Part shown: piece by piece, positions 1 to 64,000 of the stretch
Layout of the letters: each line of letters opens with the position of its first letter
How positions within the stretch are numbered: the first letter of the stretch is position 1
IMG/VR virus record: IMGVR_UViG_3300015177_000008
Location: 47,519 to 111,518 of that record
Length of the DNA: 64,000 nucleotides
Source: a virus
Taxonomy: Duplodnaviria > Heunggongvirae > Uroviricota > Caudoviricetes
Reading direction: 5' to 3' (one strand)
Made by a program: the position numbers and the translations under genes
The notes under the pieces: generated by a model
The model's input: the letters and a program-made list of their open reading frames with translations, nothing else
Databases searched by the model: none
What the model was told of the DNA's origin: nothing

Positions 1-1537
1 CAGGTTTAAACGTCAGTTCAGTTTTGATCTGATCTTTCATTCCCGTGATTGGCTGTCCCTCGGCGTCTCGCAGAGACAGAACCAGCGGCTTTTGCGCACT
101 CCCGTTAGCAAGCATTTGGATACGGCTCTGGCCATCAAGCGTTAACGTAGTACGATCGGCGCTCATACCTGCTCCGGTAATGACCACCGCAGTCTGCACA
201 CGTTTCGAGGCATTGCCTTTGTTATCGTATGCAACCGCAGAGATCGCGTAATAATTGTCTTTGCCTGCACGATAAGCCGGGAGCGTTACTTGCCACTGGT
301 TACCCTGACCGGTAATTTTACCGCCTGCGGCCAGCAAAGACGGTGCTTCCCATTGCACATTTTTCAGGCCGTGAGTTGCTTTGCTGACCACGAGGCCAAG
401 AGACACCGTCTGCCCGCCCTTACCTTCAATACGGTCTGGCAAGGCAATACGGATCACCTCAGCTTTGCGATACTCAAGAACTATATTGTTATTACGTTCA
501 ACCAGATCATATCGGCTGCCTGCCAGTACCCGACGCTCGCGAATGCTGTCTGTATCGAGTTGTTTCTCCAGAGGCTCGCCAATCCGGTAGTTAACTTCCA
601 GGCCAAAGCGAGTGTCATTCTGACCGCTCTTGCCCTGTTTGTGCTCTGCACTCAGTGTCAGAAGAGGCACTGGCGTGTAATTCACTTCAGCGGTAATCGC
701 ATGTGGATCTTTCTGGCGTTTATCTTTACCAAACAGCCCAACTTCATCGCCATAATACTGTTCATACATCAGGCTTGCGCCAAGCTGCGGCCAGGCAGGT
801 AAATAACCCTCAGCACGAATATCCCAGCCATTCGCCGGGCGTTCCTGATAATCCTCAACATCCGGTGATTTTTTCCAGCCAGAAGCCCGGATATAACCAT
901 TGGCGCTCAGCTTAAGATAATCACGCCAGTATTCCGTACCAATACCAATGCGGGTATGACTACGAGATAAATCATGGTCAATAAAGGTATTCACCCCCGC
1001 CATCCAGTCATTACCTGAAAAATGACGCCAGCCAAAACCAATATTTGACTGAGTGCGATCGTCAGTGCGATGTATTGCCCCCTGAGTGAACAGCATATTT
1101 GTCGGCGTGTCATATATCGGATAAAGCATTTCCAGCGAAGAATCCTTCAGCGAGAAATCTTTATCGGCATTCAGTTTGACGCGCGCGGTGCCATATTTCC
1201 CGAGCCACTCCTGGATTTCCTGGGTGGCCTTAGCCGTAGCCATTCCGGTAACAAAGTTGCGAGTCGTATCGCTATCCGGCTGACTGCTTAAAAATTTACC
1301 GGCATTCGCGGCAACCGACGCGATATTTTTTTCTGTATTATTGTCAGTAGCAACCGCAGTATTTTCCGTACTTAGACGTGGCAAAGCCGCATTATGCGCT
1401 TGAGCTGTCATTGACGGTGTAAAAGTGACAGCTAATGGGAAAAGAACCTGAACAGAGATGTTTGCCCATGCCACACATCTAGCCAAGGCGGAATAGCGGA
1501 AACGTTGTTGTTTATAGGTTTTATTTAAACGTAACAT
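1..1537 (-). CDS. Intimin/invasin-family inverse autotransporter, N-terminal part; gene runs off the window start (partial)
   Basis: Minus-strand ORF from ATG at 1537 open to position 1 (not in track because no stop in window). Translation MLRLNKTYKQQRF... contains intimin/invasin beta-barrel-type motifs (YGTARVKLNADKDF, GIGTEYWRDYLKLSANGYIRASGW, GSRYDLVERNNNIVLEYRK). Confidence 0.7.
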   Translation of the reverse strand, partial: MLRLNKTYKQQRFRYSALARCVAWANISVQVLFPLAVTFTPSMTAQAHNAALPRLSTENTAVATDNNTEKNIASVAANAGKFLSSQPDSDTTRNFVTGMATAKATQEIQEWLGKYGTARVKLNADKDFSLKDSSLEMLYPIYDTPTNMLFTQGAIHRTDDRTQSNIGFGWRHFSGNDWMAGVNTFIDHDLSRSHTRIGIGTEYWRDYLKLSANGYIRASGWKKSPDVEDYQERPANGWDIRAEGYLPAWPQLGASLMYEQYYGDEVGLFGKDKRQKDPHAITAEVNYTPVPLLTLSAEHKQGKSGQNDTRFGLEVNYRIGEPLEKQLDTDSIRERRVLAGSRYDLVERNNNIVLEYRKAEVIRIALPDRIEGKGGQTVSLGLVVSKATHGLKNVQWEAPSLLAAGGKITGQGNQWQVTLPAYRAGKDNYYAISAVAYDNKGNASKRVQTAVVITGAGMSADRTTLTLDGQSRIQMLANGSAQKPLVLSLRDAEGQPITGMKDQIKTELTFKP

Positions 1538-2078
1538 TGACATAATTTCTTAATGAACGAGTTAACGAACATTTGCAACTGCGAGTAAAAGCATTTGCTT
1601 CCAGAAATATTTAGATTGGAGTGTCTATGCCCCCAACAGGGCCGCGAATGCTATCACAAACGAAAAAGTGCAACAACACATGAATTAACTGAGATTTAAT
1701 GATTGTTAGGCATCTATAACCAAAATGTTGCAACAACTTAAAATCAATGTTACTTGATAATGTATCCCAAATAACAGGAGGAGCTATTTCAGTACATGAG
1801 AGGATGATTATTCTAACAACATGGGAAGTAAAACATTTTTATTATTACATGATCCATAAATTAGAAATAAATGACCTAAGTCGTGAATAAAGCCTTTTAA
1901 GAAATAAAGTCAGCTCTATATCCAAAAAATAACTTTGAGATAATGAACACTATATCACATACCACATCAATTAATAACAACCTTCTACTTATATAACTTA
2001 GAAGTTGGTAGTTATTTATATAAATGCATTATAGTTTGCAAGTGTTTTTAAATGTTCATTTAACGATACTCATGATTT

Positions 2079-2567
2079 CTAATCAAAATTATTCAGTGCT
2101 TTTTTATTTATCATCTCGAACATTTTTAGTTCATCGTCAGATAATCCCTCCCAAACTTTCTTCATGATTATATTTTGCACACGTATCATTCTTTGTATAA
2201 ATAAAACTCCATCTGATGTTAAACATAAATTTTTACCTCGGCGATCGAGTTCATTATCAACACGTTTGATAAGGTTTTGCTTTTCTAAGATATCTGTAAT
2301 TCGCGTTATATTTGTTTTAGAAACCTGCAACAGGTTACTAATTTCAGATGGGGATAAACAATGACCATCAGTAAAATATAATAATGATAATGCCATAAAC
2401 ATGGTATTGTTTATTTTATGCTTCTCTAGCGCATCTGATATGACGTCCTGCATTTTATTGCTAATCCGGATACATAATTGCATTAGCAAATGCTCCTGAA
2501 CAGGATAATCTGTCTCTTTATTTTTTTGATAATCAAGTATTTTTTCTAGAAAAAGCACGTTTTTCAT
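2079..2567 (-). CDS. MarR-family transcriptional regulator
   Basis: 162 aa ORF with ATG at 2567; winged-helix MarR-like pattern (SPSEISNLLQVSKTNITRITDILEKQNLIKR...DRRGK); AT-rich gene flanked by AT-rich intergenic DNA. Confidence 0.55.
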   Translation of the reverse strand: MKNVLFLEKILDYQKNKETDYPVQEHLLMQLCIRISNKMQDVISDALEKHKINNTMFMALSLLYFTDGHCLSPSEISNLLQVSKTNITRITDILEKQNLIKRVDNELDRRGKNLCLTSDGVLFIQRMIRVQNIIMKKVWEGLSDDELKMFEMINKKALNNFD

Positions 2568-2741
2568 TGTTGTATCCGGTATTGAATAATCATCTCATAA
2601 AAACCATGTAGCCTGTGTGTGATATCTATGTCCCAATGAAACTGGTAAAATAAAGTATAGCAGTTCAAGATTCCTTGCGCCACCTGAATTTTCTACAGAT
2701 AATGCAAAACACATAGCAGTAAAACCTTTCGTTTATAAATT

Positions 2742-3041
2742 TTATTTTTTCCTATAAACATATAGTTCTCCATGCGCTTTCTTTCTGTCTCGGTGTATTC
2801 CCATTTCTTTTTCTATTCGTATCGTAGCTTTACGTAACTCTTTTGATGTGCTAACATCTTTGGCTGCAATGTTTTTTGGCACCGCCTGCTTCATGCAGCG
2901 GCGTATTTGTTCTCTAACATATATTCGTTGGTCTACCTGTCCTTCCTGTCGATAATCCATCAGTACTTCCTGCCAGCGAACAGCAGCCCTGCGCCATAGT
3001 CCTCTTTGCTCAAGATCTTCGGCCTTCTTGTCTCTAACCAT
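2742..3041 (-). CDS. PerC-like small transcriptional activator (putative)
   Basis: ATG at 3041 preceded by GGAGG; 99 aa basic protein with GLWRRAAVRW motif reminiscent of the PerC family. Track ORF 2742..3056 begins at an upstream TTG. Confidence 0.4.
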   Translation of the reverse strand: MVRDKKAEDLEQRGLWRRAAVRWQEVLMDYRQEGQVDQRIYVREQIRRCMKQAVPKNIAAKDVSTSKELRKATIRIEKEMGIHRDRKKAHGELYVYRKK

Positions 3042-3418
3042 TTCCCCTCCAAACAAACGTATGCTACAGATTAACTACCTAAAAATTGAGTTTAACACTA
3101 ACTCATGTAATTAATACTAATGCAAGAAAATATTCACTAATATTTTTATCTTTTAGTTATAAACTAAATTTACATGTGGCTGTTTTGCAAAATGTAGACT
3201 TCCTATATTTTTTATGAAATGATTAGGAAAATAAATTTATTTTATAGCCTTAACACTATGGTCAATACATTTCTTAACACCCAATGCCATCACGAATGAA
3301 CTAAGGAAAAGCGGAATGGCCTTTGACGTTAAAATGCTCTAACTGGAGGTTGTTCATGTGTTTTTCTCTTATCGTTTAGTTACTACATTCTTACACAAAC
3401 CAAGTAAGTGTTTACCTA

Positions 3419-5105
3419 TCATTTAACGCGTTTGAAAACGTATACGCTGACTGTGATCCCTGTGTCTTCAAACTCGTTGGTAAACGACTTCCCTCTGGCA
3501 TAAACGTAATTATCCATCGTCATCCAGTCCAGTATTGGCGCAGTGCCCGGCAATACTGCTACAAGACGCCCGCCGACTTTCAGATGCCCCAGCGCAGCCA
3601 GCGTGTGCTCTCTATGACGACCAAGCGAGTACGGCGGGTTCATAACGATTTTGTCGAACTGATAACCTGCGTTGTCCTCAGACCACTTTATGAAGTCGCA
3701 GCAAATCGTGTTCGTATACCCTTTTCCACGCAGGATATCAGCAAAGAGAGGTGCGATTTCTATGCAGGTAACATCTTCCAGATCGGCGTTAATATAGGCC
3801 AGAAGATCCCCACGTCCGGCTTGAGGCTCCAACAGCTTCTCACCAGGCTTCAATTCAGTGGCTCTTGCAACGTACTCAGCAATCAAGCGTGGGGTAGGGT
3901 AGAACTGGTGTGATTTTGTATCCGGTATTAAACCGGTAGCCACAATCGTATTTAGCGTATGGCCGATGTCATACGGGAACTGCCAGTGCTTTTTCTCCTG
4001 CACGCCGCCAATGAAGCTCAGTGTGCGCTCAAGCTCTTCCACCTGCGACTTCTGGAGAGCTGAATCAGAGAAGTACCATACTCCTTTGTCTTTGCTCAAT
4101 CGCCCGTCACGAAGCGCAGTGCGAACCGGGACGGAGATCGTCTTCTGGATTAGCCCGAACTGCTTTGGTGCCCGTGTTTTTTGGCGCTCTGCGGCATGGC
4201 GCGGGGATTGCTGCAGGCATACTGTAAGCCAGCACCTCATTCAACTTCCAGGCCACGTCAGGATGTATTTCAAAGTGAACGTTGCCGTTCTTGAACATCT
4301 TCACGCGCATCAGATTTCCATCGACGTTCATCCAGTCACCGGTCTGGCAGTCGTTTGCCCGATACGCAGCTGATAGCACCTCAGCAGTGCGGTTGATGGT
4401 AATAAATTCTTTGTGCGCGAAGAAATGAAGCAAAACACGCAGATCGTCGATATAGTCCTCTTTGCGATAGTTCACACTAACGCTGTCCCGCCAGAAATCA
4501 GAAATGCAGTCAGCGATTATCAGACGCTCGCTGAAACCGTTCGTCTTATTTGTCTTGTGCGCAGGACTCAGCGCCTTAAACAAGCCATACACGCGCTCGG
4601 AGAGATATTTGTGCCTGTCATTCAGCAAATTAAGCATCGTTGGTATGACCGTTTCTGCTTTGAACTCCGGTACACCAACGAACTCTTTAACCTTCATCTG
4701 ATAGCCGGTTCTGTCAGTTTTGATGACTTCCTGCTTGCCCTCGATAAATTGCTCACGCCACTCGTCGCGACGGGAAGCTGGCATGATCAGCAAAACGTTA
4801 GTCATATCCGTGACCTTCCTCCAGTACTCGGCCCAAATATTCTGTTTCACCCATTCCAGATCGACTTTATCCAACCAACCTCGATTTAAACGCGAGCGAT
4901 CTTCATCTGGTCGATGGTTTAGTCTCAGCAGGCGATTAATCATGTTGTGGCGTTCGTCGCCATAAACGAAGTCGTGTACCTGATACATGAAGTCGATCTC
5001 TTTCTCGCACTCGGCCACGATTTCGTGGATGACATTCATTTCCTGACGATAGTCGATAGCCGTGTTTGAGCTGGCATCGTCGATGATGGAAAGGGCTGTA
5101 TTCAT
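3419..5105 (-). pseudogene. SAM-dependent methyltransferase-like gene (NPPY motif, DUF4942-like), disrupted by a frameshift
   Basis: Two overlapping minus-strand ORFs in different frames (4107..5105 and 3419..4240). The downstream frame carries EPQAGRGDLL and IVMNPPYS motifs; the tail of the first and head of the second look like out-of-frame sequence. Confidence 0.5.
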
Positions 5106-5209
5106 AATTGCACCATTAAGAAAAGATTTGTTTAATAGTGCAATTATTTCAAAAAATGAAAAGGTACTAAATAGAAATTAACAGGCAATCCTTTAAATAA
5201 AGGTATTTG

Positions 5210-5824
5210 CTAATCATACTTTGAGGTATTTATAACCAGGATTTTGTTTGTATAAATCTTCTTAATATCCCATGTGACGTTACCGGAATACCATTGACCG
5301 TTATATACTTGGTTTCCAGTTGCACCGGTCATAGTTACATAGACAGGTCTGTCGTAATCGGTTCGTCTAAAGTTATAAACCCCAACCATAGCAGGCATTA
5401 CCGCACACGGATACCCCATATCTATTGTAAATTGAGGGTCAGAAATAGTGATAAGTTTCGCATCAAGGGGCATCATCTCACCGTGATACACCATTGCGCC
5501 TGCGCTGTTATACATGGCAATGCCATAGCCAGAATGTGGTAACACCATATCAGAAAAAGCATAAACTGTTATTGTTCCGGGGCTACCATTTACCTGATGC
5601 AATCTGAGAGCATTGTATCCGTTACTATGTTCATGAATAAACATCATGTTCGCCTTATTACTGCTTTTTATGAAGAAAAAGCATGATTTGTTTGATGGGA
5701 TTGATGTTTTAAAAACAGAACCTTTAGATGCAGACATTGTCCCTTTATTAATCAGATTTTGCGGAGTAAATTCAGGACTCATCCACAAACTTCCATCTGA
5801 TTGAGTAATTGACATCCCGAACAT
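5210..5824 (-). CDS. Hypothetical protein, AT-rich, Asn/Tyr/Gly-rich
   Basis: ATG at 5824 lies 2 nt after the stop of the upstream ORF; track ORF 5210..5881 starts at an upstream TTG. No recognisable motif. Confidence 0.4.
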   Translation of the reverse strand: MFGMSITQSDGSLWMSPEFTPQNLINKGTMSASKGSVFKTSIPSNKSCFFFIKSSNKANMMFIHEHSNGYNALRLHQVNGSPGTITVYAFSDMVLPHSGYGIAMYNSAGAMVYHGEMMPLDAKLITISDPQFTIDMGYPCAVMPAMVGVYNFRRTDYDRPVYVTMTGATGNQVYNGQWYSGNVTWDIKKIYTNKILVINTSKYD

Positions 5825-5826
5825 AA

Positions 5827-6108
5827 TTATCCCCAGTATGTGTATATGTAAGAACCAAGCCCCGTATATAAATTTGACCAACTAACCGTATTTCCATTAA
5901 TAGTAACATTTGGAACAGGTAAATTGATGTAGTTGTCGTTGTTAAGAGGCATTAATGACCACACGGCATGTAGTGATTTACCCGGTGGCGGATTAGAGTA
6001 CGTCTTAGAGCCTGATGATGCCGTAAACCGATCAAGAAAAAAAATAGGTGTAAGGAAGCCAGTAACGTTAATTCCTTTATTGTTGTAAATCCCTGTACCG
6101 TATGCCAT
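5827..6108 (-). CDS. Hypothetical protein, AT-rich, Asn/Gly/Thr-rich
   Basis: 93 aa ORF with ATG at 6108; directly followed by the 5210..5824 gene. Confidence 0.4.
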   Translation of the reverse strand: MAYGTGIYNNKGINVTGFLTPIFFLDRFTASSGSKTYSNPPPGKSLHAVWSLMPLNNDNYINLPVPNVTINGNTVSWSNLYTGLGSYIYTYWG

Positions 6109-6162
6109 TTTTCATCCTTGTTTTTATCAACATAATATGGCCGATCATGCGGCCATATCAGA

Positions 6163-6732
6163 TCAATTAGAGCTTTGAAAGGCTTTGTGTGGCTGTGTTG
6201 CGAGGTTATGTCGATGGCTTAACTCACGCATCATGTCTTCAAGGCGACTCTTTGTGTCGTCGAGCTGGTCGGCCATTGCTCCCAAAAGCTGACGAACGGC
6301 CATTGGATCGTCACTGTTTAGTGACGGCATTTTATAACCCGCCTTAGAAGACATCAGATTGAATGCAGACATCAACATTGTTAGAGAAAACTTAAGTCCG
6401 GCAATTTCACGATCTTTGCTGGCAATAATCGTCTCACTTTTGTTACCGTCATGAGTTCCTTGAGTCTCGCTCACCATATCCAAAGTCGCTTGCAACTTAT
6501 CAGCTCTCTCTTTTTCAGCAAGGTAATGAACGCCGAAATGATGTGCTAAAGCTACAACCTGAGTTGGTTCTTCAAAGGTGGAATTAAAATTAAGTACTGT
6601 AAACAGTCTCTCAAATATGGAAACGTCTTCTGTTCCCCGAACAATGCCTAACATTTTGACAAGTTCATTAGCATCCATTTCTTCGAATAGGGCGTTTTGT
6701 TCATCAGCTATTGCTTTGCATTTCTCGCACAT
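6163..6732 (-). CDS. Hypothetical protein (first gene with backbone-type 5' signals)
   Basis: 189 aa ORF; start in the conserved context AAGGAAAACACATG and preceded by a class-1 palindrome. Confidence 0.5.
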   Translation of the reverse strand: MCEKCKAIADEQNALFEEMDANELVKMLGIVRGTEDVSIFERLFTVLNFNSTFEEPTQVVALAHHFGVHYLAEKERADKLQATLDMVSETQGTHDGNKSETIIASKDREIAGLKFSLTMLMSAFNLMSSKAGYKMPSLNSDDPMAVRQLLGAMADQLDDTKSRLEDMMRELSHRHNLATQPHKAFQSSN

Positions 6733-6750
6733 GTGTTTTCCTTAATGCTT

Positions 6751-6764
6751 AAACAAGTTGTTTT
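6751..6764. promoter_or_regulatory. Class-1 palindrome AAACAA-N-TTGTTT (putative operator)
   Basis: aaacaagttgtttt, about 20 nt upstream of the 6163..6732 start on the minus strand. Confidence 0.45.
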
Positions 6765-6871
6765 CTTATGTGCTTTATTGTGATGTGGCATATAAGGGGA
6801 GCAAGCTAAACGTAAAGGTGCAAACTCTCTATTTTGGTCAACGAAACACAAGGGCCATTTGGCCCTTGTCA

Positions 6872-7030
6872 TTAACACGTTGCTTTACGGACTAGCGGAT
6901 AGGCGAAGTAGATCGCCAAACCAATGAGGACGCCATCAGAAATGACAGACATCATCTTTCCCGTGAAATCAACCAACACCGCCATCACCAGAAGAGCAAT
7001 GACGGTCACAAGCCGGAATCTCTCAAGCAT
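6872..7030 (-). CDS. Small membrane protein (52 aa)
   Basis: ATG overlaps the stop of the upstream gene (TAATG); hydrophobic MLERFRLVTVIALLVMAVLV...; below the track size cut-off. Confidence 0.3.
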   Translation of the reverse strand: MLERFRLVTVIALLVMAVLVDFTGKMMSVISDGVLIGLAIYFAYPLVRKATC

Positions 7031-7455
7031 TAGAGATAAGCATCCAGTGACAACTGAAGCGCCTGGGCGATCTTTTTCAGCGCCTGCTCTTCTTGTTCAC
7101 CAATGCCGTCCTGGTCGGCAATATCAAGGCACAGACACAGAACATCGACCGCCTCTGGAGTGCCCGCAATATCAGCCAGCTCACGCATAGCCTGTGCATT
7201 AGCGGAACGAGGGGACGCTTCGTAACGAGCACGGATATTGGCGCTCATTTGGGCAATTTCACCAGCAAACGGAGAAAACGCAGGCAGAGCTGCAATTGTT
7301 TTCTCAAGAATGGCAATTTCTTTTGCGTCACATGTGCCGTCGGCATAGGAGATCATGTACGCGCCCCACACGGTGGCCTCAACCGCATCACGGTTCTCCA
7401 TTTTTTTGACTTCAATAACAGCTTTACGAGTTTTCTTTTTGAAGAAACCTAACAT
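7030..7455 (-). CDS. Hypothetical protein
   Basis: 141 aa ORF; start context GGAAAACACATG; class-1 palindrome upstream. Confidence 0.5.
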   Translation of the reverse strand: MLGFFKKKTRKAVIEVKKMENRDAVEATVWGAYMISYADGTCDAKEIAILEKTIAALPAFSPFAGEIAQMSANIRARYEASPRSANAQAMRELADIAGTPEAVDVLCLCLDIADQDGIGEQEEQALKKIAQALQLSLDAYL

Positions 7456-7478
7456 GTGTTTTCCTTTTATTATTTGTC

Positions 7479-7493
7479 AAAACAAGTTGTTTT
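7479..7493. promoter_or_regulatory. Class-1 palindrome (putative operator)
   Basis: aaaacaagttgtttt upstream of the 7030..7455 start. Confidence 0.45.
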
Positions 7494-7548
7494 CTAGTTT
7501 CATATATTGCTTGCGCAAAGATGGTCAATGCATATGCACTAACAACCG

Positions 7549-7737
7549 TCAGAAATAACCAAGTACCGAACCGACTGGAAAAATAAAAATCCCAACTACA
7601 CGAGCCAAGGTCATGCCAGCCTGAAACTGGAGATCGCCAGAGCAAACAAGTTTTATAATGTTCGATACCCAACCGGCGGCCATGAGGGCCAGAATTGCCA
7701 GCCAAATTTTTCCAAAGTGATTTGAAAACCAGTTCAT
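7549..7737 (-). CDS. Small membrane protein (62 aa)
   Basis: Hydrophobic ORF; start overlaps the stop of 7734..7985 by 4 nt. Confidence 0.4.
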   Translation of the reverse strand: MNWFSNHFGKIWLAILALMAAGWVSNIIKLVCSGDLQFQAGMTLARVVGIFIFPVGSVLGYF

Positions 7738-7985
7738 ACAACCGCCTTAGTCACAGCATGATCCTGAGTAACTGGATGAACTTGAGGTATCGCATCCACC
7801 GCCATCCCATCCAGAGTGACAGGACGCTCCACTGGAGTGGTGGTAATTGTCGTCGACGAAGGTGTGGTGATGGATGAATCCGGCATCAAAAGGCTCTGAC
7901 CGGCTGGAACGGCTACCGTCGCCAGTGAAACTATAATGAGAACGTAGGCCATTGGTTTCAGCCTCTTTCTTTGAAAATTTTCCAT
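7734..7985 (-). CDS. Small secreted/membrane protein with Thr/Pro-rich tail (putative)
   Basis: N-terminal hydrophobic segment MAYVLIIVSLATVAVPAG; 4-nt overlap coupling to the next gene; lies entirely inside 7747..8241 in another frame. Confidence 0.35.
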   Translation of the reverse strand: MENFQRKRLKPMAYVLIIVSLATVAVPAGQSLLMPDSSITTPSSTTITTTPVERPVTLDGMAVDAIPQVHPVTQDHAVTKAVV

Positions 7986-8241
7986 CCGAACGGTCCTTGT
8001 TGTTTTTCTCCTTCACTAAAGGCCGTGCATTTTTCGCTTCACATGAAGAACTGGAGGTTACAATCGCCCCCACGTTCGCAACAACTGACGCTTGCTTATC
8101 TAAACGTGCCTTCAGCACCAGAACGGTAGTTTCCAATTCATCAAGACGTGACAGAAGGCGACCGCTAAATAATTCGGCCAAAATTTGACGTAAAGAACGA
8201 GGGCGTTTAGTTGCAGGAGTTAAAAAAAATTGACGTGCCAT
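7747..8241 (-). CDS. Hypothetical protein (C-terminal half possibly out of frame)
   Basis: N-terminal 85 aa look protein-like (coiled-coil); C-terminal part is low-complexity and overlaps 7734..7985. Confidence 0.35.
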   Translation of the reverse strand: MARQFFLTPATKRPRSLRQILAELFSGRLLSRLDELETTVLVLKARLDKQASVVANVGAIVTSSSSCEAKNARPLVKEKNNKDRSDGKFSKKEAETNGLRSHYSFTGDGSRSSRSEPFDAGFIHHHTFVDDNYHHSSGASCHSGWDGGGCDTSSSSSYSGSCCD

Positions 8242-8370
8242 GTGGACTCCATCCAGTGTCAGAAAGAGTTGCGGCTGGCGATTGCCAGCCGCCTTTCTCG
8301 TTCCATCCTGGAACTGTGTCTTACCGACACATTGTCATCCTGACGCCGATAAGATACATGATTTAACATA

Positions 8371-8390
8371 ATAGGTAAACACTTACTTAC
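8371..8390. promoter_or_regulatory. Class-2 AT-rich palindrome (ATARGTA...TACYTAT family)
   Basis: ataggtaaacacttacttac, overlapping the rnhA stop codon. Confidence 0.3.
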
Positions 8391-8980
8391 TGATTATTGT
8401 AAACAAAACCAATATCTTTCTTGTGAGGCGTATCTGCTGCGGAAAAAGCTGCGATCTTCGCCAGTCGATCACAGATTTCATTTTCACGATGCCCGGCGTG
8501 GCCTTTAACCCACTTCCAGCGAACATTATGTCGACTGGCAGCCTCATCCAGACGCTTCCACAGATCAACATTCTTTACTGGTTTTTTATCAGAAGTCATC
8601 CATCCATTACGTTTCCACCATTTCATCCACTGTGTCATGCCGTTTTTCAGATACTGGCTATCAGAGTGCAAAATAACGTTGCATGGATATTTCAAACGCT
8701 CCAGCCCGATAAGTGCCCCCATCATCTCCATGCGGTTATTGGTGGTGCTATGAAAACCATCTGAGAACTCGCGTTCCTCTCCACGATACTGGAGAACGAT
8801 ACCGTAACCGCCTGGGCCACCCGGATTTTTAAGGCAAGAGCCATCACTGAAGATTTTCACGGTTTTAAGCTGGGGATTGAACTCTACGACAGGCGTTGTG
8901 GGATTGGTGCGGGGAGAATTTTTGTTTTTGGCTTTTTTGCGAGTTTTTTCTTGCGATCGGGCTGGTGTCTTCGTCGTCAT
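8387..8980 (-). CDS. rnhA: Ribonuclease H
   Basis: ATG at 8980 with AGGAG upstream; RNase HI motifs ([32 protein letters not shown]). Track ORF extends upstream to 9034. Confidence 0.8.
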
Positions 8981-9039
8981 ATAAACTCCTGAATCAAGCG
9001 CCGCGCCGATTTTTTTCCTCGCGCGTGCGCACACGCGTG

Positions 9040-9560
9040 CGTGTTAATAATTATTAAAATAAACAAATTACTTCCCAGAACAGGTTTTTATAAACCTGAA
9101 CTGAACGAACGAAGTGAGTGAAGTTCACCTCGAACGAAGTGAGAGGTTGTCTTTTCAGGTAATACTCTCCCAGGGAGGTGAGTATAAAAATCCCTCACCA
9201 ACCTGGTCGTTTCATAACCTGAAAAGTTATGGCCTAAGTCTACTGCCAGCTTAGACTTGGGAAGTTATGGATGACAGCACCCCAGAACCGAGATCTTCCC
9301 ACACTTTATGAAGGGGAGTACTGGATTCAACCTCTCGAAACACCCCAGACTCGACAATCATAAAGTGACCCTTGTCTCCGCTCACTTTGGTTCCCCCTTC
9401 CCCGACACCTAAACGGCACCGGTTCTACGCTGGTAGTGAGCTTTTTTAAACCTGACGCCAGTGACGCTTACCCCCACCCATCAGGTCGAGTCTCCAGTCT
9501 ACGACTGGAAACTATCAGATCTTAGCACTTACAATTCATTTTATGAATAGTTTGTACTTA
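9040..9560. other. About 520-bp non-coding region with dense nested hairpins and short direct repeats (candidate structured RNA or origin-like region)
   Basis: No ORF of 60 aa or more; paired segments cttttcaggt/acctgaaaag, ggtgag/ctcacc, aagtcta/tagactt, ccagtc/gactgg; direct repeats gaacgaagtgag x2 and caccccaga x2; GC near 50 percent. Confidence 0.3.
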
Positions 9561-9564
9561 TCTA

Positions 9565-9795
9565 TCATTTCGATTGATTATTTTCTCGACCATGTAGTTG
9601 AACATTCAAGGCAAACACCTCGTTGATCAACTCACCTAAAAGCTGTTCAACAAGTTCGCGATGCTCCCCAAGATGCAAGCACTTAATTGCCCATTCGTAC
9701 AAGTTGAAAGCCTGCTCGCGGTCTTTCATCATTTCACGAGCCTTAGCCAGAAAATCGCTCTCTACGAGCGCAACAACATTGGTCGGGTATGGCAT
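9565..9795 (-). CDS. Hypothetical protein (76 aa)
   Basis: ORF in minus-strand gene array. Confidence 0.4.
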   Translation of the reverse strand: MPYPTNVVALVESDFLAKAREMMKDREQAFNLYEWAIKCLHLGEHRELVEQLLGELINEVFALNVQLHGRENNQSK

Positions 9796-9903
9796 GTTAG
9801 TTTTCCTTAAAGTGGTTCATAAAATCGATTTTAAAGCGTCTGGGAAGGGGTTCTAGTGGATTCTGTAGTGATGTTCAGGTCTGGAGTCTCTGATACAAAA
9901 CAG

Positions 9904-9958
9904 CCTGTTTCCGTATATTAATAATTAATATGTAGTTATTTATATATACAGAAGCAGG
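9904..9958. repeat. 55-bp element with 16-bp terminal inverted repeats (copy 1 of 2)
   Basis: cctgtttccgtatat ... tatatacagaagcagg around an AT-rich core; second copy at 57862..57916. Confidence 0.5.
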
Positions 9959-10488
9959 CTAATTACAGACGCCAGAACAAACTAAGCAGCCTTCTTTGAT
10001 GGTCTTTTTTTTTCTGACCACATTCGCAGGATCATACCCTCCCAGACTTTTCATGACGTCCAAAGGGATCTTGCTTATAGAGTGCCCAGCGTCCTGACAG
10101 AATCCTCGAAAAACAACGAGCATACTGCCACCGGGGTTGATGTTTACTTCTACCTGACCCAGATTGACGTCAGGCTCGACAAACGCTACGCGGCCACCAG
10201 ACAGAATAATCGTCTCATTCGCACACTCTGTTGCACGCTCATACCACTTTGTATCTAGGGATTGAGGAAGGCAATTGTACCTGGCTGTCCCCATTCAGAT
10301 TTCAAAGCATCACGCTCAACGCCTATGAAATTAGGCAGCTTTGCATTGTCCTTGTTGCAGGCAACGTCAACATCAAATGTCACTCCAAGATAACGTTGAA
10401 TGGCAGAAAACAGCCAGTCAGGTGTTCTCCAGAGGTCACGAAGAGAGTTGTCGCGCTTTCGCTGTTTGATTTTTTCGGCTGCAATCAT
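9959..10488 (-). pseudogene. Phage-type DNA N6-adenine methyltransferase (Dam family), disrupted
   Basis: Two ORFs in different frames: 10255..10488 ends ...GTIAFLNP-stop where NPPY/F is expected; 9959..10294 carries the downstream LPxxLDTKWY block. Apparent internal deletion plus frameshift. Confidence 0.5.
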
Positions 10489-10499
10489 CTTCTCTCTCG

Positions 10500-10519
10500 A
10501 TAGGTAAGTAAATACCTAT
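10500..10519. promoter_or_regulatory. Class-2 AT-rich palindrome
   Basis: ataggtaagtaaatacctat, just upstream of the Dam-like ORF start. Confidence 0.35.
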
Positions 10520-10551
10520 TTTTGCATTTGATTTTATGTCTGGCAATCAAA

Positions 10552-10598
10552 TAAAACGCGCCAGAAATGCAAACGAGAAGCTCTCTGGCGCGTTTTTG
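10552..10598. terminator. Bidirectional rho-independent terminator
   Basis: A-run, cgcgccaga ... tctggcgcg stem, then TTTTT; sits downstream of 10672..11481. Confidence 0.55.
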
Positions 10599-10671
10599 TG
10601 GTGCTGGGTATGTAATTGGCTTACCCAGCACTATAAAGCTCTCTATGGGCTTTATTTTCAGTAGGGGAACG

Positions 10672-11481
10672 TCATCCAATAGTGTACTCCGCGACAAACT
10701 TCTTAACGATCGGTGATTCTTCGTTCAATGTTAGATTTCCACCGTCTCTAACGGCAATTCCTGTCGCTGGAAATACAGCCATCATTTGCCCAGCCTGAGT
10801 TGACGCAGTGTTAAGCGGATACGGTTTTTCTGGATTGCTCATTAAAGCAATCTTAATACTATTACTTGTAGCCTTCTTTTCTGTGAGAAGGTGTCTCATG
10901 GAAATTACCGTGTAAACACTAATATCTGGACCTCCGCTAAACCAATTAAGAAGGTTTAATATCTTATCCTTTGCTTTGACAGGCGCGTTCTCATAAGCAT
11001 CTAAAAAAATATCTTTATCTAAACCCGCTTTATTGAAAAACGCATCATCTTTATCACTTAGAGTAAAACGAGGACCTCTTGCAGTACGCGCTTTTTTATT
11101 TGTGTTGCTATCATTTGACTGTTGAACTTTTAATTCATCATTAATCTCAACACACCCTTCAACCTCGATGATCCCCAACTGTTCTGGTTCGTTTTCGGCA
11201 GCTTCACCACTTTCAGCGTTAATTACGTTTATAGGCTCATGCGCTAACTCCAACTCATTTAAAGCTGAGCTGAAATCACCTGCTTTTTCTTCATTGAACA
11301 GTTCTTCGGCAACATCATCAGAACTCATGGCTACGCCAGCATCGAGGCCTAGAAGCAGATCGTCAATATCATCAGTATTTTCGACCTGTGCAGCTTTTTT
11401 TACCGGTTCATCAAGTGATTGCAACATAGCTGTCAGTTCGTCCAGATCATCATTTGTCATTACATTTTCAACCGAACTCAT
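10672..11481 (-). CDS. Hypothetical acidic protein
   Basis: 269 aa ORF rich in Asp/Glu. Confidence 0.5.
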   Translation of the reverse strand: MSSVENVMTNDDLDELTAMLQSLDEPVKKAAQVENTDDIDDLLLGLDAGVAMSSDDVAEELFNEEKAGDFSSALNELELAHEPINVINAESGEAAENEPEQLGIIEVEGCVEINDELKVQQSNDSNTNKKARTARGPRFTLSDKDDAFFNKAGLDKDIFLDAYENAPVKAKDKILNLLNWFSGGPDISVYTVISMRHLLTEKKATSNSIKIALMSNPEKPYPLNTASTQAGQMMAVFPATGIAVRDGGNLTLNEESPIVKKFVAEYTIG

Positions 11482-11639
11482 GTAAGTCTCCTTCTGTTTG
11501 GTTACATTTGCGTTTCGATGGCTACATTTTGACTAAACCTATCAGGCGGAAAAGTATTAAATACAGGCAGGAAATGATTGAAAGGCGACTGTTCTTTAAA
11601 AGAAAGCCTACTTTAAACTTTTTAAAGTAGGCTTTTGTT

Positions 11640-12188
11640 TTACACAATTTCAGAGGGTAATTTAAAAAATCCGTACTTATTACGTGCCTTAAAGAAGCAT
11701 TGCATCATTAAGTTTGTGTCATATAAGGCACTATGTGCTTTGGCATGATCGTATATAAAGCCAAGAGAGAAGGCCAACTCTTCAAGGCGGGGACGTTTAC
11801 CGTCTTCTGTGGCCCACAGGGAAAATAGAGTGTCAATCAATGGGATGTCTGGAAGCGAAAAACCGTAACTTTTCAGCTCATGCCTAATAAACGGAATATC
11901 GAACGCTTCGCCGTTGTGGGCTATCCAAATATCGGAAGAAGAGAGATACGAAGCGACAGATGAAGCGTGATCGGCTAGTAACGGCTCGGCGGCTAAATCT
12001 TCAAGACTGATGCCGTGTACCGCTTGCGCTTTCGGATCGATACTGCGACGCGGGTTGAACCGCATTACAAAACTATCAACCATTGTCTGTGTCTCAATTT
12101 CGTACTTCACCATTGCGATTTCAATGATTTTATGGCCTGAGAGGAAATCAAGACCTGTTGATTCGATGTCCACCCCTGTAGCAATCAC
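11640..12188 (-). CDS. DnaQ-like 3'-5' exonuclease (DEDDh)
   Basis: Exo motifs VDIESTGL, HNGEAFDIPF, HSALYDTNL. Confidence 0.7.
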   Translation of the reverse strand: MIATGVDIESTGLDFLSGHKIIEIAMVKYEIETQTMVDSFVMRFNPRRSIDPKAQAVHGISLEDLAAEPLLADHASSVASYLSSSDIWIAHNGEAFDIPFIRHELKSYGFSLPDIPLIDTLFSLWATEDGKRPRLEELAFSLGFIYDHAKAHSALYDTNLMMQCFFKARNKYGFFKLPSEIV

Positions 12189-12979
12189 TTTTTATCTCCT
12201 TTTACTGGTCGTTTGGACGGTGTGAAGATGGCAGCTTCAACATCCCACCCCCTCAAAATTCGCTGCGAGATAATGGTCGCAGTCAAGCCAACCTCTCTAG
12301 CCCATTCGGTAATTCGCTGAGTTCTGCCGCGACACTCGATCAGACGCTTACTATCTCGGTTGGCATACGTGTCGACGCTGGCGTTAAGCGCGCGATCTAA
12401 TGGCCACCCTTTCTTGATTCGATAGTGAAGAGTTGATGTCTGAATCCCGGCTCTTTTAGCCCATTGTGAGAGAGTCAGCTTTTCCCCCTTATGCTCCAAA
12501 ATTAAGTTTGAACGCGTGTTATTGGCCTGTTCTTCAAAAGTCGCCCATCTGCAATTTTCAGGTTCGTAGTCACCATTCACATCTTTGCGATCAAGAGACA
12601 TCCCCTCTGGTCGCTCTCCCATGTCAGCATAAAAGTTTTCAAATATTTGCCACCGCTCGCAGACTTTGATACCTCGGCCGCCATACCACTTATAGGCGTG
12701 ATGGGTTGGTTTTTCACATCGTTCCCGCATACCCAGCCATATACGATAAATTGGCGTTTTACTCATACCATGAGGCTTTACGCTACGGCGATGTGCGTTG
12801 TAGACACAGCCACACGATATTGTCGCCCCGTGATTTAGCTTCCCGTAACTAACCAGACAGGTGTTGCCGCAATCGCAGATGCAATCCCAAAGTCGCCCTT
12901 GTTTGTTTGAAATACCGGAATATTTAAGTGCAACCAACTTTCCAAAACGTTTACCTGTTATATCTACCGGTTGTCCCAT
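12185..12979 (-). CDS. HNH homing endonuclease
   Basis: Cys-rich N-terminus, HNH-type motif (VNGDYEPENCRWAT), two C-terminal helix-turn-helix-like repeats (TLSQWAKRAGIQTSTLHYRIKKGW / ITEWAREVGLTATIISQRILRGW). Confidence 0.65.
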   Translation of the reverse strand: MGQPVDITGKRFGKLVALKYSGISNKQGRLWDCICDCGNTCLVSYGKLNHGATISCGCVYNAHRRSVKPHGMSKTPIYRIWLGMRERCEKPTHHAYKWYGGRGIKVCERWQIFENFYADMGERPEGMSLDRKDVNGDYEPENCRWATFEEQANNTRSNLILEHKGEKLTLSQWAKRAGIQTSTLHYRIKKGWPLDRALNASVDTYANRDSKRLIECRGRTQRITEWAREVGLTATIISQRILRGWDVEAAIFTPSKRPVKGDKK

Positions 12980-12988
12980 TACTACTCC

Positions 12989-13408
12989 TTACAACTTCTT
13001 AGCGCCCTTGAGTAGTGCACTACGTACAAATTGAGCCGCTTTTTTCAAAGTTTCTTCACTGGTTTCACAGACAATCGGATCTTTCCACTTACCTGACGCA
13101 GTATTGAGAATATTGATTTGGTTGCTATCCAGACAAACAGAGATATAAAGCACCGTGCCACCAGCCAGCATCAAATGCATAGGAAACAGAGGCTTTTTAC
13201 TGTCTTCACTGAACTGAGACATGGCGATGTTAATGGCTTCACCCACTTGTGTACCAACAAGCCCCTGCGCAGTTTCGAATATGGCACGAATAGCCAGACG
13301 AGCCTCTCGATCGCTCATAAGCGACCGGGAATGTTCGTCCGCTACACGAATCAAAGCCTCTGTTGTTTTCCGATCCAGTTCATCTTCAAGCAACATTTCA
13401 CTAAACAT
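12989..13408 (-). CDS. Hypothetical protein
   Basis: 139 aa ORF. Confidence 0.45.
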   Translation of the reverse strand: MFSEMLLEDELDRKTTEALIRVADEHSRSLMSDREARLAIRAIFETAQGLVGTQVGEAINIAMSQFSEDSKKPLFPMHLMLAGGTVLYISVCLDSNQINILNTASGKWKDPIVCETSEETLKKAAQFVRSALLKGAKKL

Positions 13409-13469
13409 TTTTTATCCTTAACCCATTTTGAGAGTTTTATTGTCGCAATGTCGAAGAGGCGAACAATTT

Positions 13470-14114
13470 CTAATGAACGGTCACTCGGCCACAGAACCGG
13501 TTTTCTATCTTTTCTACAGCGTTATCTAGCATTCTCATCACTGATCTGGCTCTTGCTTCAACCGTGCGATATCGGTTGGAAACGACGAAGGTTTGCAGAT
13601 CCCCCCTTTGCGGATGCAGGTGAATTTTTGTCAGTTCCCCGCACATCAACGCATCAATACGAGCGACATACAGACGGTCTAATGATGCTCGTTGTGATCG
13701 CAAGTAATCTCGCTCTGAGAGAGCGACTCCCGGGCGTAGGCCAGCAATGGCGTTAAAGTTTGAAATAGCAGTTTTGTGGCAAAACTTTTCGATATCGAGG
13801 GCTAACTCAATACATCGATCTTCATTGGTATGGCCGACCAAATCCAACGTGTAGGCCATAACATCAGCAGGTGTGCGATCGATAACAAAGCCTTCAACAC
13901 CACGCGTAAGTAGCTCTATATGCTTTGCTATTTCCATTTGAATCTGAAGCCGCTCATATAGAGACATAGACTCACCTACTCGAACACCGAGTCGGCTCAT
14001 CAAACTTCCGACACCAGCATCCACGTAAGGGATTCCGTAATGTTTGTCGATATATTTTGCCAGGGTTGTTTTCCCACTGCCCTGAGCACCAGTGATCCCA
14101 ATCCGGTAATCCAT
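13470..14114 (-). CDS. P-loop NTPase, possible nucleotide kinase
   Basis: Walker A GITGAQGSGKTT near the N-terminus; position next to folA/thyA fits a nucleotide-metabolism role. Confidence 0.45.
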   Translation of the reverse strand: MDYRIGITGAQGSGKTTLAKYIDKHYGIPYVDAGVGSLMSRLGVRVGESMSLYERLQIQMEIAKHIELLTRGVEGFVIDRTPADVMAYTLDLVGHTNEDRCIELALDIEKFCHKTAISNFNAIAGLRPGVALSERDYLRSQRASLDRLYVARIDALMCGELTKIHLHPQRGDLQTFVVSNRYRTVEARARSVMRMLDNAVEKIENRFCGRVTVH

Positions 14115-14590
14115 TACGACCTTCTGTATACGATCTGCGAAAAGCCAGGCTCTTCCTCGCTGGCTCGTTGGGTATAAGCTGTTTCAACAGGCACAAAGCC
14201 TAAATTACGCATCATGCTTGCCGGGAAGAATGCATCGGCGTTTGGCACATCAACGCCGATGTGGGAGAGCCAAATCTCTTCAACATGCGGCATGAATAGC
14301 GAGTAAATTTGTTCCCCGCCAATCACCCACACAGGCTCTGGTAATCGCAACACATCATCCACACCAGCAGGGTAGAATCCATTTGGTACAAAGCCATGAG
14401 AGCGCGTCAAAACGAGGTTATGACGCTCTGGAAGAGGGCGTTTGAGACTTTCCATCGTTTTACGCCCCATAACGACAGTGGCGTTTTTGGTGAGTCTCTT
14501 AAATAGCTTCAGATCGGTAGAACAACGCCAGGGCAGTTCGTTCGCTATGCCGATCTCATAGTTACGGCCAACAGCAGCTATCATCTTCAT
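14114..14590 (-). CDS. folA: Dihydrofolate reductase
   Basis: DHFR pattern MIAAVGRNYEIG...LPW...VVMGRKT...LPER.N.VLTR; stop/start overlap with neighbours. Confidence 0.85.
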   Translation of the reverse strand: MKMIAAVGRNYEIGIANELPWRCSTDLKLFKRLTKNATVVMGRKTMESLKRPLPERHNLVLTRSHGFVPNGFYPAGVDDVLRLPEPVWVIGGEQIYSLFMPHVEEIWLSHIGVDVPNADAFFPASMMRNLGFVPVETAYTQRASEEEPGFSQIVYRRS

Positions 14591-15000
14591 TTGCTCACCT
14601 CATAGATGACCGGTCTATGATGAGAGTCAGCTAAGGCGGCACGGAGTCGAGGATCGTGCACCAGCGCAGCGATAAGCAGATCGCCTTTATGCTCCGCTAA
14701 TGTGCGCTTAATATGCTTCTCATAACTGGTGCCATTCGGTACGAGATGAAGCCAGTCATAATCAACGCCAAAATCTTTCAGCCATCGTTTAGTTGGCGCT
14801 TCAAGAGTTTCAGAGCGGCTACTGATAAGCACCACTTCAGCCCCTGAGCGAGCAAAACCACGCAACATACGGCTGGTGGGGAAAATGAGTTCATCACCGG
14901 CAATGAGCTGGCCTGCATCCGCGTCAGATACTGATTTACGATGGCTGGCATTTGCCAGCACACCTTCAATTTCGCATAAGACATACATACCTCTTGCCAT
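14587..15000 (-). CDS. Hypothetical protein
   Basis: ATG at 15000, 1 nt after the thyA stop; track ORF extends to 15048. Confidence 0.4.
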   Translation of the reverse strand: MARGMYVLCEIEGVLANASHRKSVSDADAGQLIAGDELIFPTSRMLRGFARSGAEVVLISSRSETLEAPTKRWLKDFGVDYDWLHLVPNGTSYEKHIKRTLAEHKGDLLIAALVHDPRLRAALADSHHRPVIYEVSK

Positions 15001-15001
15001 A

Positions 15002-16132
15002 TCACACCGCCACTGGAACCTTGATCCACGGTAGAGGGTCATAGCCAAGAATTAAAACCTCGTCCCATTTGAAATCATCCAACTCTGACCATTCATGAGG
15101 GAAAATAACGACCGGATCTGAATGCTCTGGAGCCTGTCGTTTCATTAGCTCACACACACCTTCCATGTGGTTGTTGTACAAATGCACGTCAAAGCCAAAA
15201 TGCACAAATGCACCGGCCATGTGACCCGTAATCTTCGCGAGAAAATGAGTGAGAATGCCATAGCCAGCAATATTGAATGGCATACCAACAAAAGTGTCTA
15301 CGCTACGCTGTACGAGGCAGGAGTTGAGGATGCGTTTGGGGATTCCAAGTTCATCCAGTTCAGCTTCAGTAACACTGCCGTCCATCTCCAGATCGTATAG
15401 CATCTTGGTGTAGATAGACTCGTAACCGAGGCGACTGTGTTGAAGACCAATGTCAGTTGCCATCGTTAAACGGGTTTCAAAATCCAGCTCACGACTCCAC
15501 AAAGAGAAGACAAAGTGGCAAGGTGGCAGTTTCATATCCTCAAGCTCGCCTACGTTCCATGCGTTAAGCATGATGCGACGATCGGTAGGGTTCGTGCGCA
15601 GTGTATCGACAATACGCTGTAGCTGATCGATTTCACGGGACAGCACTACGCGATCTTCACTGATACCCAGGTATCCCTCGACTTTGTACCCGCGTTCACG
15701 GAAAGTAGCGATCTTGCTCAGATATTCACTATGGCTCACGATGCGGGTATCTTCCCATCGACGCCACTGCTTACCGGAAACCGGCCCCAAATCGCCATTC
15801 TCATCGGCCCATGCATCCCAAATCTTAACGCCGTTATCCTTGAGAAATTGGATGTTGCCCGTGCCTTTCAGATACCACTCAAGTTCGACAAGCAGTGGCT
15901 TAAGATTTACCGCCTTTCCAGAAATAAGCGGCACAGTCCCACCAGTAAGCATGTAGTAAGAGGGAACGTAGCAGGTGCTTAAAGTACCAGTGCCTGTGCG
16001 ATCATCAGCCTGCACGCCGCTTTTAAGCACCGTCTCAATAACTTTTGCATACGATGCGTTTGTTACCTGACCGTTCGTATGCTCACGATTCAAAAGGAGT
16101 GACACAAAAACCTCACAAAGATAAGTAATCAC
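15002..16132 (-). CDS. thyA: Thymidylate synthase (with two insertions relative to ThyA as I recall it)
   Basis: DRTGTGT, WADENGDLGPV, RRIMLNAWNVGEL, LPPCH, PFNIAGYG motifs; true start uncertain because the annotated ATG lies inside a class-2 palindrome. Confidence 0.85.
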   Translation of the reverse strand: MITYLCEVFVSLLLNREHTNGQVTNASYAKVIETVLKSGVQADDRTGTGTLSTCYVPSYYMLTGGTVPLISGKAVNLKPLLVELEWYLKGTGNIQFLKDNGVKIWDAWADENGDLGPVSGKQWRRWEDTRIVSHSEYLSKIATFRERGYKVEGYLGISEDRVVLSREIDQLQRIVDTLRTNPTDRRIMLNAWNVGELEDMKLPPCHFVFSLWSRELDFETRLTMATDIGLQHSRLGYESIYTKMLYDLEMDGSVTEAELDELGIPKRILNSCLVQRSVDTFVGMPFNIAGYGILTHFLAKITGHMAGAFVHFGFDVHLYNNHMEGVCELMKRQAPEHSDPVVIFPHEWSELDDFKWDEVLILGYDPLPWIKVPVAV

Positions 16133-16138
16133 TTATTC
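16120..16138. promoter_or_regulatory. Class-2 AT-rich palindrome
   Basis: gataagtaatcacttattc, overlapping the thyA 5' end. Confidence 0.35.
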
Positions 16139-16275
16139 ATTAAGTGAGTTTACATTTATTGAGGGAACAAGGCCAGATAGATAAAAAATGGTGGCCTATG
16201 GCCACCAAAAACGAATAGTTGCTTCAGGAATTTAACGCGCCAACACAATATACATAGATAGATAACTACCTACAA

Positions 16276-17145
16276 TTATTTTTTGATCATTCCGTACATT
16301 GCTGAGGCTTTAGCTTGCTCAACAAAGGAGGATAAATCGACATCACTATAGGTTGGAGACTTCAGAATCTTTCCATCGGAAATTCGAAAACCGATCATCT
16401 TATCGGTACCATCAGCATGGCGAAATCCCAGGTCTGAAGAGTCGTATTTGCAGTTGGCCACAGCCTGGCGACGTTCCTCGACATCAGCAGGCCATAATTT
16501 TGTCATGTTAGACCGATGAATTTCGCCAACCAGCTCGACTACATTGATGCCGAGGAAATCAGCCAGTCGATAGGTCATCATGCACGCCACATAGATTTTG
16601 TTCATGACACGGCGCAGTTCCTGAATCAGCTCAGAATCCTTAACAGTCTTGTTCTCAAGTTTATCTGCCAGCTCTTCGAGCATACATGACGCCTCACGAG
16701 CTTCCTGAAATGGCATTGCCATATCATCGAAAACAGTGTTACCGGGCACAAAAATTGTCTGAATAAAGCGATCAATGCTCTGTTCCTGCGTGTAATAGGT
16801 CATGCCGGTAGAAATACCACCTTTGATGGCGACCATCGTACCAACACCAACGTATAAAAAGTCGGCCATTGCATCCAGCAGTTGCTCAATATCCCCATTC
16901 ATTGCGGCTGGAATACCTTCCACTACAGCTTCTTCATGAATCAGGCTTGCACGGAGACGAAGCAGCTCTGGTGTCGGCATAACGCGTCTCGGATGCTGGA
17001 AGAGTTCATGAAACTGATCGACCATCTTGTAAATACTTTCAGTAGCTACACCATGACCTTCATGCAACTCATATGGTTCTGGCTTAAATCCAATGAGTCG
17101 CTCGGTGGCAAGTTTCAGGTGGTCAGTCAGTTTGGTAAAGTTCAT
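16276..17145 (-). CDS. Hypothetical protein, possibly tandem MazG-like nucleotide pyrophosphohydrolase
   Basis: Two helical segments with EE...E...D-type acidic patterns; weak assignment. Confidence 0.3.
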   Translation of the reverse strand: MNFTKLTDHLKLATERLIGFKPEPYELHEGHGVATESIYKMVDQFHELFQHPRRVMPTPELLRLRASLIHEEAVVEGIPAAMNGDIEQLLDAMADFLYVGVGTMVAIKGGISTGMTYYTQEQSIDRFIQTIFVPGNTVFDDMAMPFQEAREASCMLEELADKLENKTVKDSELIQELRRVMNKIYVACMMTYRLADFLGINVVELVGEIHRSNMTKLWPADVEERRQAVANCKYDSSDLGFRHADGTDKMIGFRISDGKILKSPTYSDVDLSSFVEQAKASAMYGMIKK

Positions 17146-17222
17146 GCTAGTTTTGTTCCTTCTTAATTCTTGTGATCCATTGTGGCCCAGCGTTGCCAGG
17201 CCACATAATGCTTTGTATCGGT

Positions 17223-18365
17223 TTACAGGTCTGCAAACTGGCTTAGAGAAGCCTTATCCACGGTAGAATCGATCTGACCTACCAGATATGTGCTTTGCTC
17301 TGCCTCTTGTGGTGCAATTTGCAGTGTGTCGGTTAACAACCACTTGTTCATCCAGACCAGCGGATCTGTGGTAACTTCTGGAAATAAAGCCTTCAGGCCA
17401 AGACGATTCATAGCCAGATTGGTTCGGTATTTTACATAGGTCTTCAGAATATCCGCGTTTAAACCAATCATCGAACCGTCTTTGAAGAGATAGTCTGCCC
17501 AGTTCATTTCTTGTTCGGCGACTGATTTCATGGTGTCGTAAATGACGCTTTCTTCATCAGCAGCAATCTCTTTCCACAATAAACCTTCGCGACCGGTACG
17601 CATGAAGCGGATCATGCGTTCAGTTCCTTCGCAATGCAGAGCTTCATCACGAGCAATAAAGCGCATAATTTTGGTGTTACCCTCAAGCAACTTCCGTTCG
17701 CCAAAGGCAAACGTACATGCAAAACTTACATAGAAACGGATCGCCTCAAGCGCATTAATGGACACCAACGTGCGGAAAAGCTGACGGTGCAAAGGGTATG
17801 GCTCCCAGCCATATTCATTTACGTACAGACGTTCAAACTCTTTCTCACCTAACGACTGGCGCTCGCAGGTCATCCCATAAAGCCTGTCATATTCAGCAGA
17901 GATACTGATCGCTCGGTTGATGATTTCTTCATCCGTAACAATACCGTCAAAAACAATGCTCGGATCGTCCACCATGCCACGAATAATGTGGGTGTAGCTG
18001 CGGCTATGGATAGTCTCAGAGAAAGACCATGTTTCAACCCACGTTTCCAGTTCAGGAATAGAGATAAGCGGCAGCAGCGTTGCATTTGGGCTACGTCCCT
18101 GAACTGAGTCGAGTAACGTTTGATAACGGAGATTGCTCAGAAAAATGTGACGTTCGTGGTCCCGCAGCTTCGTGTTGAAGTCGATACGATCGCTCGAAAT
18201 ATCAACTTCTTCCGGCCGCCAGAAGAAAGACAATTGACGTTCAATCAACTTTTCAAAATCACGGTATTTTTGCTGATCGTAACGTGCCACGTTGACAGAT
18301 TGTCCGAGGAACATAGGCTCTTTGGTTGCATCATTAGCACCCAAACGGAACGTTGAATATGACAT
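17223..18365 (-). CDS. nrdB: Ribonucleotide reductase class Ia beta subunit
   Basis: ATG at 18365 in context GGAAAAACACATG; [34 protein letters not shown]... closely resembles E. coli NrdB as I recall it, including the iron-ligand regions. Confidence 0.9.
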
Positions 18366-18395
18366 GTGTTTTTCCTTTTGCTTTTTGATGTGTTT

Positions 18396-18407
18396 AAACA
18401 AGTTGTT
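18396..18407. promoter_or_regulatory. Class-1 palindrome (putative operator)
   Basis: aaacaagttgtt about 30 nt upstream of the nrdB start, followed by a second short palindrome ttgtttaaacaa. Confidence 0.45.
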
Positions 18408-18469
18408 ATCTTATTTGTTTAAACAAGGCTTACAAATCAAAGAGAAGGTGGGATACACCCCACCATATG

Positions 18470-20785
18470 TCAGATTTTGCAGGCTCCGTCGCACTCATCT
18501 TCTGGCTCGACGGCTACAGCTTGCGTCATTGGATTCTGCGGTTCGTCGTCATCACGCTTTCCTGCCCCATCTCTGGTGTTGTGGTAGTAAAGCGTTTTAA
18601 CTCCCATCTTGTAGGCGAGAAGCAAATCTGACAGTAGCGTCATCATTGGGACTTTATCGCCTTCAAAGCGAGAAGGGTCATAGTTGGTATTGGCTGAAAT
18701 AGCCTGGTCAAAGAACTTCTGGATGATCGCCACCTTTGTCAGATAGCCGCGGTTGTCCGGCATATCCCACAGGTATTCATACTGTTCCTTCAGTTTTTCA
18801 AACTCAGGCACGACCATCTTAACGATGCCGTCCTTAGAAGATTTCACCGACACCGGGCCACGAGGCGGTTCGATGCCGTTGGTGGAATTAGTGATCTGGC
18901 TGGAAGTCTCGCATGGCATTTGTGCCGTCAGTGTGGAGTTGCGAAGACCGTATTTTGCAATACGTTCACGCAGTTCTTCCCACGGCATCTTTAACTCAAA
19001 GTTGGTTTCGCCACTTTCGTCTAATGAAGAACGATAATGGTCGATCGGCAACTGACCAATTGCGTACTTGGTCTGCTCAAACCAGTCACACTCACCTTTT
19101 GCTTCAGCAAGTCGGCAGCTGGCATCAAGAAGGTAATACTGGATAGCTTCGAACGTTTCATGCACCAGTTTATTGCCAGCGGTATCAGAATAACGAACGC
19201 CATTCTTTGCCAGGTAATAAGCAAAGTTGGTTACACCGATTCCCAGGCTACGGCGAGCTTTGGCTGGCACTTCGGCTGCCTCCATCGGATAGTCTTGATA
19301 ATCCAGTAACGAATCCAGTGCAGCAACGGCATAGAACGCCACCTCTTTAAGAGACTCCAGTGAACGGATGGCTCCGAGGTTAAAAGCGGATAAAGTGCAA
19401 AGCGCGATCTCACCGTTCGGGTCGTCGGTAAATGCCAGTGGACGAGTGGGTAGAGTGATCTCCATGCACAGGTTTGACTGGCGAACAGGTGCAAGAGCAG
19501 GAATGAAAGCGCCATGCTCGTTAATATGATCGACGTTCGCAATATAAATTCGGCCCGTGGACGCTCGTTCCTGCATCAGAGATGAGAACAGCTCAATGGC
19601 AGGTACTGACTTCTTGCGAATTGAATCATCGGCTTCGTATTTATGGTACAGCTTTTCAAACAGATCCTGGTCTGTGAAGAAGGCTTCGTACATATCAGGC
19701 ACATCACGCGGGCTGAACAGAGTGATGTTCTCGCTTCTGACGAGTCGACGGTACATTAGACGGTTACTCATGACGCCGTAATCAAGATGGCGAACGCGGT
19801 TTTCATCAATACCACGGTTATTTTTCACCACCAGCAGACTTTCAACTTCAAGATGCCAGATCGGGTAAAACGCTGTTGCTGCGCCACCACGAACACCACC
19901 TTGCGAACAAGATTTAACAGCCGTCTGGAAATGCTTCAGGAATGGAATAACTCCGGTATGGGTGGCTTCACCATTGCGGATCTCGCTGCCCAGCGCACGG
20001 ATACGGCCAAAACCAATACCAATTCCAGCACGACGTGAAACGTAGTCGATAATTGCGGCTGAAGCTGCACTAATCCCTTTCAGACTATCGCCAGACTCAA
20101 TCAGCACACAACTGGAGAACTGACGGGTTGGAGTACGGACGCCGGCCATGATTGGTGTGGGCAGAGACAGTTTGAACGTACTTGTAACGTCATAGAAACC
20201 TTTGACCATCTCCATACGTGTTTTGCCAGCGCAGTCGTCTTCCCAATTCTGGAACAGACACATGCCTACCAGCATATAGATATGTTGCGGCCCCTCATGA
20301 ATCTCACCAGTAACGCGGTTTTGAACGAGGTATTTGCTTTGCAATTGCACCGTAGCTGCATAGCCAAAAAGATCGTCACGTTTAGGCTTAATGTAATTGC
20401 CGAGTTCTTCGATCTCTTCAAATGAATAATGTGTCAGCAAATCCTTGTCATAAACGCCCTTGTTAACGTTCTTGACAATGTGTTGGTAGAAGTTCGGATA
20501 GTCGTAACGACCGAAGGCATCTTTGCGGATTTTAAAAATGTTCAGGCGGGCAGCCACCTGTGAGTAATTTGGTGCTTCTGGTGAGATCAAATCAGCGGCA
20601 GATTTAACCAAAGCCTCATGCAACTGGCTGGTGGTAATCCCATCAAAAATGCTGGCCGCAGCTCCCATTGCTACAGCGGATGCGCTTACGCCACGAATGT
20701 CTTCTACGCCATACATTACGACGCGGTTGTATTTATCTTCGGATAACGGCTCTGTTTGGCCGTTACGTTTTACGATGCTTATCAT
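18470..20785 (-). CDS. nrdA: Ribonucleotide reductase class Ia alpha subunit
   Basis: 771 aa; catalytic-site regions (SNLCMEI, C-terminal YxxxxxY-like tail) typical of NrdA. Confidence 0.9.
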   Translation of the reverse strand: MISIVKRNGQTEPLSEDKYNRVVMYGVEDIRGVSASAVAMGAAASIFDGITTSQLHEALVKSAADLISPEAPNYSQVAARLNIFKIRKDAFGRYDYPNFYQHIVKNVNKGVYDKDLLTHYSFEEIEELGNYIKPKRDDLFGYAATVQLQSKYLVQNRVTGEIHEGPQHIYMLVGMCLFQNWEDDCAGKTRMEMVKGFYDVTSTFKLSLPTPIMAGVRTPTRQFSSCVLIESGDSLKGISAASAAIIDYVSRRAGIGIGFGRIRALGSEIRNGEATHTGVIPFLKHFQTAVKSCSQGGVRGGAATAFYPIWHLEVESLLVVKNNRGIDENRVRHLDYGVMSNRLMYRRLVRSENITLFSPRDVPDMYEAFFTDQDLFEKLYHKYEADDSIRKKSVPAIELFSSLMQERASTGRIYIANVDHINEHGAFIPALAPVRQSNLCMEITLPTRPLAFTDDPNGEIALCTLSAFNLGAIRSLESLKEVAFYAVAALDSLLDYQDYPMEAAEVPAKARRSLGIGVTNFAYYLAKNGVRYSDTAGNKLVHETFEAIQYYLLDASCRLAEAKGECDWFEQTKYAIGQLPIDHYRSSLDESGETNFELKMPWEELRERIAKYGLRNSTLTAQMPCETSSQITNSTNGIEPPRGPVSVKSSKDGIVKMVVPEFEKLKEQYEYLWDMPDNRGYLTKVAIIQKFFDQAISANTNYDPSRFEGDKVPMMTLLSDLLLAYKMGVKTLYYHNTRDGAGKRDDDEPQNPMTQAVAVEPEDECDGACKI

Positions 20786-20833
20786 GTATCACCAAATAAA
20801 GAGGGCCACTATATTTAGTGGCCCATATTAATA

Positions 20834-20851
20834 GATAAGCACTTACCTATC
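20834..20851. promoter_or_regulatory. Class-2 AT-rich palindrome
   Basis: gataagcacttacctatc upstream of nrdA. Confidence 0.35.
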
Positions 20852-20858
20852 AATGAGA

Positions 20859-21428
20859 TCAAATGAGAGACTTGAGAACATCGCGCACCTGGCGAAACTG
20901 ATCTGTTTGCATACCGGTATGGATGGCAGCCACCGCATCAGCCAAATGTTCGTTTTTGTTCACGAGAACATCCTGTCCAGATTGCTTACGACGCAGCCAC
21001 GGTGCTTTAGGGTGTTTTTTCGTAGCCCACTGGATAATCTCTTCTTTCGATGTTGTAAGTTTATTGCCGATAAAATGTTTAATTTCGTTTGGAGTAACCT
21101 GGATCAATGGCTTATCTACGCACGCAAGTACACCGATGCAAATACCGTAAGACGTCTGCGAACGAGAGTTTTGGCTCCCAACCGGTAGCTCACAAAAAAC
21201 CATATTTGCCTTATCAATGATTGGCTTCGCAACACGCCATATTTCACTGGCACGGCGCAGATCGTCACTGTTCACACGAACGGTCTTTTTGTTACTCCCC
21301 GCTTTAGTCTCAACAAGAGTAAGGCCGTGAATCTCAAGTTCGTCCGTTTCAAGGTCTAAAGTGCCCACAGCAAGCCCAAAGTTGCTCATTGAGGGATCAA
21401 CACCAACTACGCTGATTTTTTTACTCAT
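20859..21428 (-). CDS. RuvC-like Holliday junction resolvase (putative)
   Basis: N-terminal VVGVDPSMSNFGLAV and C-terminal EHLADAVAAIHTG resemble RuvC-fold catalytic motifs. Confidence 0.55.
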   Translation of the reverse strand: MSKKISVVGVDPSMSNFGLAVGTLDLETDELEIHGLTLVETKAGSNKKTVRVNSDDLRRASEIWRVAKPIIDKANMVFCELPVGSQNSRSQTSYGICIGVLACVDKPLIQVTPNEIKHFIGNKLTTSKEEIIQWATKKHPKAPWLRRKQSGQDVLVNKNEHLADAVAAIHTGMQTDQFRQVRDVLKSLI

Positions 21429-21437
21429 ATAGTCTCC

Positions 21438-22181
21438 TTACCATGTTCCCCATATAGGGTTTTCCAATAATCTCGCCTCCAACGAATTGGTTACTATTGC
21501 CGTTTGCAACGTTGGTTGGGGATAGTTTGCAAAGTCTGAATACTCATTTTCCTGCGTGACACGTTTATCTACGGCATGTTTAACGCCACTTGCTATGAAA
21601 TGACGCATGATGCCCAACAGCCTCCGACTGTCTGCACTATCGTTTGCTAAAACATGAGGGAGCTGAAGTTCGATTTCCACCATTTCCCCATACTTACCAA
21701 CAAACTGTAGTTTGTCCGCACTGTACTTTTTATCCCTCCTTTGGATAAGGAAACCAGTAAAAGCATCACCTGGCGATGCCAAACTATCCACCCGCTTATT
21801 GGCAAGTCGAATAAGGTTCGTGAAAGCCATACAGTGATGCGCACCCATTCCCCCAAAGAACCCTTCGCTATTAATGTTAAGATCTTCAGTTTCATGGGAT
21901 GCAATAAACCCAGGCCCGACGTTGGGAAGATACCCCCCCTCAACAAAAGGATTAATCAGGATCGGCGCAATACATCCAGGTGGTAGTGATTTCAAACTTT
22001 GCATCAATGGTGTCTCGGATATTAGACCAAGCAACGCGGCGAATTGTACTCCGTCAATATTGTTGCTGCCCCACAGAATACGTGGAGCCGCACCATTGGA
22101 AGTATGCCCATTGATCAGTTTTATCGACTGCATCACTGCAAATACCTGCAAAAACTGCGAGCGGCTTAATTTAAACGACAT
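21438..22181 (-). CDS. Hypothetical protein
   Basis: 247 aa ORF; stop/start overlap with sbcC. Confidence 0.45.
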   Translation of the reverse strand: MSFKLSRSQFLQVFAVMQSIKLINGHTSNGAAPRILWGSNNIDGVQFAALLGLISETPLMQSLKSLPPGCIAPILINPFVEGGYLPNVGPGFIASHETEDLNINSEGFFGGMGAHHCMAFTNLIRLANKRVDSLASPGDAFTGFLIQRRDKKYSADKLQFVGKYGEMVEIELQLPHVLANDSADSRRLLGIMRHFIASGVKHAVDKRVTQENEYSDFANYPQPTLQTAIVTNSLEARLLENPIWGTW

Positions 22182-24087
22182 AGCTGCGCCCCTCTTTAAC
22201 TTCCAGCGTAATAGTTTCCCGGAACCATGACTTCATCTCTTTATGGGAGATAATCAGCACAGTACCTCGCTCGCGAGCTTTGGACTCCAGAATACCCATG
22301 AGGCGTTCAAGACCGGCTGTATCGAGTGCATCGTCAATTTCGTCGCCGATAAACAAATCGATGTTTTTACTCGCCCGGTTACTAACCAGATCCTGCAATG
22401 CCAAAGAACACGCAATGCGAACCTTCCGCTTCTCACCACCAGAGAGGGTTTGGAACGACTTACTTGAACCTTTCTTCTGCACACTAATGTTGAATTTGTC
22501 GCGATACTCACCTTTTTTAGTGACATCCATCGTCGACCACTCAGCAGTAATGTTCCCGTCAGACAACGTATTGAGATATTCGGCTGTGCGTGTATTCAGG
22601 AAAGGCGTAACAGACGTCAAAATATGAGAACGCACCCCGGCAGGAGAGTAGACCTGACGAGCTTTTTCCAATAGCAACGTTTGTTCCTGAATAGCCTTCA
22701 ACTCATCTTTTAAGGACTTGAAGGTAGACTTACTGGATACCAGGTTATCTTCGTGTCTGGCGATAAGAGCAATAAACGGATTAATCTCTTTTGATATACG
22801 ATCGACCTCAGTGCGAGCACGAGTCACAAGAGACTCAATAGCAACAACCTCCTTCTCACGATGACGCAAAGATGAGAGTTGTTTCGTAAGCTCTTCAATC
22901 CGGGCAATGATAGCAGTTACATCAGGTGTCGTTTTAACAAGGGCAGACTCAATGCTTAACGCTTTCTCAAGATTCGTTTTGTGTTTAGCCATTGCCTCTG
23001 CAAGTGTCTTCGCCTGACCAATTTCCTGACGTGCTTGTTCAATGAAATTCTCCTTCACCGTTGATAGATCTTCTTCGCAGTAGGCTTTGCCACAAGTAGG
23101 GCATGGTGATCCCACTTTAGTACCAACCTCTTCTGCTTTGGTCTTAAAATTACGCGCGCGGTTCATTGCATCAGCCTGACTATTTTCTGTAGCTTTGATG
23201 CTTGCCCGAATATCAGTTATCGCACCACGAACTTTGAGCAACTTGGCGTCATGTTCTTCTTTTGAGGCTAACTTTTTGCGCTCCCTTTCGATTGCCTTCT
23301 CGGTATCACGTATCTGTTCGGGAAGAGTGCGGATCTCAAGTTCAACTTCCGTTAACTCAACTTCGGCACTGGCCAGCCCAGCCTGGGCATCGTCATAACG
23401 TTTAGAACGCTCTTGCTCCCATGATTCAGAGGAGGCTTTCGCTGACTCAATTTCTGACTGTGTTGCCTCAATGGTCGAGATTGTCGACTCCAATTTGGTT
23501 TTAACCACATCCATACGTGCGGCAGCTGCATTAGCTCGCTCACGAGCAATAGCGTAGGCGCGTGTCAGTCTGTCAACGCCAGCGGCTTCTTCTACGATGG
23601 TTTTGAGGTTTTTGTCGGACATTCCAGGTAAATCTGGCATAGCTTCTTGGCTCGCATAGATGGAAGCCATGAAAACCTCTTTAGATGCACCGATCAGACG
23701 CTCGACGAACTCCTGCGTCAGCGCATCTTTGCCTTTCGTCATATCGCCATCTTCACCACGAACGATAAGACGATTTTTGAACTCTTTGTGTTTACGGTGA
23801 CGAATGATTGCGTATCTCTTGCCTTCATCCTCGATGGTTACTGCAACACGACAGTTCTTTTCATGGTCGGTAGACAACACATCGTCACCCTTCACACCAT
23901 GAGCTGTTTCGCCATAAAGACACCACATCAGGCTATTCATTAGAGTTGACTTTCCAGAGCCATTACTTGATGCGGAACTATCATCACTATTAACACCCTG
24001 AATGAGCACTAAACCACGCTGATCTAACTCGACCTCCGCGCTGGCGATAGCCATAAAATTCTCAACCTGGAGCTTTAAAAACTTCAT
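22171..24087 (-). CDS. sbcC: SbcC/Rad50-like ATPase
   Basis: Walker A SNGSGKST, long coiled-coil with zinc-hook CPTCG, signature LSGGEKRK and Walker B LFIGDEID; GAGGTG before the ATG. Confidence 0.8.
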   Translation of the reverse strand: MKFLKLQVENFMAIASAEVELDQRGLVLIQGVNSDDSSASSNGSGKSTLMNSLMWCLYGETAHGVKGDDVLSTDHEKNCRVAVTIEDEGKRYAIIRHRKHKEFKNRLIVRGEDGDMTKGKDALTQEFVERLIGASKEVFMASIYASQEAMPDLPGMSDKNLKTIVEEAAGVDRLTRAYAIARERANAAAARMDVVKTKLESTISTIEATQSEIESAKASSESWEQERSKRYDDAQAGLASAEVELTEVELEIRTLPEQIRDTEKAIERERKKLASKEEHDAKLLKVRGAITDIRASIKATENSQADAMNRARNFKTKAEEVGTKVGSPCPTCGKAYCEEDLSTVKENFIEQARQEIGQAKTLAEAMAKHKTNLEKALSIESALVKTTPDVTAIIARIEELTKQLSSLRHREKEVVAIESLVTRARTEVDRISKEINPFIALIARHEDNLVSSKSTFKSLKDELKAIQEQTLLLEKARQVYSPAGVRSHILTSVTPFLNTRTAEYLNTLSDGNITAEWSTMDVTKKGEYRDKFNISVQKKGSSKSFQTLSGGEKRKVRIACSLALQDLVSNRASKNIDLFIGDEIDDALDTAGLERLMGILESKARERGTVLIISHKEMKSWFRETITLEVKEGRSYVV

Positions 24088-24316
24088 ATAACACCTCTGA
24101 TACCGTGTGTTAGCTTTTGGCCTTCTTTCAATCTGAACTCCGTATGCGCCGGGAAGGATCTGCGCCTCAATACGCCTTTTCTTGTTAACCTTCCAAGATA
24201 AAACGCTACGGGATTTCCTTGTGGGGGGTAGGGCTTGTGAAACATCACCGTCTGGCCTCGTTCAAGTCTTTTCATCGTGATGGCAAAGTCTCGAAAGCTC
24301 CCATAACGACTTTGCT

Positions 24317-25402
24317 TCACACAGCCTCCGAACTCTCCGCTTCGGTGAGGATTTCCTGACACAAAATATCCAATTTGCTCAGATCAAATCCGCCGTCAGT
24401 ATCGTGGACAATCTTGCAATAAGCAGATACCGACTCTCCCAGGCTATCGATTTTGCTGGTTTCAGTTGTGCTGGCTGTCCCTTCCATCATTGATGACTTA
24501 CGGATGAAGTTGCACACGACACCTTTTGCACCCATTGTTTTGAGGATGTTCTGGTACTTAATGCCTTCTTCATCGTTCTCAATTACGGCGCGGAAACGCA
24601 CGTAGTTGCCGCGAATTTGGTCATCAGCAACATCATCTTCCAGGTTAATGAATTTAGGCGCACTGGTTTCGTAGTGACTGAAACTGCCGTCCGGGTTTAC
24701 GATCATGTAGCCAGCCAGAGATCCAACATCTCCCCAATTTTGATGAGTCAGTGCACCGACACTGATAACTCCAGGAATGACCTCTTTGTGGTTGTGGTAA
24801 TGCCCACTAAGCACGAGACGAAAGCCGATATCCTTTAACTCCTGCGCATCGATACCGACGTCAGGCATTGTTGGAATGGCTTTGTTAATGGATGTATGGA
24901 TAACAACGTCATGGTTATCACCTTCTACGCTCTTACGTAATGCTTTCAGATCGCTGATAAGCTCCGCATGATTGTTACGCCAGCTAATCAGGTGGACAGT
25001 CACATCACCAATTTTTATTGAGTGTGGGCGCTTGCCACATACGATTACCACGCCGATAGAACTCAGCGATGCTGCTGCGTTGGCGCTATATACTGAATCG
25101 TTGGTTTCAAGATCGTGATTACCGGCCAGCATTACTACTGTCAGATCAAGCTCGTTGATAATCCACTTGTACGTTTCAGTTACGTAATGCAAAACAGAAG
25201 GGGACACAGTTCCTCGGACGTGAAATGTATCACCGGCAACCAACATGTACTTACAACCGGCCTTCTTCATGGCGATGGCTGCTTCTTTCGTTGCTTCCAA
25301 CTGTATTTCAAGTCTGGAGTTAAGCCCCTCAGCGTTCGTCGTGGAGAACGCATCCCATTTGTGGTAGTGGCAGTCAGAAATGACGCCGTATGGCAAAGTC
25401 AT
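24317..25402 (-). CDS. sbcD: SbcD/Mre11-like nuclease
   Basis: Calcineurin-like phosphoesterase motifs DCHYH, AGDTFH, GNHD. Confidence 0.8.
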   Translation of the reverse strand: MTLPYGVISDCHYHKWDAFSTTNAEGLNSRLEIQLEATKEAAIAMKKAGCKYMLVAGDTFHVRGTVSPSVLHYVTETYKWIINELDLTVVMLAGNHDLETNDSVYSANAAASLSSIGVVIVCGKRPHSIKIGDVTVHLISWRNNHAELISDLKALRKSVEGDNHDVVIHTSINKAIPTMPDVGIDAQELKDIGFRLVLSGHYHNHKEVIPGVISVGALTHQNWGDVGSLAGYMIVNPDGSFSHYETSAPKFINLEDDVADDQIRGNYVRFRAVIENDEEGIKYQNILKTMGAKGVVCNFIRKSSMMEGTASTTETSKIDSLGESVSAYCKIVHDTDGGFDLSKLDILCQEILTEAESSEAV

Positions 25403-25514
25403 GTATTTTTCCTTTGTGGTTATTTTGATACAAATTCTAAGAGCAATGAGGAGGTAAACAACTATGCATAACGGTATGTTAGGAATGAAACGAGTGCCTT
25501 AATATACAAAATTT

Positions 25515-25534
25515 ATAAGTAAGTATATACCTAT
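25515..25534. promoter_or_regulatory. Class-2 AT-rich palindrome
   Basis: ataagtaagtatatacctat upstream of sbcD. Confidence 0.35.
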
Positions 25535-25656
25535 TTATTTTGGCGTGAAGTTGCTTGTCTATATGGCTAAAAATAAGACAACGTCACTGTAGAACGAAAT
25601 GAGAGCGATTTTGAGGAGGCGTAGATTCTATCTACGCCAATATGCGATCTGGAGGG

Positions 25657-26301
25657 TTACAGCGCGTCAGTGGTCTTTTTACGCGCTGCGTTTATGCTTA
25701 TGACGCCAGCTTTTGGACGTGGGTCAACAAGGTTAAGTTCTTCTTCACTGTGGTATTCGAGGTCGAACTCACGTTTTACATGTCTGATGTAGATTGCGGT
25801 GAGCAGGCTATCTTTGGTCAGAAAGTGTCCGTAGGATTTGCGGATCACTTCTTCTACCTTCTCGATTTTCTCACCACCCATACAGAGATGATTAAACCGG
25901 CTGTGTTTCCGCAACATTTCGTCTACTGGGCCTGAGTAAACCTTGTCTACTTTCCCAAAACGGATGATTTTTCCTGTGTCTGCGGATACGAGGCAAATCA
26001 GCTTGTCTGGTGATAAACGATCTCGCCACGTCACACCTGAACGGAGTGTGTTGAAGTAGGGGGCATCCAATCCGATGATCGGTTTACGAAATGCGAGTAA
26101 TGGAACGTACCTGATGCAACTGTTTAAATGAAAATTCACACCAGCCTTATCAAGTTTAATTCTGGTTTCGTAGATCGGGCACTTCGCCGCTATACCGCAG
26201 ATGTCACAAAGCAACTTCTGCTTATTCAGGTTGGAATTTGATTCGATAGTGTAGGAGCCGTCTTCAAGACGACGAACCCAGCGCGTGCGTTTTAGATCCA
26301 T
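25657..26301 (-). CDS. Hypothetical protein
   Basis: 214 aa ORF. Confidence 0.45.
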   Translation of the reverse strand: MDLKRTRWVRRLEDGSYTIESNSNLNKQKLLCDICGIAAKCPIYETRIKLDKAGVNFHLNSCIRYVPLLAFRKPIIGLDAPYFNTLRSGVTWRDRLSPDKLICLVSADTGKIIRFGKVDKVYSGPVDEMLRKHSRFNHLCMGGEKIEKVEEVIRKSYGHFLTKDSLLTAIYIRHVKREFDLEYHSEEELNLVDPRPKAGVISINAARKKTTDAL

Positions 26302-26384
26302 ATGTCATTTTTCTGTGATTGTTAGCCGAGGCAACGATAACCCACCAGGTGCGCCGAAGGTAGTAAATGCCTGTTTTAATTATT

Positions 26385-26460
26385 CACATATCCACAGGAT
26401 AGATCCTAATAAAGAGATCCATAGATAGATCCTTGTATAGATCAAATAAGATCCCCGATC
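26385..26460. promoter_or_regulatory. Origin-like segment: DnaA-box-like site plus dense GATC cluster
   Basis: atatccaca (8/9 match to TTATCCACA) followed by six GATC sites within about 60 bp, immediately upstream of the iterons and repA. Confidence 0.45.
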
Positions 26461-26496
26461 GCTGTAAGCCGCGCCACGACTGGTCTGAAGCCATGT

Positions 26497-26605
26497 TCAT
26501 GTATGCTGTCAGCGGTAATTGATAGTCTGTCAGCGGTTCACCGTATGCTGCCAACTGTTTTTGGTATTCTGTCAGCGGCAAATCAAGTATGCTGTCAGCG
26601 GTTGA
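26497..26605. repeat. Iterons, upstream set (about 5 copies of TATGCTGTCAGCGGT and variants)
   Basis: Direct repeats tatgctgtcagcggt, gtctgtcagcggt, tattctgtcagcggc with irregular spacing. Confidence 0.7.
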
Positions 26606-26622
26606 ATGACAAAGGTGTCCAC

Positions 26623-27717
26623 ATGTCCACAAAAAATAAAAAAGGTAAAAATAACAAAGAAGTAGAAGATAATCTCGACAACTTTGAAGAAGGTTCCCTT
26701 GAATTGTACACAGGGGAACTTGTCCCTAATAGCAACAATACAGTCCAACCAATTGCGTTGATGCGGCTGGGATTGTTCGTGCCCACGCTCAAGGGGACAA
26801 AATACAGCAAGCGTAACAAGCCAAATGAGATCGATGCTTCAAAGGAGCTTGTTCAGCTCGAAGTAGCCCGTTCTGAAGGCTATTCCGATATCAAGATAAC
26901 CGGTCCTCGTCTCGACATGGATCATGATTTCAAAACGTGGGTGGGCGTTGTGCGTTCGCTGGCAGAATACGGCGAACCTAACGGTCGTGTCGAGTTAAGC
27001 ATCACGAAATTTGCGAAGTTTTGTGGCTATCCATCGTCACAGATCCGCAAAACACTCCGCGACCGGCTTACAAACAGTCTTTTGAAGATCATGCGTACAA
27101 CTCTGTCTTTCCAGAGAACATATGAAGAAAAGAACGTCGACGGCTCTAACAAGATCTCGCTTCTGATGGTGCACCTCATCAATAGCGTGGACTACAACGA
27201 GCAGAAAGATACGGTGGTGTTCTATGCAGAACCGAAGCTGGCCGAACTATATCGCTTTGACCATAAGGTTCTTTTGCAGTTAAAGGTTATCAATAAGCTA
27301 CCACGCAAAGAAACAGCACAGGCTCTGTACACCTTCATCGAAAGTCTTCCAACCAAGCCTGCGCCGGTGTCGCTTGCTCGATTGCGTGCGCGACTCAATT
27401 TGAGTAGCAGGAATGTCAGCTCGCAGAATCAGACTATACGCAACGGCTTAAAAGCTCTCCAAGATTTGGGCTATCTCGAATACAGCGAGATTAAGCGAGG
27501 GCGGTCGATCTATATCCAGATTCACAGCCGTAATCCAAAACTTAAAGTCGCACCGCCAAAACCTGAAGACATCGAACCCAAAAAAACAGATGAGAAAGCC
27601 GGGGAAATTGATGCTAAACAGAACATTATCAACAAGATAACTGAGCTTTCGCAGAATTTGACGCCTGAAAATATCAAGATGATTGAGATCCTTTCCAATA
27701 GTCTCAAACTGCTTTGA
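26623..27717 (+). CDS. repA: Iteron-type plasmid replication initiator (RepFIB-like)
   Basis: ATG at 26623 after AAGGTG; motifs TVQPIALMRLGLFVPTLK, ITGPRLDMDHDFKTWVG, LYTFIESLP, SLARLRARLNL match RepFIB-type RepA as I recall it; flanked by iterons. Track ORF starts upstream inside the iterons. Confidence 0.8.
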   Translation: MSTKNKKGKNNKEVEDNLDNFEEGSLELYTGELVPNSNNTVQPIALMRLGLFVPTLKGTKYSKRNKPNEIDASKELVQLEVARSEGYSDIKITGPRLDMDHDFKTWVGVVRSLAEYGEPNGRVELSITKFAKFCGYPSSQIRKTLRDRLTNSLLKIMRTTLSFQRTYEEKNVDGSNKISLLMVHLINSVDYNEQKDTVVFYAEPKLAELYRFDHKVLLQLKVINKLPRKETAQALYTFIESLPTKPAPVSLARLRARLNLSSRNVSSQNQTIRNGLKALQDLGYLEYSEIKRGRSIYIQIHSRNPKLKVAPPKPEDIEPKKTDEKAGEIDAKQNIINKITELSQNLTPENIKMIEILSNSLKLL

Positions 27718-27718
27718 T

Positions 27719-28250
27719 ATGCTGTCAGCGGTGAAATGTATGCTATCAGCGGCTATTTTTCTGAAAAGTATGCTGTGAACGGTTAAAGATATGCTACCAG
27801 CGGTATAGTGAGATGAACGTATGCTGTGAGCGGTAAATCATCTATCACCACTCAATGCTCTGTCATACCTCCCCAGTGGTTACTAACCTCGAAGAGTGCA
27901 TTCCATATAGGTTTGCGCTCACTAACATTCTATTGCTATTGCGCTGATTGCTTGTAGTGAAAGGCATTTATTGCCTGCTGCTCCCTGATAGAACGTATGC
28001 TGTCAGCGGTGTTTTATTGAGGAATTTTTGTTTGGATATGCTATCAGCGGTAATTAATGGTATATGTCAGACCTTCGTATGCTGCCAGCGGTAATTTTGT
28101 TCTGGTTATACCCATACCGGTACACATTATTCATGCAATGTCTTAAGTATGCTGTCAGCGGTAAAAAATCGAGTAAAGTATGCTGTGAGCGGTGAGATAG
28201 ACTCTCGATATGCTATCAGCGGTAGTTGATTGTGTATGCTGTCAGCGGTG
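27719..28250. repeat. Iterons, downstream set (at least 11 copies)
   Basis: tatgctgtcagcggt and variants (tatgctatcagcgg, tatgctgtgagcggt, tatgctgccagcggt) spaced about 20-35 bp apart, with a 160-bp gap. Confidence 0.75.
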
Positions 28251-28296
28251 ACGACTATGAAATATGACTGCGGAACGTGCCGCAGTCAGTTTGCAT

Positions 28297-28509
28297 TTAG
28301 TGTATTTTCTTTAACAGACCCCAAAGTGTTCCGGCTTTTGTAGTCAGTTTTCCTGTTTCTGGATCGTACATACGCCATTCACGCCGCTGGTGGACGATAT
28401 ACCCATCTTCACGTTCCAGACGCTCAAGAATGCCAGGTTGCTTGAAACCCTTAGCACGCCAGTAGCCGCTTGTTTTCTCGATTTCCAGACCTGCCAGTGT
28501 TAATGCCAT
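28297..28509 (-). CDS. Hypothetical protein (70 aa)
   Basis: ORF; start overlaps the upstream stop. Confidence 0.4.
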   Translation of the reverse strand: MALTLAGLEIEKTSGYWRAKGFKQPGILERLEREDGYIVHQRREWRMYDPETGKLTTKAGTLWGLLKKIH

Positions 28510-28844
28510 TATTCAACCTCCTTGCAGTCATCGAAAAGGTAGCTTTGCTGAGAAGCGTGAACGCCATAGAAGCCCTTGTATTTGTTGTATACGAAGTGGT
28601 CTTCTCCGACGCCGGTTAATTTGCCATTACGGTTTGTGAGATATGGGGATGACAACACTCGATCGTCACGCACAACATAGAACTGGTCGCCGCTGTCTAC
28701 GACCATCGCTCCATATGGTGCTTTTATGACGTCGGTAAGAGCGCCATTCTTAACGTCGGCTACAGACATTTCACACTGATAAACAGTGGTGTCGGCCACA
28801 ACGATCGAAGAAAGGAACAACAGCGCGAATGGGATGGCCTTCAT
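28509..28844 (-). CDS. Hypothetical secreted protein
   Basis: N-terminal signal-peptide-like MKAIPFALLFLSSIVVA. Confidence 0.45.
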   Translation of the reverse strand: MKAIPFALLFLSSIVVADTTVYQCEMSVADVKNGALTDVIKAPYGAMVVDSGDQFYVVRDDRVLSSPYLTNRNGKLTGVGEDHFVYNKYKGFYGVHASQQSYLFDDCKEVE

Positions 28845-29020
28845 GCTGCCACCTCTTTGATTACATCAAATGCTGAATTAAATACGAGCACGATAGCCAA
28901 AGCGTTTATGACTACGTCGTTCACCGGGGAAAAGACTTTACGAATGACACCGGTGAAAATGCAGTCGATGACAAAAGCTATTGAAACGATGAGTAACAAG
29001 TATTCAATAAAAATCTTCAT
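28841..29020 (-). CDS. Small membrane protein (59 aa)
   Basis: ATGA overlap with the downstream gene; two hydrophobic segments; below track cut-off. Confidence 0.3.
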   Translation of the reverse strand: MKIFIEYLLLIVSIAFVIDCIFTGVIRKVFSPVNDVVINALAIVLVFNSAFDVIKEVAA

Positions 29021-29059
29021 GATAGGTAGATACTAACTTATATAAATTTTACTGTAAAC

Positions 29060-29335
29060 TCACTCAAAAGTGCTGATGCTTAAAATACGCTCAAGATGTG
29101 CGGCATCTTCATCACTGATTTGTTGAGTCTCTTCTACGTACCAACAGTTGCCGTTATGCCAACAAACACCATCATCATCAACCATCACTGAATCAGCGTC
29201 ATGACCTGTATATTCAACGAGAATACGCTGGATCAGCGCGTCAGTTTCTTCGTCGTTAAGGCCATCGGCTTTGACCATAAAAACCGGAAACACGTCATAG
29301 ACAGTGCTGGTAACGATTCGAACTAAAACTCTCAT
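29060..29335 (-). CDS. Hypothetical protein
   Basis: 91 aa; start context GGAAAAACACATG. Confidence 0.4.
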   Translation of the reverse strand: MRVLVRIVTSTVYDVFPVFMVKADGLNDEETDALIQRILVEYTGHDADSVMVDDDGVCWHNGNCWYVEETQQISDEDAAHLERILSISTFE

Positions 29336-29390
29336 GTGTTTTTCCTTTTGTGGTTAGTGTTTACTTATTTTGTTAGTTATGAATAGGCGA

Positions 29391-29816
29391 TCAATCTTCT
29401 TGTTTAGGGAAAAACTGTTCAATAACTCTGTCAACGGCTGTGTCTATATGGAGTAGATGCCACACAACCATATCTTTGCTTCCCATGCCTTGTGTGAATA
29501 TCACGTCATACTTACGCCATGCGCAGTGGAACCAATATGCTGAGTCATCAATTGGTAAATCCTCTCCCGCCTCTTTGAAGTATTTCAGCAGCATTGCCTG
29601 CTCTGCCGTTGGCGTTGGGCCTATTTCCTGAGCGTACATACGGATGAATCGCTGCCAGTCTGTCTCGTCGGGAGTTGGATCTGGTGGATTCATTTCGGCG
29701 ATAGCTTTTCGCAGCTGATGCGCCCAATCAGGTTCAGGAAAGCCTTTTGCTACTTCATCATCAATAACATCCAGAGCCACGTTTGCGGCATCGTAGAGTT
29801 TCTTAATAGCTGTCAT
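29391..29816 (-). CDS. Hypothetical protein
   Basis: 141 aa; class-1 palindrome and a terminator upstream. Confidence 0.45.
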   Translation of the reverse strand: MTAIKKLYDAANVALDVIDDEVAKGFPEPDWAHQLRKAIAEMNPPDPTPDETDWQRFIRMYAQEIGPTPTAEQAMLLKYFKEAGEDLPIDDSAYWFHCAWRKYDVIFTQGMGSKDMVVWHLLHIDTAVDRVIEQFFPKQED

Positions 29817-29832
29817 GTTTTCTTAACCCTTT

Positions 29833-29846
29833 AAACAAGTTGTTTT
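29833..29846. promoter_or_regulatory. Class-1 palindrome (putative operator)
   Basis: aaacaagttgtttt between the terminator and the 29391..29816 start. Confidence 0.45.
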
Positions 29847-29864
29847 CTTAATAGGATAATTGCG

Positions 29865-29890
29865 ATAAAAAAGGCGTCCAACTGGACGCC
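29865..29890 (-). terminator. Rho-independent terminator
   Basis: Minus-strand GGCGTCCAGTTGGACGCC followed by TTTTTTAT, downstream of the SPFH gene. Confidence 0.6.
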
Positions 29891-29907
29891 TGAACTTTTA
29901 AGGGGAG

Positions 29908-30738
29908 TTATTTCACTGTAATGAAAGGAGTGTTAGCCCCTTGAGTCATGTACTGCGGTAACTGGCCATTCCATTTATTGATGGCTTCCAGCTCCATAAC
30001 GTTCGGGTTTTGACGCAGAGCTTCACCGCGCAGACGAATGGCGTCTGCTTCTGCTTGCGCACGAGCACGGATAGCATCAGCTTCACCATTAGCCTGTTCA
30101 CGCAGCATATTCGCCTCAGCTTTACGTTGTTCAACTTCCTGCTGACGTTGCAGAGTACGCTGGTTAGCCGTTACTTTGGCGTTAATAGATTCAATGACGG
30201 TTTTTGGGTAATCAGGCTTTCCAACCCATGACAAGCTCAGTACCTCAATACCAACCGGAGACATCTCTTTCTGAATATCTTTCAGTGCGTTGTCCAGCAA
30301 TTGTGCCTTACCACCGTCGATAAATGAGTCAGTGGTCATACGGCTGGCCAAACGGTTTAGAGAGTCGGCAATTTTCTGACGCAGATCTGATTCGGTGATA
30401 TCGTCTACGCCTTTGCGATAGGTCTGGAACACCGTCGTTACCTTGTCACGATTAACCAGATACGCAACGCCAATTTTGTGACCAATAGCAGTACCGTCAC
30501 TCATCTGGAATGTGAACGGCTCGTCGTAGGTCTTCATTTGTTTGAAGGTCGGGAATACGTAAAGTTCGGTGTTAAGACCTGTCCATTGGCGACCAACGCC
30601 AACCACTTCACCAATCCCTTTGTCTTCACCTAATTTGTTTACTTTGATGCCAACGTATCCAGACTCCACGCGATCGCAGCCAGTAAGACCCATTGTGCAA
30701 ATAGCCGCCAGAGCAACTGCAAGTAAACCTTTCTTCAT
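29908..30738 (-). CDS. SPFH/band-7 (stomatin-prohibitin-like) lipoprotein
   Basis: Lipobox LTGC after a signal peptide; SPFH-like core and Ala/Glu/Arg-rich coiled-coil C-terminus. Confidence 0.6.
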   Translation of the reverse strand: MKKGLLAVALAAICTMGLTGCDRVESGYVGIKVNKLGEDKGIGEVVGVGRQWTGLNTELYVFPTFKQMKTYDEPFTFQMSDGTAIGHKIGVAYLVNRDKVTTVFQTYRKGVDDITESDLRQKIADSLNRLASRMTTDSFIDGGKAQLLDNALKDIQKEMSPVGIEVLSLSWVGKPDYPKTVIESINAKVTANQRTLQRQQEVEQRKAEANMLREQANGEADAIRARAQAEADAIRLRGEALRQNPNVMELEAINKWNGQLPQYMTQGANTPFITVK

Positions 30739-30741
30739 TAC

Positions 30742-30942
30742 TTATTTCCCCTTTGCTTTGATTAATGAGTTGATAAACTTACGACCAGCAATAAGACCGA
30801 TTACAGGAGCACCAAAACCAACGATAACTCCAAACATGACGGCTAAATCACTCTTGGTAGAAATCAGCGACGGAACCAGTAATCCGTAGATGAGAGCCAC
30901 TGAAAGGCCTGTGGCTACTGCCAATAGATAGATTTTGATCAT
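30742..30942 (-). CDS. Small two-TM membrane protein
   Basis: 66 aa hydrophobic ORF immediately upstream of the SPFH gene in the same operon. Confidence 0.4.
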   Translation of the reverse strand: MIKIYLLAVATGLSVALIYGLLVPSLISTKSDLAVMFGVIVGFGAPVIGLIAGRKFINSLIKAKGK

Positions 30943-30973
30943 GTGTTTTCCTATGTGGTTGTTATGTGAAAAT

Positions 30974-30990
30974 GATAAGTAAGTACTTAT
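30974..30990. promoter_or_regulatory. Class-2 AT-rich palindrome
   Basis: gataagtaagtacttat upstream of the 30742..30942 start. Confidence 0.35.
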
Positions 30991-31034
30991 ATATTTTCAA
31001 GAAATAAAAAAGGCGTCCTGTGGACGCCTTGTGT

Positions 31035-33374
31035 TTACTCTTCTACTGACTCGGTGGGATTGTCTTTTGATCTCCGGTCGTCGATTGCCTGTAAAGCCGC
31101 AATGATTTCAGCTAGTGGCTTCTCCCGATACATCTCGACGATCTGTGATTTGGTGTATTTCTTGTCACCAATTTCTACTCGACCGCTGGCGTTCTTTGGC
31201 AGGTATCCTTCTTCCAGCATGTACTCGACGAGCGACTCGATAACGTCGAGGCCACGAGTAGGATCGAAGTAGAATTTCCAGGTGCATTTGCCATACGGTG
31301 GTGCAACTTTGTTTTTGATGCACTCTGCGCCTACGTCCTGACCGATCTTCTCTTTCCCATCCTTCATCACCGATGCACCGAGACGGATGCGCACAGAAGC
31401 GTAAAACTTCGGTGAATCGCCGCCTGGAGACGTAGTAGGGTCGCCAAACATTACACCGATTTTTGTGCGAACCTGATTCAAGAAGATGATGCAGGCGTTG
31501 TATTTGCGTGCCCACAAAGCCAGAGTGGGGAAGTTCGCACTCGTCGCACGAGCCAGCGCCGTATTGTCGTTCATGTTTAGCTGATCTTTGTCTTTGGCAG
31601 TGCCTTCAGCCATCTTTTCGAACTTCTCGGCTTTGGAGTTCGGAACCATAGACGCAAGTGAGTCAGCCACGATACAGATAGGTGCTGATTCAGGAATAAG
31701 CTCTTCATCACGTACCAATTTAAGAATTGTGCCGATCAACTCTACAGAGTCTTCGAAGGTATCAGGCTGCTTGTATACCCACTGACCGTCATCCTCATCT
31801 GCATTCAAACCATTGGCTACAGCCAGGCCAACGTCAAAACTGTTTTCATGATCGAGGAATACCGCCAGACCATCTTGTTTTTGAGCGGAGATCATCGCTG
31901 CTGTTGCAAGGAATGTGTTGTGGCTGATAATCCCGTTAGACCAGAAAGAGTGTGTTTCCGGCATCGCTACGTCGAACGTTGGTGCTTCACCTTCCTCAAT
32001 AGCCACGACTTCGTCGTAGAACAAGTTAGAGCCAATTACCGCTGCCAGTTGTGCAAACAGATGCTCGTTAAAACGATTCTTTCTGCCAATGAAGGAGACA
32101 TAGATTTCTCGCAGTTTGTCTATTCCGACACGATCGCCGCGGCCAATAACGTGGTCTACCAGAGCGTAGTCTTCACGGGTGGTCTTGGTGAGCGACTCGT
32201 AGAGTGATTTCACTAAGCCGCTGATGTGCGGAACATAGCCTGAGTAAGTGCGGTCAAAACCAATGTCCCGTTTGGTTGCCACTGATAAACGTGCCGGAGA
32301 TTCGAAACCAATCGTTGACAGAAAAAGGTCGTAATTAGAGCCACTGAATGACAGCCGGTAATATGTATTTTCATAACCCGCGACGTGTTTTTCAGAGATA
32401 GTTGACGTAATCCCCAGATTCAGGAGCATGAGGCGAATTTGCTGTAGCAGCAGCCCACTCGCGCTCACAACCTCAATGCAGCGACCATCATTGACGTGGC
32501 ATTCCAGCTCAAAGTAGCCGCGAAGGAATGCAATTTGAGCCTCGCTATTGGCGCGACGCACACTCAACGGAACCTGCTTGCCAGCAGCTTTCTCATACTC
32601 CAGACCATATTCTTTAAAAAGCAGCGAACGCACCTCTTTGCTAAACAGCACATGGTCTTCCGAGCCGTTATGTTTTCTCGTAACTGGCATCTTGTCTGAT
32701 ACCAGCGAAATGAGGCGGTAGTACTCATCCTTGATGAAAGGATCTGTGTTAGAAAAATTCACTGAATTTTCAGAGGCCACGTATCCGTCAGCAATTAAAT
32801 AGCCCATCAGTTTTGCGATATTGGCATCCAGGTGCTGATCGCCGAATTGATGTGTGCCAACCATTGAAGGAATCGTGTCGCCTACACTGATTTTTTCAGC
32901 ATGTCGCCAGACGACATTACCTAAGTCGTCAACCACACGGATTGGGTGACGGAACGTAGCCTCGATATAACCGCCTGATGCCAGCTTAATACGCTTGAAT
33001 TTGCGACGGTTGTTCCATGTCAGGTGTGAGGTCTTCTCTATCACGCCATTTTCATTGATGAGTCCAACGTTATGCTCTACATCGCGAGTAGTGCATGTCG
33101 CTTTGTACCCTTCAATCTCAAACAACTCTTTCACTGTTACCATTCCACGCTCCGTCAGCAGCATGGTGTCTGCGGTAACACATTTCCCCGCACTTGGAGG
33201 ACCGAATACTTCGACGATACGACCACATGGGAAGCCGCCATCGTAACGACCAGAAATAGCTTTGTTTAACGGTGGAAAGCCTGTATCAATCCAATGAGTT
33301 ACTTTCTGAATTTCGTCGTTGCTACCGATTTTCTTTTTCAGAGCAAGTGCCAGTGCGGATTTTCCTTTTGCCAT
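31035..33374 (-). CDS. recA: RecA-family recombinase interrupted by an intein
   Basis: Exteins GRIVEVFGPPSAGK...TFLATAAM and FLNQVRTKIGVMFGDPTTSPGGDSPKFYASVRIRLGA resemble RecA; a 422-aa insertion splits the Walker A motif. Confidence 0.8.
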   Translation of the reverse strand: MAKGKSALALALKKKIGSNDEIQKVTHWIDTGFPPLNKAISGRYDGGFPCGRIVEVFGPPSAGKCVTADTMLLTERGMVTVKELFEIEGYKATCTTRDVEHNVGLINENGVIEKTSHLTWNNRRKFKRIKLASGGYIEATFRHPIRVVDDLGNVVWRHAEKISVGDTIPSMVGTHQFGDQHLDANIAKLMGYLIADGYVASENSVNFSNTDPFIKDEYYRLISLVSDKMPVTRKHNGSEDHVLFSKEVRSLLFKEYGLEYEKAAGKQVPLSVRRANSEAQIAFLRGYFELECHVNDGRCIEVVSASGLLLQQIRLMLLNLGITSTISEKHVAGYENTYYRLSFSGSNYDLFLSTIGFESPARLSVATKRDIGFDRTYSGYVPHISGLVKSLYESLTKTTREDYALVDHVIGRGDRVGIDKLREIYVSFIGRKNRFNEHLFAQLAAVIGSNLFYDEVVAIEEGEAPTFDVAMPETHSFWSNGIISHNTFLATAAMISAQKQDGLAVFLDHENSFDVGLAVANGLNADEDDGQWVYKQPDTFEDSVELIGTILKLVRDEELIPESAPICIVADSLASMVPNSKAEKFEKMAEGTAKDKDQLNMNDNTALARATSANFPTLALWARKYNACIIFLNQVRTKIGVMFGDPTTSPGGDSPKFYASVRIRLGASVMKDGKEKIGQDVGAECIKNKVAPPYGKCTWKFYFDPTRGLDVIESLVEYMLEEGYLPKNASGRVEIGDKKYTKSQIVEMYREKPLAEIIAALQAIDDRRSKDNPTESVEE
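31917..33182 (-). mobile_element. Intein with LAGLIDADG homing-endonuclease domain inside recA
   Basis: Starts with Cys directly after GPPSAGK, ends ...SHN followed by Thr; LAGLIDADG-type blocks LMGYLIADGYV and LRGYFELECHV. Confidence 0.7.
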
Positions 33375-33376
33375 GA

Positions 33377-33649
33377 TCAGGCTCCTTTTGTTTCGTTGAT
33401 TCGTTTTAAAGCGGCGGATTCATCGAATACAATCGCATCGTGGTTAAGGAGTCTGGATACACGAGCGAGGATTTTTACGACTTGCTCGCTGACTAATCCA
33501 AACTCGCGATCTGTCGCTTTCATTCCGACAGCGCCCAGAATTGACGGCAGTGCGATGACAGCGTACTCACCGTGATAAAAGACAATCTCTTTTGCCAGTT
33601 GGGCAGGGGTGGTTGTAGCGCCATTGATAATCGATTTAAGCATTAGCAA
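33377..33649 (-). CDS. Hypothetical protein
   Basis: 90 aa ORF; overlaps neighbours by a few nt. Confidence 0.4.
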   Translation of the reverse strand: MLMLKSIINGATTTPAQLAKEIVFYHGEYAVIALPSILGAVGMKATDREFGLVSEQVVKILARVSRLLNHDAIVFDESAALKRINETKGA

Positions 33650-34638
33650 TACCTTTCGAATGGAAGAACAAACACTTCAAGGTCTTCAAGGAACGAACGG
33701 AAATTCAGCTCGTAGCACAGTTGCTCGAATGCTTTCACGTCACGATTGCCTTTGATTGTTTCGATTTCGGTAGGCGGAAACTTCGTCTCAATCAGGTTCA
33801 TTAGCGTGATGTTTCTCTTGAACGCTTCGAGCATTCGACAGCCTGTTTTCTCGTTGAAGGCATTCTTCGCTAGTTTGTTGAAGGCGGTCTTATGACGCCC
33901 TTTATTAACCACGATTGAGCCGTCGTTGATGCCGCGTACCATCGTTGCGACACTTCCCCATTCATGCAGCAGCTCTTTCGCACCGCCAGCACCAATGCCA
34001 CCAACACCGCTAATGTTGTCCGAGTTATCGCCTTGTAATGCTTTTGCTTCCAAAAATGCGCGAGGCGTGGCGAATCCTGTCAGCTCCGCAAATTGCTCAA
34101 AATTAACCTGCTTGTTTTTGGCGTCTTCACGCAGGCTTACCCAGCTTACGTTTTCACGAACTAACTGAAGCCAGTCGCTATCGCCTGTTAACAGATAGAT
34201 GTGTTCAACGGTTGGCTGCGGTGCCATGCGGGATACCAGCAGCCCGGCCAGATCATCCGCTTCTGCATCTTTTGCAATGAGTTGGGTAACTCCAAGCGCG
34301 GTCATCATTTTGAGGATGTATGGCTTCTGGATAGCAAAGCCTTCCTTCATCTTTTTCATATCAGGATCGCCGTCGCGATTTGCTTTGTAGTCCGGGTAAA
34401 AGTCGCGACGCTTGTCACTAAATCCATCCCAAAGAATCATAGGTCGGGCATGGAGGATGGAGGCATAACGACGGACGTTCTTAACAAAGCCGAAAGCAGC
34501 CTGTACTTCCATTTCGCCGTTGTGCAATTTGTCAGATTGTTGATGGTAATAACCCAGGCTATTGCCATCTACGAAGAGATAATTCACCGGTACATTCCTT
34601 CCAAAAAGTAAGGCGTCCGTAGACGCCTTACTGGTCAC
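33643..34638 (-). CDS. 5'-3' exonuclease / flap endonuclease
   Basis: FEN-type motifs VDGNSL, EADDLAG, GDSDWLQL and a helix-hairpin-helix-like GVGGIGAGGA. Confidence 0.8.
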   Translation of the reverse strand: MTSKASTDALLFGRNVPVNYLFVDGNSLGYYHQQSDKLHNGEMEVQAAFGFVKNVRRYASILHARPMILWDGFSDKRRDFYPDYKANRDGDPDMKKMKEGFAIQKPYILKMMTALGVTQLIAKDAEADDLAGLLVSRMAPQPTVEHIYLLTGDSDWLQLVRENVSWVSLREDAKNKQVNFEQFAELTGFATPRAFLEAKALQGDNSDNISGVGGIGAGGAKELLHEWGSVATMVRGINDGSIVVNKGRHKTAFNKLAKNAFNEKTGCRMLEAFKRNITLMNLIETKFPPTEIETIKGNRDVKAFEQLCYELNFRSFLEDLEVFVLPFERYC

Positions 34639-34647
34639 GTAATGGGA

Positions 34648-35676
34648 TTACAGAGAGTCCAGCTCTCTCAGTAGGTCATCCAGACCTTCATCTTCCGTCG
34701 CAGATGCGGTTGCTACAGATGTCGCTGCGACTGCTTCAGACTCTTTGACTGATACGGCAACGGCAGCGGAACTTGCCTCTGGTTTAAATTCAGTTTCAAC
34801 GGCACGGAGGATTTCTTCATCAACCAGACTGGTTGGTTCAGAAGCCGGTGTGTGCGCGGTTGCTACAGCCGTCGCTCCTTCTGTATGACCAGTGACAGAG
34901 CCAAATCCAGGTAGTGCCGCAGCCGATGTTTTCGCGGTTGAGGAAATTGCTGGTGCAGATGCTGCGGCAGTTGGTGCAGCGATGCCAATCAGACGACCCA
35001 TAGTGCGAACTGTCGACAGAAGACGAGTTTCATCAGCCTGATTTGCGTATGCGATCAGATCATGCTGGGTGTTCCAGAATTTATCTTCGATATCGCCTTT
35101 GTAGACTTTACGCTTAGGCGAGACGTCATATTTGGTATCGCGACCAGAGCCAGTACGTTTAATCAGGAATGCGTAGCCTTCCTCTTTGCTCAGTGGATTG
35201 CCGATATCATCAGCGATGTCTTCGGTGATTGCTTTGCAGATATCATCGAATACAGTAGACGGCAGCTCGATTAACTGGCATTTCTCAGCATCTGCGAAAT
35301 CCTCACGAGCAGAAAGAATGCCGTTGACCAGGTAGCGAGGAGTGGCACGCATTTGACCGATGCGTTCTTCCATTGCTTTGTTACCCTTGTGACGAGCGCG
35401 ACCTTCCATAACCATTTCGCATAGCTGACAAGCGCGACCGTGAGTATGTTGCTCACAAATATAAGCGTTGGTTGCTTCTTTACCTTCCTCGTTCTGATAC
35501 TTAACGTAGTGCATACCGAAAGTCTGGAAGAACTTACCGTTTGGGTCGTCTTTATTCGGGAAGATGCGGATATAGTTGACGCCGTCTTTTAAGCGAGTCA
35601 GATCAACGTTGTTGCCACGTTTGGCGGCAATGTCTTCACGAGTTTTGTTAAGCAAATCAAGTAATGTCTTAGACAT
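34648..35676 (-). CDS. Single-stranded DNA-binding protein-like (putative)
   Basis: Cys/His cluster (CEQHTHGRACQLCE), Ala/Ser/Thr-rich linker and acidic C-terminal tail DEGLDDLLRELDSL. Confidence 0.4.
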   Translation of the reverse strand: MSKTLLDLLNKTREDIAAKRGNNVDLTRLKDGVNYIRIFPNKDDPNGKFFQTFGMHYVKYQNEEGKEATNAYICEQHTHGRACQLCEMVMEGRARHKGNKAMEERIGQMRATPRYLVNGILSAREDFADAEKCQLIELPSTVFDDICKAITEDIADDIGNPLSKEEGYAFLIKRTGSGRDTKYDVSPKRKVYKGDIEDKFWNTQHDLIAYANQADETRLLSTVRTMGRLIGIAAPTAAASAPAISSTAKTSAAALPGFGSVTGHTEGATAVATAHTPASEPTSLVDEEILRAVETEFKPEASSAAVAVSVKESEAVAATSVATASATEDEGLDDLLRELDSL

Positions 35677-35759
35677 GTGTTTCTCCTTGTTGTGATTTGG
35701 CCGATGGCGCTATGCGCGTTGGGCTTTCGTTCATTCGTGGCTCTTTCGAGCTGTTAAAT

Positions 35760-35788
35760 GATAGATCAGTACTTACTTATTATCTATC
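35760..35788. promoter_or_regulatory. Class-2 AT-rich palindrome
   Basis: gatagatcagtacttacttattatctatc upstream of the SSB-like gene. Confidence 0.35.
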
Positions 35789-35793
35789 AAAAA

Positions 35794-36225
35794 TCAACGG
35801 GGAGTAATAAAGCGTTCAGAGCCTAATCGCTCTAATTCAACGATGGCCATCTTTGACGCCTGAACGATCATGTCTCGGCGATGCGAAAAGGCGGCGACAG
35901 CATGTTTGTATATGTCTGCGATGTGCCGTGCTTCATCCAACTTCTGCCGTTTAGACAGATACTGTGGGTTTGTTTTAACCTTAGCGTCCAGTACAGACTC
36001 GTTGAACTTAATGCCGTTCATACTCAAGTTCTTACGCTCTGTGTCGTATAGCTTTGCTTCAACAGCTTCAAGGTTAAGTTTTGCCTCTGCGACATCTCGA
36101 TCTGCCTGCGCTAGTTTTGACCCATACTCCATTAAAAGCCGTGGCTGTTTACGCCATACTTCCTCAAGGTTGTCGCGGTCGAACTCCAGATCGGCCATGA
36201 TTTTAGAAAAAATATCAGTGTTCAC
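35794..36225 (-). CDS. Hypothetical protein
   Basis: 143 aa ORF. Confidence 0.4.
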   Translation of the reverse strand: MNTDIFSKIMADLEFDRDNLEEVWRKQPRLLMEYGSKLAQADRDVAEAKLNLEAVEAKLYDTERKNLSMNGIKFNESVLDAKVKTNPQYLSKRQKLDEARHIADIYKHAVAAFSHRRDMIVQASKMAIVELERLGSERFITPR

Positions 36226-36433
36226 TCTAATAGGTTCCTACTTATAAAATCTGTATCAATTATATCAAACAGAGAACGGGTTTATGGCGTCATGTCAACT
36301 TTGTTCAGGGGAAAATATTGAGATCACCGAAGATAATTAGTTGTCTTATTTTGGTAAGCTGTGCTGACCATCTTTAGGTCACATACATGAGATGGATGGG
36401 GGTGTGGCATGAACGGATGAAATTCAGTCGCCG

Positions 36434-36462
36434 TTGACAGATGTCAACACTGTGAATAGAAT
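36434..36462 (+). promoter_or_regulatory. Sigma70-like promoter with palindrome over the -35
   Basis: TTGACA - 17 nt - TAGAAT; the -35 sits inside the palindrome ttgacagatgtcaa; GGAGG and ATG follow at 36480. Confidence 0.5.
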
Positions 36463-36479
36463 ACTATTATCGGAGGCGA

Positions 36480-36704
36480 ATGAAGCAACATCCGAATAAG
36501 CATATTCAAGCAGCCATTGACTATGCATTAAGTAAAGGCTGGATCTGGGTAGCAGCTGGTGGTGCTGCACATTGTTTTTGCAGACTGCGATGCGGTAATC
36601 CAGAAGGTGAACACAAAACTCACCAAATGAGCGTATGGTCGACTCCGGGTAATCCCGAAAACCATGCCAAACAGATCAAACGAATGGTTGATCGTTGTAA
36701 ATGA
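36480..36704 (+). CDS. Small basic protein, possible HicA-like toxin
   Basis: 74 aa; KGW...AH...HKTH pattern loosely like HicA; first gene of a two-gene plus-strand insert. Confidence 0.3.
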   Translation: MKQHPNKHIQAAIDYALSKGWIWVAAGGAAHCFCRLRCGNPEGEHKTHQMSVWSTPGNPENHAKQIKRMVDRCK

Positions 36705-36764
36705 TTTCAAGGCGGCATTAGCCGCCTTTTGCAGAAACTGTCCAACTATCTTCAAAGGAAAACT

Positions 36765-37328
36765 ATGGCGCTTTATAACTTCACTCTGACGCTCTCAGGC
36801 GTATCGTATGAGACGGAAGGACTGGAAGACGCGCTGTACCAAAACGGCTGTGACGATGCGCTAATTTGCGCATATGGAAACTCCGTCTATGTAGAATTTG
36901 ACCGCGAAGCACAATCACTTGATGCAGCTATCGCATCTGCGGTCGACAATATTGAATCAGCCGGTATCGGTGCAATTGTTGAATCCGTCGACTCGGCTCT
37001 TGTGGGCTTAAGCGATATCGCGGAACTGACAGACCTGTCTCGCCAGGCAGTGGCGTTGCTCAAAGACGGTAAGCGCGGAAGCGGCGACTTCCCTTGCCCT
37101 GTACAACGCATAAAAGGCCAGTCTCCTCTCTGGGATTGGGCTGATGTGGCTGAATGGCTCATGAATAACGGACGACTTAAAGAGGGCGATCAAATTGTCC
37201 AAAATGCCCGAACTTTGAGTAAATGGAATCTGGCGCTTCGAAACAGCGTCTCGAAAGATTTCAACGAAATAGAGCAAATTGCGGAGAAACTGATTAAACG
37301 CCGCAAAGATATTGCGAAATGCGCATAA
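36765..37328 (+). CDS. HTH-containing protein, possible HicB-like antitoxin
   Basis: ATG at 36765 after AAGGAAAA; helix-turn-helix LSDIAELTDLSRQAVALLKDGKRG; terminator-like hairpin atgcccgccaattggcgggcat follows. Confidence 0.35.
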   Translation: MALYNFTLTLSGVSYETEGLEDALYQNGCDDALICAYGNSVYVEFDREAQSLDAAIASAVDNIESAGIGAIVESVDSALVGLSDIAELTDLSRQAVALLKDGKRGSGDFPCPVQRIKGQSPLWDWADVAEWLMNNGRLKEGDQIVQNARTLSKWNLALRNSVSKDFNEIEQIAEKLIKRRKDIAKCA

Positions 37329-37657
37329 TGATGCCCGCCAATTGGCGGGCATCTGTTCTCTGTAAAGGTGTCTGGCATCGTCTGGTTCGTTAACGTTTAC
37401 TAAACCAATGGTGACAAAAATTAGTTATCTTTGAAAAATAAAGGTTGCATGAAAAGAAGGGGTATGCGTTAATAGCATCGTTGGTTTGCAAGACAGACCT
37501 TATGTAAGCAGTTTTAGTAAAGCAGTCTCAGTTCAGTGTTATCTTCTGATTTCCCTTCTTCGTGAGTCTCCTCCTTAAGTGCCTAAGTAAGTCCCAATCT
37601 ATACAGATCAAATTCTCGCCGCACTATGTGGCTCACAAAATTAAGAAGGTAATATCT

Positions 37658-37873
37658 ATGTCTAATAAAATGACTGGTTTAGTAAAATGGTTTAACTCTG
37701 ATAAAGGCTTTGGCTTTATTTCTCCTGCTGATGGCAGTAAAGATGTTTTTGTACATTTTTCGGCAATTCAGAGTAATAATTTCCGCACTTTGGAAGAAGG
37801 CCAGCAGGTCGAATTCTCTATCGAGAATGGGGCTAAAGGCCCAGCAGCAGCAAATGTCGTTGCTCTAAGCTGA
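37658..37873 (+). CDS. Cold-shock protein, CspA family
   Basis: [38 protein letters not shown]... (RNP1/RNP2 motifs); long 5' leader of about 160 nt; track ORF starts upstream. Confidence 0.85.
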
Positions 37874-38151
37874 TTCAACGCTGATGATCCTCATTTCTAC
37901 AATAACGAAGACGGTGTAAGCCTGAGTGGATAGATTTGTAGGATTGTACAAGTTGAATAAATTAGCATGGTAAGGCCATGCTAATTAAATCGACACAACG
38001 GCCAGTTTATTCCATAAAAGTGAATTGCCCATTGTGGCGAAATGCGGGGTTGCCGCATGAATAGTCAAAGGCAGAAGCTAACTGCCGGCATGGCAAAACA
38101 AAGTGCGTAAGAGGAGTGACTTCCTCAACAAGCGCCATAATTCTTTATAAA

Positions 38152-38178
38152 CCCGCCAACAGGCGGGTTTTCTTTATT
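38152..38178 (+). terminator. Rho-independent terminator
   Basis: cccgcc aaca ggcggg followed by ttttctttatt; abuts the dnaE stop on the other strand. Confidence 0.5.
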
Positions 38179-41100
38179 ACTTATTTATTGTCTCCGCGAT
38201 ATCAGCCAGAATGGCCTCCAGTCGCTCTCCTTCTTCCGGTCGGAAGTACAGGATATTCGGGTTAAATCCGTAGAAGACGGTTGCATCAAGCTCTGGGAAG
38301 TACTCCTTACGACCAATCAGATCTGATGGTTTACTCTTATTGTTAAATAGTGCGGTTGAACGACTACCACACGTCAAAATGTAGGTTGGTCGTACAAGAT
38401 TAATTTCTTCCCGCATAAAGTCTGTGAACTGGCCTATCTCGTCTTTGGTATAGTCTTTCTCTTTGTCCTTAACCTTCTTACAAACACCCGTGACATAAAG
38501 ATCGCCCATGCGCAGATCTCCAACTGTCAGTAGTTTTGCCTTAAAGTCGTCGTATCCGTTCTCCATGAAGTAGCCGGTACGAGCGTCATTGCCGTTCGCA
38601 TTGTCCAGAATGATCATGATTTTGGGTTTAATACCAATAGTCGGGCGTATCAACTCCTCACCCAAGCCCATTTCAGCCGCCATACGTGTCATGAGTACGT
38701 TGATTTCGGCAGAACGCTTAGGATTCATTTCGAACGGACGTGATGCTTTAACAGCGTCAATGATGAGATTGCCCATCAGCTCAGCCTGGTCGCGCAGTCG
38801 TTCAGGATCAGTTGCTGGCAGACTGCCTGGCTCAATTGACGCAAAAGCCCCTACTTTATGAAGCGACTCGCGTACACGACTGTTACATGCACGCTTCTCG
38901 ACCGCTTCATCGAATTGTGCCACTGACTCGAATTTGCCACCAACTTTCTCACGCGCACGCATAATTGCCTGACAACCATTTTCAGAACAGCCTTTCACAG
39001 CAGAGAATGGCGCATACAGTGCCTGACTGCCGTCTTCGAGTGTGCGGATCTCAATTCGGTTAGATGACACATTAACGTCTGGTGGCAATACGCGAATGCC
39101 ATAGGTCAGCGCATCCTTCACCAGCCCCTGATGCTTATCCTCGCCCAGAATGGTGAGCGCAGCTGCGAAGAACTCAGCAGGGTAGTGCGTCTTTAGCCAC
39201 ATAGACTGATAACTGATTAAAGAATAAGCAACGGAGTGTGATTTATTGAACTGATAGGCTCCGTTTTTCTCAAATGCGGTCCAGATCTCCTTCGCTTTCA
39301 TCTCTGATAGCCCTGGATGTGACGCTGTAACGCGTACTGCGTTTATAGGTAGTTTTGCGCCGTGCTCAAGTGCCTCTTCGACAGTTTTCAGAGTTCCGTC
39401 TTCGCATTTAAAATGTTCCGCACGGTGAATGCGCTGTGTAGTGCCATCTTCCAGCTCAACGTCTATCCAGCCAGCTTGAGCCTGAACGATGAACTTCTCG
39501 CCCATGCTCTTCATTTTTTCCATGTTCTTCTTACCGATTGCGGAACGCACAGCGTCAGCTTCAGCCATTGTGAAGCCGGCAAGCAATCGAGTCGCGTTCA
39601 TCGTCTGTTCCTGATAGAGAATCACGCCATTTGTTTCCGCGGTAAGTTTATCAAGAACGGGGTGTAATGATTCCGGCGTCATAAAGCCTTTGGCGACAGA
39701 AACATAGTCATCCAACATGCCTGATTGAATTGGCCCCGGCCGGAAGAGCGCAGTTGTAGCGACGACCGTTTTAAAGCTCATTGGCTCAATTCCACCACCT
39801 AAATCTTTAAGCAGCTTGCGCATTGGGCCTGATTCAAGCTGGAAAACACCTTGAGTGTACCCAGCAGCAAAACCATCCAGCACCTTGCGATCTTCAAGAG
39901 AAATGGCATCAAGATTGATATCTTCACCTGTGTTCTCTTTTATGTAGCGTTTTGCACTATCGAGCAAATCGAGAGTTGCCAGGCCAAGCACGTCCAGCTT
40001 AATTAGGCCCATAGCCTCGCAGTAACGCTTGTCAAATGCGATACAACGCGCGTCACCACGGCGCTCAACCGGTGTACGTTCTGTCAGAGGAACACCTGCT
40101 ACGATCATCCCTGCCGCATGTCTACCAAAGCCACGCATAAGGCTTTGTAACTTGCAGGCTGCATTGAATGCATCAGGATATTTTGTTGCGTATTTGTCGA
40201 GACTTGCCAGTTGTTCGCGCAGTTCTTCCAATGGAAGGCTATCATCCTCAGCGTTCTTCAGTTCTTTTGATACCGCCATATCTGCGGACTCCACACCATA
40301 AATACGAGCGGTGTCACGTAGTGCAGAGGCTGCGCCCAGGTAGGTGAAGTTCGGAATGCCTGCAACGTAATCTTCGCCGTAGCGTTCATTCAGATACTCG
40401 ATCACCTCATGGCGACGTGCCTGGCTGAAGTCCAAATCCGCATCTGGCAAGTCGAGACGCTCAGGGTTGATGAAACGCTCAAACAGAAGACCGTGACGGA
40501 TTGGGTCGACGTTGGTTATGCCTATGCACCACGCCACCAGAGAACCGGCAGAGGAACCACGACCAGGCCCAACGGGAATGCCAGTTTCACGACTATGATT
40601 CATCAGATCGCGCACCATCAGGAAGTAACCACAGAATCCCAGGCGAGTCAGCGTGTCCATTTCGTACTTTAGCCGCTCAACATAAACCCTGTTCTCAGAA
40701 GCAGGTGGTGTGTATCCAAACTCTTTTGTGGTAAGACGTTTACGCAGCCCTGCAACAGCCAGTTTCATAAGCGTTGCAGGCTCGTCGTCTGCCATCTTTG
40801 GCAGTGCTGGCGGCAATTCATGCCAGCGCCATGTGCAGGCATCGATAATGGTATCCTGCGTTGTTGAGGCCATTGCAGCTGTTACCGGCACATCCATGCG
40901 AACGGAGAAGGCTTTAAGCGCCTCAAGGAGATGGCGGCGACCATTGACGGCGTTATCTCGCTGGTGGGGGATACGCAGACGATGCGGCTGGTCGATTTTG
41001 ATGTTGTTCGTAACCATGTGCGCAATGTCTTTAATGTCTGCATCGTCGATCGATTCGTAATAAGCGGGATAGAACGCCACTGGCTCTATTTTCAATGCGC

Positions 41101-41695
41101 TGGCGACTTTCATCGCCCGGACGTTAATCTGGTCGTAGAATGGGGTAGGGTGCGGATAAACCACACTATAGAAGTTGTCTTTTCCACCCGCTGTAATCAG
41201 TGTGCTTATGATTTTTGCAAAATCGTTGCGTTGGAACACGCTACCGATGTCGGAAGTAAGCAGGATGATGTTGCCTTTGGCATATGTAGAAACCAACTGT
41301 TCGAGCGAGAGACGCGGTACAAAGTAGAACTGTTCTCGTGTGTTGGCCGCCGTCATTAGTTCGCAGATGTCGCGATATCCTTGCTCATTTTTAATTAGAG
41401 CGGTAAACGAGTAGTTACGTCCCCGCTCTAATGATTCCATACATCTCATAGATTCTTTAGCAAGTTTAGCCCGGTGCTCGTATGTGGGATCATCAACAAT
41501 GTTTAGTTTCACACCACAAATAACCGCCATGTCGTCACCAGCGGCACGTTGTAGTGGAATAACGCTCGCAATATTCATGCTATCTGCTGAAATTACAGCG
41601 GTGTAGCCAGCTTCTCTGGCAATCTTCACCGCGTTTTCTGCTTTTAGAGCCGACTCCCCAAGTGAGAAGTCAGTTCGAACCATCAGTGCCTTCAT
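38177..41695 (-). CDS. dnaE: DNA polymerase III alpha subunit (DnaE family)
   Basis: 1172 aa; N-terminal PHP-like region and polymerase-core motif GRGSSAGSLVAWCIGIT; start context GGTAAAAACACATG. Confidence 0.85.
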   Translation of the reverse strand: MKALMVRTDFSLGESALKAENAVKIAREAGYTAVISADSMNIASVIPLQRAAGDDMAVICGVKLNIVDDPTYEHRAKLAKESMRCMESLERGRNYSFTALIKNEQGYRDICELMTAANTREQFYFVPRLSLEQLVSTYAKGNIILLTSDIGSVFQRNDFAKIISTLITAGGKDNFYSVVYPHPTPFYDQINVRAMKVASALKIEPVAFYPAYYESIDDADIKDIAHMVTNNIKIDQPHRLRIPHQRDNAVNGRRHLLEALKAFSVRMDVPVTAAMASTTQDTIIDACTWRWHELPPALPKMADDEPATLMKLAVAGLRKRLTTKEFGYTPPASENRVYVERLKYEMDTLTRLGFCGYFLMVRDLMNHSRETGIPVGPGRGSSAGSLVAWCIGITNVDPIRHGLLFERFINPERLDLPDADLDFSQARRHEVIEYLNERYGEDYVAGIPNFTYLGAASALRDTARIYGVESADMAVSKELKNAEDDSLPLEELREQLASLDKYATKYPDAFNAACKLQSLMRGFGRHAAGMIVAGVPLTERTPVERRGDARCIAFDKRYCEAMGLIKLDVLGLATLDLLDSAKRYIKENTGEDINLDAISLEDRKVLDGFAAGYTQGVFQLESGPMRKLLKDLGGGIEPMSFKTVVATTALFRPGPIQSGMLDDYVSVAKGFMTPESLHPVLDKLTAETNGVILYQEQTMNATRLLAGFTMAEADAVRSAIGKKNMEKMKSMGEKFIVQAQAGWIDVELEDGTTQRIHRAEHFKCEDGTLKTVEEALEHGAKLPINAVRVTASHPGLSEMKAKEIWTAFEKNGAYQFNKSHSVAYSLISYQSMWLKTHYPAEFFAAALTILGEDKHQGLVKDALTYGIRVLPPDVNVSSNRIEIRTLEDGSQALYAPFSAVKGCSENGCQAIMRAREKVGGKFESVAQFDEAVEKRACNSRVRESLHKVGAFASIEPGSLPATDPERLRDQAELMGNLIIDAVKASRPFEMNPKRSAEINVLMTRMAAEMGLGEELIRPTIGIKPKIMIILDNANGNDARTGYFMENGYDDFKAKLLTVGDLRMGDLYVTGVCKKVKDKEKDYTKDEIGQFTDFMREEINLVRPTYILTCGSRSTALFNNKSKPSDLIGRKEYFPELDATVFYGFNPNILYFRPEEGERLEAILADIAETINK

Positions 41696-41873
41696 GTGTT
41701 TTTACCTTTCTGGTTTTTTTGATTTTGTCATTGGGGAAGCCTACGAACTTCCCATGCATCGAAATCGCAACTTCTTTTGCTGATTGGTGACAATCGGGCT
41801 TGTCTGGACACACCAGACAAGCCTTACCAGTTTCAGAAGCAGCGATAAGAGAGCCGAAACATCCTTTACGCAC
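41670..41873 (-). CDS. Small Cys-rich protein (possible zinc ribbon)
   Basis: 67 aa with C-x-x-CPDKPDC; overlaps the dnaE start by 26 nt. Confidence 0.3.
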   Translation of the reverse strand: MRKGCFGSLIAASETGKACLVCPDKPDCHQSAKEVAISMHGKFVGFPNDKIKKTRKVKTHEGTDGSN

Positions 41874-41875
41874 GA

Positions 41876-43111
41876 TTAACCAAATATTTTTTGAACAACT
41901 TCACGAGCCGCTTGTGCAGAAGCTGAAGGGAGTTTGTTAATGAAAGAACGCTCAATACCTGTCACAAAGTCGCCTCGCATCATTCCAATCTTGGCCGACA
42001 ACAAAAGTTCACGAGGGCCAATTGGCTGACTAATAAGGTGTTCTTCGTATCCATCGCGAACGATACCGGCAAACTTAACCATCTTTTCAGCGTATTCATC
42101 CACGATGCCTGCATTTATCAACATGTTGATCTCTGCGTCTTTGCTCATGTATTTCACATTCGAAACGATGCCAAAACGCGAAAAGTTCGCGGCGTTCTGG
42201 ATGTTTGTACCCTGGTACAAGCCGGTTTCATCACCAGATCCGTTCGTGTTGCCAGTGCCAATGAAAGCAAACCGTTCATGCGGAGTAATGCGACGCCATT
42301 CTGGAGTCGCCTCTTTGATGACCAACGCCTCACCTTCCAGCACTGGCTGATACACGCCAAGAATTTGTGGAAACGCAAAGTCGTATTCATCCGCGAGGTA
42401 AACCCAGCCATGCTTCATTGCGAGCGCAAGCAAGCCAGGCTCGAAATACGTAGAGCCATCACGCGCCAGAATTTGCCCCGTAACATGTGCCTCTTCCATT
42501 GATGCTGTATGTTGGGCACGGATCAACGGACGATTGAGCAAAGCACATAGCTGTGTAGGCAATGACGATTTGCCTGTTCCTGCATGACCCCACAAATAGC
42601 CAGGTATGCCAAGTTCAAGCATCATGAAAATATCTTTGATCAGTTCGAAGTCGCCATATACGTAGCCCTTCTTCACTTCTGGAACGAACTCTGGATACGG
42701 CGTATTGACGTTGACGCTAACCATGAGCGGCGTCCCACGTTTTGTTCCGAGTTCTTCCACCGTTACGTTTAGCAGTTCGTGAGCTGCGACCAGATCTGTC
42801 TTGTACTCAACTGTGCCTGTGTAACCAGGGCTACTGGTCAAGCCAGAAGATTTGGCCATTTCGCTTTTTTGCTCGGCACGTTTAGCTTGAATTGCATCAA
42901 GTGCCTTTTTCGATAGCGTTGGCTCATCTGGAAACTGCGTTGTGTACATTTTCAGTACGGTGTCAGGATCGGCATCTTTTACTGACTCAGGAATGCCCTC
43001 GCAATTACCATTGGCTACATGGGACTTAAAATAGTGAAATGATTTGCCGCACCACTTGCAAACAAGGTAATCAGAATGATTTTTTTCATTTTGCAGTGCA
43101 GTAGTCGTCAT
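41876..43111 (-). CDS. CobS-like AAA+ ATPase (MoxR family)
   Basis: Walker A GHAGTGKSS and Walker B LADEYDFA; paired with a VWA-domain protein. Confidence 0.65.
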   Translation of the reverse strand: MTTTALQNEKNHSDYLVCKWCGKSFHYFKSHVANGNCEGIPESVKDADPDTVLKMYTTQFPDEPTLSKKALDAIQAKRAEQKSEMAKSSGLTSSPGYTGTVEYKTDLVAAHELLNVTVEELGTKRGTPLMVSVNVNTPYPEFVPEVKKGYVYGDFELIKDIFMMLELGIPGYLWGHAGTGKSSLPTQLCALLNRPLIRAQHTASMEEAHVTGQILARDGSTYFEPGLLALAMKHGWVYLADEYDFAFPQILGVYQPVLEGEALVIKEATPEWRRITPHERFAFIGTGNTNGSGDETGLYQGTNIQNAANFSRFGIVSNVKYMSKDAEINMLINAGIVDEYAEKMVKFAGIVRDGYEEHLISQPIGPRELLLSAKIGMMRGDFVTGIERSFINKLPSASAQAAREVVQKIFG

Positions 43112-43172
43112 GCGTTTTTCCTTTGTTCTCTAATGAGCGTTCAACTTCTTATATAAATATACCATTAACTAT

Positions 43173-43190
43173 CGTAAGTGCTTACTTATC
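43173..43190. promoter_or_regulatory. Class-2 AT-rich palindrome
   Basis: cgtaagtgcttacttatc upstream of the CobS-like gene. Confidence 0.35.
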
Positions 43191-43206
43191 ATTAAGGCTG
43201 TTTTAT

Positions 43207-45315
43207 TCACTTCAAAATGATACGAGATAGTTCAGTAACTACAGATGAACCAAGACTATCAACGCTCGTTACCAGGGCATGATTTGAGTAAAATCTCTCC
43301 GGTGCGTCAGTCATGATGCCAATTGCCATCAAATCAATGTCAGTCTGCGTTTCAATTTGCTTCGCAACCGAACGCAAATGAGCGTCAAAACCTCTCCCAA
43401 CAGCCCACGGCGCGCCATCGCTCAGAACAAGCATGATCTTCCTGTCCTCCAAGCGACCGGAAAATAACGATGCAAGGCTGGCTATGCTTTCACCATCCAC
43501 GTTATTAAGAAGTGGGAATGTGTAGCCTACGCACCCCATACGTGAGCGAACTTCGCGAGAATTTGCTTTTTCATTCCAATTTTTGATGATAGGTAGCATT
43601 AAAGATTCAAAGCGAGAGAACTCATATTTGATAGCCTTAAGTTCTCCTGCTGCCATATGACTGCCAAATGTAGTGAAGCCGGTGATAATGTTGGGAACAT
43701 TTATTCGATCAAGTGCATCGGCGATGGTATATGCACTTGCAAGAGCTAGTTTTATCGTTTCGCCACTCATTGAACCCGATAAATCAATCACTTGTTGAAC
43801 ACAGGCGTTAACGGCTTTAGATTCTTCTTTTTTACGAAACACGCGATCATCATTCATTGTTAATCTGTAGATACTTGAACCATGAATGCGCCCCCGACGC
43901 TGGCCAGGTATAAACTGAACTCTGTTTCTGCTTGCTATTGCACGTTCCAGGTCTTTTGCCAGCGTCGACGAAACACCTGACGAAAGGTGCTTTTCAATAT
44001 ATTTGTCGAAGAGTTGGTTGCCTTCAGGAACGATGCGATAACGGCTGATTGGATATCCACCTAAATCAATATCGGAGAATGTTTTAATAAGCCGTTTGAT
44101 ATGGGCTTCTGCCTGATCAATCGAGCCGATGAAGTCGTATGAGCGATTGTATGGCCTGTATTCGCTTTTCGAGCTTTCTGTTAACTCGCTTTTAATCGTT
44201 TCGGATAGCGCATCTTCTGTCATGCCTCCGACTTCATCTTCCATGCTATCCAACTCCTCTAAAGCCTCTTCCAGACTCATTTTTGACGGAGTTGGAATGT
44301 CTGAAGAGCCGTCTTCTGTCGATTTTCTTTTTTCGTGGTCAGTGGTAAATGATTCTGACGCCGCGTTATCAGAAGCACCAGAATCTGATACCTCTTTATC
44401 ATTTTCTGTATCATCGAATATTGTTTCTGATGATTCAGAATTATCTGAATCATCACTGTCGTTATTATCATGTTTGTGCTTACTGTGTGATTCTGATTTG
44501 ATAGATTTGTGATTATCTAACGCTGGGGGTGTCTCATGATCTTCGTTGTCTTCATTGTTTTCTCCAGAGGCATCCGTCTGGTCAGCGTCTGAAGGATCGG
44601 AAGTTTTTCCCGGAGCTGACTCCTTACCTTTGCTTTCACTTTCAGTGTCTTTGAGGATCTTAGCTATGGTCGCAGCCACCTTTACACAATCCTCGGTGCA
44701 AGACATGTTACGCACGGCCACATCGATACCATGTTCTTTTAATAATGAAATTGGTTTCTCAATGACAGGCCAATATTCATCCATGAAATCTACGAACGGT
44801 GCTTGGCCATCCCAGGCTCTTACAACCGGACAGAGAAAGAAGTTTAGAAAAAGCGCGCGCTGATCTTTACCACAATAAGCAATAGCCTCTGAAGCCTTTG
44901 GTTTAAAGACTTTTTCGATTATAAGGCGCTGAGTTGCCATCAGATTACGTCTTGTTCCGTTAAAGACCTGACCCATTTTTCGCTCGATGAACACGTCTTC
45001 TAAGGCATTCCATAGCGACCAGGAAGGAACGCGTCCTTTTTCTCTCATTTTGTTGGACACACGAATATCGGTAAACAAAATGTGAGCAACCTCATGATCG
45101 AGAAATCCGCGCACAGCATTCATCAATGCCGGTGTTGCGTTATCCGGGATTGATGGGATGTTTACGAGAATTGGCTCTCCATCATCGTTATAGCGTACAT
45201 AAGCGTCGTCCCCTCGTTCTGCAACAGGGATGTTTTTACCTGAAAGGAGAGCGACTACTCGTTTTACACTGTCACGGAAGTCCTGAACCTCTTTGATGGA
45301 ATGTTTTTTAGACAT
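43207..45315 (-). CDS. CobT-like protein with von Willebrand A domain
   Basis: MIDAS-type DLSGSM; long acidic Ser/Asp/Glu-rich low-complexity insert; degenerate class-1-like site upstream. Confidence 0.6.
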   Translation of the reverse strand: MSKKHSIKEVQDFRDSVKRVVALLSGKNIPVAERGDDAYVRYNDDGEPILVNIPSIPDNATPALMNAVRGFLDHEVAHILFTDIRVSNKMREKGRVPSWSLWNALEDVFIERKMGQVFNGTRRNLMATQRLIIEKVFKPKASEAIAYCGKDQRALFLNFFLCPVVRAWDGQAPFVDFMDEYWPVIEKPISLLKEHGIDVAVRNMSCTEDCVKVAATIAKILKDTESESKGKESAPGKTSDPSDADQTDASGENNEDNEDHETPPALDNHKSIKSESHSKHKHDNNDSDDSDNSESSETIFDDTENDKEVSDSGASDNAASESFTTDHEKRKSTEDGSSDIPTPSKMSLEEALEELDSMEDEVGGMTEDALSETIKSELTESSKSEYRPYNRSYDFIGSIDQAEAHIKRLIKTFSDIDLGGYPISRYRIVPEGNQLFDKYIEKHLSSGVSSTLAKDLERAIASRNRVQFIPGQRRGRIHGSSIYRLTMNDDRVFRKKEESKAVNACVQQVIDLSGSMSGETIKLALASAYTIADALDRINVPNIITGFTTFGSHMAAGELKAIKYEFSRFESLMLPIIKNWNEKANSREVRSRMGCVGYTFPLLNNVDGESIASLASLFSGRLEDRKIMLVLSDGAPWAVGRGFDAHLRSVAKQIETQTDIDLMAIGIMTDAPERFYSNHALVTSVDSLGSSVVTELSRIILK

Positions 45316-45413
45316 GGCTAATCCTTTGTTATGAAAACAAATTATTTACTAGTGTGTTTAATGTAGCACTGCGCGAACAGGGAACTAAGCCATTCGCGCA
45401 GGGAGAAGAGGGG

Positions 45414-45626
45414 TTAACAGATTCTGACGGCTAAAGACCCGGAGCCGGTATTGAGAAGCGTGAAGCGTTTGTTGTTAAGTTCGAATATAAAGCCAGTTGT
45501 GTCATTCACACCAACCTGAATCTGCTCATTCGGTAGATCGGTGAGGATGTCAGCCACATACTCATCAGCTAATTTCTGTACGTGTCCGATCTCAAGAGCG
45601 ATTAGACTGGAAATAGTGGTTTTCAT
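45414..45626 (-). CDS. Hypothetical protein (70 aa)
   Basis: ORF. Confidence 0.35.
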   Translation of the reverse strand: MKTTISSLIALEIGHVQKLADEYVADILTDLPNEQIQVGVNDTTGFIFELNNKRFTLLNTGSGSLAVRIC

Positions 45627-45804
45627 TCAATCAATCCATTCTAACTTATACTATGGTAAGGAATACTACTAAAATTTGTATCAATACTGAATACATCTAT
45701 ATCAGATGCAAGTTAATTTTCTTACCTATTTTGGGCTGGTTTTTCTCCATGCATGGACCTTTGCTCGGTCTTACAAGTGCCTGCCGAAAAAAAATGATAA
45801 TAGC

Positions 45805-45832
45805 TTTACAACCCTAACCTTTGATGTAATAT
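45805..45832 (+). promoter_or_regulatory. Sigma70-like promoter of the HTH regulator gene
   Basis: TTTACA - 16 nt - TAATAT, immediately followed by the class-2-type palindrome ggtaagcacttacc. Confidence 0.45.
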
Positions 45833-45833
45833 C

Positions 45834-45847
45834 GGTAAGCACTTACC
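45834..45847. promoter_or_regulatory. Class-2-type palindrome at the regulator's transcription start region
   Basis: ggtaagcacttacc directly downstream of the -10 (autoregulatory position). Confidence 0.4.
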
Positions 45848-45878
45848 AGAGAGAATTAAACGCGCAAAGGTTGTAACA

Positions 45879-46265
45879 ATGTCTGACAACAAGATTGAAT
45901 TTATAGAAAGTCGCTATGCTGCTTTTATCGCAGGGCTGATTGAATCCTCACCTATGAGTCAGGCCCAAATAGCCAGACTTATTGGTTATAAAAATGCCAA
46001 CAACCTTTCTTTAATTAAAAGTGGCAAAATTCCTTTGCCTATCGATAAGGTTCGTCCGCTGGCGCTGGCACTGGGTATTGAGCCAAGTCGTCTTATGATG
46101 ATGGTGCTGGAAGAACGCCAACCCGAACTTGCAGCATTTTTATACAAAGAAGGCACTGCTCCTCTTAACGAGGACGAAAAACAGGTTCTTGCTGCATATA
46201 ACGAGCGATTCGGTAAAGAGAAAGGCGCATCACAAAAGGTTGTTGAGGCCATAAAGTCTCTATGA
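45879..46265 (+). CDS. XRE-family helix-turn-helix transcriptional regulator (candidate repressor)
   Basis: HTH MSQAQIARLIGYKNANNLSLIKSG; plus-strand gene convergent with the recombinase. Confidence 0.65.
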   Translation: MSDNKIEFIESRYAAFIAGLIESSPMSQAQIARLIGYKNANNLSLIKSGKIPLPIDKVRPLALALGIEPSRLMMMVLEERQPELAAFLYKEGTAPLNEDEKQVLAAYNERFGKEKGASQKVVEAIKSL

Positions 46266-47363
46266 AAAATTTACACGAATAAGCTCTGTTGATAGACGAT
46301 CTCCCTTAAATTTGTGGTCAATTTCGTCTAAATCCGGTTGCTCTACGATTGATGCGATGTACGTCGAGAAACTTTCTAAGGCGTCTCGCATCTCGTCCAT
46401 ATAATCGTGCCGGTCGTAGACCCGATCTATCCCCTCAAGACTGTGGTTCATGATTTTGCGTGATACCTCCTGGCTTATGCCTAATGCTGGGAAGTAACTA
46501 CGCGCAGTACGGCGCAAATCTCGGGGTGTAAATGGCTCAAGCTCCATCAGTTCTGGTCGTTCCAGAATACGACGTAATGCCTGGGCTATTGCCACTTTAG
46601 ACATAGGAAGGTCTTTCCCGATTTTTTTATTCGAAGGCACGAGCCACTGGCTGTCTTTACCGTATTCGAACAACTCTTCAATGCATGTGCGCATTAATGT
46701 GCTTAAAGGCAGAGAATGCTCACGGGCAGATTTGTTCCTCTTGCCTTGATTCCAAACCCCACGCTTAAGATTGAACTCACTTTTTTTAGCCCGCAGTACT
46801 TCGTCAGGTCGTCTTGCGGATACAAGACATAGCCTGGCCGCCCATTTTGTACCAGCGCACACATTGAAGTAGTCCCATATATTCCAGAACACCCATACCT
46901 CTGCGTCAGTCAGCTTCCGCTCGCGGGGCGTGGGCTTTGCGCCACCGGCAACTTTGTTAAGTGACATATCGTTTAACGGTGACACGTCTATCATCCCCTG
47001 GAAGGCGCACCAGCTAAGGAACTGCTTCATTAGAGAGAAAACGCGGCGGCCCATAACAATTTTGCCATCCAGTATTAGTGGGTTGACCAGTTGGTTCACC
47101 ATGAACCTATTAATGTCACTTACTTTTACATCGGCAATGTGCGGCAAAACATGTATCAAAATACAATGAACAGCGATCTCTGGCCGACGTCTGGTTATCA
47201 GCAGAGATAAGCGAGTGAATAACATGAATGCGTCCGAGAATCTCAAGTCATTGCTGACCTGGGAGATCATAACGGCCTGCATTTGAGATGCTCTTTCGAG
47301 ATACTCTATCGCCTCTTTTGAGGTGTTCTCCGCAGCGCGTGCTCTGTCAAAGCTATTTTTCAT
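46260..47363 (-). CDS. Tyrosine recombinase/integrase
   Basis: C-terminal catalytic region PFTPRDLRRTARSYF...NHSLEGIDRVYDRHDY (R, H-x-x-R and Y signature). Confidence 0.7.
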   Translation of the reverse strand: MKNSFDRARAAENTSKEAIEYLERASQMQAVMISQVSNDLRFSDAFMLFTRLSLLITRRRPEIAVHCILIHVLPHIADVKVSDINRFMVNQLVNPLILDGKIVMGRRVFSLMKQFLSWCAFQGMIDVSPLNDMSLNKVAGGAKPTPRERKLTDAEVWVFWNIWDYFNVCAGTKWAARLCLVSARRPDEVLRAKKSEFNLKRGVWNQGKRNKSAREHSLPLSTLMRTCIEELFEYGKDSQWLVPSNKKIGKDLPMSKVAIAQALRRILERPELMELEPFTPRDLRRTARSYFPALGISQEVSRKIMNHSLEGIDRVYDRHDYMDEMRDALESFSTYIASIVEQPDLDEIDHKFKGDRLSTELIRVNFS

Positions 47364-47573
47364 ATGACAATCACCGAGTTACGCCGATGCACTGTATAAG
47401 TAAACAGTATATTAGGCATAGATTCTTATAGGATCAAGAGTAAAAGTAACTCATTTTCAGCAATGATTCCATACATAGTAGGTATGGAATCATTTTGACG
47501 TTGTTTTTTGAATTTTAAGGGAAATGGGAGTGAGTTTGGTGGGAATAAAAACGGCTCCTGTGAGCCGTTAAAA

Positions 47574-47819
47574 TCAGAGGGTGCTGACGTATGCAGCCAG
47601 TTCTGTGTATCCGCCAATCGGCTGGCCTTCGATCAGCACCTGGGGGATAGTCTCTACCGGTTTACCAACAATTTCACTTAGTTTTTCCTTGTCGATACCG
47701 GCAGTGGTGATGTCGATGTACTCATAATCACCGTAGCCATGTCCCTTTAGTTGCTTCGCTAGCTCGACCGCACGTTTGCAGTATGAGCAGTTATCTCGTC
47801 CGTAGATAGTGATCGTCAT
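47574..47819 (-). CDS. Glutaredoxin (NrdC/NrdH-like)
   Basis: ATG at 47819 after GAGGT; active site CSYC in MTITIYGRDNCSYCKRA. Track ORF extends upstream. Confidence 0.75.
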   Translation of the reverse strand: MTITIYGRDNCSYCKRAVELAKQLKGHGYGDYEYIDITTAGIDKEKLSEIVGKPVETIPQVLIEGQPIGGYTELAAYVSTL

Positions 47820-47861
47820 TGTTACCTCATAGAATTGATATGCAACTTTACTCACAAAGAA

Positions 47862-47883
47862 GATAGGTATGTGCATACTTATC
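47862..47883. promoter_or_regulatory. Class-2 AT-rich palindrome
   Basis: gataggtatgtgcatacttatc between the glutaredoxin gene and the plus-strand membrane protein gene. Confidence 0.35.
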
Positions 47884-47993
47884 TTTGCAGTCTGCATTAT
47901 AAAGCTATTAAAGCCTCGATCAATCTATTAATTAAGGCATTGTTTGGTTAACATTACCCTAATATTTTATAGTTAGTAGAGTGAAATACATAC

Positions 47994-49256
47994 ATGCCTT
48001 TTTTAATTTTCATTATTATACTACTGCTCACCGTGATTTTTTGGGATTGGGTTGTTTTAAATGGTCAAATTGTTGGAACATTGGCTACAGCATTTGCTTT
48101 TATAGCAACAGCATGGAATGCCTACGAAGCGAGAAAAAGTGCAAAAGCAGCTTTTTCAGCCCTTCAATTAACAACAGAATCATTGTTCGAAATGCGAAAG
48201 AGTGCATTTAAACAATGGTTTGATTCCTTATTAAATCAACATGATGAGCTATGTCTTCTTGCAAAACAAATTATCGATAAACGCAAAATTAATTTAAACA
48301 GCGATGAGTTACATAGACTATATTACCCATTGGTAAAACAGCATGAGGTAATACAGTATGTGAAGCATATTATTAATATTTTTGAGTATGTGGATAGTTC
48401 ATTTTATATTGATGGGGAATGTCTAAAGGAAAAAAGAGCGTATGTGTCACAATTAATTTTCAAAATCCCACCTCAGATGAAGTTGATTATTGCTATCTTT
48501 GGATTAAAGATCGATTATTGTGAACATATTAATTCGGGAAAACTGTGTTGTTTATTAAATAAATATGATTTTTTCAATGATGAAATATTTTTTGATGATG
48601 CTTATTCAGATATGCCTTATCTGGATGCATTCATAAACCTTAGATTCAACAAAATATTCAAATCTCGAATGATAAATTATTTTGATAATATCATTAAAAG
48701 TTATTATGTTCCATCGGACGTTAAAAGGGACTGGATGTTTCGAGACCCAAAGCTCGTACCGTCGGTTCTTATGAATTATAAAACTCCTTGTTCTCCTATA
48801 ATTAATGATTACTTTGAGAAGTTGCCTTTACATGTAAGAGACTACTTTGAGAAAGTACTTAAAACTGCGCATGATAGAGTTACTAATTTTGATGCTTACA
48901 TCCCACGCCTTATTGGTTGTTCAATCGTACAACGTTACGAAGATGTACCTTCCGAAAAAAACAGGTTAAATGACAGGAACGATGTAATAGCTATGGCTGA
49001 AGATTACATCGAGAAAAGGAGATCTAATCAACTAGATTACAGACTTGAAAATATATACTTTAAGAGTGACAAAGATATAATCCCAGGCCACAATTTGATT
49101 GTGGCATTTGATGACTATGAATATAAATTAGCACTAATTAAGATAAATGAAAATAAAGATAACGGCAGTCTTTTACATCGAATTTACATTGAATCTTGTG
49201 ACATGGTTAAAGAATATAAGCGCGAAATATTAAAACTGGGCGACTATGTAAAGTAA
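47994..49256 (+). CDS. AT-rich membrane-anchored protein of unknown function
   Basis: 420 aa; two N-terminal TM helices then an Ile/Lys/Asn/Tyr/Phe/Asp-rich domain; GC clearly lower than the backbone; followed by a strong terminator. Confidence 0.5.
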   Translation: MPFLIFIIILLLTVIFWDWVVLNGQIVGTLATAFAFIATAWNAYEARKSAKAAFSALQLTTESLFEMRKSAFKQWFDSLLNQHDELCLLAKQIIDKRKINLNSDELHRLYYPLVKQHEVIQYVKHIINIFEYVDSSFYIDGECLKEKRAYVSQLIFKIPPQMKLIIAIFGLKIDYCEHINSGKLCCLLNKYDFFNDEIFFDDAYSDMPYLDAFINLRFNKIFKSRMINYFDNIIKSYYVPSDVKRDWMFRDPKLVPSVLMNYKTPCSPIINDYFEKLPLHVRDYFEKVLKTAHDRVTNFDAYIPRLIGCSIVQRYEDVPSEKNRLNDRNDVIAMAEDYIEKRRSNQLDYRLENIYFKSDKDIIPGHNLIVAFDDYEYKLALIKINENKDNGSLLHRIYIESCDMVKEYKREILKLGDYVK

Positions 49257-49271
49257 ATTGCACTGTTCAAC

Positions 49272-49302
49272 AAAAAAGGGGCCGAAGCCCCTTTGAATTT
49301 TG
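49272..49302. terminator. Bidirectional rho-independent terminator
   Basis: AAAAAA ggggc cgaa gcccc TTTGAATTTT. Confidence 0.7.
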
Positions 49303-49368
49303 CGCTGAAAAAAGTGTTGCTAGGATGTTAGCAAGCTATGGTTAAGAACGTCTGCCGTAATTGTCTAT

Positions 49369-49446
49369 CACAGCGTTGAGCGGTCTGGTTTATGTTAGCG
49401 GAGTCTTAATCGAGTTGATTAAAAGGCCAAACCGCTCAACGCTGTG
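49369..49446. repeat. Long hairpin A (16-bp perfect stem, 46-nt loop), 2 nt after tRNA-Ser
   Basis: cacagcgttgagcggt ... accgctcaacgctgtg. Confidence 0.55.
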
Positions 49447-49448
49447 TC

Positions 49449-49535
49449 TGGCGGAGAGTAATGGAATCGAACCATCATCGCTTGCGCAATGGGACGGTTT
49501 TCAAGACCGCTTGAGCACCATGCTCCCTACTCTCC
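49449..49535 (-). tRNA. tRNA-Ser (anticodon UGA), type II
   Basis: Manual fold: acceptor GGAGAGT/ACTCTCC, anticodon loop CTTGAAA, long variable arm, T-loop TTCGATT, discriminator G, encoded CCA. Confidence 0.7.
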
Positions 49536-49679
49536 GGCCGTTGTGGTGGCCGGTACTGAATCTCCGGCATACGGTGCAGCCAATTAGGACTACGGACGAT
49601 CACCGCTCGCGAAAGGGAAGATTTGCGGCCGCATTTCCCTAACATCCAAGAAAGCTATCGCATCAGTCTGCGAATCCAC

Positions 49680-49759
49680 CACAACGGTAAGATCACTACC
49701 TTTCGACCAGTCATTGTGCACATGAACGACGATTAACCGTAATGATCTTATCGTTGTGT
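49680..49759. repeat. Long hairpin B (16-bp stem, 1 mismatch)
   Basis: cacaacggtaagatca ... tgatcttatcgttgtg. Confidence 0.5.
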
Positions 49760-49809
49760 TGTGAAGCCAGATGCTTATCTTCTGGTTGCTTCAAAGAGCT
49801 GCACTTCCT

Positions 49810-49897
49810 CACAACGGTAAGAGCACTGGTCTGACTCTATCGATTTACGGGCTTGTGGGTCAGTATCGCCGATTCGCCCAATGCTCTTACCTGTTGT
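49810..49897. repeat. Long hairpin C (16-bp stem, 1-nt bulge), 2 nt after tRNA-Thr
   Basis: cacaacggtaagagca ... tgctcttacctgttgtg. Confidence 0.5.
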
Positions 49898-49899
49898 GT

Positions 49900-49975
49900 T
49901 GGTGCCGGTTAACGGGATCGAACCGCTGACATCCTGCTTACAAGGCAGGCGCTCTACCAACTGAGCTAAACCGGC
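49900..49975 (-). tRNA. tRNA-Thr (anticodon UGU)
   Basis: Manual fold: acceptor GCCGGTT/AACCGGC, D-arm GCTC..GAGC, anticodon stem CCTGC/GCAGG with loop CTTGTAA, T-loop TTCGATC, encoded CCA. Confidence 0.8.
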
Positions 49976-49977
49976 AT

Positions 49978-50052
49978 TGGCGATGGTGGGTGGATTCGAA
50001 CCACCGACCAGTTGGTTAACAGCCAACTGCTCTACCGCTGAGCTACACCATC
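49978..50052 (-). tRNA. tRNA-Asn (anticodon GUU)
   Basis: Manual fold: acceptor GATGGTG/CACCATC, anticodon stem GTTGG/CCAAC with loop CTGTTAA, T-arm GGTGG TTCGAAT CCACC, encoded CCA. Confidence 0.8.
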
Positions 50053-50319
50053 AATTCAGCACTGACAGTATTTATTACTCAACAGTGCCAATCGCGGCGG
50101 TGTTAGTTTCTGCCAGGAAACGCACCGCTACTTGCACTTTTCGTTAGTGCCAGACGCTTTCGACTTCGCTCAATAGTAGAAGGCAAAATCTTTAAGTAGA
50201 TGATGTTTCTGAGGACAGCACCTACTTTGTAATTTATACAATGTGATGTATGGAATCATTTGTTGTGAAAACAGGCACCAATGGCAACAGTGGTTAAACC
50301 TACACAACAATCCTGTCTT

Positions 50320-50441
50320 CACAACGTTGAGGCCACTACTCCGATTGAATGTTTGCCCAACATGTTACATATCAACGCTCGCCGGTATCTCTGTGAATAG
50401 AACCTTAGAATTGATAAAAATGTAATGGCCTCAACGTTGTG
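50320..50441. repeat. Long hairpin D (15-bp perfect stem, 92-nt loop)
   Basis: cacaacgttgaggcc ... ggcctcaacgttgtg. Confidence 0.5.
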
Positions 50442-50800
50442 TGCTGGCTAACCATACCAGCCGGGCTACGTCGCCGCTTTTTAACCCAGTATAAACGACA
50501 TAATTGAACAAAATGACGTAACAGGATGGGCGGTCAGTGGCTAAGAATCCGGGAGTCATATGGAGTTGAAAATATACCAACCGCCCATTCTGTTACTTCA
50601 TCGGAGGGAACATTCATGTTCCCTCCTGCGTTCTGCAATCACACTCGCTCAGTGTGTCCCATTTCGGTAACGAGGCTGGAAACTGACCTCGCTGGTGTTT
50701 GGCTTATTAGGCTACTGCCAGATAGACTTCTTCGTTTGCACTTGTATTTAAGTTCAAACAGTCGCGTCTCAACGAAAACAAAGTCATCTTATACACAAAA

Positions 50801-50822
50801 GATAAGTAAGTAAATACTTATC
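50801..50822. promoter_or_regulatory. Class-2 AT-rich palindrome (perfect 8-bp arms)
   Basis: gataagtaagtaaatacttatc. Confidence 0.4.
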
Positions 50823-50831
50823 AATATGTTT

Positions 50832-51122
50832 TTATTCGGTTGTGACTTTTTTGATCAAGGCCACGCTGCGACTAGGTGTTCTTGTAATGGTGGCAGTGAA
50901 TCGTTTCGCTTGGATAGTAATGGTTTCGTTCTCCTTAAGTTGCCCGTAGCGAGTTTCCACCAGGGTGCCAAGACGCCACAGACCATCATCGATACGTTTA
51001 TGACTAGCAAATTTAATCAGCAACAGTTTTACGACTAACTGACCTACGTAAAAGGCGAATGCGACTCCGGCCGCTAAGAAATAGGTGGCCAACCACCATT
51101 CCCAAGAAGTTAAATTGCTCAT
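50832..51122 (-). CDS. Hypothetical membrane protein
   Basis: 96 aa with N-terminal hydrophobic segment. Confidence 0.4.
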   Translation of the reverse strand: MSNLTSWEWWLATYFLAAGVAFAFYVGQLVVKLLLIKFASHKRIDDGLWRLGTLVETRYGQLKENETITIQAKRFTATITRTPSRSVALIKKVTTE

Positions 51123-51271
51123 TTTTTCACCTTTGTTTCATGAACTACCCGATACACACGCTTTCCGATGCACAGTGTTTTGGTTTTAAGTTCCTGCTTA
51201 ATTAAATCACGACAGATGCCGAAGCCGATAAGGAAGCCACCCATAAAAGCTAATGAGATGTATGGAATCAT
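51119..51271 (-). CDS. Small membrane protein (50 aa)
   Basis: MIPYISLAFMGGFLIGFGIC...; ATGA overlaps at both ends; GGAG before the ATG. Confidence 0.3.
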   Translation of the reverse strand: MIPYISLAFMGGFLIGFGICRDLIKQELKTKTLCIGKRVYRVVHETKVKK

Positions 51272-51483
51272 TTTAACGCTCCTGATTCTACTAATTGCTG
51301 TAGCAATACTTTCCCTTTATCAGTTAACTGGTAGTTGGCCGAACACCACGTTTCAGAAACGTTTGCAACCAACCCTAAACGCTCTAACTTAGCTCGCGTT
51401 TTAGGCTTCCAGTACTCAGGGAACTCCGGCCACTTACTGATTTCATGAAGCGTTTCCTTCTCCCGTTTACTTAATACGATCAT
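51268..51483 (-). CDS. Hypothetical protein (71 aa)
   Basis: ORF in overlap-coupled chain. Confidence 0.4.
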   Translation of the reverse strand: MIVLSKREKETLHEISKWPEFPEYWKPKTRAKLERLGLVANVSETWCSANYQLTDKGKVLLQQLVESGALK

Positions 51484-51646
51484 CCTTAATCTCCTTCAGG
51501 GTGTTGGTTATTTCTACAATGCGATAAATACGACCGCGTCTTTCTATAACACCGCTTTTAATGTAGTCATTGATGCAACTGGACATCACCACAATACCTA
51601 TGAAAAAACCAACTGCTAAAAATGCAATCATCCAGCCGAGCATCAT
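51467..51646 (-). CDS. Small membrane protein (59 aa)
   Basis: MMLGWMIAFLAVGFFIGIVVM...; overlaps both neighbours. Confidence 0.3.
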   Translation of the reverse strand: MMLGWMIAFLAVGFFIGIVVMSSCINDYIKSGVIERRGRIYRIVEITNTLKEIKDDRIK

Positions 51647-52965
51647 TCTTTATCTCCGATTCGATCTTCTGTATCGCGTAAGCAACGCGGCCATTTCAGT
51701 CGTGGGTGGCGTAAGCTGCCGTCCGGTGTTTTCTCGTGACAATGAACCTCGACAATACGACCACGGTACTTCTCTTTGTTGTTCCAGATCTCATCCAGAT
51801 ATTTATGCTTAATGCCGCTCGCACGAACGATGACGCCGTTTTCAAGACGAATAACAATTTTTCCAAGTGTGTTGGCAAAACCAGAGTCCGGGTCGCCCGG
51901 CTCAAAGTCGATAATTTCACCATCTTCGGAATCTTCGTCTTTTAACTTCCACCAGCTGCGGGTACGTTTAAACTCGTAAACAGAGTTCGGATCTTTGCCC
52001 ATCTCCCCTTCTTCGTTATCGTCCAGGCGTTTCATGAAGCGTTCGATGAAGTCTTCGTGGCTATGGATGATATAGAACGGATGCAGGTGAATGTCTTGTG
52101 TGTAGCCTTCACTGCGATCGTTTTTGAACAACGCCACCAGCATAGCCAGGCGCTCTTTCAGCTTCATACCTGTCTTTGCATACTCTTTGGATTTAGCCTG
52201 TGCTCGCCATTCCGGTAGGAAGAAGTCGAAAACATGATAAATAGCGCCAATTGCCTGCACGTTCTTTTTGCGCAATGCAGATACGGACTGGTTAAATGAA
52301 CCGGCAGTTCCTTCACCATCGAAGAAGATGTGTTTGTGGCCTGAAAGTTTGCCTAATTCGAGCATTGCTGGCTTTAGGTGATCGAGAGACGTGATTGGAT
52401 TACCAGTACGAGAAAGGAAGTTAACCTCTTCCTCGTCAACAATAACCTCGCAAATTACTCGCAAACCATCGAGCTTAAGACTGCCAATCATCGGCCATTT
52501 TGCTTTAGGATTTGGCTTGAAGGGGTATTTGTCGCCTTTTTCTTTATACGGTGACGCCAGCTGCACCTCGAATTTCGGAATGGGATTTTCAAAAACCTTG
52601 TTGCATAGGCTAATCCCAACACCTGCTTTCGGGTCTTTTAAGAGGAAACGACGGAACACGTCCTGCCCATCGGCGCACATTGACGCCACGATAGACTCAA
52701 CAGCTGCTATTGCTGCGTTCCCCGTTAGCTCGCGAGAGGCCAGCTTATTCAGTACATCAATGGCTTTTTCGTCACTTGGGATGGACTCACTAAGCGGCTC
52801 TGCCACTTTGTATTTCTTTACCCCAAAACGGATGAAAGGGTTGAGCATCAATGAAACCATGCTTTGCTCGAAGTCATCCATGTTGGCCAATGCCTCTTTT
52901 TTTGCATTGGTTCCCATAGCTTTCATTTCGTCCAGCTTATGCTTAAGTGCGATCAACTTTTTCAT
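51643..52965 (-). CDS. ATP-dependent DNA ligase
   Basis: Adenylation motif I KLDGLR and downstream nucleotidyltransferase motifs. Confidence 0.8.
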   Translation of the reverse strand: MKKLIALKHKLDEMKAMGTNAKKEALANMDDFEQSMVSLMLNPFIRFGVKKYKVAEPLSESIPSDEKAIDVLNKLASRELTGNAAIAAVESIVASMCADGQDVFRRFLLKDPKAGVGISLCNKVFENPIPKFEVQLASPYKEKGDKYPFKPNPKAKWPMIGSLKLDGLRVICEVIVDEEEVNFLSRTGNPITSLDHLKPAMLELGKLSGHKHIFFDGEGTAGSFNQSVSALRKKNVQAIGAIYHVFDFFLPEWRAQAKSKEYAKTGMKLKERLAMLVALFKNDRSEGYTQDIHLHPFYIIHSHEDFIERFMKRLDDNEEGEMGKDPNSVYEFKRTRSWWKLKDEDSEDGEIIDFEPGDPDSGFANTLGKIVIRLENGVIVRASGIKHKYLDEIWNNKEKYRGRIVEVHCHEKTPDGSLRHPRLKWPRCLRDTEDRIGDKE

Positions 52966-53444
52966 TGTTGTTTTACCTCCATATGTTGATCGATTTGCTC
53001 ATGTGTTTCTTTTGTTGTTTCTTCAAGCAACGCCGCATACACGTCAGTGATCGCTGTTTGTGATGTGGTGCTCTTCTTAACCATGCTATTAATCGTTACA
53101 CTGTCACGTTTTCGTTTTAAAGTTCTGGCTTGTTTATTCCGTTCTTCAACCTCCTTAATGAGCGCGGTCATATCTTCGAAATACAGAGATTCTCCTTTAC
53201 GAATCTCTTCAACCATCATTTTTAACGCCTTGCATTTGCCTGCTTTGATAGCGGTTGCGCACGACTGGAATGAAGTTCGAGGAAGACGGTTTTCTTTGAA
53301 GGCAAGAATGGTGTGCTGGCAAACGGAGTAGCTGCAATATGCCGACTCACCGTTTATCTTTACTTCCTCACAACGAAGTGAATAACCATTATTTCCTGAA
53401 ATAGAGGGGATTTTTGACAAATCAGCTTTCACAACTACCGCCAT
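52962..53444 (-). CDS. Hypothetical protein (Cys-rich N-terminal region)
   Basis: 160 aa ORF. Confidence 0.4.
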   Translation of the reverse strand: MAVVVKADLSKIPSISGNNGYSLRCEEVKINGESAYCSYSVCQHTILAFKENRLPRTSFQSCATAIKAGKCKALKMMVEEIRKGESLYFEDMTALIKEVEERNKQARTLKRKRDSVTINSMVKKSTTSQTAITDVYAALLEETTKETHEQIDQHMEVKQQ

Positions 53445-53454
53445 AAATAATCTT

Positions 53455-53467
53455 GTACTTACCTATC
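53455..53467. promoter_or_regulatory. Class-2 AT-rich palindrome (partial)
   Basis: gtacttacctatc. Confidence 0.25.
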
Positions 53468-53499
53468 GTTATTTGCGTAAAAAACGACGCGCGGAGAGA

Positions 53500-54282
53500 T
53501 TACCAACTTCCCCAGCTAATCATCTTGCGCTGATTGCTTTCTAAGCGATAGGGGACAAGAAGCTCTGTGACATGATTGATGGCGTATGATTTAGCCTCTT
53601 GCTCTATCATCGGTAATTCGTTAGCAATCCTGACCATCTTCCCAGCAAATTCCGCCATTACGCCATCACATGCCTTCCCAGCATCAATAACGATATGCAC
53701 CAGATCCAACTGGCTTTTGCACATGTCGCAAAGAGACGCATACTCACTCTCTCTGATTACATTTACGGCATCATTAGCCCCTTTATTAAGCAAGACTTCC
53801 AACAGGTTTGTCGGGGTAACGAAATCGGCTTTAAGTGACAATGTTCTCTCACCTTTTATCGACCGTAAGTACTCTTCGTAGTTTTGCTTGTCTTCCAGCA
53901 AAACTAAGCTATGCATAGTTAGAAGTGATTCTTGAATAGCCTCTTCAATAATACTGTCATTTGACGCACAAAAAACGGTATTTGTGTAGATCACTTTGCC
54001 ATCCATCCATGCCCCAACCTGCACTTTAAGACTGATCGGGTTTTCTTTGCTAATAAAAACAACTAATGCAGAACGCCGTGCACAAGAAGGTTCACCCCAT
54101 ACGTGTAACTCAACTTTCAGATAAGGTAGCCCTGGTAGCGGGATCTCAACCAAACGAGTGGCGATATGATCCATTGCTGTTTTTACGGCTTTTTCAATGA
54201 TGTCTAGCCGATTGCTCTCGCTGATTTCTAAACCAGTTTTATCAATGATGTCGCAGGCTAATTTCTGAATTTCGTCTTTCAT
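53500..54282 (-). CDS. Hypothetical protein
   Basis: 260 aa ORF. Confidence 0.45.
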   Translation of the reverse strand: MKDEIQKLACDIIDKTGLEISESNRLDIIEKAVKTAMDHIATRLVEIPLPGLPYLKVELHVWGEPSCARRSALVVFISKENPISLKVQVGAWMDGKVIYTNTVFCASNDSIIEEAIQESLLTMHSLVLLEDKQNYEEYLRSIKGERTLSLKADFVTPTNLLEVLLNKGANDAVNVIRESEYASLCDMCKSQLDLVHIVIDAGKACDGVMAEFAGKMVRIANELPMIEQEAKSYAINHVTELLVPYRLESNQRKMISWGSW

Positions 54283-54323
54283 ACCAACTCCTAGCTAACA
54301 GATGAAAGTATTCTTACAGAAAG

Positions 54324-54343
54324 ATAAGTAGTCATCTACTTAT
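54324..54343. promoter_or_regulatory. Class-2 AT-rich palindrome
   Basis: ataagtagtcatctacttat (8-bp arms). Confidence 0.35.
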
Positions 54344-54357
54344 TTTATCGGCGTTTG

Positions 54358-55539
54358 TTACGATAGAGCCTTAATGCCTAAAACCTTGCTTTGCAACTCC
54401 AACTGTTTGGTATACGGTTTTGCCCGATAATAGGCTTTGATAATTTGTTCTGGCGTTGCATCGCCGGGGTCGAGTCCTTCCTCGCCCAAACACGCTACTT
54501 TGACATTAAGACCAATACTGGTCAGTCGCCTGGCTGCGGCCATAGTGTTTCGTATAGCTTGCTTTTCACTATCCCACATCATGATCACATTACGTAATCC
54601 ACGCGCCTTGAGCGTCAGGAACGCGCCTAACTGATCTTCTGCATCCTGAGTGGTGTTACCAGATAGATGCATCCCGAACGTTCCTATCGGCTCCACGTAA
54701 TGACGTAATGTTTCTTCATCAAAAATAGCTCGTTTAACCCCCATAACATCGAACGCCCCCTCACAGACAACTACAGTCTGTTTGCCGACCGCATTATGGC
54801 CGTTGTAGAGAAATTTACCTGAAGCTGGAAGCTGCATAGGAAAGAGGTAGCGGCGTTCTGCTGTACCGGTAATGTCTCGTCCCTGAAATGTCTTCATTAC
54901 CCCATCCAGATCGTAAACCGGTATCAGTATTCGCATATCGAATATCTGCCCTTTGACCTGGTCTGTGTACGGATCGACGTATGCGTGCTTGCCTTCGACG
55001 CAGTAACGCAGATCAAAGTATTTGGCCAGATCCGGGGAGATATGGCGCTCCACCAGATAATCAGGAAGACGACCGTCAATGGGGAGTTCGTAATGTCGAG
55101 GGAGAGCTACTGGCCCTTCGAGTTCAACCTTGCTGGCCAGCACGACCTCTTCCTTCTTCGGCGCCCATCCTTGTGAGATCAGCGCGTTCTGCACATATTC
55201 CTCGAACTGTCGTCGTGATTTACCGCTGTAGTGCTTGAGGAAGACCAGCTTATTGAACTGAATCTCTTCGGGATGATCACCAGCAAAGCATTTGCCGACG
55301 CCACTGGTCAGATTGAAATATACCTTCCAGTTGGAGCTGCCACATACCGGACACTCCTTGATATTCACTTCACGACCGCGAGCACTCACGCCTCCACGTC
55401 GATAAACGATACCTTCAGTGTCCAACCATTGTTCAAAATCTAATTCGGTAATTAGCTCTTTCAGCTCGCTCACGATAATTCCACTTTTAATAGGCAATAT
55501 TGTGACCAACCTAAATGTTGATATAATATAAAGGTTCAT
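54358..55539 (-). CDS. DnaG-like DNA primase
   Basis: ATG at 55539 in context GAAAAACACATG; zinc-binding CPVCGSS...C..GDH and TOPRIM VVVCEGAFDVMG. Track ORF extends upstream into a hairpin. Confidence 0.75.
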   Translation of the reverse strand: MNLYIISTFRLVTILPIKSGIIVSELKELITELDFEQWLDTEGIVYRRGGVSARGREVNIKECPVCGSSNWKVYFNLTSGVGKCFAGDHPEEIQFNKLVFLKHYSGKSRRQFEEYVQNALISQGWAPKKEEVVLASKVELEGPVALPRHYELPIDGRLPDYLVERHISPDLAKYFDLRYCVEGKHAYVDPYTDQVKGQIFDMRILIPVYDLDGVMKTFQGRDITGTAERRYLFPMQLPASGKFLYNGHNAVGKQTVVVCEGAFDVMGVKRAIFDEETLRHYVEPIGTFGMHLSGNTTQDAEDQLGAFLTLKARGLRNVIMMWDSEKQAIRNTMAAARRLTSIGLNVKVACLGEEGLDPGDATPEQIIKAYYRAKPYTKQLELQSKVLGIKALS

Positions 55540-55591
55540 GTGTTTTTCTTTTGTGGTTTGGCAAAAGAAAAGTTGTTTCACCAATGAATCA

Positions 55592-55622
55592 AGCGTGGAG
55601 GTGTTCTCCACGCTTATTTTTT
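55592..55622 (+). terminator. Terminator-like hairpin oriented for the plus strand
   Basis: agcgtggag gtgtt ctccacgct then TATTTTTT; lies between the helicase stop and the primase start. Confidence 0.35.
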
Positions 55623-56961
55623 AGGTAACGTCTAAGATTCGCTCAATGAAGCGCATTTGTTCGAGGTTTTGTTTAACGCGAATGCTGATCCCTCCCTGCT
55701 GGTTACGAGAACCAGCAAAGTAGAGACGAGCCTCTCCTTTCGCTTCTTCTTCTTCGGTTTTGTTGATCGTTATTACCAGGTCAGCAATACGTACTTTTTC
55801 GATGTTGTCGGCGGCGTGCATCATTGTGGCAACTTCTGACGCGCCACCTTCACGGTTTGTCTGCGATGCCGTGATCCCAGCAACGTTATGCTTGTCATAA
55901 AGAGCACGTAAATCGGTGTAGATACTACGAATGTTAGCGCGATCATCACGAAGGTCATAACTGGCACGCATCAAATCTGCGTAGTCGACAACAACCATAT
56001 CAGGCACCATGCCATTGGCTTTCATGCTGTTAAGCATACGGTCCAGATCTGCCGGTGACATACTTCCTGACGGACGCTCAACCACCCACAAACTACCAAT
56101 CCCCTTCGTGGCTCCCAACTCTGCCAACTTACGATGAACCTCATCGCGCCGTTCCACCAGCTTGGACATTTCCGTCTCCGACAATCTTGCATCAAAACGG
56201 TCGGATAAAATGGTGGTGTGAACCTCCAGCGAGAGATACAGAACATTGTAGCCAGCAAGCGTAGCGTTTATGGAAAACTCACCCATTGCGGTCGATTTAC
56301 CGGATTTAGCGAACCCCATGAAGAGCACCATTTCACGCTTCGCCCAGCCTTTTTGGTACAGCAACCTATCGAGCAGAGGGAGTCCAGTTGTAATGCTGTT
56401 TGGCACATACTCCTCTGAAGCCTCATATTCACGCGCTTTCAATCGCTCACTTGCGGAGGTGTAGTAGTCATAGATTCCGGTCGCTTCGTTCGATCCAATC
56501 TGCTGAACCTTGGCCATTATTGACATCGCCCCCTGAAAGTCGCCTTTCTCTTTCAGTTCAGCAGCCTTAATCAGAGCATCATCAAACGCTACGCTTTTTG
56601 CGAAGGTTGATACCTGGTCAATCATGTACGAGGTATCGGACAATTTTTCTGCAAGGATGCGCTTAAACGCAGCAACAACATCGGCGAATAGTTCCTCACG
56701 GATAGTCTTATCGCGTTTCGCACGCTTAAGCATATCCAGAATCGCAGATGAAGAGGGCGCGCTCTTGTACATACGGTAATAGCCCGAAACCATATTAACC
56801 AATATGGCATTGGCCGCATTGGCAAATTGACTAGGCACAACAAGATCTCCCGCACGAGTAAGAAACTCGTGATCACGACAAAAATAGGCCGTCAATCTGT
56901 TCTGAAAATCTTCATCAAACTCTTCGGACAGCCCGCGTCCTGTATGGCAAAGTTCGGTCAT
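55621..56961 (-). CDS. DnaB-family replicative helicase
   Basis: Walker A GFAKSGKST and RecA-like C-terminal domain; start context GGAAAGCACATG; class-1 palindrome upstream. Confidence 0.85.
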   Translation of the reverse strand: MTELCHTGRGLSEEFDEDFQNRLTAYFCRDHEFLTRAGDLVVPSQFANAANAILVNMVSGYYRMYKSAPSSSAILDMLKRAKRDKTIREELFADVVAAFKRILAEKLSDTSYMIDQVSTFAKSVAFDDALIKAAELKEKGDFQGAMSIMAKVQQIGSNEATGIYDYYTSASERLKAREYEASEEYVPNSITTGLPLLDRLLYQKGWAKREMVLFMGFAKSGKSTAMGEFSINATLAGYNVLYLSLEVHTTILSDRFDARLSETEMSKLVERRDEVHRKLAELGATKGIGSLWVVERPSGSMSPADLDRMLNSMKANGMVPDMVVVDYADLMRASYDLRDDRANIRSIYTDLRALYDKHNVAGITASQTNREGGASEVATMMHAADNIEKVRIADLVITINKTEEEEAKGEARLYFAGSRNQQGGISIRVKQNLEQMRFIERILDVT

Positions 56962-56980
56962 GTGCTTTCCTTTATTTTTT

Positions 56981-56994
56981 AAACAAATTGTTTT
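56981..56994. promoter_or_regulatory. Class-1 palindrome (putative operator)
   Basis: aaacaaattgtttt about 20 nt upstream of the helicase start. Confidence 0.45.
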
Positions 56995-57004
56995 CTAGTG
57001 TTAG

Positions 57005-57745
57005 TTAATTAGATAGGGAATCAATAAACCGCCGTGCTTCTTCCAGTTCTTCTGGAAAGTGGGCGGAAATAAGGCGCTCTGGAACGATTTCCATTAGCCA
57101 GGTAGCGGAGAAAATTGCGCGTATGCGCTTGCTGCGGGGGATGGCGCGTAAACGCTCCAGAATCCACTCAAAATAGCTTTCCTGAATCGGGTTGAACTGC
57201 ATGTCTCCCATATGCTTAAAGCTAACCAGAGAGTCATCCAGACGGGTTGTTGCGCGTCTGGCTAATTTCTCTTCAAATATCTCAATCAGTTCTGGCTGCC
57301 ACAAATGCTGTGGGCGAGGCAGCTTGTCCCACAAACGTCGTGCAGCTGCGGAAAGCACGGTGGAGATAAAGTAGTCGTATGAGCAGCAATAGCGATCCGC
57401 AAACTGGCGTGCTTTCCATAGCGACGTTTTATTGGCAGTCGACAACTCCTGATAAGGCAGGCGTTTTAACCCGGTGGTGAACGGAGCTGTTTCAAAGTGT
57501 TCGCGACCGTGCGTCAGCATGATATTTGAGTACTGACGTTTGTATGCCTCCGTAAAAAGGCAGGTGGCCATGAGAGGATGCATGTCGCGGTAATCAAACC
57601 ACTTCGTCTCGAAGAGTTCAGCCTCGTCTTTACAGCGCGACAAACCAATGTTTTCAGCGACCCACTTGTCCATAACAGCGGTATTCCACTCTGTCATGAA
57701 GTCGTACTGGTCGTTGTCGATGGTATCGAAAAAGATTTGGCTCAT
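57005..57745 (-). CDS. Hypothetical protein
   Basis: ATG at 57745; track ORF starts at an upstream GTG. Confidence 0.45.
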   Translation of the reverse strand: MSQIFFDTIDNDQYDFMTEWNTAVMDKWVAENIGLSRCKDEAELFETKWFDYRDMHPLMATCLFTEAYKRQYSNIMLTHGREHFETAPFTTGLKRLPYQELSTANKTSLWKARQFADRYCCSYDYFISTVLSAAARRLWDKLPRPQHLWQPELIEIFEEKLARRATTRLDDSLVSFKHMGDMQFNPIQESYFEWILERLRAIPRSKRIRAIFSATWLMEIVPERLISAHFPEELEEARRFIDSLSN

Positions 57746-57756
57746 GTGGCTCACCT

Positions 57757-57778
57757 GGTAGGTAGTTACTTACTTATC
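57757..57778. promoter_or_regulatory. Class-2 AT-rich palindrome
   Basis: ggtaggtagttacttacttatc. Confidence 0.3.
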
Positions 57779-57861
57779 ACAATGAGCGGATGATAGCGAC
57801 TGGTGGCAGTTTTTGGAAGTGGAAACGGAAGGGAGTTGTTCTGGTGGTGTCTTTTAAAAGA

Positions 57862-57916
57862 CCTGCTTCCGTATATATTTAATAAGTTACTTATTATTTA
57901 TATATACAGAAGCAGG
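57862..57916. repeat. 55-bp element with 16-bp terminal inverted repeats (copy 2 of 2)
   Basis: cctgcttccgtatata ... tatatacagaagcagg; core contains ataagttacttat. Confidence 0.5.
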
Positions 57917-58027
57917 CATAACTTGTCGTCTTAGACGCCCAGAAGCTCTACACTTTGAGCCTGTTAAATTGATTAAAAACTTATGTGTAAAATAGAACGC
58001 ATTAGTCAGTAGCTAAGAGATGCAATA

Positions 58028-58795
58028 ATGGACGATTTATCGGTATACGCGAGATCATTGGATAAGGCTAAATACTATGTTTATTGTCTCTATGATACAG
58101 AAGACAAGATGAAAAGACCGTTTTACATAGGAAAAGGCAAATCGACTCGTTGTCTCGATCACATCAAGTATCCCGATGACTCTCCCAAATCCATGCGGAT
58201 CAAAGAACTTTTGGCTAATAAAAAATTAGGCATAGATATTCTTCGTCATGGTATGGATGAAACCACAGCCAAACTTGTTGAGGCGACATGCATCGACCTT
58301 ATGGGGGTCGGAGAGCTTACGAATAAGGTACGAGGAAGTGGTTCCATGATGGGCAGAATATCACTGGACGCCTACCATCACTTAGTGCTGCAAGAGGAAA
58401 CTGAAATTGCTCCTGAGCACGCCGGTCTTGCCTTCCTGCTAAACAGCACCTACAAGTCAGGAATGTCCGCTCTGGCATTATATGAAGCTACGCGTGGCGT
58501 ATGGGCAAAGGTTCCAAGAGACGAGAATCTCAAATATGCCTACGCTACATATGGTGGGCTGATAATGGAAGTTTATCAGATTGAATGCTGGGTCAAAGCC
58601 GGTTCTCAGCAGTACTTTACAAGGGATATAGCTCTTGGCCCCGACACAAAACGTTATGAATTTGTTGGCAGAATAGCCGATGAGCATATTAGAAAACTGT
58701 ATGTAGGCAAATTAATCAAGAAGCCACCAAGCTACGGTAGCCCTTTTGTGAAGGTTGGGGTGGTTAGGACTGAACATAGTGTTAGTGCGGCATAA
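58028..58795 (+). CDS. GIY-YIG endonuclease (free-standing, homing-endonuclease-like)
   Basis: GIY-YIG-like N-terminus YYVYCLYD...PFYIGKGKSTRCLDH; isolated plus-strand gene with its own terminator. Confidence 0.55.
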   Translation: MDDLSVYARSLDKAKYYVYCLYDTEDKMKRPFYIGKGKSTRCLDHIKYPDDSPKSMRIKELLANKKLGIDILRHGMDETTAKLVEATCIDLMGVGELTNKVRGSGSMMGRISLDAYHHLVLQEETEIAPEHAGLAFLLNSTYKSGMSALALYEATRGVWAKVPRDENLKYAYATYGGLIMEVYQIECWVKAGSQQYFTRDIALGPDTKRYEFVGRIADEHIRKLYVGKLIKKPPSYGSPFVKVGVVRTEHSVSAA

Positions 58796-58811
58796 AGCTG
58801 ACACTGTAGTT

Positions 58812-58849
58812 ATGCATTGGCGCAATATACGCGCCAATGCATGATTTTT
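58812..58849. terminator. Bidirectional rho-independent terminator
   Basis: atgcattggcgc aatata gcgccaatgcat then gaTTTTTaa, between convergent genes. Confidence 0.6.
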
Positions 58850-59207
58850 AACCTTTCTTCATCAACTCTCGTTTGATTTCATCGGTACGCATCGTGACAT
58901 CGGCAGCGGTGATCGCCTCATTCAATTTCACGATGTCCTCGATTTCCTGCGGTGACTTCTCTGCCAGATGGAAAATGGCTGCTCGAATCACGTCAGAACG
59001 AGTGAACTTCTCGAAGCGAGGGATGAACTTCATCATCTCCAGCAGTTCGAAGTATTCGTCCTCCAGTGACATTGTGCGGCTTTTAATTTTCTCTTTGCCA
59101 CGAGTCGGGCGTCCCTGTGGTCTGACTGGTTGGCGCAAAGGAGTTGTGTTCTTAGCCGGTGCATCAGGCTCTTTGCGCTTTGCTAGGTCACCCATTTTCA
59201 TGGACAT
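58848..59207 (-). CDS. Small partition protein, ParG-like (putative)
   Basis: 119 aa basic protein immediately downstream of parA; RHH assignment not checked against sequence. Confidence 0.45.
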   Translation of the reverse strand: MSMKMGDLAKRKEPDAPAKNTTPLRQPVRPQGRPTRGKEKIKSRTMSLEDEYFELLEMMKFIPRFEKFTRSDVIRAAIFHLAEKSPQEIEDIVKLNEAITAADVTMRTDEIKRELMKKG

Positions 59208-59875
59208 TATTCTTCTTCCTCCAGACTCAACAGATAATCTACAAATTCTTCAAACTCGGCTTCCGCCTTTTTGTCGCGCTCGCTACCGGTCATTTCAAAG
59301 ATAGAACGACCAGACTCTTCCGCATCATCATAGACGTTGCGGTTATATAGATTGACTGGCGCAGACTCGATTCCAAACGTCTCAACAATCTCTTTAGCCG
59401 CCAGAATGCGAGACACTTGTGATGGCAAAGCCGGGCACTGGTTCATGACCGCGCGGACCTTCACTTTATCGTTTACATTGCGAACATTGTCGATAATAGG
59501 ATCGATGTCACGTAAAGATTTCAAATCACGACGCTTAGGACGCAGCGGGATAATGATAACGTCAGCCATCAGCATCGCTTGTCGCTGAATTTCGGAGTCG
59601 AAGCCACCAGCATCTACCACTACAAACTCAGCTCTACCCTGAAGCGATTTTAGGTGCTTAATGATGTCATCCTGAACGTATGCAAAAGGAATCAGCTCAA
59701 GGTCTTCGTTCTGTCGACGGTCTTCACACCAGCTCGTTGTCGTGCGCTGAATATCTATATCGGTAATATAAACCTTCTTCTTCTTATTGACTTTCAGGCA
59801 AACGGCAATTTGCTGGGCAACGGTGGATTTGCCAGGCCCGCCCTTTGTGCCGCCAACCACAAAGATCTTGGTCAT
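59207..59875 (-). CDS. parA: ParA-family partition ATPase (small, type Ib-like)
   Basis: Deviant Walker A GGTKGGPGKST; class-1 palindrome in its upstream region. Confidence 0.8.
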   Translation of the reverse strand: MTKIFVVGGTKGGPGKSTVAQQIAVCLKVNKKKKVYITDIDIQRTTTSWCEDRRQNEDLELIPFAYVQDDIIKHLKSLQGRAEFVVVDAGGFDSEIQRQAMLMADVIIIPLRPKRRDLKSLRDIDPIIDNVRNVNDKVKVRAVMNQCPALPSQVSRILAAKEIVETFGIESAPVNLYNRNVYDDAEESGRSIFEMTGSERDKKAEAEFEEFVDYLLSLEEEE

Positions 59876-59910
59876 TGGAGAGTTCCCTTTGCGTATATAA
59901 TTATCGTCTG

Positions 59911-59924
59911 AAACAACTTGTTTT
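59911..59924. promoter_or_regulatory. Class-1 palindrome (putative operator) upstream of parA
   Basis: aaacaacttgtttt preceded by TATAAG. Confidence 0.45.
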
Positions 59925-60021
59925 CTTATATGTGATATAGCCTAAATGCCTACGGCTACGGTGTAAAGGTTAAATGGTAGGTTGTGGTTAACAATTGGCA
60001 ATCATTGCTTGTATTTGCCTG

Positions 60022-60073
60022 TTGAAAAAAGTAACAATGACCTCTATATTACAAGTACGGTGATATGCCGTAC
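60022..60073 (+). promoter_or_regulatory. Sigma70-like promoter plus palindromic operator of the toxin-antitoxin operon
   Basis: TTGAAA - 17 nt - TATATT followed by palindrome gtacgg tgatat gccgtac. Confidence 0.5.
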
Positions 60074-60193
60074 ACAATTTGATAATGCACACGTAATGGG
60101 CTATAGCCTTTTAAAGTAATTTTTGAGTCGAAAACTCAGTTTGAACAGAGGAGATTGATGGCCTTCCTACATCACGGCCATCAGGAGGAATAC

Positions 60194-60463
60194 ATGTCAG
60201 CACTAAAAAAGCAGCGCATCGATTTGAGATTAACCGATGACGATAAAAGCATCATCGAGGAAGCTGCCGCAATGTCTAACCAGAGCATTACTCAGTTTAT
60301 GGTTAGCAGTGCATCTGAACGTGCCGTGAAAGTTATAGAGCAACACCGTAGACTAGTTCTGAATGAAGAATCCTGGAATCTGGTTATGGACGCTATAAGC
60401 AATCCTCCGGCACCGAACGATAAGCTGAAACGAGCTGCTAATCGTCTGAAAAGCATGGAGTAG
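60194..60463 (+). CDS. DUF1778-type antitoxin (TacA-like)
   Basis: ATG at 60194 after AGGAGG; 89 aa MSALKKQRIDLRLTDDDKSIIEEAA...; directly upstream of a GNAT gene. Track ORF starts upstream. Confidence 0.65.
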   Translation: MSALKKQRIDLRLTDDDKSIIEEAAAMSNQSITQFMVSSASERAVKVIEQHRRLVLNEESWNLVMDAISNPPAPNDKLKRAANRLKSME

Positions 60464-60470
60464 TTTACTC

Positions 60471-60992
60471 GTGAGCAATACGACGATAGAGATTTTCTCT
60501 GGAGAGAAAGATTATGATCTAAACGGTTTTGATTGCGGCGAAGAGTCACTAAACGCCTTTTTAGCCAACCACTTAAAAAGGCAGCATGAGGGAAAAATTC
60601 TTCGTGCTTATGTGCTTTGCACTCAAGAAGAAAGGCCAAAAGTGTTAGGGTATTACACTTTGTCAGGTAGTTGTTTTGAAAAGGAGTCCTTACCTTCACG
60701 AAGCAAACAAAAGAAGGTTCCTTATCGGAATGTTCCAAGTGTTACTTTGGGTAGGCTGGCTTTGGACAAGTCCCTTCAAGGTCAAGGATTTGGCTCAATG
60801 CTTGTAACACATGCAATGCGCGTTGTGTACAATGCATCTCTTGCTGTAGGCATTCATGGACTTTTCGTTGAGGCGTTAAATGACAAAGCCAAGGCGTTTT
60901 ATAAAAGTTTAGGCTTTATCCAGCTGGTTGGTAACAACGAGCGTTCTTTGTTCTATCCTACAAAATCTATCGAAAAATTGTTCGAAGAATAA
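60471..60992 (+). CDS. GNAT-family acetyltransferase toxin (TacT-like)
   Basis: 173 aa with GNAT core (QGQGFGSMLVTHAM...); GTG start 8 nt after the antitoxin stop; hairpin gttcccctca tt tgaggggaac follows. Confidence 0.7.
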   Translation: MSNTTIEIFSGEKDYDLNGFDCGEESLNAFLANHLKRQHEGKILRAYVLCTQEERPKVLGYYTLSGSCFEKESLPSRSKQKKVPYRNVPSVTLGRLALDKSLQGQGFGSMLVTHAMRVVYNASLAVGIHGLFVEALNDKAKAFYKSLGFIQLVGNNERSLFYPTKSIEKLFEE

Positions 60993-61160
60993 TGTGTTCC
61001 CCTCATTTGAGGGGAACTTCGACATCACCAACCACAAACCCTCTCTCCCATCGTATTGTGAAAAAGGATTTGGCGTTCGGTTTCTTCAGTCATTACATCA
61101 TTATTGCTGATATAGATAGGCTCAGCTCCATCGCAGAACAATACGCTGGCGGTTTGTGGT

Positions 61161-61412
61161 TTAATGACGCACCCACTTATCATACAACTCACGATGAACG
61201 GCAGAAGCATCTTTCTGACGTATTTTATTGCTCGTCTCATTCACCACTTCCACTGTGCTTTGAAGTCGTTTTCTGTCTTCCTGTTTTGCCTTCTCTTCCA
61301 TTGCTCGTCGCGCCGCATTTCCGCCCATCGTGTAAGCGCCGACCAGAACGAAAAGAACGGCAGCCAGCGTAATCAAAGCAACTTTTAGCTTTGTCATCAG
61401 GCTGCCTAGCAT
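61161..61412 (-). CDS. Membrane protein with N-terminal TM helix and charged coiled region
   Basis: 83 aa; architecture like an i-spanin or Rz-type protein but short. Confidence 0.35.
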   Translation of the reverse strand: MLGSLMTKLKVALITLAAVLFVLVGAYTMGGNAARRAMEEKAKQEDRKRLQSTVEVVNETSNKIRQKDASAVHRELYDKWVRH

Positions 61413-61413
61413 A

Positions 61414-62106
61414 TTAGACCATCCCTTTCTGGTGTTTTCTTACCTGCGACCAGGCAATGAATCCTGCCACAACAATAGTGGCAATACCGAAGATGATGCG
61501 TACTGTATCCCCGCTAGAGATATGACCTTGTGCCTTATCCATAGCAGCGGAAACCTGCGGCATAACATCGGCAAGCTGCGCCAGACCAATACCTGCTGTA
61601 ACAGTTGCGCCAGCGGTTTCTTTAGTTACAGGAACAGCCTTCACGGTTTTCACCGGCTTAACGACGCCAGCTCGACGCAGACCTTCCTCAATAACTTCTG
61701 CCGTATACCAGGTGTTCAGCGTTTTTAGCGGGCCTCGGCCATTCTCGTGGCGAATGATTGCCTCAACCAAAGGTCGAAGGATGTCGTAATCATGCAGATC
61801 GATGATCATGTCTGCGGTTACACCAACGGCTTTAGACACCTCATTAATGTAGGCGTCAGTATTGTTTTCATTCGGCGGTGCCCAGCGTTCAATAACTTCA
61901 CGAATGGTATCGATACTTGAGCCGTCTTTTGCGCGACGTTTATCGTGGTAGGTAATTAGAGTCACCGCCAGCGCACGAATCCCCCAAACAGGGTCTTTAA
62001 ACGTGCAAAAGCGCGGTTCGTCTGGATTCGCAACCAGACCTTGCCACGGTGATCCTTTATCCAGATTACCGGGGTTATTATTACGAATGCCTCTCGGAGT
62101 CTTCAT
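61414..62106 (-). CDS. Hypothetical protein with C-terminal TM helix
   Basis: ATG at 62106 after AGGAGAT; N-terminal motif GIRNNNPGNL; C-terminal hydrophobic anchor. Confidence 0.4.
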   Translation of the reverse strand: MKTPRGIRNNNPGNLDKGSPWQGLVANPDEPRFCTFKDPVWGIRALAVTLITYHDKRRAKDGSSIDTIREVIERWAPPNENNTDAYINEVSKAVGVTADMIIDLHDYDILRPLVEAIIRHENGRGPLKTLNTWYTAEVIEEGLRRAGVVKPVKTVKAVPVTKETAGATVTAGIGLAQLADVMPQVSAAMDKAQGHISSGDTVRIIFGIATIVVAGFIAWSQVRKHQKGMV

Positions 62107-62119
62107 CCTTGATCTCCTG

Positions 62120-62455
62120 TTATTGCAGTCCACTTTTTACGCCATACGCGGCTAACCCCAAAAGCAGTGCGGTAATAATGAACGACGTTATTTTAGAAAC
62201 AATGCCGCCAAAGAACCCACTTGAGATGGAGTCCAACCGGTTAAGGAGTTTGTCCAGATTGGAGTGTTGAATACTATGTTGCGCCGGGGTCATATCACCA
62301 AAGTAGGTTTTCAGCTGATCGTTGACCTCCTGGCCAATTTCTTCACGTAGCTCTTTACCTAATTTGCCGACAACCTCCCGAGCAACGATCGCGGCAATGC
62401 GCTCAACTTGCTCTGTTGTTACGCCCGCCATCTCGTTCGACATATTTTCCTCCAT
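62120..62455 (-). CDS. Hypothetical protein with C-terminal TM helix
   Basis: 111 aa ORF. Confidence 0.35.
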   Translation of the reverse strand: MEENMSNEMAGVTTEQVERIAAIVAREVVGKLGKELREEIGQEVNDQLKTYFGDMTPAQHSIQHSNLDKLLNRLDSISSGFFGGIVSKITSFIITALLLGLAAYGVKSGLQ

Positions 62456-62505
62456 GAAAAGTCAAATCGGGATGGCGGATTTATATCACATTTTATCTTT
62501 TTTGT

Positions 62506-62526
62506 ATAGGTATGCACTTACCTATC
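62506..62526. promoter_or_regulatory. Class-2 AT-rich palindrome
   Basis: ataggtatgcacttacctatc. Confidence 0.35.
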
Positions 62527-62624
62527 TGTAAATAAACTTAAACACCAACAATAAATTACCTCAGAACATCTCTCTTTATATTTATTGCCTTCTTTGCGTA
62601 AGCTATATCTCAGTTAATCTTATA

Positions 62625-62909
62625 TTAAATAAAAATATATAATAATGTGCACGCTAAAAGTGGAATCGCAAAATCCATCAGGCTTGCCACATCCCAAGCG
62701 CGCGGATCAAAACCGCCCCACCACGGCATATTCATTCGCTTGCCATGCCCAAACATTTCAATCCAGCGATATTCTGCCTGGGTGTGTTCACGCGCAATGA
62801 AGAACGTACAACCAGCTATCGCCCCGTAAGCCCAGTTTCCGGTAAAAAGACCAACCAGTACCTGCGCAGCCACAGCACAAAGTGCATGAAGGAAAGGTGT
62901 TATATCCAT
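62625..62909 (-). CDS. Hypothetical membrane protein
   Basis: 94 aa with two hydrophobic segments. Confidence 0.35.
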   Translation of the reverse strand: MDITPFLHALCAVAAQVLVGLFTGNWAYGAIAGCTFFIAREHTQAEYRWIEMFGHGKRMNMPWWGGFDPRAWDVASLMDFAIPLLACTLLYIFI

Positions 62910-62919
62910 TACGCCTCCT

Positions 62920-63624
62920 TTATCCGATATCGCTTCGGGAAACGGATAACAACTTTAATTCTGACTCAAGTTCATCAACTCTTTCAGTCAGCTTCTGGAT
63001 ATGGTGAATCAGTGGAACAACCAGACGTTCGTACATTACACCTTCGGCAACAAGGCCATTGCTGGAAATGGTTTCCGGTGCATCATCTTCGTTGGCTGGT
63101 CGCCAGTGAACAAACTGAGGGGCAATTTCTCCAACTTCCTCGGCAATCAATCCATAGAATCCCCAGTCACGCCTGTCATTTTCGCATTGCGACCTGTACC
63201 ACACAGGGCGCATCCTGAAAATGAGATCGGCGTGCTCTGAATCTATCGTCTCTACTGAATGTTTATAGCGGATAGACGATGTTGACCGCAGCACAGACGA
63301 AATTGCAGGGTCAGGATTAAGATAAAGATTTGCCGCCGCTGTAGTTGTGCCCAATCCCCATAAATAAAACGCTTCACGACCTGTCAGTGGATAAAAATCT
63401 CCGCCATAACGACCGCTTTCCAGATCGTTCACTTCCACTTTGTTTTTCAGCTTATTATCCACTTCTGTTTTTGTGTATCTGGTACTGATATCCTGCTTTG
63501 CACTGTCCATATCAGTCTGAAGCGTTGATACTTTTCCGCTAATTGATGAAATATCTTCCTTAGCTTTACTGACATCCCCCTTTAGCTTGGTGATATCTCC
63601 TGGAATTACTGTCGATGTAGCCAT
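62920..63624 (-). CDS. Tail-fibre-like protein with C-terminal intramolecular-chaperone (peptidase S74-like) domain
   Basis: N-terminal coiled-coil repeats (DISSISGKVSTLQTDMDSAKQDIS) and C-terminal WGFYGLIAEEVGEIAPQFV block; short for a complete fibre. Confidence 0.45.
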   Translation of the reverse strand: MATSTVIPGDITKLKGDVSKAKEDISSISGKVSTLQTDMDSAKQDISTRYTKTEVDNKLKNKVEVNDLESGRYGGDFYPLTGREAFYLWGLGTTTAAANLYLNPDPAISSVLRSTSSIRYKHSVETIDSEHADLIFRMRPVWYRSQCENDRRDWGFYGLIAEEVGEIAPQFVHWRPANEDDAPETISSNGLVAEGVMYERLVVPLIHHIQKLTERVDELESELKLLSVSRSDIG

Positions 63625-63633
63625 TTCTCTACC

Positions 63634-63915
63634 TCACATCCAGCCACGAAGTTGATGCTCAACAACAACCGCGTATTTATCGAATATTGACGATTTTTTT
63701 GCATCATTAATGATGCGCACGTTTACAAAATATCCGTCTTCCTTAACACATACCGGCTCGCCATCTTCAGTAAGTTCTCCGGTTTCTTTGTACACGTTAC
63801 CTATCACATCAATGAGAACATTGTTCTGCATCGACTCGTCATCATAATAGCTAATACTCTCCATAAAGGCCGAAAAGTCGGCCCTGTCGGCAAATTTGAG
63901 TGTTAAATCTTTCAT
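63634..63915 (-). CDS. Hypothetical protein
   Basis: 93 aa ORF. Confidence 0.4.
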   Translation of the reverse strand: MKDLTLKFADRADFSAFMESISYYDDESMQNNVLIDVIGNVYKETGELTEDGEPVCVKEDGYFVNVRIINDAKKSSIFDKYAVVVEHQLRGWM

Positions 63916-64000
63916 TAGATTGACTCCCCCACCTGAGCATCAGTCAATGCCTTGTGCCATATTCTGAAATTCCTGACATGACCAAATAAATGACGTAACC

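What the first reader, a model, noticed from the sequence alone, without database searches (positions are those of the whole stretch)
41876..45315. CobS-like AAA+ ATPase and CobT-like VWA protein embedded in the replication gene array
The pair resembles cobaltochelatase subunits but sits between dnaE and the regulator genes of a phage-type replicon, with a small Cys-rich ORF between CobS and dnaE. Its role in phage DNA metabolism is not established; the long acidic low-complexity insert in the VWA protein is unusual.
Basis: partly seen in the sequence, partly recalled or inferred. Interest (0 to 1): 0.45.

Follow-up and report, generated by a model that had tools for sequence, protein, structure and literature searches.

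The report
Phage CobS/CobT-like motor with peptidase motif
A phage-plasmid of E. coli carries a two-gene relative of the cobalt-inserting enzyme of vitamin B12 synthesis that almost certainly does not make B12: it looks like an ATP-driven motor with a DNA-binding zinc finger, paired with an adaptor that has kept a zinc-protease motif, and it heads the phage's DNA-replication genes.

Summary
Two minus-strand ORFs at exactly the stated coordinates encode a CobS-like AAA+ ATPase (411 aa) and a CobT-like VWA protein (702 aa). A 67-aa Cys-rich ORF and dnaE follow them. The window is an SSU5-like phage-plasmid, 98% identical to phage Cyrano.

The pair is well known in phages and is usually labelled a B12 or "porphyrin" metabolic gene. 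That label does not fit here:
- Both proteins score far below the NCBIfam equivalog cut-offs (87 vs 558 bits; 74 vs 759 bits).
- No cobN or other B12 gene is on the element.
- The phage's ribonucleotide reductase is class Ia.

The acidic linker is typical of the family, not unusual.

Features that differ from genuine CobST:
- The CobT-like N-domain keeps an HExxH…E zincin motif: 60/64 diverse ~100-kb phages, 57/57 cyanophages, and IncC plasmids. It is absent from 0/80 alphaproteobacterial CobT.
- The CobS-like N-terminus is a Ros/MucR-type zinc finger.
- The gene order cobT–cobS–(sigma)–Cys4–dnaE is conserved in 80 divergent viral contigs.
- A distant AAA+ homologue in IncC plasmids (Vcrx089) is experimentally anti-restriction.

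Best reading: a CobN-independent, DNA-tethered motor/adaptor that remodels and possibly cleaves a protein. Its client is unknown. Novelty: a new variant of a known kind. Interest is moderate.

The parts
43207..45315 (-). CobT-like adaptor protein (702 aa): zincin-like N-domain, acidic linker, shaft segment, VWA/MIDAS domain
   Evidence: Pfam CobT E 4.5e-27 and CobT_C E 1.5e-82. PHROG 1576 E 5e-299. TIGR01651 gives only 73.9 bits against a cut-off of 759. Solved Brucella CobT matches at E 3e-17 over the C-domain.
44641..45315 (-). N-domain of the CobT-like protein (aa 1-225), M48-like zincin fold
45082..45096 (-). HEVAH (H74-E75-x-x-H78), zincin metal-binding/catalytic motif
   Evidence: Translation verified. 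H74, E75 and H78 are invariant in the 53-sequence alignment A7. The motif is present in 60/64 diverse viral relatives and 57/57 complete cyanophage relatives. It is absent from 0/80 alphaproteobacterial CobT.
44983..45009 (-). N103-x2-E106-D107-x3-E111, conserved 'glutamate helix' candidate for the third metal ligand
   Evidence: N103 and E111 are invariant in A2. N103, E106, D107 and E111 are at least 90% conserved in A7. The motif is found in 59/68 viral relatives.
44026..44640 (-). Acidic, S/D/E/N-rich disordered linker (about aa 226-430)
   Evidence: Composition and comparison with viral and genuine CobT linkers. It corresponds to the ~90-aa disordered linker of Brucella CobT (preprint 10.64898/2026.07.21.739949).
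43813..43932 (-). Segment equivalent to the CobT 'shaft' (aa 462-501) that inserts into the CobS ring
   Evidence: Aligns with Brucella CobT Q373-R413, directly before the MIDAS strand. G475 is invariant in A2.
43771..43785 (-). MIDAS DxSxS (D511-L-S513-G-S515); further MIDAS residues N604 and D633
   Evidence: Translation verified. Aligns with Brucella D422/S424/S426/N518/D546. DxSGSM is present in 68/68 viral relatives.
41876..43111 (-). CobS-like AAA+ ATPase (411 aa)
   Evidence: AAA_5 E 2e-15. PHROG 249 E 3e-106. TIGR01650 gives only 87 bits against a cut-off of 558.55. Brucella CobS matches at E 5e-26.
43019..43060 (-). Ros/MucR-type zinc-finger motif at the N-terminus of the CobS-like protein (C18-x2-C21 ... 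H26 ... H31; C37 is the probable fourth ligand)
   Evidence: Translation verified. CxxC-x4-H-x4-H occurs in 65/70 distinct viral relatives. The top PDB hit of profile A9 is Ros87 (2jsp_A), E 2.6e-4. Pfam ROS_MUCR hits are sub-threshold in 3 of 4 relatives.
41879..42688 (-). AAA+ core (aa 142-411) with Walker A G175-S182, Walker B D241-E242, sensor-1 N288, Arg finger R312 and sensor-2 R367
   Evidence: Residue-by-residue alignment to Brucella CobS, with motif positions. All are invariant in alignment A1 of 24 diverse relatives. Walker A translation verified.
41670..41873 (-). 67-aa Cys4 ORF (GCFG-x13-CxxC-x5-C), translationally coupled to cobS-like and dnaE
   Evidence: PHROG 6337 E 3e-45, with a weak match to the N-terminus of the 222-aa PHROG 3616. 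The same motif heads 176-229-aa proteins between cobS-like and dnaE in Pseudomonas, Rhizobium and Acinetobacter elements and in 73/80 viral contigs. No Pfam family matches.
38177..41695 (-). dnaE (Pol III alpha), the downstream member of the conserved module (context)
   Evidence: Pfam PHP, DNA_pol3_alpha, finger and HHH_6 domains. It lies downstream of cobS-like in 73/80 diverse viral contigs.

Best explanation
The two genes encode a mobile-element version of the CobS/CobT motor-adaptor pair that works without CobN and is not a cobalt chelatase. By homology with the solved CobST complex, CobS-like forms an ATP-hydrolysing AAA+ ring. CobT-like docks on that ring and inserts its 'shaft' segment into the pore. 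A client protein is then held between the CobT-like VWA/MIDAS domain and its N-domain. Two features are new relative to the chelatase. First, the N-domain keeps an intact gluzincin site (HExxH plus a glutamate helix), so the client is probably cleaved as well as strained. Second, the motor carries a Ros/MucR-type zinc finger, so the machine is probably recruited to DNA. The genes open the lytic replication operon and are silent in the plasmid state. I therefore infer that the pair acts at the onset of lytic DNA replication on a DNA-associated protein. The leading candidate is a host obstacle to phage DNA, such as a restriction/defence complex or a nucleoid silencer. A phage replisome component is less likely. 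Shown here: the homology, motif integrity, conservation patterns, synteny and the absence of a B12 context. Inferred: ring/shaft assembly, peptidase activity, DNA tethering and the identity of the client.
For: Motor-adaptor architecture:
- All AAA+ catalytic residues, the shaft segment and the five MIDAS residues align with the solved Brucella CobS/CobT and are conserved in relatives (preprint read).

Not a chelatase:
- NCBIfam equivalog scores are 87 vs 558 bits and 74 vs 759 bits.
- There is no Pfam CobS_N match, unlike genuine CobS.
- No cobN or B12 genes occur in the window or in the complete Cyrano genome, and dnaE is the only ORF of CobN size.
- The phage RNR is class Ia NrdAB.
- Relatives occur in phages of E. 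coli, Salmonella, Klebsiella, Acinetobacter and V. cholerae.

Zincin site:
- HExxH is present in 60/64 diverse viral, 57/57 cyanophage, IncC and Acinetobacter relatives. It is present in 0/80 alphaproteobacterial CobT, which carry D-S-[MI]-A-L at the homologous columns.

DNA tether:
- The N-terminal profile hits Ros87 first (E 2.6e-4), and the ligand spacing is identical in relatives.

Timing and context:
- The order cobT-cobS-(sigma)-Cys4-dnaE holds in 73-78 of 80 divergent contigs.
- The pair heads the replication block in ICP2, cyanophage, Nickievirus, Rhizobium phage and an Acinetobacter phage-plasmid.
- In the LF82 lysogen transcriptome the adjacent repressor CYRAN_45 is listed as expressed, but CYRAN_46-49 are not.

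Precedents:
- IncC Vcrx089, an AAA_5 ATPase 30% identical to the window protein (E 4e-27), together with Vcrx090 lowers type I restriction 400-900-fold.
- ArdC is a DNA-binding gluzincin that counters HsdRMS.
Against: - No experiment exists on any phage CobS/CobT.
- The peptidase motif has been lost in a few lineages (phiK7B1 SEISK; L172/173/176 QEVAK; L143 HEVAR), so catalysis cannot be universally essential.
- The model coordinates could not be inspected for metal-site geometry.
- The window's own zinc finger is divergent: the fourth ligand is probably C37 rather than His, and it gave no Pfam hit.
- The finger is absent from the cyanophage, ICP2 and IncC versions.
- By its ATPase core the window protein is no closer to Vcrx089 than to genuine CobS (distances 0.77 vs 0.78).
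- Vcrx090 has no homologue in the window.
- The IncC VWA gene was not flagged in the TnSeq screen.
- ArdC's anti-restriction activity survived an active-site mutation.
- Conserved synteny may reflect shared ancestry of these phages rather than functional coupling.
Confidence: 0.5

Rival explanations
1. Genuine auxiliary metabolic gene: viral CobST teams up with a host CobN (or CobN-like chelatase subunit) to boost cobalamin synthesis for the phage. This was proposed for tailed viruses in general by Liu et al. 2021.
For: The pair is homologous to CobS/CobT over the motor, shaft and MIDAS. The C-domain scores 277 bits on Pfam CobT_C. The hypothesis is published (PMC8651126).
Against: - Scores are far below the equivalog cut-offs.
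- No cobN is present on the element.
- By established knowledge, E. coli has no de novo pathway and Salmonella uses CbiK. Engineering B12 synthesis in E. coli required heterologous cobN, cobS and cobT.
- The phage RNR is B12-independent class Ia.
- The HExxH site is conserved in viral versions but absent from all 80 genuine CobT examined.
- A DNA-binding finger on the motor has no role in chelation.
Confidence: 0.04
2. Specific version A: a host-defence evasion module like the IncC/SXT hde genes. The motor-adaptor disables type I (or other) restriction complexes on incoming or replicating phage DNA.
For: - The Vcrx089/090 deletion raises EcoKI/EcoBI restriction 424-906-fold (PMC11602122; PMC7498323).
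- The window proteins are the only two homologues shared with that IncC region.
- The IncC VWA protein shares the HExxH N-domain (32% identity over aa 1-187).
- ArdC provides a precedent.
- The genes sit at the start of the lytic operon.
Against: The ATPase similarity to Vcrx089 is no greater than to genuine CobS. Vcrx090 is absent. The VWA gene is not implicated in IncC. No PADLOC or anti-defence model hit was obtained beyond this homology.
Confidence: 0.2
3. Specific version B: a maturation or maintenance chaperone for a phage DNA-metabolism metalloprotein (the DnaE PHP domain, RNR NrdB, or a replisome part). This would be analogous to NorQD, CbbQO or CoxDE, which sit next to their clients.
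For: - Linkage to dnaE is tight and conserved, and cobS-Cys4-dnaE are translationally coupled.
- MoxR/VWA pairs typically neighbour their client genes (discussion of the preprint).
- A YfaE-like RNR-maintenance ferredoxin lies near the IncC VWA gene.
Against: - The pair accompanies three unrelated polymerase types: DnaE, cyanophage T4-type replisome genes (sliding clamp and clamp loader next to the pair), and PolA in ICP2.
- ICP2 has no RNR.
- IncC plasmids have no polymerase or RNR.
- A conserved protease motif is not expected for a metal-insertion chaperone.
Confidence: 0.15
4. Functionless or decaying passenger genes kept only by linkage.
For: None beyond the lack of any known phenotype.
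Against: The ORFs are intact, with all catalytic residues conserved across relatives only 35-45% identical. The pair is present in 494 phage records and 1716 plasmid records, and cobST is described as part of the cyanophage core genome.
Confidence: 0.02

Closest known systems
Aerobic cobaltochelatase motor-adaptor CobS/CobT (Brucella melitensis CobSTN, PDB 9ujv/9uka; TIGR01650/TIGR01651)
   Same: An AAA+ clade-6-type ATPase core with all catalytic residues. The CobT architecture is shared: M48-like N-domain, acidic disordered linker, shaft, VWA with MIDAS. The two genes are adjacent.
   Different: About 30% identity, and scores at 10-16% of the equivalog cut-offs. The gene order is reversed (T then S). 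There is no CobN partner, no CobS_N domain, and an extra Ros-type zinc finger on the motor. The N-domain has an intact HExxH where genuine CobT has D-S-M-A-L. The genes lie in a phage replication operon of a host without the aerobic B12 pathway.
Phage 'cobS/cobT' genes (PHROG 249 / 1576; cyanophage core genes; Vibrio phage ICP2; haloarchaeal tailed viruses, Liu et al. 2021)
   Same: This is that family. The same pair and order occur next to replication genes, HExxH is conserved, and the genes are annotated as porphyrin or cobalamin biosynthesis.
   Different: The SSU5-like / ~100-kb DnaE-phage clade adds the Ros-type finger and the Cys4 (and often sigma) genes. The cyanophage and ICP2 versions lack these.
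IncC/SXT-R391 hde region: Vcrx089 AAA_5/CbbQ_C ATPase (+Vcrx090) and the downstream CobT_N-VWA protein
   Same: The ATPase is homologous (30% identity, E 4e-27). The VWA protein is homologous over its full length and has the same HExxH N-domain. Both are mobile-element-borne and lie beside DNA-metabolism genes (ssb, bet, exo).
   Different: The ATPase and VWA genes are separated by five genes. Vcrx090 is absent from the window. The IncC VWA domain is only weakly CobT_C-like (19.7 vs 277 bits). The anti-restriction phenotype is shown only for Vcrx089+090.
MoxR-class AAA+/VWA chaperone pairs (NorQ/NorD, CbbQ/CbbO, CoxD/CoxE, RavA/ViaA)
   Same: An AAA_5 motor plus a MIDAS-bearing VWA adaptor acting on a third protein. 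NorQ and CbbQ are sequence-detectable relatives.
   Different: Those adaptors are not known (to me) to carry an active zincin domain, and their motors carry no DNA-binding finger. Their clients are encoded next door and are known.
DNA-dependent gluzincins ArdC / Spartan (SprT) / IrrE
   Different: They are single polypeptides without an AAA+ motor or VWA domain. The fold similarity is marginal, and ArdC's catalytic residue was dispensable for its phenotype.

Membership tests
Cobaltochelatase subunit CobS (TIGR01650, EC 6.6.1.2) | Score at or above the curated equivalog cut-off | tested here: not met
   87 bits against a cut-off of 558.55.
Cobaltochelatase subunit CobS (TIGR01650, EC 6.6.1.2) | AAA+ catalytic elements (Walker A/B, sensor-1, Arg finger, sensor-2) | tested here: met
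   G175-S182, D241-E242, N288, R312 and R367 align with Brucella G71-S78, D141-E142, N186, R210 and R271. All are invariant in 24 relatives.
Cobaltochelatase subunit CobS (TIGR01650, EC 6.6.1.2) | CobS_N N-terminal domain (PF12556) | tested here: not met
   Genuine Rhizobium CobS hits CobS_N at E 1.5e-16. The window protein has no hit at E<=0.01 and carries a Ros-type finger instead.
Cobaltochelatase CobNST holoenzyme | A CobN catalytic subunit available (on the element or in the host) | tested here: not met
   None on the element: no annotation in Cyrano, and no ORF over 1000 aa other than dnaE in the window. The host genome was not searched here. By established knowledge E. coli lacks the de novo pathway, and heterologous cobNST were needed to engineer it.
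Cobaltochelatase subunit CobT (TIGR01651) | Score at or above the curated equivalog cut-off | tested here: not met
   73.9 bits against a cut-off of 759.05, and only the C-domain aligned.
Cobaltochelatase subunit CobT (TIGR01651) | Architecture: N-domain, acidic disordered linker, shaft, VWA with MIDAS | tested here: met
   Pfam CobT + CobT_C. Linker. Shaft and MIDAS D511/S513/S515/N604/D633 aligned to Brucella. N-domains are homologous by hhalign, 85% probability, E 6e-6.
Cobaltochelatase subunit CobT (TIGR01651) | N-domain in the catalytically dead state seen in genuine CobT (D-S-[MI]-A-L at the HExxH position) | tested here: not met
   The window has H74-E-V-A-H78. 0/80 alphaproteobacterial CobT have HExxH.
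MoxR-class AAA+ / VWA motor-adaptor pairs (functional class) | An AAA_5-type ATPase adjacent to a MIDAS-containing VWA protein | tested here: met
   The two genes are adjacent, 95 nt apart, on the same strand.
Gluzincin (M48-like) metallopeptidase | HExxH on one helix plus a conserved Glu on a following helix | tested here: met
   H74/E75/H78 are invariant; N103, E106, D107 and E111 are at least 90% conserved. HExxH lies in predicted helix 62-81 and the Glu motif in helix 99-117. Which Glu is the ligand is not resolved.
Gluzincin (M48-like) metallopeptidase | Zincin fold | tested here: inconclusive
Gluzincin (M48-like) metallopeptidase | Zinc binding and peptidase activity | not testable with these tools
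   Needs biochemistry.
Ros/MucR prokaryotic zinc-finger DNA-binding domain (PF05443) | Profile-level sequence similarity to Ros87, including the ligand spacing C-x2-C-x9-H-x4-H | tested here: met
   Profile A9 hits 2jsp_A first, E 2.6e-4. The aligned segment covers both Cys and both His plus the T-x2-EYR motif. The spacing is present in 65/70 viral relatives.
Ros/MucR prokaryotic zinc-finger DNA-binding domain (PF05443) | Pfam gathering threshold reached by the window protein itself | tested here: not met
   The window N-terminus has no ROS_MUCR hit. Relatives give 13.6-19.9 bits against a cut-off of 25.4. In the window the fourth ligand position is Asn36, with Cys37 adjacent.
IncC/SXT Hde anti-restriction module (Vcrx089-Vcrx090) | Specific orthology to Vcrx089 | tested here: inconclusive
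   30% identity, E 4e-27, but the protein is equally distant from genuine CobS.
IncC/SXT Hde anti-restriction module (Vcrx089-Vcrx090) | Presence of the Vcrx090 partner | tested here: not met
   phmmer of the IncC region proteins against all window ORFs returns only the AAA and VWA proteins.
IncC/SXT Hde anti-restriction module (Vcrx089-Vcrx090) | Protection from type I restriction | not testable with these tools
   Needs plating or transfer assays on r+/r- hosts.

The most novel reading that the evidence does not exclude
The 'cobS/cobT' genes counted as vitamin-B12 auxiliary metabolic genes in hundreds of phage genomes (a core gene pair of marine cyanomyoviruses) and in about 1,700 plasmids would in fact be a distinct machine. 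An AAA+ ring, tethered to DNA by a Ros-type finger in the SSU5-like clade, would pull on the shaft of a VWA adaptor. The adaptor's live zincin site would then cut a DNA-bound host protein: a restriction/defence complex, a xenogeneic silencer or a replication roadblock. This would be a bacterial-virus counterpart of the Cdc48/Wss1-Spartan logic. Genuine CobST would be a derivative that lost the protease site when it was coupled to CobN.
Probability: 0.15. Interest if true: 0.8.

Novelty: new variant of a known kind. Interest (0 to 1): 0.5.

Why it matters
- **Annotation.** Phage cobS/cobT are routinely scored as B12 or "porphyrin" metabolic genes in viromics, and this is used to argue that viruses steer host cobalamin metabolism. 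If the mobile-element versions are CobN-independent remodellers or proteases, those inferences are wrong for a very large gene family: 494 phage records and 1716 plasmid records here, including clinically important SSU5-like and IncC elements.
- **Testability.** The sequence differences found here give direct, cheap experimental handles on a long-unexplained conserved phage gene pair: a live HExxH site versus the dead site in genuine CobT, a DNA-binding finger on the motor, and the fixed position at the head of the replication operon.
- **Evolution.** They also offer a possible evolutionary route to the cobalt chelatase motor.

Tried and rejected
- **Single-sequence and 6-sequence profile searches of the CobT-like N-domain against PDB sequences.** They found no genuine CobT_N. 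Homology had to be shown by profile-profile comparison.
- **Foldseek of the N-domain model against the PDB.** Nothing was significant.
- **First homologue search with the full CobT-like protein, and the first two viral scans.** They returned only near-identical SSU5-like sequences. Diversity came only after reordering the alignment.
- **The 98-hit N-domain search showing 96/98 HExxH.** I do not use it as evidence of conservation. The search collects candidates by shared exact words, which favours that very motif. The unbiased samples are those chosen through the neighbouring cobS-like gene.
- **Promoter/terminator and repeat scans of 41.5-46.4 kb.** They gave no more than chance, so I make no claim about the operon's promoter.
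- **PADLOC.** It gave only a marginal DrmE hit in the low-complexity linker; I rejected this as compositional.
- **Neighbour-joining distances of the ATPase core.** The window clade, IncC, cyanophage, ICP2 and genuine CobS are roughly equidistant. No tree-based assignment to Vcrx089 or to CobS is justified, and no maximum-likelihood program was available.
- **RNR as a universal client.** Rejected, because ICP2 and IncC have the pair but no RNR.
- **Literature searches for expression or knock-out data on phage cobS.** They found nothing.

Full report
**What the window is.** The region 41.6-45.4 kb is 97-98% identical to Escherichia phage Cyrano (the phage-plasmid pLF82), CMS-2020a and PhiR41_1, and 75% identical to Salmonella phage SSU5. 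The whole window is collinear with Cyrano apart from a few small islands. It is therefore an SSU5-like phage-plasmid of E. coli.

**Checking the observation.**
- The first carries an AAA_5 domain. It matches PHROG 249 ("porphyrin biosynthesis", E 3e-106) and the solved Brucella CobS (E 5e-26, aa 142-411).
- The second matches Pfam CobT (E 4.5e-27) and CobT_C (E 1.5e-82) and the solved Brucella CobT C-domain.
- A 67-aa Cys-rich ORF (41670-41873) starts 2 nt after the cobS-like stop and overlaps the dnaE start by 26 nt.
- Upstream lie a 70-aa ORF, a divergent HTH repressor-like gene and an integrase.

**Is it a cobaltochelatase?** No.
- Against NCBI's equivalog models the proteins score 87 bits (cut-off 558.55) and 73.9 bits (cut-off 759.05).
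- Genuine CobS from a Rhizobium chromid has the CobS_N domain; the window protein does not.
- The chelatase needs CobN, and none is present. The complete annotation of Cyrano has no cobN or other cobalamin gene. The window-specific islands encode MarR, PerC, GIY-YIG and similar proteins. The only ORF above 1000 aa in the window is dnaE.
- By established knowledge E. coli has no de novo B12 pathway and Salmonella inserts cobalt with CbiK. Engineering B12 synthesis in E. coli required heterologous cobN, cobS and cobT (bioRxiv 10.1101/394338).
- The phage's own ribonucleotide reductase is class Ia NrdA/NrdB with glutaredoxin, which is B12-independent.

The published idea that viral CobST hijacks host CobN (Liu et al. 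2021, PMC8651126) cannot apply to this host.

**What is conserved with genuine CobST.** A 2026 preprint (10.64898/2026.07.21.739949) describes the Brucella CobSTN structures:
- a CobS hexamer ring;
- CobT built of an M48C-peptidase-like N-domain, a ~90-aa disordered linker and a VWA C-domain, whose preceding "shaft" (Q373-R413) inserts into the ring;
- CobN held between the two CobT domains near the MIDAS site.

Residue-by-residue alignment to the window proteins gives the following:

| Element | Brucella | Window |
|---|---|---|
| Walker A | G71-S78 | G175-S182 |
| Walker B | D141-E142 | D241-E242 |
| Sensor-1 | N186 | N288 |
| Arg finger | R210 | R312 |
| Sensor-2 | R271 | R367 |
| Shaft | Q373-R413 | aa 462-501 (equal length) |
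| MIDAS | D422/S424/S426/N518/D546 | D511/S513/S515/N604/D633 |

All the motor residues are invariant in 24 relatives only 28-57% identical to the window protein. DxSGSM is present in 68/68 viral relatives. The inference that the pair assembles and moves like CobST is therefore well founded, though it remains an inference.

**The acidic linker is normal.**

| Protein set | Linker / inter-domain span | D+E content |
|---|---|---|
| Genuine Rhizobium CobT | 90 aa | 46% |
| 65 viral relatives | median 194 aa (range 91-373) | 35% |
| Window | 160-205 aa | 26-30% |

**Difference 1: a live zincin motif.** The CobT-like N-domain contains H74-E-V-A-H78, followed about 25 residues later by N103-x2-E106-D107-x3-E111. 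To avoid circularity I sampled relatives through the neighbouring cobS-like gene rather than through the motif itself.
- In 80 diverse IMG/VR contigs (CobS-like 38-46% identical to the alignment's lead sequence, a distant relative), 60 of 64 CobT-like proteins with an intact N-terminus have HExxH. The exceptions are QEVAK in one lineage and one HEVAR.
- In a cyanophage sample, 57 of 57 complete proteins have HEVGH. The five proteins without it are all cut by contig ends.
- The motif is also present in Vibrio phage ICP2, a Rhizobium phage, Acinetobacter phage-plasmids and the IncC plasmid VWA protein. It is lost in Pseudomonas phage phiK7B1 (SEISK).
- By contrast, 0 of 80 alphaproteobacterial CobT have any HExxH in the N-terminal part. 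They carry S-[MI]-A-L-[RK].
- Profile-profile comparison shows the two kinds of N-domain are homologous over 195 columns (85% probability, E 6e-6). It places H74/E75/H78 over D/S/L of the genuine "DSMAL".
- An AlphaFold2 model of the window N-domain is confident (pLDDT 90, pTM 0.85). Its topology of helix, three strands and a helical bundle matches that reported for Brucella CobT_N.

The mobile-element proteins thus look like potentially active peptidases, and genuine CobT looks like a dead derivative. [quoted passage not shown] On this evidence the peptidase annotation may not have been a mistake.

**Difference 2: a DNA-binding finger on the motor.** The first ~100 residues of the CobS-like protein have no counterpart in genuine CobS. 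They contain C-x2-C-x4-H-x4-H(-x4-H), found in 65 of 70 distinct viral relatives.
- A profile of this region finds the Ros87 prokaryotic zinc-finger DNA-binding domain (2jsp_A) as its top PDB hit (E 2.6e-4). The alignment covers both Cys, both His and the T-x2-EYR motif.
- Three of four individual relatives give sub-threshold Pfam ROS_MUCR hits.
- The window's own copy is divergent: its fourth ligand is probably C37, and it contains an insertion.
- The finger is absent from the cyanophage, ICP2, IncC and genuine versions, so it characterises the SSU5-like / ~100-kb DnaE-phage clade.

**Difference 3: context.**
- In the 80 diverse contigs the order is [ligase …] cobT-like, cobS-like, often a sigma-70-region-2 protein, a Cys4 protein, then dnaE. 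CobT-like is present in 78/80 and Cys4 and dnaE in 73/80; the shortfalls are mostly at contig ends.
- The same order holds in Pseudomonas phage phiK7B1, Rhizobium phage RHph_N1_10 and Acinetobacter phage-plasmids.
- In unrelated phages the pair still heads the replication block. In ICP2 it precedes primase, helicase and PolA. In cyanophage S-RIM2 it precedes the sliding clamp and clamp loader.
- The window's 67-aa Cys-rich ORF is the N-terminal GCFG-x13-CxxC-x5-C domain of what is a 176-229-aa protein in those relatives. It has no Pfam family.
- In the published LF82 lysogen transcriptome the adjacent repressor CYRAN_45 is listed among expressed genes, but CYRAN_46-49 are not (PMC9928086). This is consistent with a repressed lytic operon. 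It is weak evidence, and no promoter could be assigned.

**A lead from conjugative plasmids.** A protein search of plasmids found the CobT-like N-domain in about 700 conjugative plasmids.
- In IncC plasmid pR148 the order is AAA_5/CbbQ_C ATPase, hypothetical, ssb, bet, exo, DUF3150, then a VWA protein with HEAAH.
- The ATPase corresponds to Vcrx089. Together with Vcrx090 it protects IncC plasmids from type I restriction: a 25-fold effect in V. cholerae, and 424-906-fold for EcoBI/EcoKI in E. coli (PMC7498323 and PMC11602122).
- The window proteins are the only homologues shared with that region.
- Caveats: the ATPase is 30% identical to both Vcrx089 and genuine CobS, and the core distances are equal. 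Vcrx090 is absent from the window. The IncC VWA gene was not flagged in the screen.
- ArdC shows that a mobile-element, DNA-binding gluzincin can defeat HsdRMS. Its catalytic Glu was dispensable for that effect (PMC7213743).

**Most likely mechanism.**
- Shown: a complete AAA+ motor; a CobT-type adaptor with shaft and MIDAS; a conserved zincin motif; a Ros-type finger; a fixed position at the head of the lytic replication genes; no B12 context.
- Inferred: the ring grips the adaptor's shaft as in CobST. A client sits where CobN sits in the chelatase, between the VWA/MIDAS domain and the N-domain, which is exactly where the HExxH site lies. ATP-driven pulling strains the client and the site cleaves it. 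The finger places the machine on DNA.
- The client is unknown. I rank a host DNA-associated obstacle (restriction/defence complex or silencer) first at about 0.2, a phage replisome or nucleotide-metabolism metalloprotein second at about 0.15, and true chelatase activity last at about 0.04.

**Novelty and verdict.** The gene pair itself is already known and widely, probably wrongly, annotated. The function is untested. The live peptidase site versus the dead site in genuine CobT, the DNA-binding finger, the conserved five-gene module and the IncC link make it a new variant of the MoxR/VWA (CobST) kind rather than a member of the chelatase family. Interest is moderate (0.5). A specialist would not be surprised to see cobST in a phage. 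The case that it is a mis-annotated, DNA-tethered remodeller/protease is new and directly testable.

Noticed in passing
window 31035-33374 (-): The RecA-like recombinase is 779 aa because it carries an intein with a LAGLIDADG homing-endonuclease domain (Pfam Intein_splicing, LAGLIDADG_3, RecA). SSU5 has a 358-aa version without it.
   Followed up: partly
window 41670-41873 (-); L091 9317-9859, L092 9841-10371, L097 11174-11863: The 67-aa Cys-rich ORF is only the N-terminal Cys4 domain of a 176-229-aa protein of unknown family. In most relatives that protein follows a sigma-70-region-2-like protein and precedes dnaE. SSU5-like elements have lost the sigma gene and the C-terminal part. A sigma / Cys4 regulator pair is possible but untested.
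   Followed up: partly
window 47831-49270 (ORF 47994-49256, +): A low-GC (0.39) island absent from Cyrano holds a 420-aa ORF with no Pfam family and only a marginal PADLOC PtuB hit (E 9e-4). It is a possible cargo or defence gene next to the integrase.
   Followed up: partly
window 36480-36704 and 36729-37328 (+): A HicA/HicB-like toxin-antitoxin pair sits between the recombination genes and dnaE. The second protein matches PADLOC candidate PDC-M06B (E 1.6e-32).
   Followed up: no
window 58028-58795 (+), in island 57927-58849: An ORF with a LEM-3-like GIY-YIG nuclease domain lies in an island absent from Cyrano, beside the replication genes. It may be a homing endonuclease.
   Followed up: no
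window 45369-45401 (-): A 9-bp GC-rich hairpin (CTGCGCGAA / TTCGCGCAG, 15-nt loop) without a T-run lies in the 98-nt gap between the 70-aa ORF and cobT-like. Its significance is unknown.
   Followed up: no
L096 3039-6873; L199, L227: The alphaproteobacterial 'genuine' cobS-cobT pair is not in a cob operon. In L096 it lies next to BolA and J-domain genes. Close homologues are present in Bartonella genomes. This raises the question (from my own knowledge of reduced alphaproteobacterial genomes) of whether even this pair has a role beyond B12.
   Followed up: no
L095 13613-13837: IncC plasmid pR148 encodes a YfaE-like class I RNR maintenance ferredoxin a few genes downstream of its CobT_N-VWA gene, although the stretch examined shows no RNR.
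   Followed up: no
L091 5847-7931; L172/L173/L176 5910-7838; L143 4238-6226: A few lineages have lost the His ligands of the zincin motif while keeping the Glu (SEISK, QEVAK, HEVAR). This resembles the state in genuine CobT and may mark independent loss of catalysis.
   Followed up: partly

What the first reader, a model, noticed from the sequence alone, without database searches (positions are those of the whole stretch)
47994..49256. AT-rich membrane-anchored protein gene in the recombinase/tRNA accessory hotspot (candidate phage-exclusion or abortive-infection factor)
This is a single plus-strand gene with its own AT-rich promoter region and a strong terminator. Its base composition is much lower in GC than the backbone. 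It encodes a 420-aa protein with two N-terminal TM helices and no motif I recognise. It sits between the tyrosine recombinase/glutaredoxin genes and the tRNA cluster, a typical cargo position. Function is unknown; the defence role is a hypothesis from context only.
Basis: inference. Interest (0 to 1): 0.6.

Follow-up and report, generated by a model that had tools for sequence, protein, structure and literature searches.

The report
Divergent AbiC-like phage-defence gene cassette
This AT-rich gene on an E. coli phage-plasmid encodes a membrane-anchored protein that is a distant relative of the lactococcal AbiC/AbiP abortive-infection proteins; it sits in a slot where related plasmids swap such genes, so it is probably an anti-phage gene that standard defence-finding tools miss.

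Summary
ORF 47994-49256 (+) is intact and encodes 420 aa. Its GC is 0.318 against 0.452 for the window. It has an N-terminal two-helix membrane hairpin and ends at a stable hairpin terminator. It lies between grxA and tRNA-Ser on an SSU5-type phage-plasmid. No clear promoter could be shown.

"No recognisable motif" is true only for direct searches. Pfam, PADLOC and NCBIfam give no credible family hit for the protein itself. Profile methods place it in the AbiC/AbiP (Pfam putAbiC, PF16872) family:
- 20 of 34 homologues hit PF16872.
- hhalign against the PF16872-bearing clade gives probability 100 %, E 1e-46.
- An HMM built only from PF16872-labelled proteins scores it at 116 bits.

Relatives occur as single genes in a P2-like prophage, a lambdoid prophage and islands carrying known defence-protein domains. 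In sibling plasmids the same slot has sharp, shared junctions. It holds deeply diverged alleles of this family, an unrelated 302-aa gene, or a phage gp49-family gene.

The gene is under purifying selection (dN/dS 0.34-0.44). The N-terminal half is conserved and the C-terminal half is variable. The C-terminal half carries a 362-bp recombination patch.

Verdict: a new, divergent member of a known kind. The defence role is well supported by homology and context but is untested, and the mechanism is inferred.

The parts
47832..49268 (.). Exchangeable AT-rich cassette: upstream region plus the AbiC-like ORF
   Evidence: Similarity to ten sibling or related elements ends at window 47808-47831 on the left (47819-47831 in nine of them). 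It resumes at 49267-49273 on the right. GC drops from 0.50 (grxA) to 0.31 inside and rises to 0.45 after the stop codon.
47820..47993 (+). AT-rich upstream region (GC 0.305), the presumed promoter region; it also holds the divergent grxA promoter-like site on the - strand (47923-47896)
   Evidence: No + strand consensus promoter was found above chance. Only a weak TATAGT at 47968-47973 is visible by eye.
47994..49256 (+). CDS for a 420-aa AbiC/AbiP-family (putAbiC-like) membrane-anchored protein
   Evidence: ORF. (family assignment). (dN/dS 0.34-0.44). (AF2 model, pLDDT 85.6, pTM 0.72).
47997..48059 (+). Transmembrane helix 1 (aa 2-22)
   Evidence: Kyte-Doolittle 17-residue window means of 2.0-2.9. 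Helical in the model.
48066..48119 (+). Transmembrane helix 2 (aa 25-42), with small residues T32/A35/A38 nearly invariant
   Evidence: Hydropathy about 1.6. Conservation in A2. It forms the start of the long helix 24-97.
48105..48161 (+). Most conserved motif of the family: juxtamembrane ATAWNAYEARKSAKAAFSA (aa 38-56). The basic residues after TM2 predict a cytoplasmic location for the rest of the protein.
   Evidence: Invariant in alleles that share as little as 31 % identity overall. This is the highest conservation block in A2.
48306..48593 (+). Region equivalent to the Pfam putAbiC (PF16872) domain (aa 105-200), with conserved aromatic residues Y122, Y138, Y150, F193, F194, F199
   Evidence: PF16872 matches residues about 128-231 of homologues. 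These align to this stretch in hhalign. Conservation.
48594..49253 (+). Variable C-terminal half (aa 201-420), a candidate specificity or sensor region
   Evidence: Mean pairwise identity is 15 % here, against 34-53 % in the N-terminal modules.
48840..49201 (+). Recombination patch (aa 283-403). All 34 differences from the closest plasmid (NZ_CP117002.1) lie here; the sequence is otherwise identical.
   Evidence: Gene nt 1-846 and 1209-1263 are identical, and the 600-bp flanks have one mismatch upstream and none downstream. One search gives dS 0.10 in the C-terminal half and 0 in the N-terminal half.
49275..49294 (.). Bidirectional terminator hairpin that marks the right junction of the cassette
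47574..47819 (-). grxA glutaredoxin gene, the conserved left flank of the slot
   Evidence: PF00462. Annotated as GrxA in relatives.
49449..49535 (-). tRNA-Ser (UGA), the conserved right flank of the slot

Best explanation
The gene encodes a divergent enterobacterial member of the AbiC/AbiP (Pfam putAbiC) family. These are single-gene, membrane-anchored abortive-infection proteins. The gene is carried as a swappable AT-rich cassette in a fixed slot (grxA | terminator-tRNA-Ser) of an SSU5-type phage-plasmid of E. coli.

Shown here:
- It is an intact gene under purifying selection.
- It has an N-terminal two-helix hairpin.
- It is homologous along its full length to PF16872-positive proteins.
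- It behaves as a cassette with allelic replacement.
- Its N-terminal half is conserved and its C-terminal half is variable and recombining.
- Family members lie in prophage cargo sites and next to genes with defence-system domains.

Inferred:
- The resident phage-plasmid expresses the protein at a low level.
- The hairpin anchors it in the inner membrane, with the bulk of the protein in the cytoplasm. This follows from the positive-inside rule (R47, K48, K51) and from the cytosolic location reported for AbiP.
- The variable C-terminal half recognises a product of an incoming phage. In Lactococcus the trigger of AbiP is a major tail protein.
- The conserved anchor, juxtamembrane motif and aromatic-rich putAbiC domain then stop phage development. 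By analogy with AbiP this would work through non-specific RNA/ssDNA binding at the membrane. AbiP blocks phage DNA replication and the early-to-late transcription switch, and AbiC lowers capsid-protein production.
- The outcome is that the infection aborts and the phage-plasmid and its host population are protected from competing phages.
For: Family:
- 20 of 34 full-length homologues hit PF16872, with scores of 22-37.5 bits against a gathering cut-off of 22.
- PADLOC AbiC hits 4 of 34 homologues (best E 1.3e-6) and AbiP hits 3 of 34.
- hhalign of the gene's own clade against the PF16872-bearing clade gives probability 100 %, E 1.3e-46, over 381 columns.

Architecture:
- Two N-terminal transmembrane helices, as reported for AbiC (PMC13064643).

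Selection:
- dN/dS is 0.34-0.44.

Cassette and hotspot:
- Junctions are shared at 47808-47831 and 49267-49273 in ten relatives.
- The slot holds alleles with 95-87 %, 54 % and about 31 % identity, all with GC 0.31-0.33, in plasmids with near-identical flanks.
- Alternatively it holds an unrelated 302-aa gene or a gp49-family gene.
- SSU5 lacks the whole segment.
- 40 of 252 complete E. coli genomes that match the integrase-grxA segment carry this allele, always on plasmids.

Context of relatives:
- A P2-like prophage, between the tail-fibre assembly and sheath genes. This is the position of the P2 Z/fun gene (my own knowledge). The same prophage carries a TIR-domain gene.
- A lambdoid prophage, between antiterminator Q and the holins.
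- Next to genes with SIR2_2 (a faint precomputed hit) and DUF87 domains.
- Next to a gene with the Lamassu LmuB_C domain, in an island with an integrase.
- In an island with RelA_SpoT and HEPN-RES genes.

Modularity:
- TM2 and the juxtamembrane helix show 51-53 % mean identity, the putAbiC region 34 %, and the C-terminal half 15 %.
- A 362-bp recombination patch lies in the C-terminal half.

No enzyme signature:
- Family-wide conserved residues are mostly aromatic, plus H83, E66 and K69.
- There is no fold match in the PDB.
Against: - The window protein itself does not reach any threshold for PF16872, PADLOC AbiC/AbiP or NCBIfam. The link to the family is transitive.
- No member of the enterobacterial branch has been tested experimentally, as far as the searchable literature shows.
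- AbiC and AbiP themselves have no established molecular mechanism, and the review reports that their effects differ (PMC13064643). The mechanistic steps proposed here are therefore analogy.
- No convincing promoter or ribosome-binding site was found, so expression in the lysogen is assumed.
- The soluble part is 56 K+R against 56 D+E, so it is not obviously basic as a nucleic-acid binder might be.
Confidence: 0.6

Rival explanations
1. It is a superinfection-exclusion protein that acts at the envelope. From the inner membrane it blocks DNA entry or receptor function of incoming phages or related phage-plasmids. There would be no abortive, cell-sacrificing step.
For: It is membrane-anchored. 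It is encoded by a prophage or plasmid as an independently oriented cargo gene. The most conserved part of the family is the TM2 and juxtamembrane segment. Temperate phages commonly carry such genes; SSU5 has an annotated Cor-like exclusion protein elsewhere in its genome.
Against: Homology points to AbiC/AbiP, which act after DNA entry (PMC13064643). About 375 of 420 residues are predicted to be cytoplasmic (positive-inside rule, inference), and the periplasmic loop is only about 2-4 residues long. There is no match to known exclusion families in Pfam or PHROGs.
Confidence: 0.15
2. It is an accessory membrane protein unrelated to phage defence. Examples would be a plasmid-addiction or toxin-like factor, an anti-conjugation factor, or a host-fitness cargo gene. 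The 'Abi' family name would then be uninformative for this branch.
For: The function of PF16872 is labelled 'putative'. Only two distant lactococcal members have phenotypes (PMC13064643). A neighbouring variable slot carries a YafO toxin-antitoxin pair in a relative. Defence tools do not call the gene. A DefenseFinder survey of SSU5-type phage-plasmids lists no AbiC or AbiP in the part of its supplement that is held.
Against: Family members recur in prophage cargo positions and next to genes with domains of unrelated defence systems, in different genera and element types. The deep allelic series, cassette replacement and variable recombining C-terminal half are typical of genes in conflict with phages. 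No conserved partner gene that could act as an antitoxin is present.
Confidence: 0.17
3. It is a decaying or non-functional hitchhiking ORF in an AT-rich insertion.
For: Promoter and ribosome-binding signals are weak. Base composition is foreign to the backbone.
Against: The 420-codon frame is intact at GC 0.32. dN/dS is 0.34-0.44. Full-length alleles occur in more than 90 plasmid records and in several genera. The AF2 model is confident, with pLDDT 85.6.
Confidence: 0.03

Closest known systems
Lactococcus AbiC (also called Prf; plasmid pTN20) and the 'AbiC/P' group as defined in FEMS Microbiol Rev 2026 (PMC13064643); Pfam PF16872 putAbiC
   Same: Both are single-gene systems. Both have two N-terminal transmembrane helices followed by an alpha-helical extra-membrane domain. 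The gene is very AT-rich and is carried on a mobile element. The window protein is a profile-level, full-length homologue of PF16872-positive proteins. No solved structure or enzymatic motif is known for either (the review states the same for AbiC and AbiP).
   Different: The window protein does not itself reach the PF16872 or PADLOC AbiC thresholds. It has about 220 further, highly variable C-terminal residues beyond the domain that Pfam models. The host is a Gram-negative bacterium and the carrier is a phage-plasmid. No phenotype has been measured.
Lactococcus AbiP
   Same: PADLOC's AbiP model matches the same domain of three relatives (profile positions 111-185 of 223). AbiP is membrane-anchored and needs the anchor for activity. 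Its function was reported to depend on aromatic and basic residues, and aromatic residues dominate the conserved positions here. This last point about AbiP comes from my recollection of Domingues et al. 2008; the nucleic-acid binding itself is summarised in PMC13064643.
   Different: AbiP has one transmembrane helix and is much shorter. Nucleic-acid binding was not tested here, and the soluble part of this protein is not net basic.
Enterobacterial proteins annotated 'putative phage abortive infection protein' (for example P0012 of Citrobacter, P0033 and P0053 of Pectobacterium, P0084 of Enterobacter kobei)
   Same: They share the same architecture and length (430-465 aa) and the same conserved TM2 and ATAWxAxEARKSAKAA motif. 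They align over 381 columns. They are single cargo genes in prophages and genomic islands.
   Different: They share only 19-28 % identity with the window protein. They pass the Pfam threshold and the window clade (PHROG 18168) does not. Their genomic carriers differ.
Defence hotspots of temperate phages and satellites (P2 old/tin locus and P4 psu-int locus; PMC9122126)
   Same: A fixed slot between conserved genes holds alternative, unrelated or deeply diverged cargo genes, often AT-rich, that are exchanged by recombination in the flanks.
   Different: The element is an SSU5-type phage-plasmid. The slot (grxA | tRNA-Ser) did not come up in the papers retrieved and read here. Only three occupant types were seen among the loci I opened.

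Membership tests
AbiC/AbiP group (Pfam PF16872 putAbiC) | The protein itself matches the PF16872 model at or above the gathering score (22 bits) | tested here: not met
   hmmscan of the window protein gives no PF16872 hit even at E <= 1. Sibling alleles in the same slot reach 22.0-22.1 bits.
AbiC/AbiP group (Pfam PF16872 putAbiC) | Profile-level homology to proteins that do pass the PF16872 threshold, covering the domain | tested here: met
   hhalign probability 100 %, E 1.3e-46, 381 columns. An HMM from 26 PF16872-labelled proteins gives 116 bits, E 1.3e-31. 20 of 34 homologues hit PF16872.
AbiC/AbiP group (Pfam PF16872 putAbiC) | N-terminal membrane anchor (two transmembrane helices in AbiC, one in AbiP) | tested here: met
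   Hydropathy of residues 2-22 and 25-42. Helices in the AF2 model. The definition of the feature comes from PMC13064643.
AbiC/AbiP group (Pfam PF16872 putAbiC) | Stand-alone single-gene system with no conserved partner | tested here: met
   The cassette contains a single ORF between shared junctions. The neighbours of homologues differ in every context examined.
AbiC/AbiP group (Pfam PF16872 putAbiC) | Detectable similarity to the lactococcal AbiC and AbiP proteins themselves | tested here: inconclusive
   PADLOC AbiC and AbiP models hit 4 and 3 of 34 relatives (best E 1.3e-6 and 1.1e-4) but not the window protein. The lactococcal sequences were not retrievable, and the afdb50 fold library was offline.
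AbiC/AbiP group (Pfam PF16872 putAbiC) | Abortive-infection phenotype (reduced efficiency of plating and of centres of infection, with phage development blocked after DNA entry) | not testable with these tools
   This needs cloning and phage challenge.
Septu PtuB (HNH nuclease partner of the PtuA ATPase) | A significant match to PtuB that includes the nuclease core, and an adjacent PtuA ATPase gene | tested here: not met
   There is one weak hit (E 9.4e-4, 16.8 bits) over residues 30-128, which are TM2 plus the stalk helix, to the C-terminal end of the profile. Only 1 of 34 family members matches. No ATPase gene lies in the cassette.
Abi_C / AbiJ-type HEPN RNases (the 'Abi_C' C-terminal domain family; a similar name only) | Abi_C domain with the HEPN R-polar-X(3-5)-H motif | tested here: not met
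   No Pfam hit to that family appears in the window protein or in any of the 34 relatives. The family is described in PMC13590631 and is unrelated to AbiC.
Known superinfection-exclusion families (Cor, Imm, Sie-type) | A match to a curated model of such a family | tested here: not met
   Pfam and PHROGs give no such hit. The only strong hit is PHROG 18168, of unknown function, at E 1.4e-210.

The most novel reading that the evidence does not exclude
The enterobacterial branch of the AbiC/P family is a modular membrane sensor-effector. A near-invariant module made of the transmembrane hairpin, the ATAWNAYEARKSAKAA motif and the aromatic-rich domain would be the effector. The hypervariable C-terminal half would be a phage-protein sensor whose specificity is reshuffled by patch-wise recombination between alleles, as in the 362-bp patch at aa 283-403. 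Together with the unrelated 302-aa cassette, this would make grxA|tRNA-Ser a dedicated, so far undescribed defence hotspot of SSU5-type phage-plasmids that current defence finders do not see. It would also provide an E. coli model in which to solve the 30-year-old AbiC/AbiP mechanism.
Probability: 0.3. Interest if true: 0.55.

Novelty: new member of a known kind. Interest (0 to 1): 0.4.

Why it matters
- SSU5-type phage-plasmids are common in clinical E. coli, Shigella, Salmonella and Klebsiella. A recent DefenseFinder survey reported few defence systems on them.
- This gene family was found in at least 134 plasmid records and in 40 of 5426 complete E. coli genomes. Pfam, PADLOC and apparently DefenseFinder all miss it, so defence content in these elements is under-counted.
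- If the gene is active, phage-plasmid carriage could change the phage susceptibility of clinical strains. That matters for phage therapy and for competition between mobile elements.
- AbiC and AbiP were discovered in the 1990s-2000s and still lack a mechanism. A tractable E. coli homologue with natural allelic and C-terminal patch variants would offer a direct route to trigger and effector mapping.

Tried and rejected
- Direct family searches with the window protein. Pfam gave only ATP-synt_I at E 0.35. NCBIfam gave nothing. PADLOC gave only a weak PtuB hit. I rejected that hit because it covers TM2 and the stalk helix, only 1 of 34 family members shares it, and there is no PtuA gene.
- PDB sequence searches with the protein and with the family profile gave nothing meaningful.
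- tblastn against 50,697 phage records found no match to the protein. The family is seen on plasmid and prophage records, not in deposited phage genomes.
- I tried to reach the lactococcal AbiC by tblastn of a PF16872-positive relative against plasmids at E <= 10. No Lactococcus hit appeared. A third profile search gave only Enterobacterales.
- A literature lead with 27 'AbiC' occurrences (PMC13590631) turned out to concern the unrelated HEPN 'Abi_C' domain.
- Rfam on 47000-51500 found only the three tRNAs.
- The promoter scan was not above chance.
- Positive selection was not supported. dN/dS is below 0.5 in both halves of the gene. The clustering of substitutions reflects recombination, not accelerated nonsynonymous change.
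- The alternative 302-aa cassette and the occupants of the second slot have no Pfam, PADLOC or PDB match. The hotspot therefore cannot be called a defence hotspot on the basis of its other occupants.
Full report
**1. The observation**

The ORF is present exactly as described: 47994-49256 on the + strand, ATG start, 420 aa. Its GC content is 0.318 (GC3 0.28). The window mean for 1263-bp windows is 0.452 +/- 0.034. Only 0.6 % of such windows are lower, and all of them belong to one other island at about 1050-2800.

GC changes abruptly at the edges of the gene. It is 0.50 in grxA, 0.305 in the 174-bp upstream spacer, 0.318 in the gene, and 0.45 after the stop codon.

Residues 2-22 are strongly hydrophobic and residues 25-42 moderately so. 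In the AlphaFold2 model (34-sequence alignment, mean pLDDT 85.6, pTM 0.72) they form helices 2-15, 17-22 and 24-97. The rest is an alpha-helical domain with a few short strands near the C-terminus.

A hairpin with an 8-bp stem (5 GC) lies at 49275-49294, 19 nt after the stop codon. Its dG is -17.6 kcal/mol, z = -2.85 against shuffles. The T-run is better on the minus strand, so the hairpin is probably bidirectional.

The neighbours are as stated. A tyrosine recombinase (PF00589) lies at 46260-47363 and a glutaredoxin (PF00462) at 47574-47819, both on the - strand. tRNA-Ser, tRNA-Thr and tRNA-Asn lie on the - strand at 49449-50052.

The only part of the observation I could not confirm is a dedicated promoter. 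The consensus scan finds nothing on the + strand upstream, and overall hits equal the shuffled expectation. By eye there is only a TATAGT at 47968-47973 with a poor -35 and a weak ribosome-binding site.

**2. What the window is**

The region is 98.5 % identical to E. coli plasmid p108_MLI108-3 (NZ_CP117002.1, 108 kb, non-mobilizable, rep_cluster_488). Its flanks match the Escherichia phages Cyrano and CMS-2020a.

The parts of the window that could be compared (38315-62524) are collinear with the first 50 kb of Salmonella phage SSU5 at 69-86 % nucleotide identity. The window is therefore an SSU5-type phage-plasmid.

SSU5 has no counterpart of window 45414-49976. That segment holds a small ORF, an HTH regulator, the recombinase, grxA, the gene under study, tRNA-Ser and tRNA-Thr. 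In SSU5 the CobT-like gene and tRNA-Asn are about 165 bp apart.

**3. What the protein is**

Direct searches are uninformative:
- Pfam gives nothing credible.
- NCBIfam gives nothing.
- PADLOC gives only a weak PtuB hit over TM2 and the stalk helix.
- PHROGs places it in phrog_18168, of unknown function, at E 1.4e-210.
- No PDB sequence relative exists.

Homology searches found a small family: 7 proteins by word-indexed search and 41 cluster representatives among 1.84 billion by exhaustive phmmer. A profile of the close alleles then reached proteins that carry Pfam PF16872 (putAbiC, 'putative phage abortive infection protein').

I tested this lead in four ways.
- (a) Of 34 full-length homologues scanned individually, 20 hit PF16872, 4 hit PADLOC AbiC (best E 1.3e-6) and 3 hit PADLOC AbiP.
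- (b) The PF16872 matches score 22-37.5 bits against a gathering cut-off of 22. They fall on residues about 128-231 of the homologues, which corresponds to about 105-200 of the window protein.
- (c) hhalign of the window clade against the PF16872-bearing clade gives probability 100 %, E 1.3e-46, over 381 aligned columns. The homology is therefore full-length, including the hairpin and the motif ATAWxAxEARKSAKAA.
- (d) An HMM built only from 26 proteins that carry the precomputed PF16872 label hits the window protein at 116 bits (E 1.3e-31 for a nominal database of 1e6 sequences) over residues 1-377. It hits no other ORF of the window.

- Foldseek against the PDB and BFVD: nothing at E <= 0.001.

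The similarly named 'Abi_C' HEPN domain (PMC13590631) is a different family and does not match.

**4. The slot and its dynamics**

In ten sibling or related elements, similarity to the window stops at 47808-47831 (the grxA start codon region; 47819-47831 in nine of them). It resumes at 49267-49273, where the terminator hairpin begins. The cassette 47832-49268 is therefore replaced as a unit. Occupants seen were:
- This allele and close variants (95-87 % aa identity).
- Deeply diverged alleles of the same family: 431 aa (54 % identity), 432 aa (about 31 %) and 406 aa. All have GC 0.31-0.33 and all hit the family HMM at E < 1e-115. One of them reaches the Pfam threshold itself.
- An unrelated 302-aa protein with GC 0.29. 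It has its own allelic series in 58 plasmids.
- No + strand gene, only a gp49-family gene on the - strand joined to grxA.

Among complete E. coli genomes, 252 of 5426 match the integrase-grxA segment and 40 carry this allele. All matches are on plasmids. tblastn finds the family in 134 plasmid records from Escherichia, Klebsiella, Enterobacter, Salmonella, Pantoea and Citrobacter. It finds it in none of 50,697 deposited phage genomes.

**5. Selection and modularity**

dN/dS between alleles is 0.34-0.44, so this is a maintained coding gene.

Conservation is strongly polar along the protein. Mean pairwise identity is 53 % in TM2, 51 % in the juxtamembrane helix, 34 % in the putAbiC-equivalent region, and 15 % in residues 201-420.

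Against its closest relative the window gene is identical over nt 1-846 and 1209-1263. The 600-bp flanks are also essentially identical (one mismatch upstream, none downstream). All 34 differences (12 synonymous, 22 nonsynonymous) lie in nt 847-1208, which encode aa 283-403. This is a recombination patch, not local acceleration.

Across 113 family members the conserved positions are mostly aromatic (F72, Y122, Y138, Y150, F193, F194, F199, Y262), plus H83, E66 and K69. There is no catalytic-looking constellation.

**6. Context of relatives**

Full-length homologues occur as single genes in the following places:
- A P2-like prophage of Citrobacter, between the tail-fibre assembly and sheath genes. 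In P2 this is the site of the lysogenic-conversion gene Z/fun (my own knowledge of the P2 map). The same prophage carries a TIR-domain gene between the S and V homologues.
- A lambdoid prophage, between antiterminator Q and the holins.
- The Klebsiella chromosome, beside genes with SIR2_2 (a faint precomputed hit) and DUF87 domains, near smpB.
- A Citrobacter island with a Lamassu LmuB_C-domain gene, MC3 and CTD7 domain genes and an integrase.
- An island with RelA_SpoT, HEPN-RES and SMEK genes.
- Next to an N6-methyltransferase in a mobilisable island.

The neighbours differ each time, so the protein works alone. The company it keeps is typical of anti-phage genes.

**7. How it most likely works**

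Shown: the family assignment, the membrane hairpin, the single-gene cassette, purifying selection, the conserved N-terminal and variable C-terminal halves, and the defence-type contexts.

Inferred: the hairpin places both termini in the cytoplasm. This follows from the short N-terminus, from the basic residues R47, K48 and K51 after TM2, and from the cytosolic location shown for AbiP. The variable C-terminal half would sense a product of an invading phage. In Lactococcus a major tail protein triggers AbiP (PMC13064643). The conserved module would then arrest phage development. AbiP binds RNA in preference to ssDNA, blocks replication and blocks the early-to-late switch. AbiC lowers major-capsid-protein production (PMC13064643).

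I put about 0.9 on family membership in the broad sense and about 0.6 on an anti-phage role. I put no more than 0.3 on the specific sensor and effector assignment.

Rivals are envelope-level superinfection exclusion (0.15), a non-defence accessory or addiction function (0.17), and a dead ORF (0.03).

**8. Novelty and score**

This is a new, divergent member of a known kind: AbiC/AbiP-type single-gene abortive-infection proteins.

Several things are new here. The branch escapes Pfam and PADLOC. A DefenseFinder survey of SSU5-type phage-plasmids lists no AbiC or AbiP in the part of its supplement that is held. The grxA | tRNA-Ser slot has sharply defined junctions. The C-terminal half carries a recombination patch.

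It is not surprising to a specialist that a temperate element carries an Abi-like gene, and the mechanism remains analogy. I score interest at 0.4.

Noticed in passing
L005 3401-4309 (CMS-2020a), L008 2095-3003, L010 2899-3807; same slot as window 47832-49268: An unrelated 302-aa protein (GC 0.29) occupies the same slot. It contains an R-H-T-I-V-H stretch that could be a HEPN-like Rx4H motif. It is found in 58 plasmids of E. coli and Klebsiella, with its own allelic series (99 %, 56 %, 38 % identity). It has no Pfam, PADLOC or PDB match.
   Followed up: partly
window 47495-47593 (between the recombinase 3' end and the grxA terminator at 47550-47569): This is a second variable slot, empty in this window. 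Relatives carry insertions of about 0.9-1.2 kb here. Enterobacter plasmid L011 has a YafO-type toxin with a partner. Cyrano has a 184-aa ORF. L010 has 178-aa and 75-aa ORFs. CMS-2020a has a 136-aa and 202-aa pair. A 33-nt palindromic stretch at 47462-47494 borders the slot.
   Followed up: partly
window 49369-49446, 49816-49891, 50320-50441, 50513-50601: Several long, near-perfect hairpins (14-22-nt arms) lie in the non-coding tRNA region. Two of them (49816-49891 and 50320-50441) carry copies of a direct repeat, CACAACG(G/T)T(A/G)AG..CACT; a third copy lies at 49680-49697. A hairpin with a related arm (CACAGCGTTGAG) lies immediately downstream of tRNA-Ser. Rfam finds nothing but the tRNAs. 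They may be processing or terminator elements, or small RNAs.
   Followed up: partly
window 49536-49899: A 364-bp spacer separates tRNA-Ser from tRNA-Thr. In phage Cyrano the two tRNAs are only 8 bp apart (L004 3874 and 3883). The tRNA cluster itself is therefore polymorphic.
   Followed up: no
window 49426-49697: The tRNA-Ser gene and its flank are 96 % identical over 272 bp to the P1-type phage-plasmids P7 and D6. These are otherwise unrelated to SSU5-type elements, which suggests exchange of tRNA segments between phage-plasmid families.
   Followed up: no
window about 1050-3056: This is the only other island as AT-rich as the finding (GC down to 0.31). It holds a MarR-family regulator (2079-2567, - strand; PF01047). 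A PerC-family transcriptional activator lies next to it (2742-3056, - strand; PF06069). About 1 kb (1050-2078) has no ORF of 90 aa or more. It may be a regulatory or virulence-related cargo locus.
   Followed up: partly
window 43207-45315 (- strand): The CobT-like vWA protein (702 aa; PF06213 plus PF11775) carries a long acidic, Ser/Asp/Glu-rich low-complexity insert at roughly residues 225-345. The region aligns poorly to SSU5: 69 % identity on one side of it and a gap at window 44044-44671.
   Followed up: no
L012 2653-3477 (Citrobacter P2-like prophage): The prophage that carries the AbiC-like homologue P0012 also has a minus-strand gene with a CAP12-PCTIR TIR domain between the tail-completion (S) and baseplate (V) homologues. 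This makes two cargo genes in the late operon of one prophage.
   Followed up: no

What the first reader, a model, noticed from the sequence alone, without database searches (positions are those of the whole stretch)
49369..50441. tRNA cluster interleaved with a family of long hairpins sharing the stem sequence CACAACG-T-AG
Three tRNAs (Ser-UGA, Thr-UGU, Asn-GUU) lie on the minus strand. Hairpins A and C start exactly 2 nt after the CCA ends of tRNA-Ser and tRNA-Thr; B and D lie between and upstream. All have 15-16-bp stems with related sequence but unrelated 46-92-nt loops. They could be processing or termination structures for the tRNA transcript, small RNAs, or recombination/homing target sites; conserved stems with variable loops are unusual for simple terminators.
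Basis: seen in the sequence. Interest (0 to 1): 0.6.

Follow-up and report, generated by a model that had tools for sequence, protein, structure and literature searches.

The report
Conserved RNA hairpins flanking phage tRNAs
The hairpins are real: they belong to an unannotated but widespread family of 20-base-pair RNA stem-loops that sit directly against the ends of tRNAs in an untranslated tRNA/small-RNA operon of P1-like and related temperate phages, and most likely act as processing or spacer modules rather than terminators.

Summary
Three tRNAs (Asn, Thr, Ser) and four long hairpins lie on the minus strand of an E. coli phage-plasmid (Cyrano/CMS-2020a type).

What the evidence shows:
- The stems are about 20 bp and share the base CACAAC/GUUGUG.
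- The family recurs in P1, P7, D6, other phage-plasmids and prophages of Pantoea, Erwinia, Rahnella, Ewingella and Citrobacter. I found 56 distinct stem variants.
- 15 of 22 stem pairs show compensatory changes.
- In 32 distinct hairpins lying 3' of a tRNA, the tRNA-sense strand has 50 G·U pairs and no A·C mismatch. The helix is therefore selected in the transcript.
- Hairpins begin between 2 nt before and 2 nt after the tRNA CCA end.
- None has a U-tract. The one intrinsic terminator lies downstream at 49275-49294.
- Within orthologous groups the stems are almost invariant while the loops drift.
- No Rfam family matches, and the P1 record does not annotate them.

Best reading, with the mechanism inferred: double-stranded processing or insulating modules, of RNase III substrate size, that delimit tRNAs and small-RNA domains in a polycistronic stable-RNA operon.

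Rivals: loop-specified small RNAs, protection of the untranslated transcript from Rho, or DNA recombination joints.

In passing, the same operon carries a conserved tmRNA-like tag frame (ANEEVYLAVA) with no tRNA-like domain found.

The parts
49978..50052 (-). tRNA-Asn (GUU)
   Evidence: ARAGORN; Rfam tRNA model 75.5 bits.
49900..49975 (-). tRNA-Thr (UGU)
   Evidence: ARAGORN; Rfam tRNA model 73.1 bits.
49449..49535 (-). tRNA-Ser (UGA), class II tRNA with an unusual D arm
   Evidence: ARAGORN. In Rfam it scores on the tRNA-Sec model at 46.6 bits against a threshold of 47.
50320..50441 (-). Hairpin D: 20-bp stem, 82-nt loop, 268 nt upstream of tRNA-Asn
   Evidence: -47.8 kcal/mol, z -6.5. Orthologues in 8 loci keep the stem while the loop is rich in indels.
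50262..50325 (-). Second domain after D. It is closed by GUUGUGAAGACAGG / CCUGUUUUCACAAC and shares the GUUGUG of D's 3' arm.
   Evidence: Inverted repeat I17; fold of the leader.
49810..49898 (-). Hairpin C: 20-bp stem with a bulged A; starts 1 nt after the CCA of tRNA-Thr
   Evidence: -37.3 kcal/mol, z -5.4. Same position and same stem in P1, P7 and D6, with different loops.
49759..49809 (-). Conserved domain after C: boxA-like GCUCUUUGAAGCAA (49786-49799), then a small hairpin CCAGAAGAUAAGCAUCUGG (49767-49785), ending in CACAA
   Evidence: Read from the sequence. Nearly identical in P1, P7 and the L008-type loci. GCTCTT occurs only twice in the operon, 25 nt apart.
49680..49758 (-). Hairpin B: 20-bp stem with one A.C and one U.G; 39-nt loop
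   Evidence: -32.7 kcal/mol, z -5.2. In CMS-2020a (L004) it directly follows tRNA-Thr.
49536..49679 (-). Domain X between B and tRNA-Ser: GUGGUGGAUUC + small hairpin ... GCCGGAGAUUCAGUACCGGC + CACCACAAC. Its architecture resembles the 5' domain of the prophage sRNA STnc100.
   Evidence: I22; fold. Identical module in P7 and CMS-2020a. Paralogous modules in P7 and P1 give sub-threshold Rfam STnc100 hits (43 bits, E 2.7e-6; 33 bits). The window copy itself gives no Rfam hit.
49369..49446 (-). Hairpin A: 20-bp stem (base CACAGC/GCUGUG), 38-nt loop; starts 2 nt after the CCA of tRNA-Ser
   Evidence: -41.2 kcal/mol, z -9.5. In 10 orthologous variants the stem is invariant and the loops have diverged.
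49275..49294 (-). Intrinsic terminator of the operon (AAAGGGGCUUCGGCCCCUUU followed by UUUUGUUG)
   Evidence: Terminator scan.
50513..50601 (-). Long hairpin E: 22-bp stem (base GUAACAG/CUGUUAC), 45-nt loop. Possibly a diverged member of the family.
   Evidence: I2; fold. It occupies the same position as P1's first hairpin, GCACAACAGGUAAGGGCGCUGG.... It has one A.C on the minus strand, so membership is uncertain.
50704..50749 (-). tmRNA-like message segment: A-rich lead, resume-type GCA codon, frame ANEEVYLAVA, then UAA UAA
   Evidence: Weak Rfam tmRNA hits aligned exactly on the tag region. The peptide is conserved, with synonymous changes, in P1, P7, D6 and other phage-plasmids. ARAGORN reports no tmRNA.

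Best explanation
The hairpins are members of a conserved family of RNA stem-loops, which I call CACAAC hairpins. They belong to a long untranslated, polycistronic stable-RNA operon of temperate enterobacterial phages. In this window the order on the minus strand is: tmRNA-like segment, hairpin E, D, tRNA-Asn, tRNA-Thr, C, B, STnc100-like domain X, tRNA-Ser, A, terminator.

The hairpins fold in the transcript into 20-22-bp helices that sit directly against the mature ends of the neighbouring tRNAs and small-RNA domains.

The most likely mechanism is that they are processing and insulating modules. A double-stranded stem of about two helical turns is the size of an RNase III substrate, as in the processing stalks of rRNA operons and the inter-cistronic sites of T7 early RNA. 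Such a stem keeps adjacent structured RNAs from misfolding into each other. Cleavage in or at the base of the stem, together with RNase P at the next tRNA and 3' trimming, would then release tRNAs with short trailers and free the neighbouring domains.

The stem is the functional part and the loop is largely a spacer. The shared CACAAC/GUUGUG sequences also act, secondarily, as joints at which modules are gained, lost and swapped between phages.

Shown here: the structure, the strand, the conservation, the placement against tRNA ends, and the lack of terminator features. Inferred: which nuclease acts, and that cleavage occurs at all.
For: - Structure is real and selected. Across 33 non-redundant stems, 15 of 22 pairs show changes on both sides and 90% of cells are paired. 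None of 500 shuffles reaches this, and versions with the 3' partner slid by 1-3 columns reach only 32-53% paired.
- Selection acts on the tRNA-sense strand. With orientation fixed by the tRNA alone, 32 distinct hairpins lying 3' of a tRNA contain 50 G.U pairs and 0 A.C.
- Placement is precise. Hairpins start 2 nt before to 2 nt after the CCA end (Thr +1; Ser +1 or +2; Asn -2 or +1). In L044 the 3' GUG of a hairpin overlaps the 5' end of tRNA-Arg.
- They are not terminators. None has a U-tract, and a separate terminator lies at 49275-49294.
- The stem is the constrained part. Within orthologous groups the 20-bp stem is almost invariant, the loops differ by many indels, and no consensus loop structure is predicted.
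- The context is always untranslated RNA arrays. In P1 they lie in the C1-controlled ban operon leader with trnA and trnT. In lambdoid-type prophages they lie downstream of the repressor gene and a promoter, ahead of the first long ORF.
- The whole region is highly structured: z -3.9 and -5.8.
- No phage protein family co-occurs with the hairpins in all contexts, which points to host factors.
Against: - No cleavage data are available. RNase III involvement rests only on helix length and on analogy.
- Sequence conservation at the helix base is stronger than a sequence-tolerant nuclease would need. Positions C1, C3, A4, C6 and A12 are invariant, and whole arms are identical among orthologues whose loops have diverged.
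- Similarity of the 3' arm to the 16S rRNA RNase III stem (shared CAGUGCUC) scores no better than the best of 200 shuffles.
- Some loops carry conserved motifs, which hints at loop function: AAGACUCCGC in A-type, CACAGAGGC in D-type, and T-arm-like GGUUCGAAUCC in P1's hairpin C.
- Hairpins also occur in arrays that contain no tRNA at all, so tRNA maturation cannot be their only role.
Confidence: 0.45

Rival explanations
1. The hairpins are themselves stable small RNAs (regulators or decoys). The conserved stem would be a scaffold or protein handle, and the variable loop would carry the specificity, for example by kissing-loop antisense pairing as in P1 C4 RNA, or as cargo released by cleavage of the stem.
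For: The design of conserved stems with unrelated loops. The blunt placement between tRNA ends would release them as discrete molecules after normal tRNA processing. Sub-families keep short loop motifs. The neighbouring domain X resembles STnc100/PasD, which a preprint treats as prophage-encoded base-pairing sRNAs with seed regions and targets.
Against: Loops drift and gain or lose segments among close orthologues, with no conserved loop structure. No complementary target of 13 nt or more exists elsewhere in the 64-kb window. Host targets could not be searched.
Confidence: 0.2
2. The hairpins protect or promote transcription of a long untranslated operon. They would deny Rho a loading site, or act with the boxA-like element as part of an rrn/nut/put-like antitermination device. 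They could also act as 3'-exonuclease barriers that stabilise the upstream tRNAs.
For: The arrays always lie in untranslated leaders downstream of early promoters. In P1 they precede tciABC, trnI and ban; in the prophages they precede an HD-phosphatase gene. A boxA-like GCUCUUUGAAGCAA plus hairpin follows C and is conserved from P1 to this plasmid. The commonest 3' arm contains UGCUCUUA, which matches the lambda boxA core as I recall it from the literature.
Against: In this window the operon ends at a terminator right after hairpin A, with no downstream gene to read into. The boxA-like string inside the stems is base-paired, whereas, from what is known of these factors, NusB and NusE bind single-stranded RNA. 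The count of GCTCTT is not significant on its own. Generic structure would not need a conserved sequence.
Confidence: 0.13
3. DNA-level elements: recombination sites, cassette joints or miniature transposon-like inverted repeats that assemble and shuffle tRNA/RNA modules.
For: Indels between relatives start and end at CACAAC repeats. Cyrano has Thr-ACACAAUU-Ser where the window has C, B and X. CMS-2020a lacks C plus its second domain. Some stems are chimeric between types, for example L065. CACAAC/GTTGTG is one mismatch away from the integron attC core pattern RYYYAAC/GTTRRRY, recalled from the literature.
Against: The G.U versus A.C asymmetry of 50 to 0 on the tRNA-sense strand, and the alignment with mature tRNA ends, are RNA-level signatures. 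No recombinase is shared across contexts. There are no target-site duplications and no dispersed copies: the only matches to the stem motif that have an inverted partner lie inside the operon. No attC-like unpaired spacer is present.
Confidence: 0.07
4. Chance palindromes, or simple intrinsic terminators.
For: None beyond their position after tRNAs.
Against: Fold z-scores, motif enrichment, covariation and conservation across many phages. No U-tracts.
Confidence: 0.01

Closest known systems
RNase III processing stalks of rRNA operons and the inter-cistronic RNase III hairpins of phage T7 early RNA
   Same: Long double-stranded stems (about 20 bp or more) inside an untranslated or polycistronic transcript. 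They lie next to mature RNA ends and are co-transcribed with tRNAs. A boxA-like element is nearby.
   Different: In rRNA operons the stalk encloses a 1.5-2.9-kb functional RNA; here it encloses 38-82 nt of poorly conserved loop. From memory, the T7 sites carry internal loops; these stems are almost perfect. Cleavage has not been tested. The shared CAGUGCUC with the 16S stalk is not statistically significant.
STnc100 / PasD prophage sRNAs (Rfam RF02076)
   Same: The domain that follows the hairpins (X) has the same layout: a 7-bp closing stem, then (A)AUNC, a small hairpin, a variable region, a CCGG-loop-CCGG hairpin, and the closing stem. Copies in P7, P1 and a Pantoea-type prophage give sub-threshold RF02076 hits.
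   Different: Canonical STnc100 has its own promoter, a seed tail and a terminator, and no CACAAC hairpin upstream. The window copy of X is not detected by the Rfam model. The CACAAC hairpins themselves are not part of the model.
Integron attC sites
   Same: Imperfect palindromes of variable length (about 60-140 bp). They have conserved outer cores ending in ...AAC / GTT..., a variable centre and strand-specific folding.
   Different: No unpaired central spacer, and no extrahelical bases apart from one bulged A in type C. No integron-type gene cassettes lie between the hairpins. The only integrase gene nearby (46260-47363) matches the general Phage_integrase family and was not examined further. 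The hairpins are aligned to tRNA ends, and the selected strand is the transcript.
Bacterial intergenic repeat hairpins (REP/BIME, ERIC, Neisseria Correia elements)
   Same: Co-transcribed inverted repeats that form long RNA hairpins. From the literature, some are RNase III or RNase E substrates and affect transcript stability.
   Different: Those are dispersed around the chromosome in many copies. These are confined to one RNA operon per phage and are positioned to the nucleotide against tRNAs.
Stable RNAs of unknown function in the phage T4 tRNA cluster (species 1 and 2), and P1 C4 antisense RNA
   Same: Small structured RNAs made from the same precursor as phage tRNAs. From the literature, C4 is released from its precursor by RNase P.
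   Different: No sequence or Rfam relationship was found. C4 lies in the immI region, not here.

Membership tests
Intrinsic (Rho-independent) terminator | GC-rich hairpin followed immediately by a U-tract | tested here: not met
   The scan finds a strong site only at 49294-49275, plus a 5-bp stem inside domain X (49673-49658) and one upstream at 51097-51084. None of the hairpins A-D is followed by a U-run.
Any curated RNA family (Rfam 15) | Covariance-model match | tested here: not met
   Nothing matches the hairpins, even at E up to 10 in a 1.65-kb search. The same holds for the P1, P7, CMS-2020a and L078 loci at E up to 1.
RNase III substrate | About two turns (20 bp or more) of largely uninterrupted double-stranded RNA | tested here: met
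   20-bp predicted stems; 20-22 covarying pairs.
RNase III substrate | Staggered double cleavage in vivo or in vitro, and fit to the published base-pair preference matrix | not testable with these tools
   The matrix of PMC6212723 is given only in a figure. No RNA-end data are available.
Integron attC | R''/R' cores RYYYAAC / GTTRRRY | tested here: not met
   ACACAAC / GTTGTGR have one mismatch on each side (sequence). The consensus is recalled from the literature.
Integron attC | Unpaired central spacer, extrahelical bases, and an adjacent IntI integrase with cassette ORFs | tested here: not met
   The stems are continuous. No ORF of 100 aa or more lies between the hairpins. The only integrase gene (46260-47363) matches the generic Phage_integrase family. 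No integrase is shared across the other contexts compared.
Miniature inverted-repeat transposable element | Terminal inverted repeats, target-site duplication, and dispersed copies | tested here: not met
   Inverted repeats are present. The flanks differ (caa/agg, aga/ata, gca/aag). The only matches to the stem motif that have an inverted partner lie inside the operon.
STnc100 (RF02076), for domain X only | Model score at or above the gathering threshold of 47 bits | tested here: not met
   The window copy gives no hit. P7 scores 43 bits, P1 33 bits and L078 26 bits, all covering model positions 31-147 only.
tmRNA, for the segment at 50704-50749 only | Tag reading frame with a GCA resume codon, A-rich upstream region and hydrophobic C-terminus | tested here: met
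   ANEEVYLAVA followed by two stop codons. The peptide is conserved in four variants with synonymous changes.
tmRNA, for the segment at 50704-50749 only | tRNA-like domain with an acceptor stem, T arm and 3' CCA | tested here: not met
   ARAGORN finds no tmRNA. The Rfam tmRNA models align only to the tag region and the helix after it.

The most novel reading that the evidence does not exclude
The CACAAC stem may be a sequence-specific handle for an RNA-binding or RNA-cutting factor that has not been identified. On this reading the operon is a phage 'RNA toolbox': an array that releases tRNAs, STnc100-like domains, a tmRNA-like tag template lacking a tRNA-like domain, and a set of variable-loop hairpin RNAs. 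These would act on the host, for example as decoys or guides in translation or in anti-defence. That would be a new class of modular phage RNA array, present in the model phage P1 itself, where part of it is currently annotated as the protein genes plp and upl on the opposite strand.
Probability: 0.15. Interest if true: 0.8.

Novelty: new variant of a known kind. Interest (0 to 1): 0.6.

Why it matters
P1 is one of the best-studied phages, and P1-like or SSU5-like phage-plasmids occur in about 14% of complete E. coli genomes (778 of 5426). Yet roughly 1.5 kb of their tRNA region is an unannotated, densely structured RNA array.

Recognising the hairpin family:
- gives a testable model for how phage tRNAs with structured trailers are matured;
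- explains the mosaic gain and loss of tRNAs and RNA modules among these plasmids;
- suggests that the P1 ORFs plp and upl overlap conserved RNA genes on the other strand;
- points to further RNA functions in the same transcript, namely an STnc100-like domain, a boxA-like element and a tmRNA-like tag frame.

These could bear on phage counter-defence against tRNA-cleaving immune systems.

Tried and rejected
- Rfam searches at gathering and at permissive thresholds on the window and on related loci gave nothing for the hairpins.
- I searched the window for sequences complementary to the loops and to the other RNA domains. Only chance-level 11-13-mers turned up.
- I looked for a protein family that co-occurs with the hairpins across phage-plasmid and prophage contexts. 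None is shared. The neighbouring ORFs are an integrase, a glutaredoxin, an ATP-dependent ligase and unknowns.
- I compared the stem arms with the E. coli rrnH leader and spacers. The 3' arm shares CAGUGCUC with the 16S processing stalk, but the score equals the best of 200 shuffles.
- An RNase III sequence-rule comparison was not possible, because the motif is given only in a figure.
- Literature searches for P1 ban-operon RNAs, phage tRNA hairpins and phage tmRNA-like RNAs found no description. The P1 genome paper is not held.
- The 'DicF-like' label from the P1 record could not be transferred to the window. No Rfam DicF hit appears, and the P1 feature is a different sequence.
- tRNA-remnant origin of the loops: P1's hairpin C has a perfect T-arm-like GGUUCGAAUCC, but the window loops have none and the tRNA model does not hit them.
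- I considered and rejected ribozyme, retron, CRISPR-repeat mimic and MITE readings. There is no catalytic core, no reverse transcriptase, no repeat match and no target duplication.
Full report
**What the window is.** The region matches E. coli phage-plasmids of the Cyrano / CMS-2020a type. These are circular elements of about 108 kb. One E. coli plasmid is 99.9% identical over the whole query. Parts of the region are shared with P1, P7, D6 and Klebsiella phage-plasmids. 778 of 5426 complete E. coli genomes carry a match, and 811 of the 825 matching places are on plasmids.

**Check of the observation.** ARAGORN finds three minus-strand tRNAs: Ser-UGA 49449-49535, Thr-UGU 49900-49975 and Asn-GUU 49978-50052. 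The repeat scan and my own scan find four long inverted repeats with related arms: A 49369-49446, B 49680-49758, C 49810-49898 and D 50320-50441.

As minus-strand RNA, each folds into a single helix of about 20 bp. The z-scores run from -5.2 to -9.5 against dinucleotide shuffles. The stem motif is enriched, with 13 matches against 3.9 expected and no shuffle reaching 13, and 8 of the 13 matches are the hairpin arms.

C begins 1 nt after CCA, not 2.

**Strand.** On the minus strand each stem has a U.G wobble at about stem position 17 (pair 18 of the alignment). On the plus strand this is a C.A mismatch.

I generalised the test by fixing the orientation from the tRNA alone and counting G.U and A.C equally as candidate pairs. 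The 32 distinct hairpins that directly follow a tRNA in the loci collected contain 50 G.U and 0 A.C. The helix is therefore selected in the tRNA-sense single strand.

The hairpins are also aligned to mature tRNA ends to within 2 nt on either side of the CCA. In one locus a hairpin's 3' GUG overlaps the first bases of tRNA-Arg. Taken together, this strand is the transcript, not single-stranded DNA.

**Extent of the family.** An exact-pattern scan of viral contigs returned 96 loci. A stricter pattern scanned over one genome per species returned Rahnella, Pantoea, Erwinia, Ewingella, Citrobacter and Escherichia, plus two uncultured-genome bins.

I extracted 56 distinct stem variants. In an alignment of 33 non-redundant stems:
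- C1, C3, A4, C6 and A12, and their partners, are invariant;
- 15 of 22 pairs show changes on both sides;
- 90% of cells pair, against 78% in shuffles and 32-53% in versions with the partner slid by 1-3 columns.

These stems were selected for pairing, so the percentage paired is partly built in. The double-sided changes are not.

P1 itself has several members. One follows trnT directly. Others lie between trnT and tciA, opposite the annotated ORFs plp and upl. One lies upstream of trnA. P7 and D6 are similar. None is annotated, and no Rfam family matches.

**What evolves and what does not.** Among orthologues of D (8 sequences) and of A (10 sequences), the 20-bp stems are almost invariant. The loops differ by many substitutions and indels, and no consensus loop structure is predicted. 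The stem is therefore the constrained element. Short loop motifs do persist: AAGACUCCGC in A-type and CACAGAGGC in D-type. In P1, some loops contain T-arm-like hairpins.

**Architecture of the operon.**
- Each of D, C and B is followed by a second domain whose closing helix reuses the GUUGUG of the hairpin's 3' arm and ends in another CACAAC (I17, I22, I23). Module boundaries are thus marked by CACAAC in direct repeat.
- The domain after B (X, 49536-49679) has the layout of the prophage sRNA STnc100. Paralogous copies in P7 and P1 give sub-threshold RF02076 hits (43 bits, E 2.7e-6; 33 bits). Canonical STnc100 genes have their own promoter and terminator and no CACAAC hairpin. A preprint treats STnc100 and PasD as related prophage-encoded base-pairing sRNAs with distinct seed regions and targets.
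- The domain after C carries a boxA-like GCUCUUUGAAGCAA plus a small hairpin. It is nearly identical from P1 to this plasmid.
- The operon ends at an intrinsic terminator at 49275-49294.
- None of the CACAAC hairpins has a U-tract.

**Module shuffling.** Relatives differ by whole modules, and the breakpoints lie at the CACAAC repeats.
- Cyrano has Thr-ACACAAUU-Ser where the window has C, its second domain, B and X.
- CMS-2020a copies carry an extra tRNA-Tyr, lack C, or have other hairpin-plus-X units.
- One group has Asn-hairpin-Ser-hairpin, with the hairpin overlapping the CA of the CCA.
- Arrays without any tRNA occur in lambdoid-type prophages, just after the repressor gene and a promoter, and ahead of an HD-domain dNMP phosphatase gene.
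- No protein family is common to all these contexts.

**Interpretation.** The data establish an RNA-level, stem-centred, conserved module placed at the ends of stable RNAs in an untranslated polycistronic transcript. The best-fitting mechanism is a processing or insulating stem. Its length is that of an RNase III substrate, and its position is where an endonucleolytic cut is needed to free a tRNA 3' end that would otherwise be blocked by a stable helix. The overall design (boxA-like element, long stems, embedded tRNAs) parallels rRNA operons. Which nuclease acts is inference.

The strength of the sequence conservation suggests either a sequence-specific partner or homogenisation by recombination. 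This is why I give the model only 0.45.

The alternatives are loop-specified small RNAs (0.2), shielding of the transcript from Rho or from exonucleases, or antitermination (0.13), and DNA recombination sites (0.07). The last is contradicted by the strand asymmetry, although the repeats evidently do serve as recombination joints. Chance or simple terminators are excluded.

**Seen in passing.** About 260 nt upstream of D, the same transcript carries a segment that weak Rfam tmRNA hits align to exactly over a tag-like frame: AAAUACAAGU|GCA AAC GAA GAA GUC UAU CUG GCA GUA GCC UAA UAA, which reads ANEEVYLAVA. From memory, the E. coli tmRNA tag is ANDENYALAA.

The frame is conserved as a peptide, with synonymous changes, in P1 and D6 (ANDDLMMVAA), P7 (ANDDLMMAAA) and other phage-plasmids (ANDNQYLAVA). 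No tRNA-like domain was found. I found no description of it. A paper on the tmRNA database mentions only the converse case, a phage tmRNA without a tag frame.

An E. coli chromosomal CRISPR array holds a 33-nt stretch identical to 50421-50453, which overlaps the 5' arm of hairpin D.

**Verdict.** This is a real, widespread and apparently undescribed RNA motif family. It is present even in phage P1, and its role is plausible but untested. It is moderately interesting in itself, and more so as part of a larger unannotated RNA operon.

Noticed in passing
window 50704-50749 (minus strand): tmRNA-like message segment with a GCA resume-type codon and the frame ANEEVYLAVA followed by UAA UAA. The peptide is conserved, with synonymous changes, in P1/D6 (ANDDLMMVAA), P7 (ANDDLMMAAA) and other phage-plasmids (ANDNQYLAVA). 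No tRNA-like domain was found, ARAGORN reports no tmRNA, and Rfam tmRNA hits are only weak.
   Followed up: partly
window 49767-49804 (minus strand): boxA-like GCUCUUUGAAGCAA directly followed by the small hairpin CCAGAAGAUAAGCAUCUGG. The arrangement resembles a nut or rrn antitermination site. It is nearly identical in P1, P7 and other phage-plasmids. The commonest hairpin 3' arm also contains UGCUCUUA.
   Followed up: partly
window 49536-49679 (minus strand): Structured domain X between hairpin B and tRNA-Ser, with the layout of the prophage sRNA STnc100/PasD: a 7-bp closing stem stacked on a CCGG-loop-CCGG hairpin. Paralogues in P7 and P1 give sub-threshold RF02076 hits; the window copy gives none.
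   Followed up: partly
window 50421-50453: A 33-nt stretch overlapping the 5' arm of hairpin D is 100% identical to a segment annotated as CRISPR in the E. coli chromosome NZ_LR778147.1 (hit H61). It is presumably a spacer acquired against this kind of plasmid.
   Followed up: no
L003 (phage P1) 2602-3171: The P1 ORFs upl and plp are annotated on the strand opposite the conserved hairpins, the boxA-like domain and part of trnT. Their apparent conservation may therefore reflect the RNA elements rather than protein coding.
   Followed up: no
window 50513-50601 (minus strand): A further 22-bp hairpin with a 45-nt loop and the base GUAACAG/CUGUUAC. It occupies the same position as P1's first CACAAC-type hairpin. 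It has one A.C on the minus strand, so family membership is uncertain.
   Followed up: partly
window 49449-49535: The tRNA-Ser(UGA) is atypical. It scores on the Rfam tRNA-Sec model at 46.6 bits against a threshold of 47, not on the general tRNA model. The D6 record notes that tRNAscan-SE did not call its amino acid.
   Followed up: no
window 37480-37898 (plus strand): Full-length match to the cspA thermoregulator (RF01766, 185.7 bits). The plasmid therefore carries a cspA-type cold-shock leader.
   Followed up: no
L078 4876-5342; L232 7302-7940: Tandem arrays of CACAAC hairpins plus STnc100-like domains, with no tRNAs, in prophages (L078 from a viral contig, L232 from Citrobacter). They lie in the untranslated leader just upstream of an HD-domain deoxyribonucleoside 5'-monophosphate phosphatase gene. 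In L078 they follow the CI-like repressor gene, a terminator and a promoter that carries a palindrome.
   Followed up: partly
L003 (phage P1) 3054-3140 and 2570-2920: Loops of the P1 hairpins contain T-arm-like elements: AGGGUUCGAAUCCCU, and the repeated motif UAACGGG(G/U)UCAUAUCCCAAUCUAC. This hints that some members carry tRNA-like or otherwise functional cargo.
   Followed up: no
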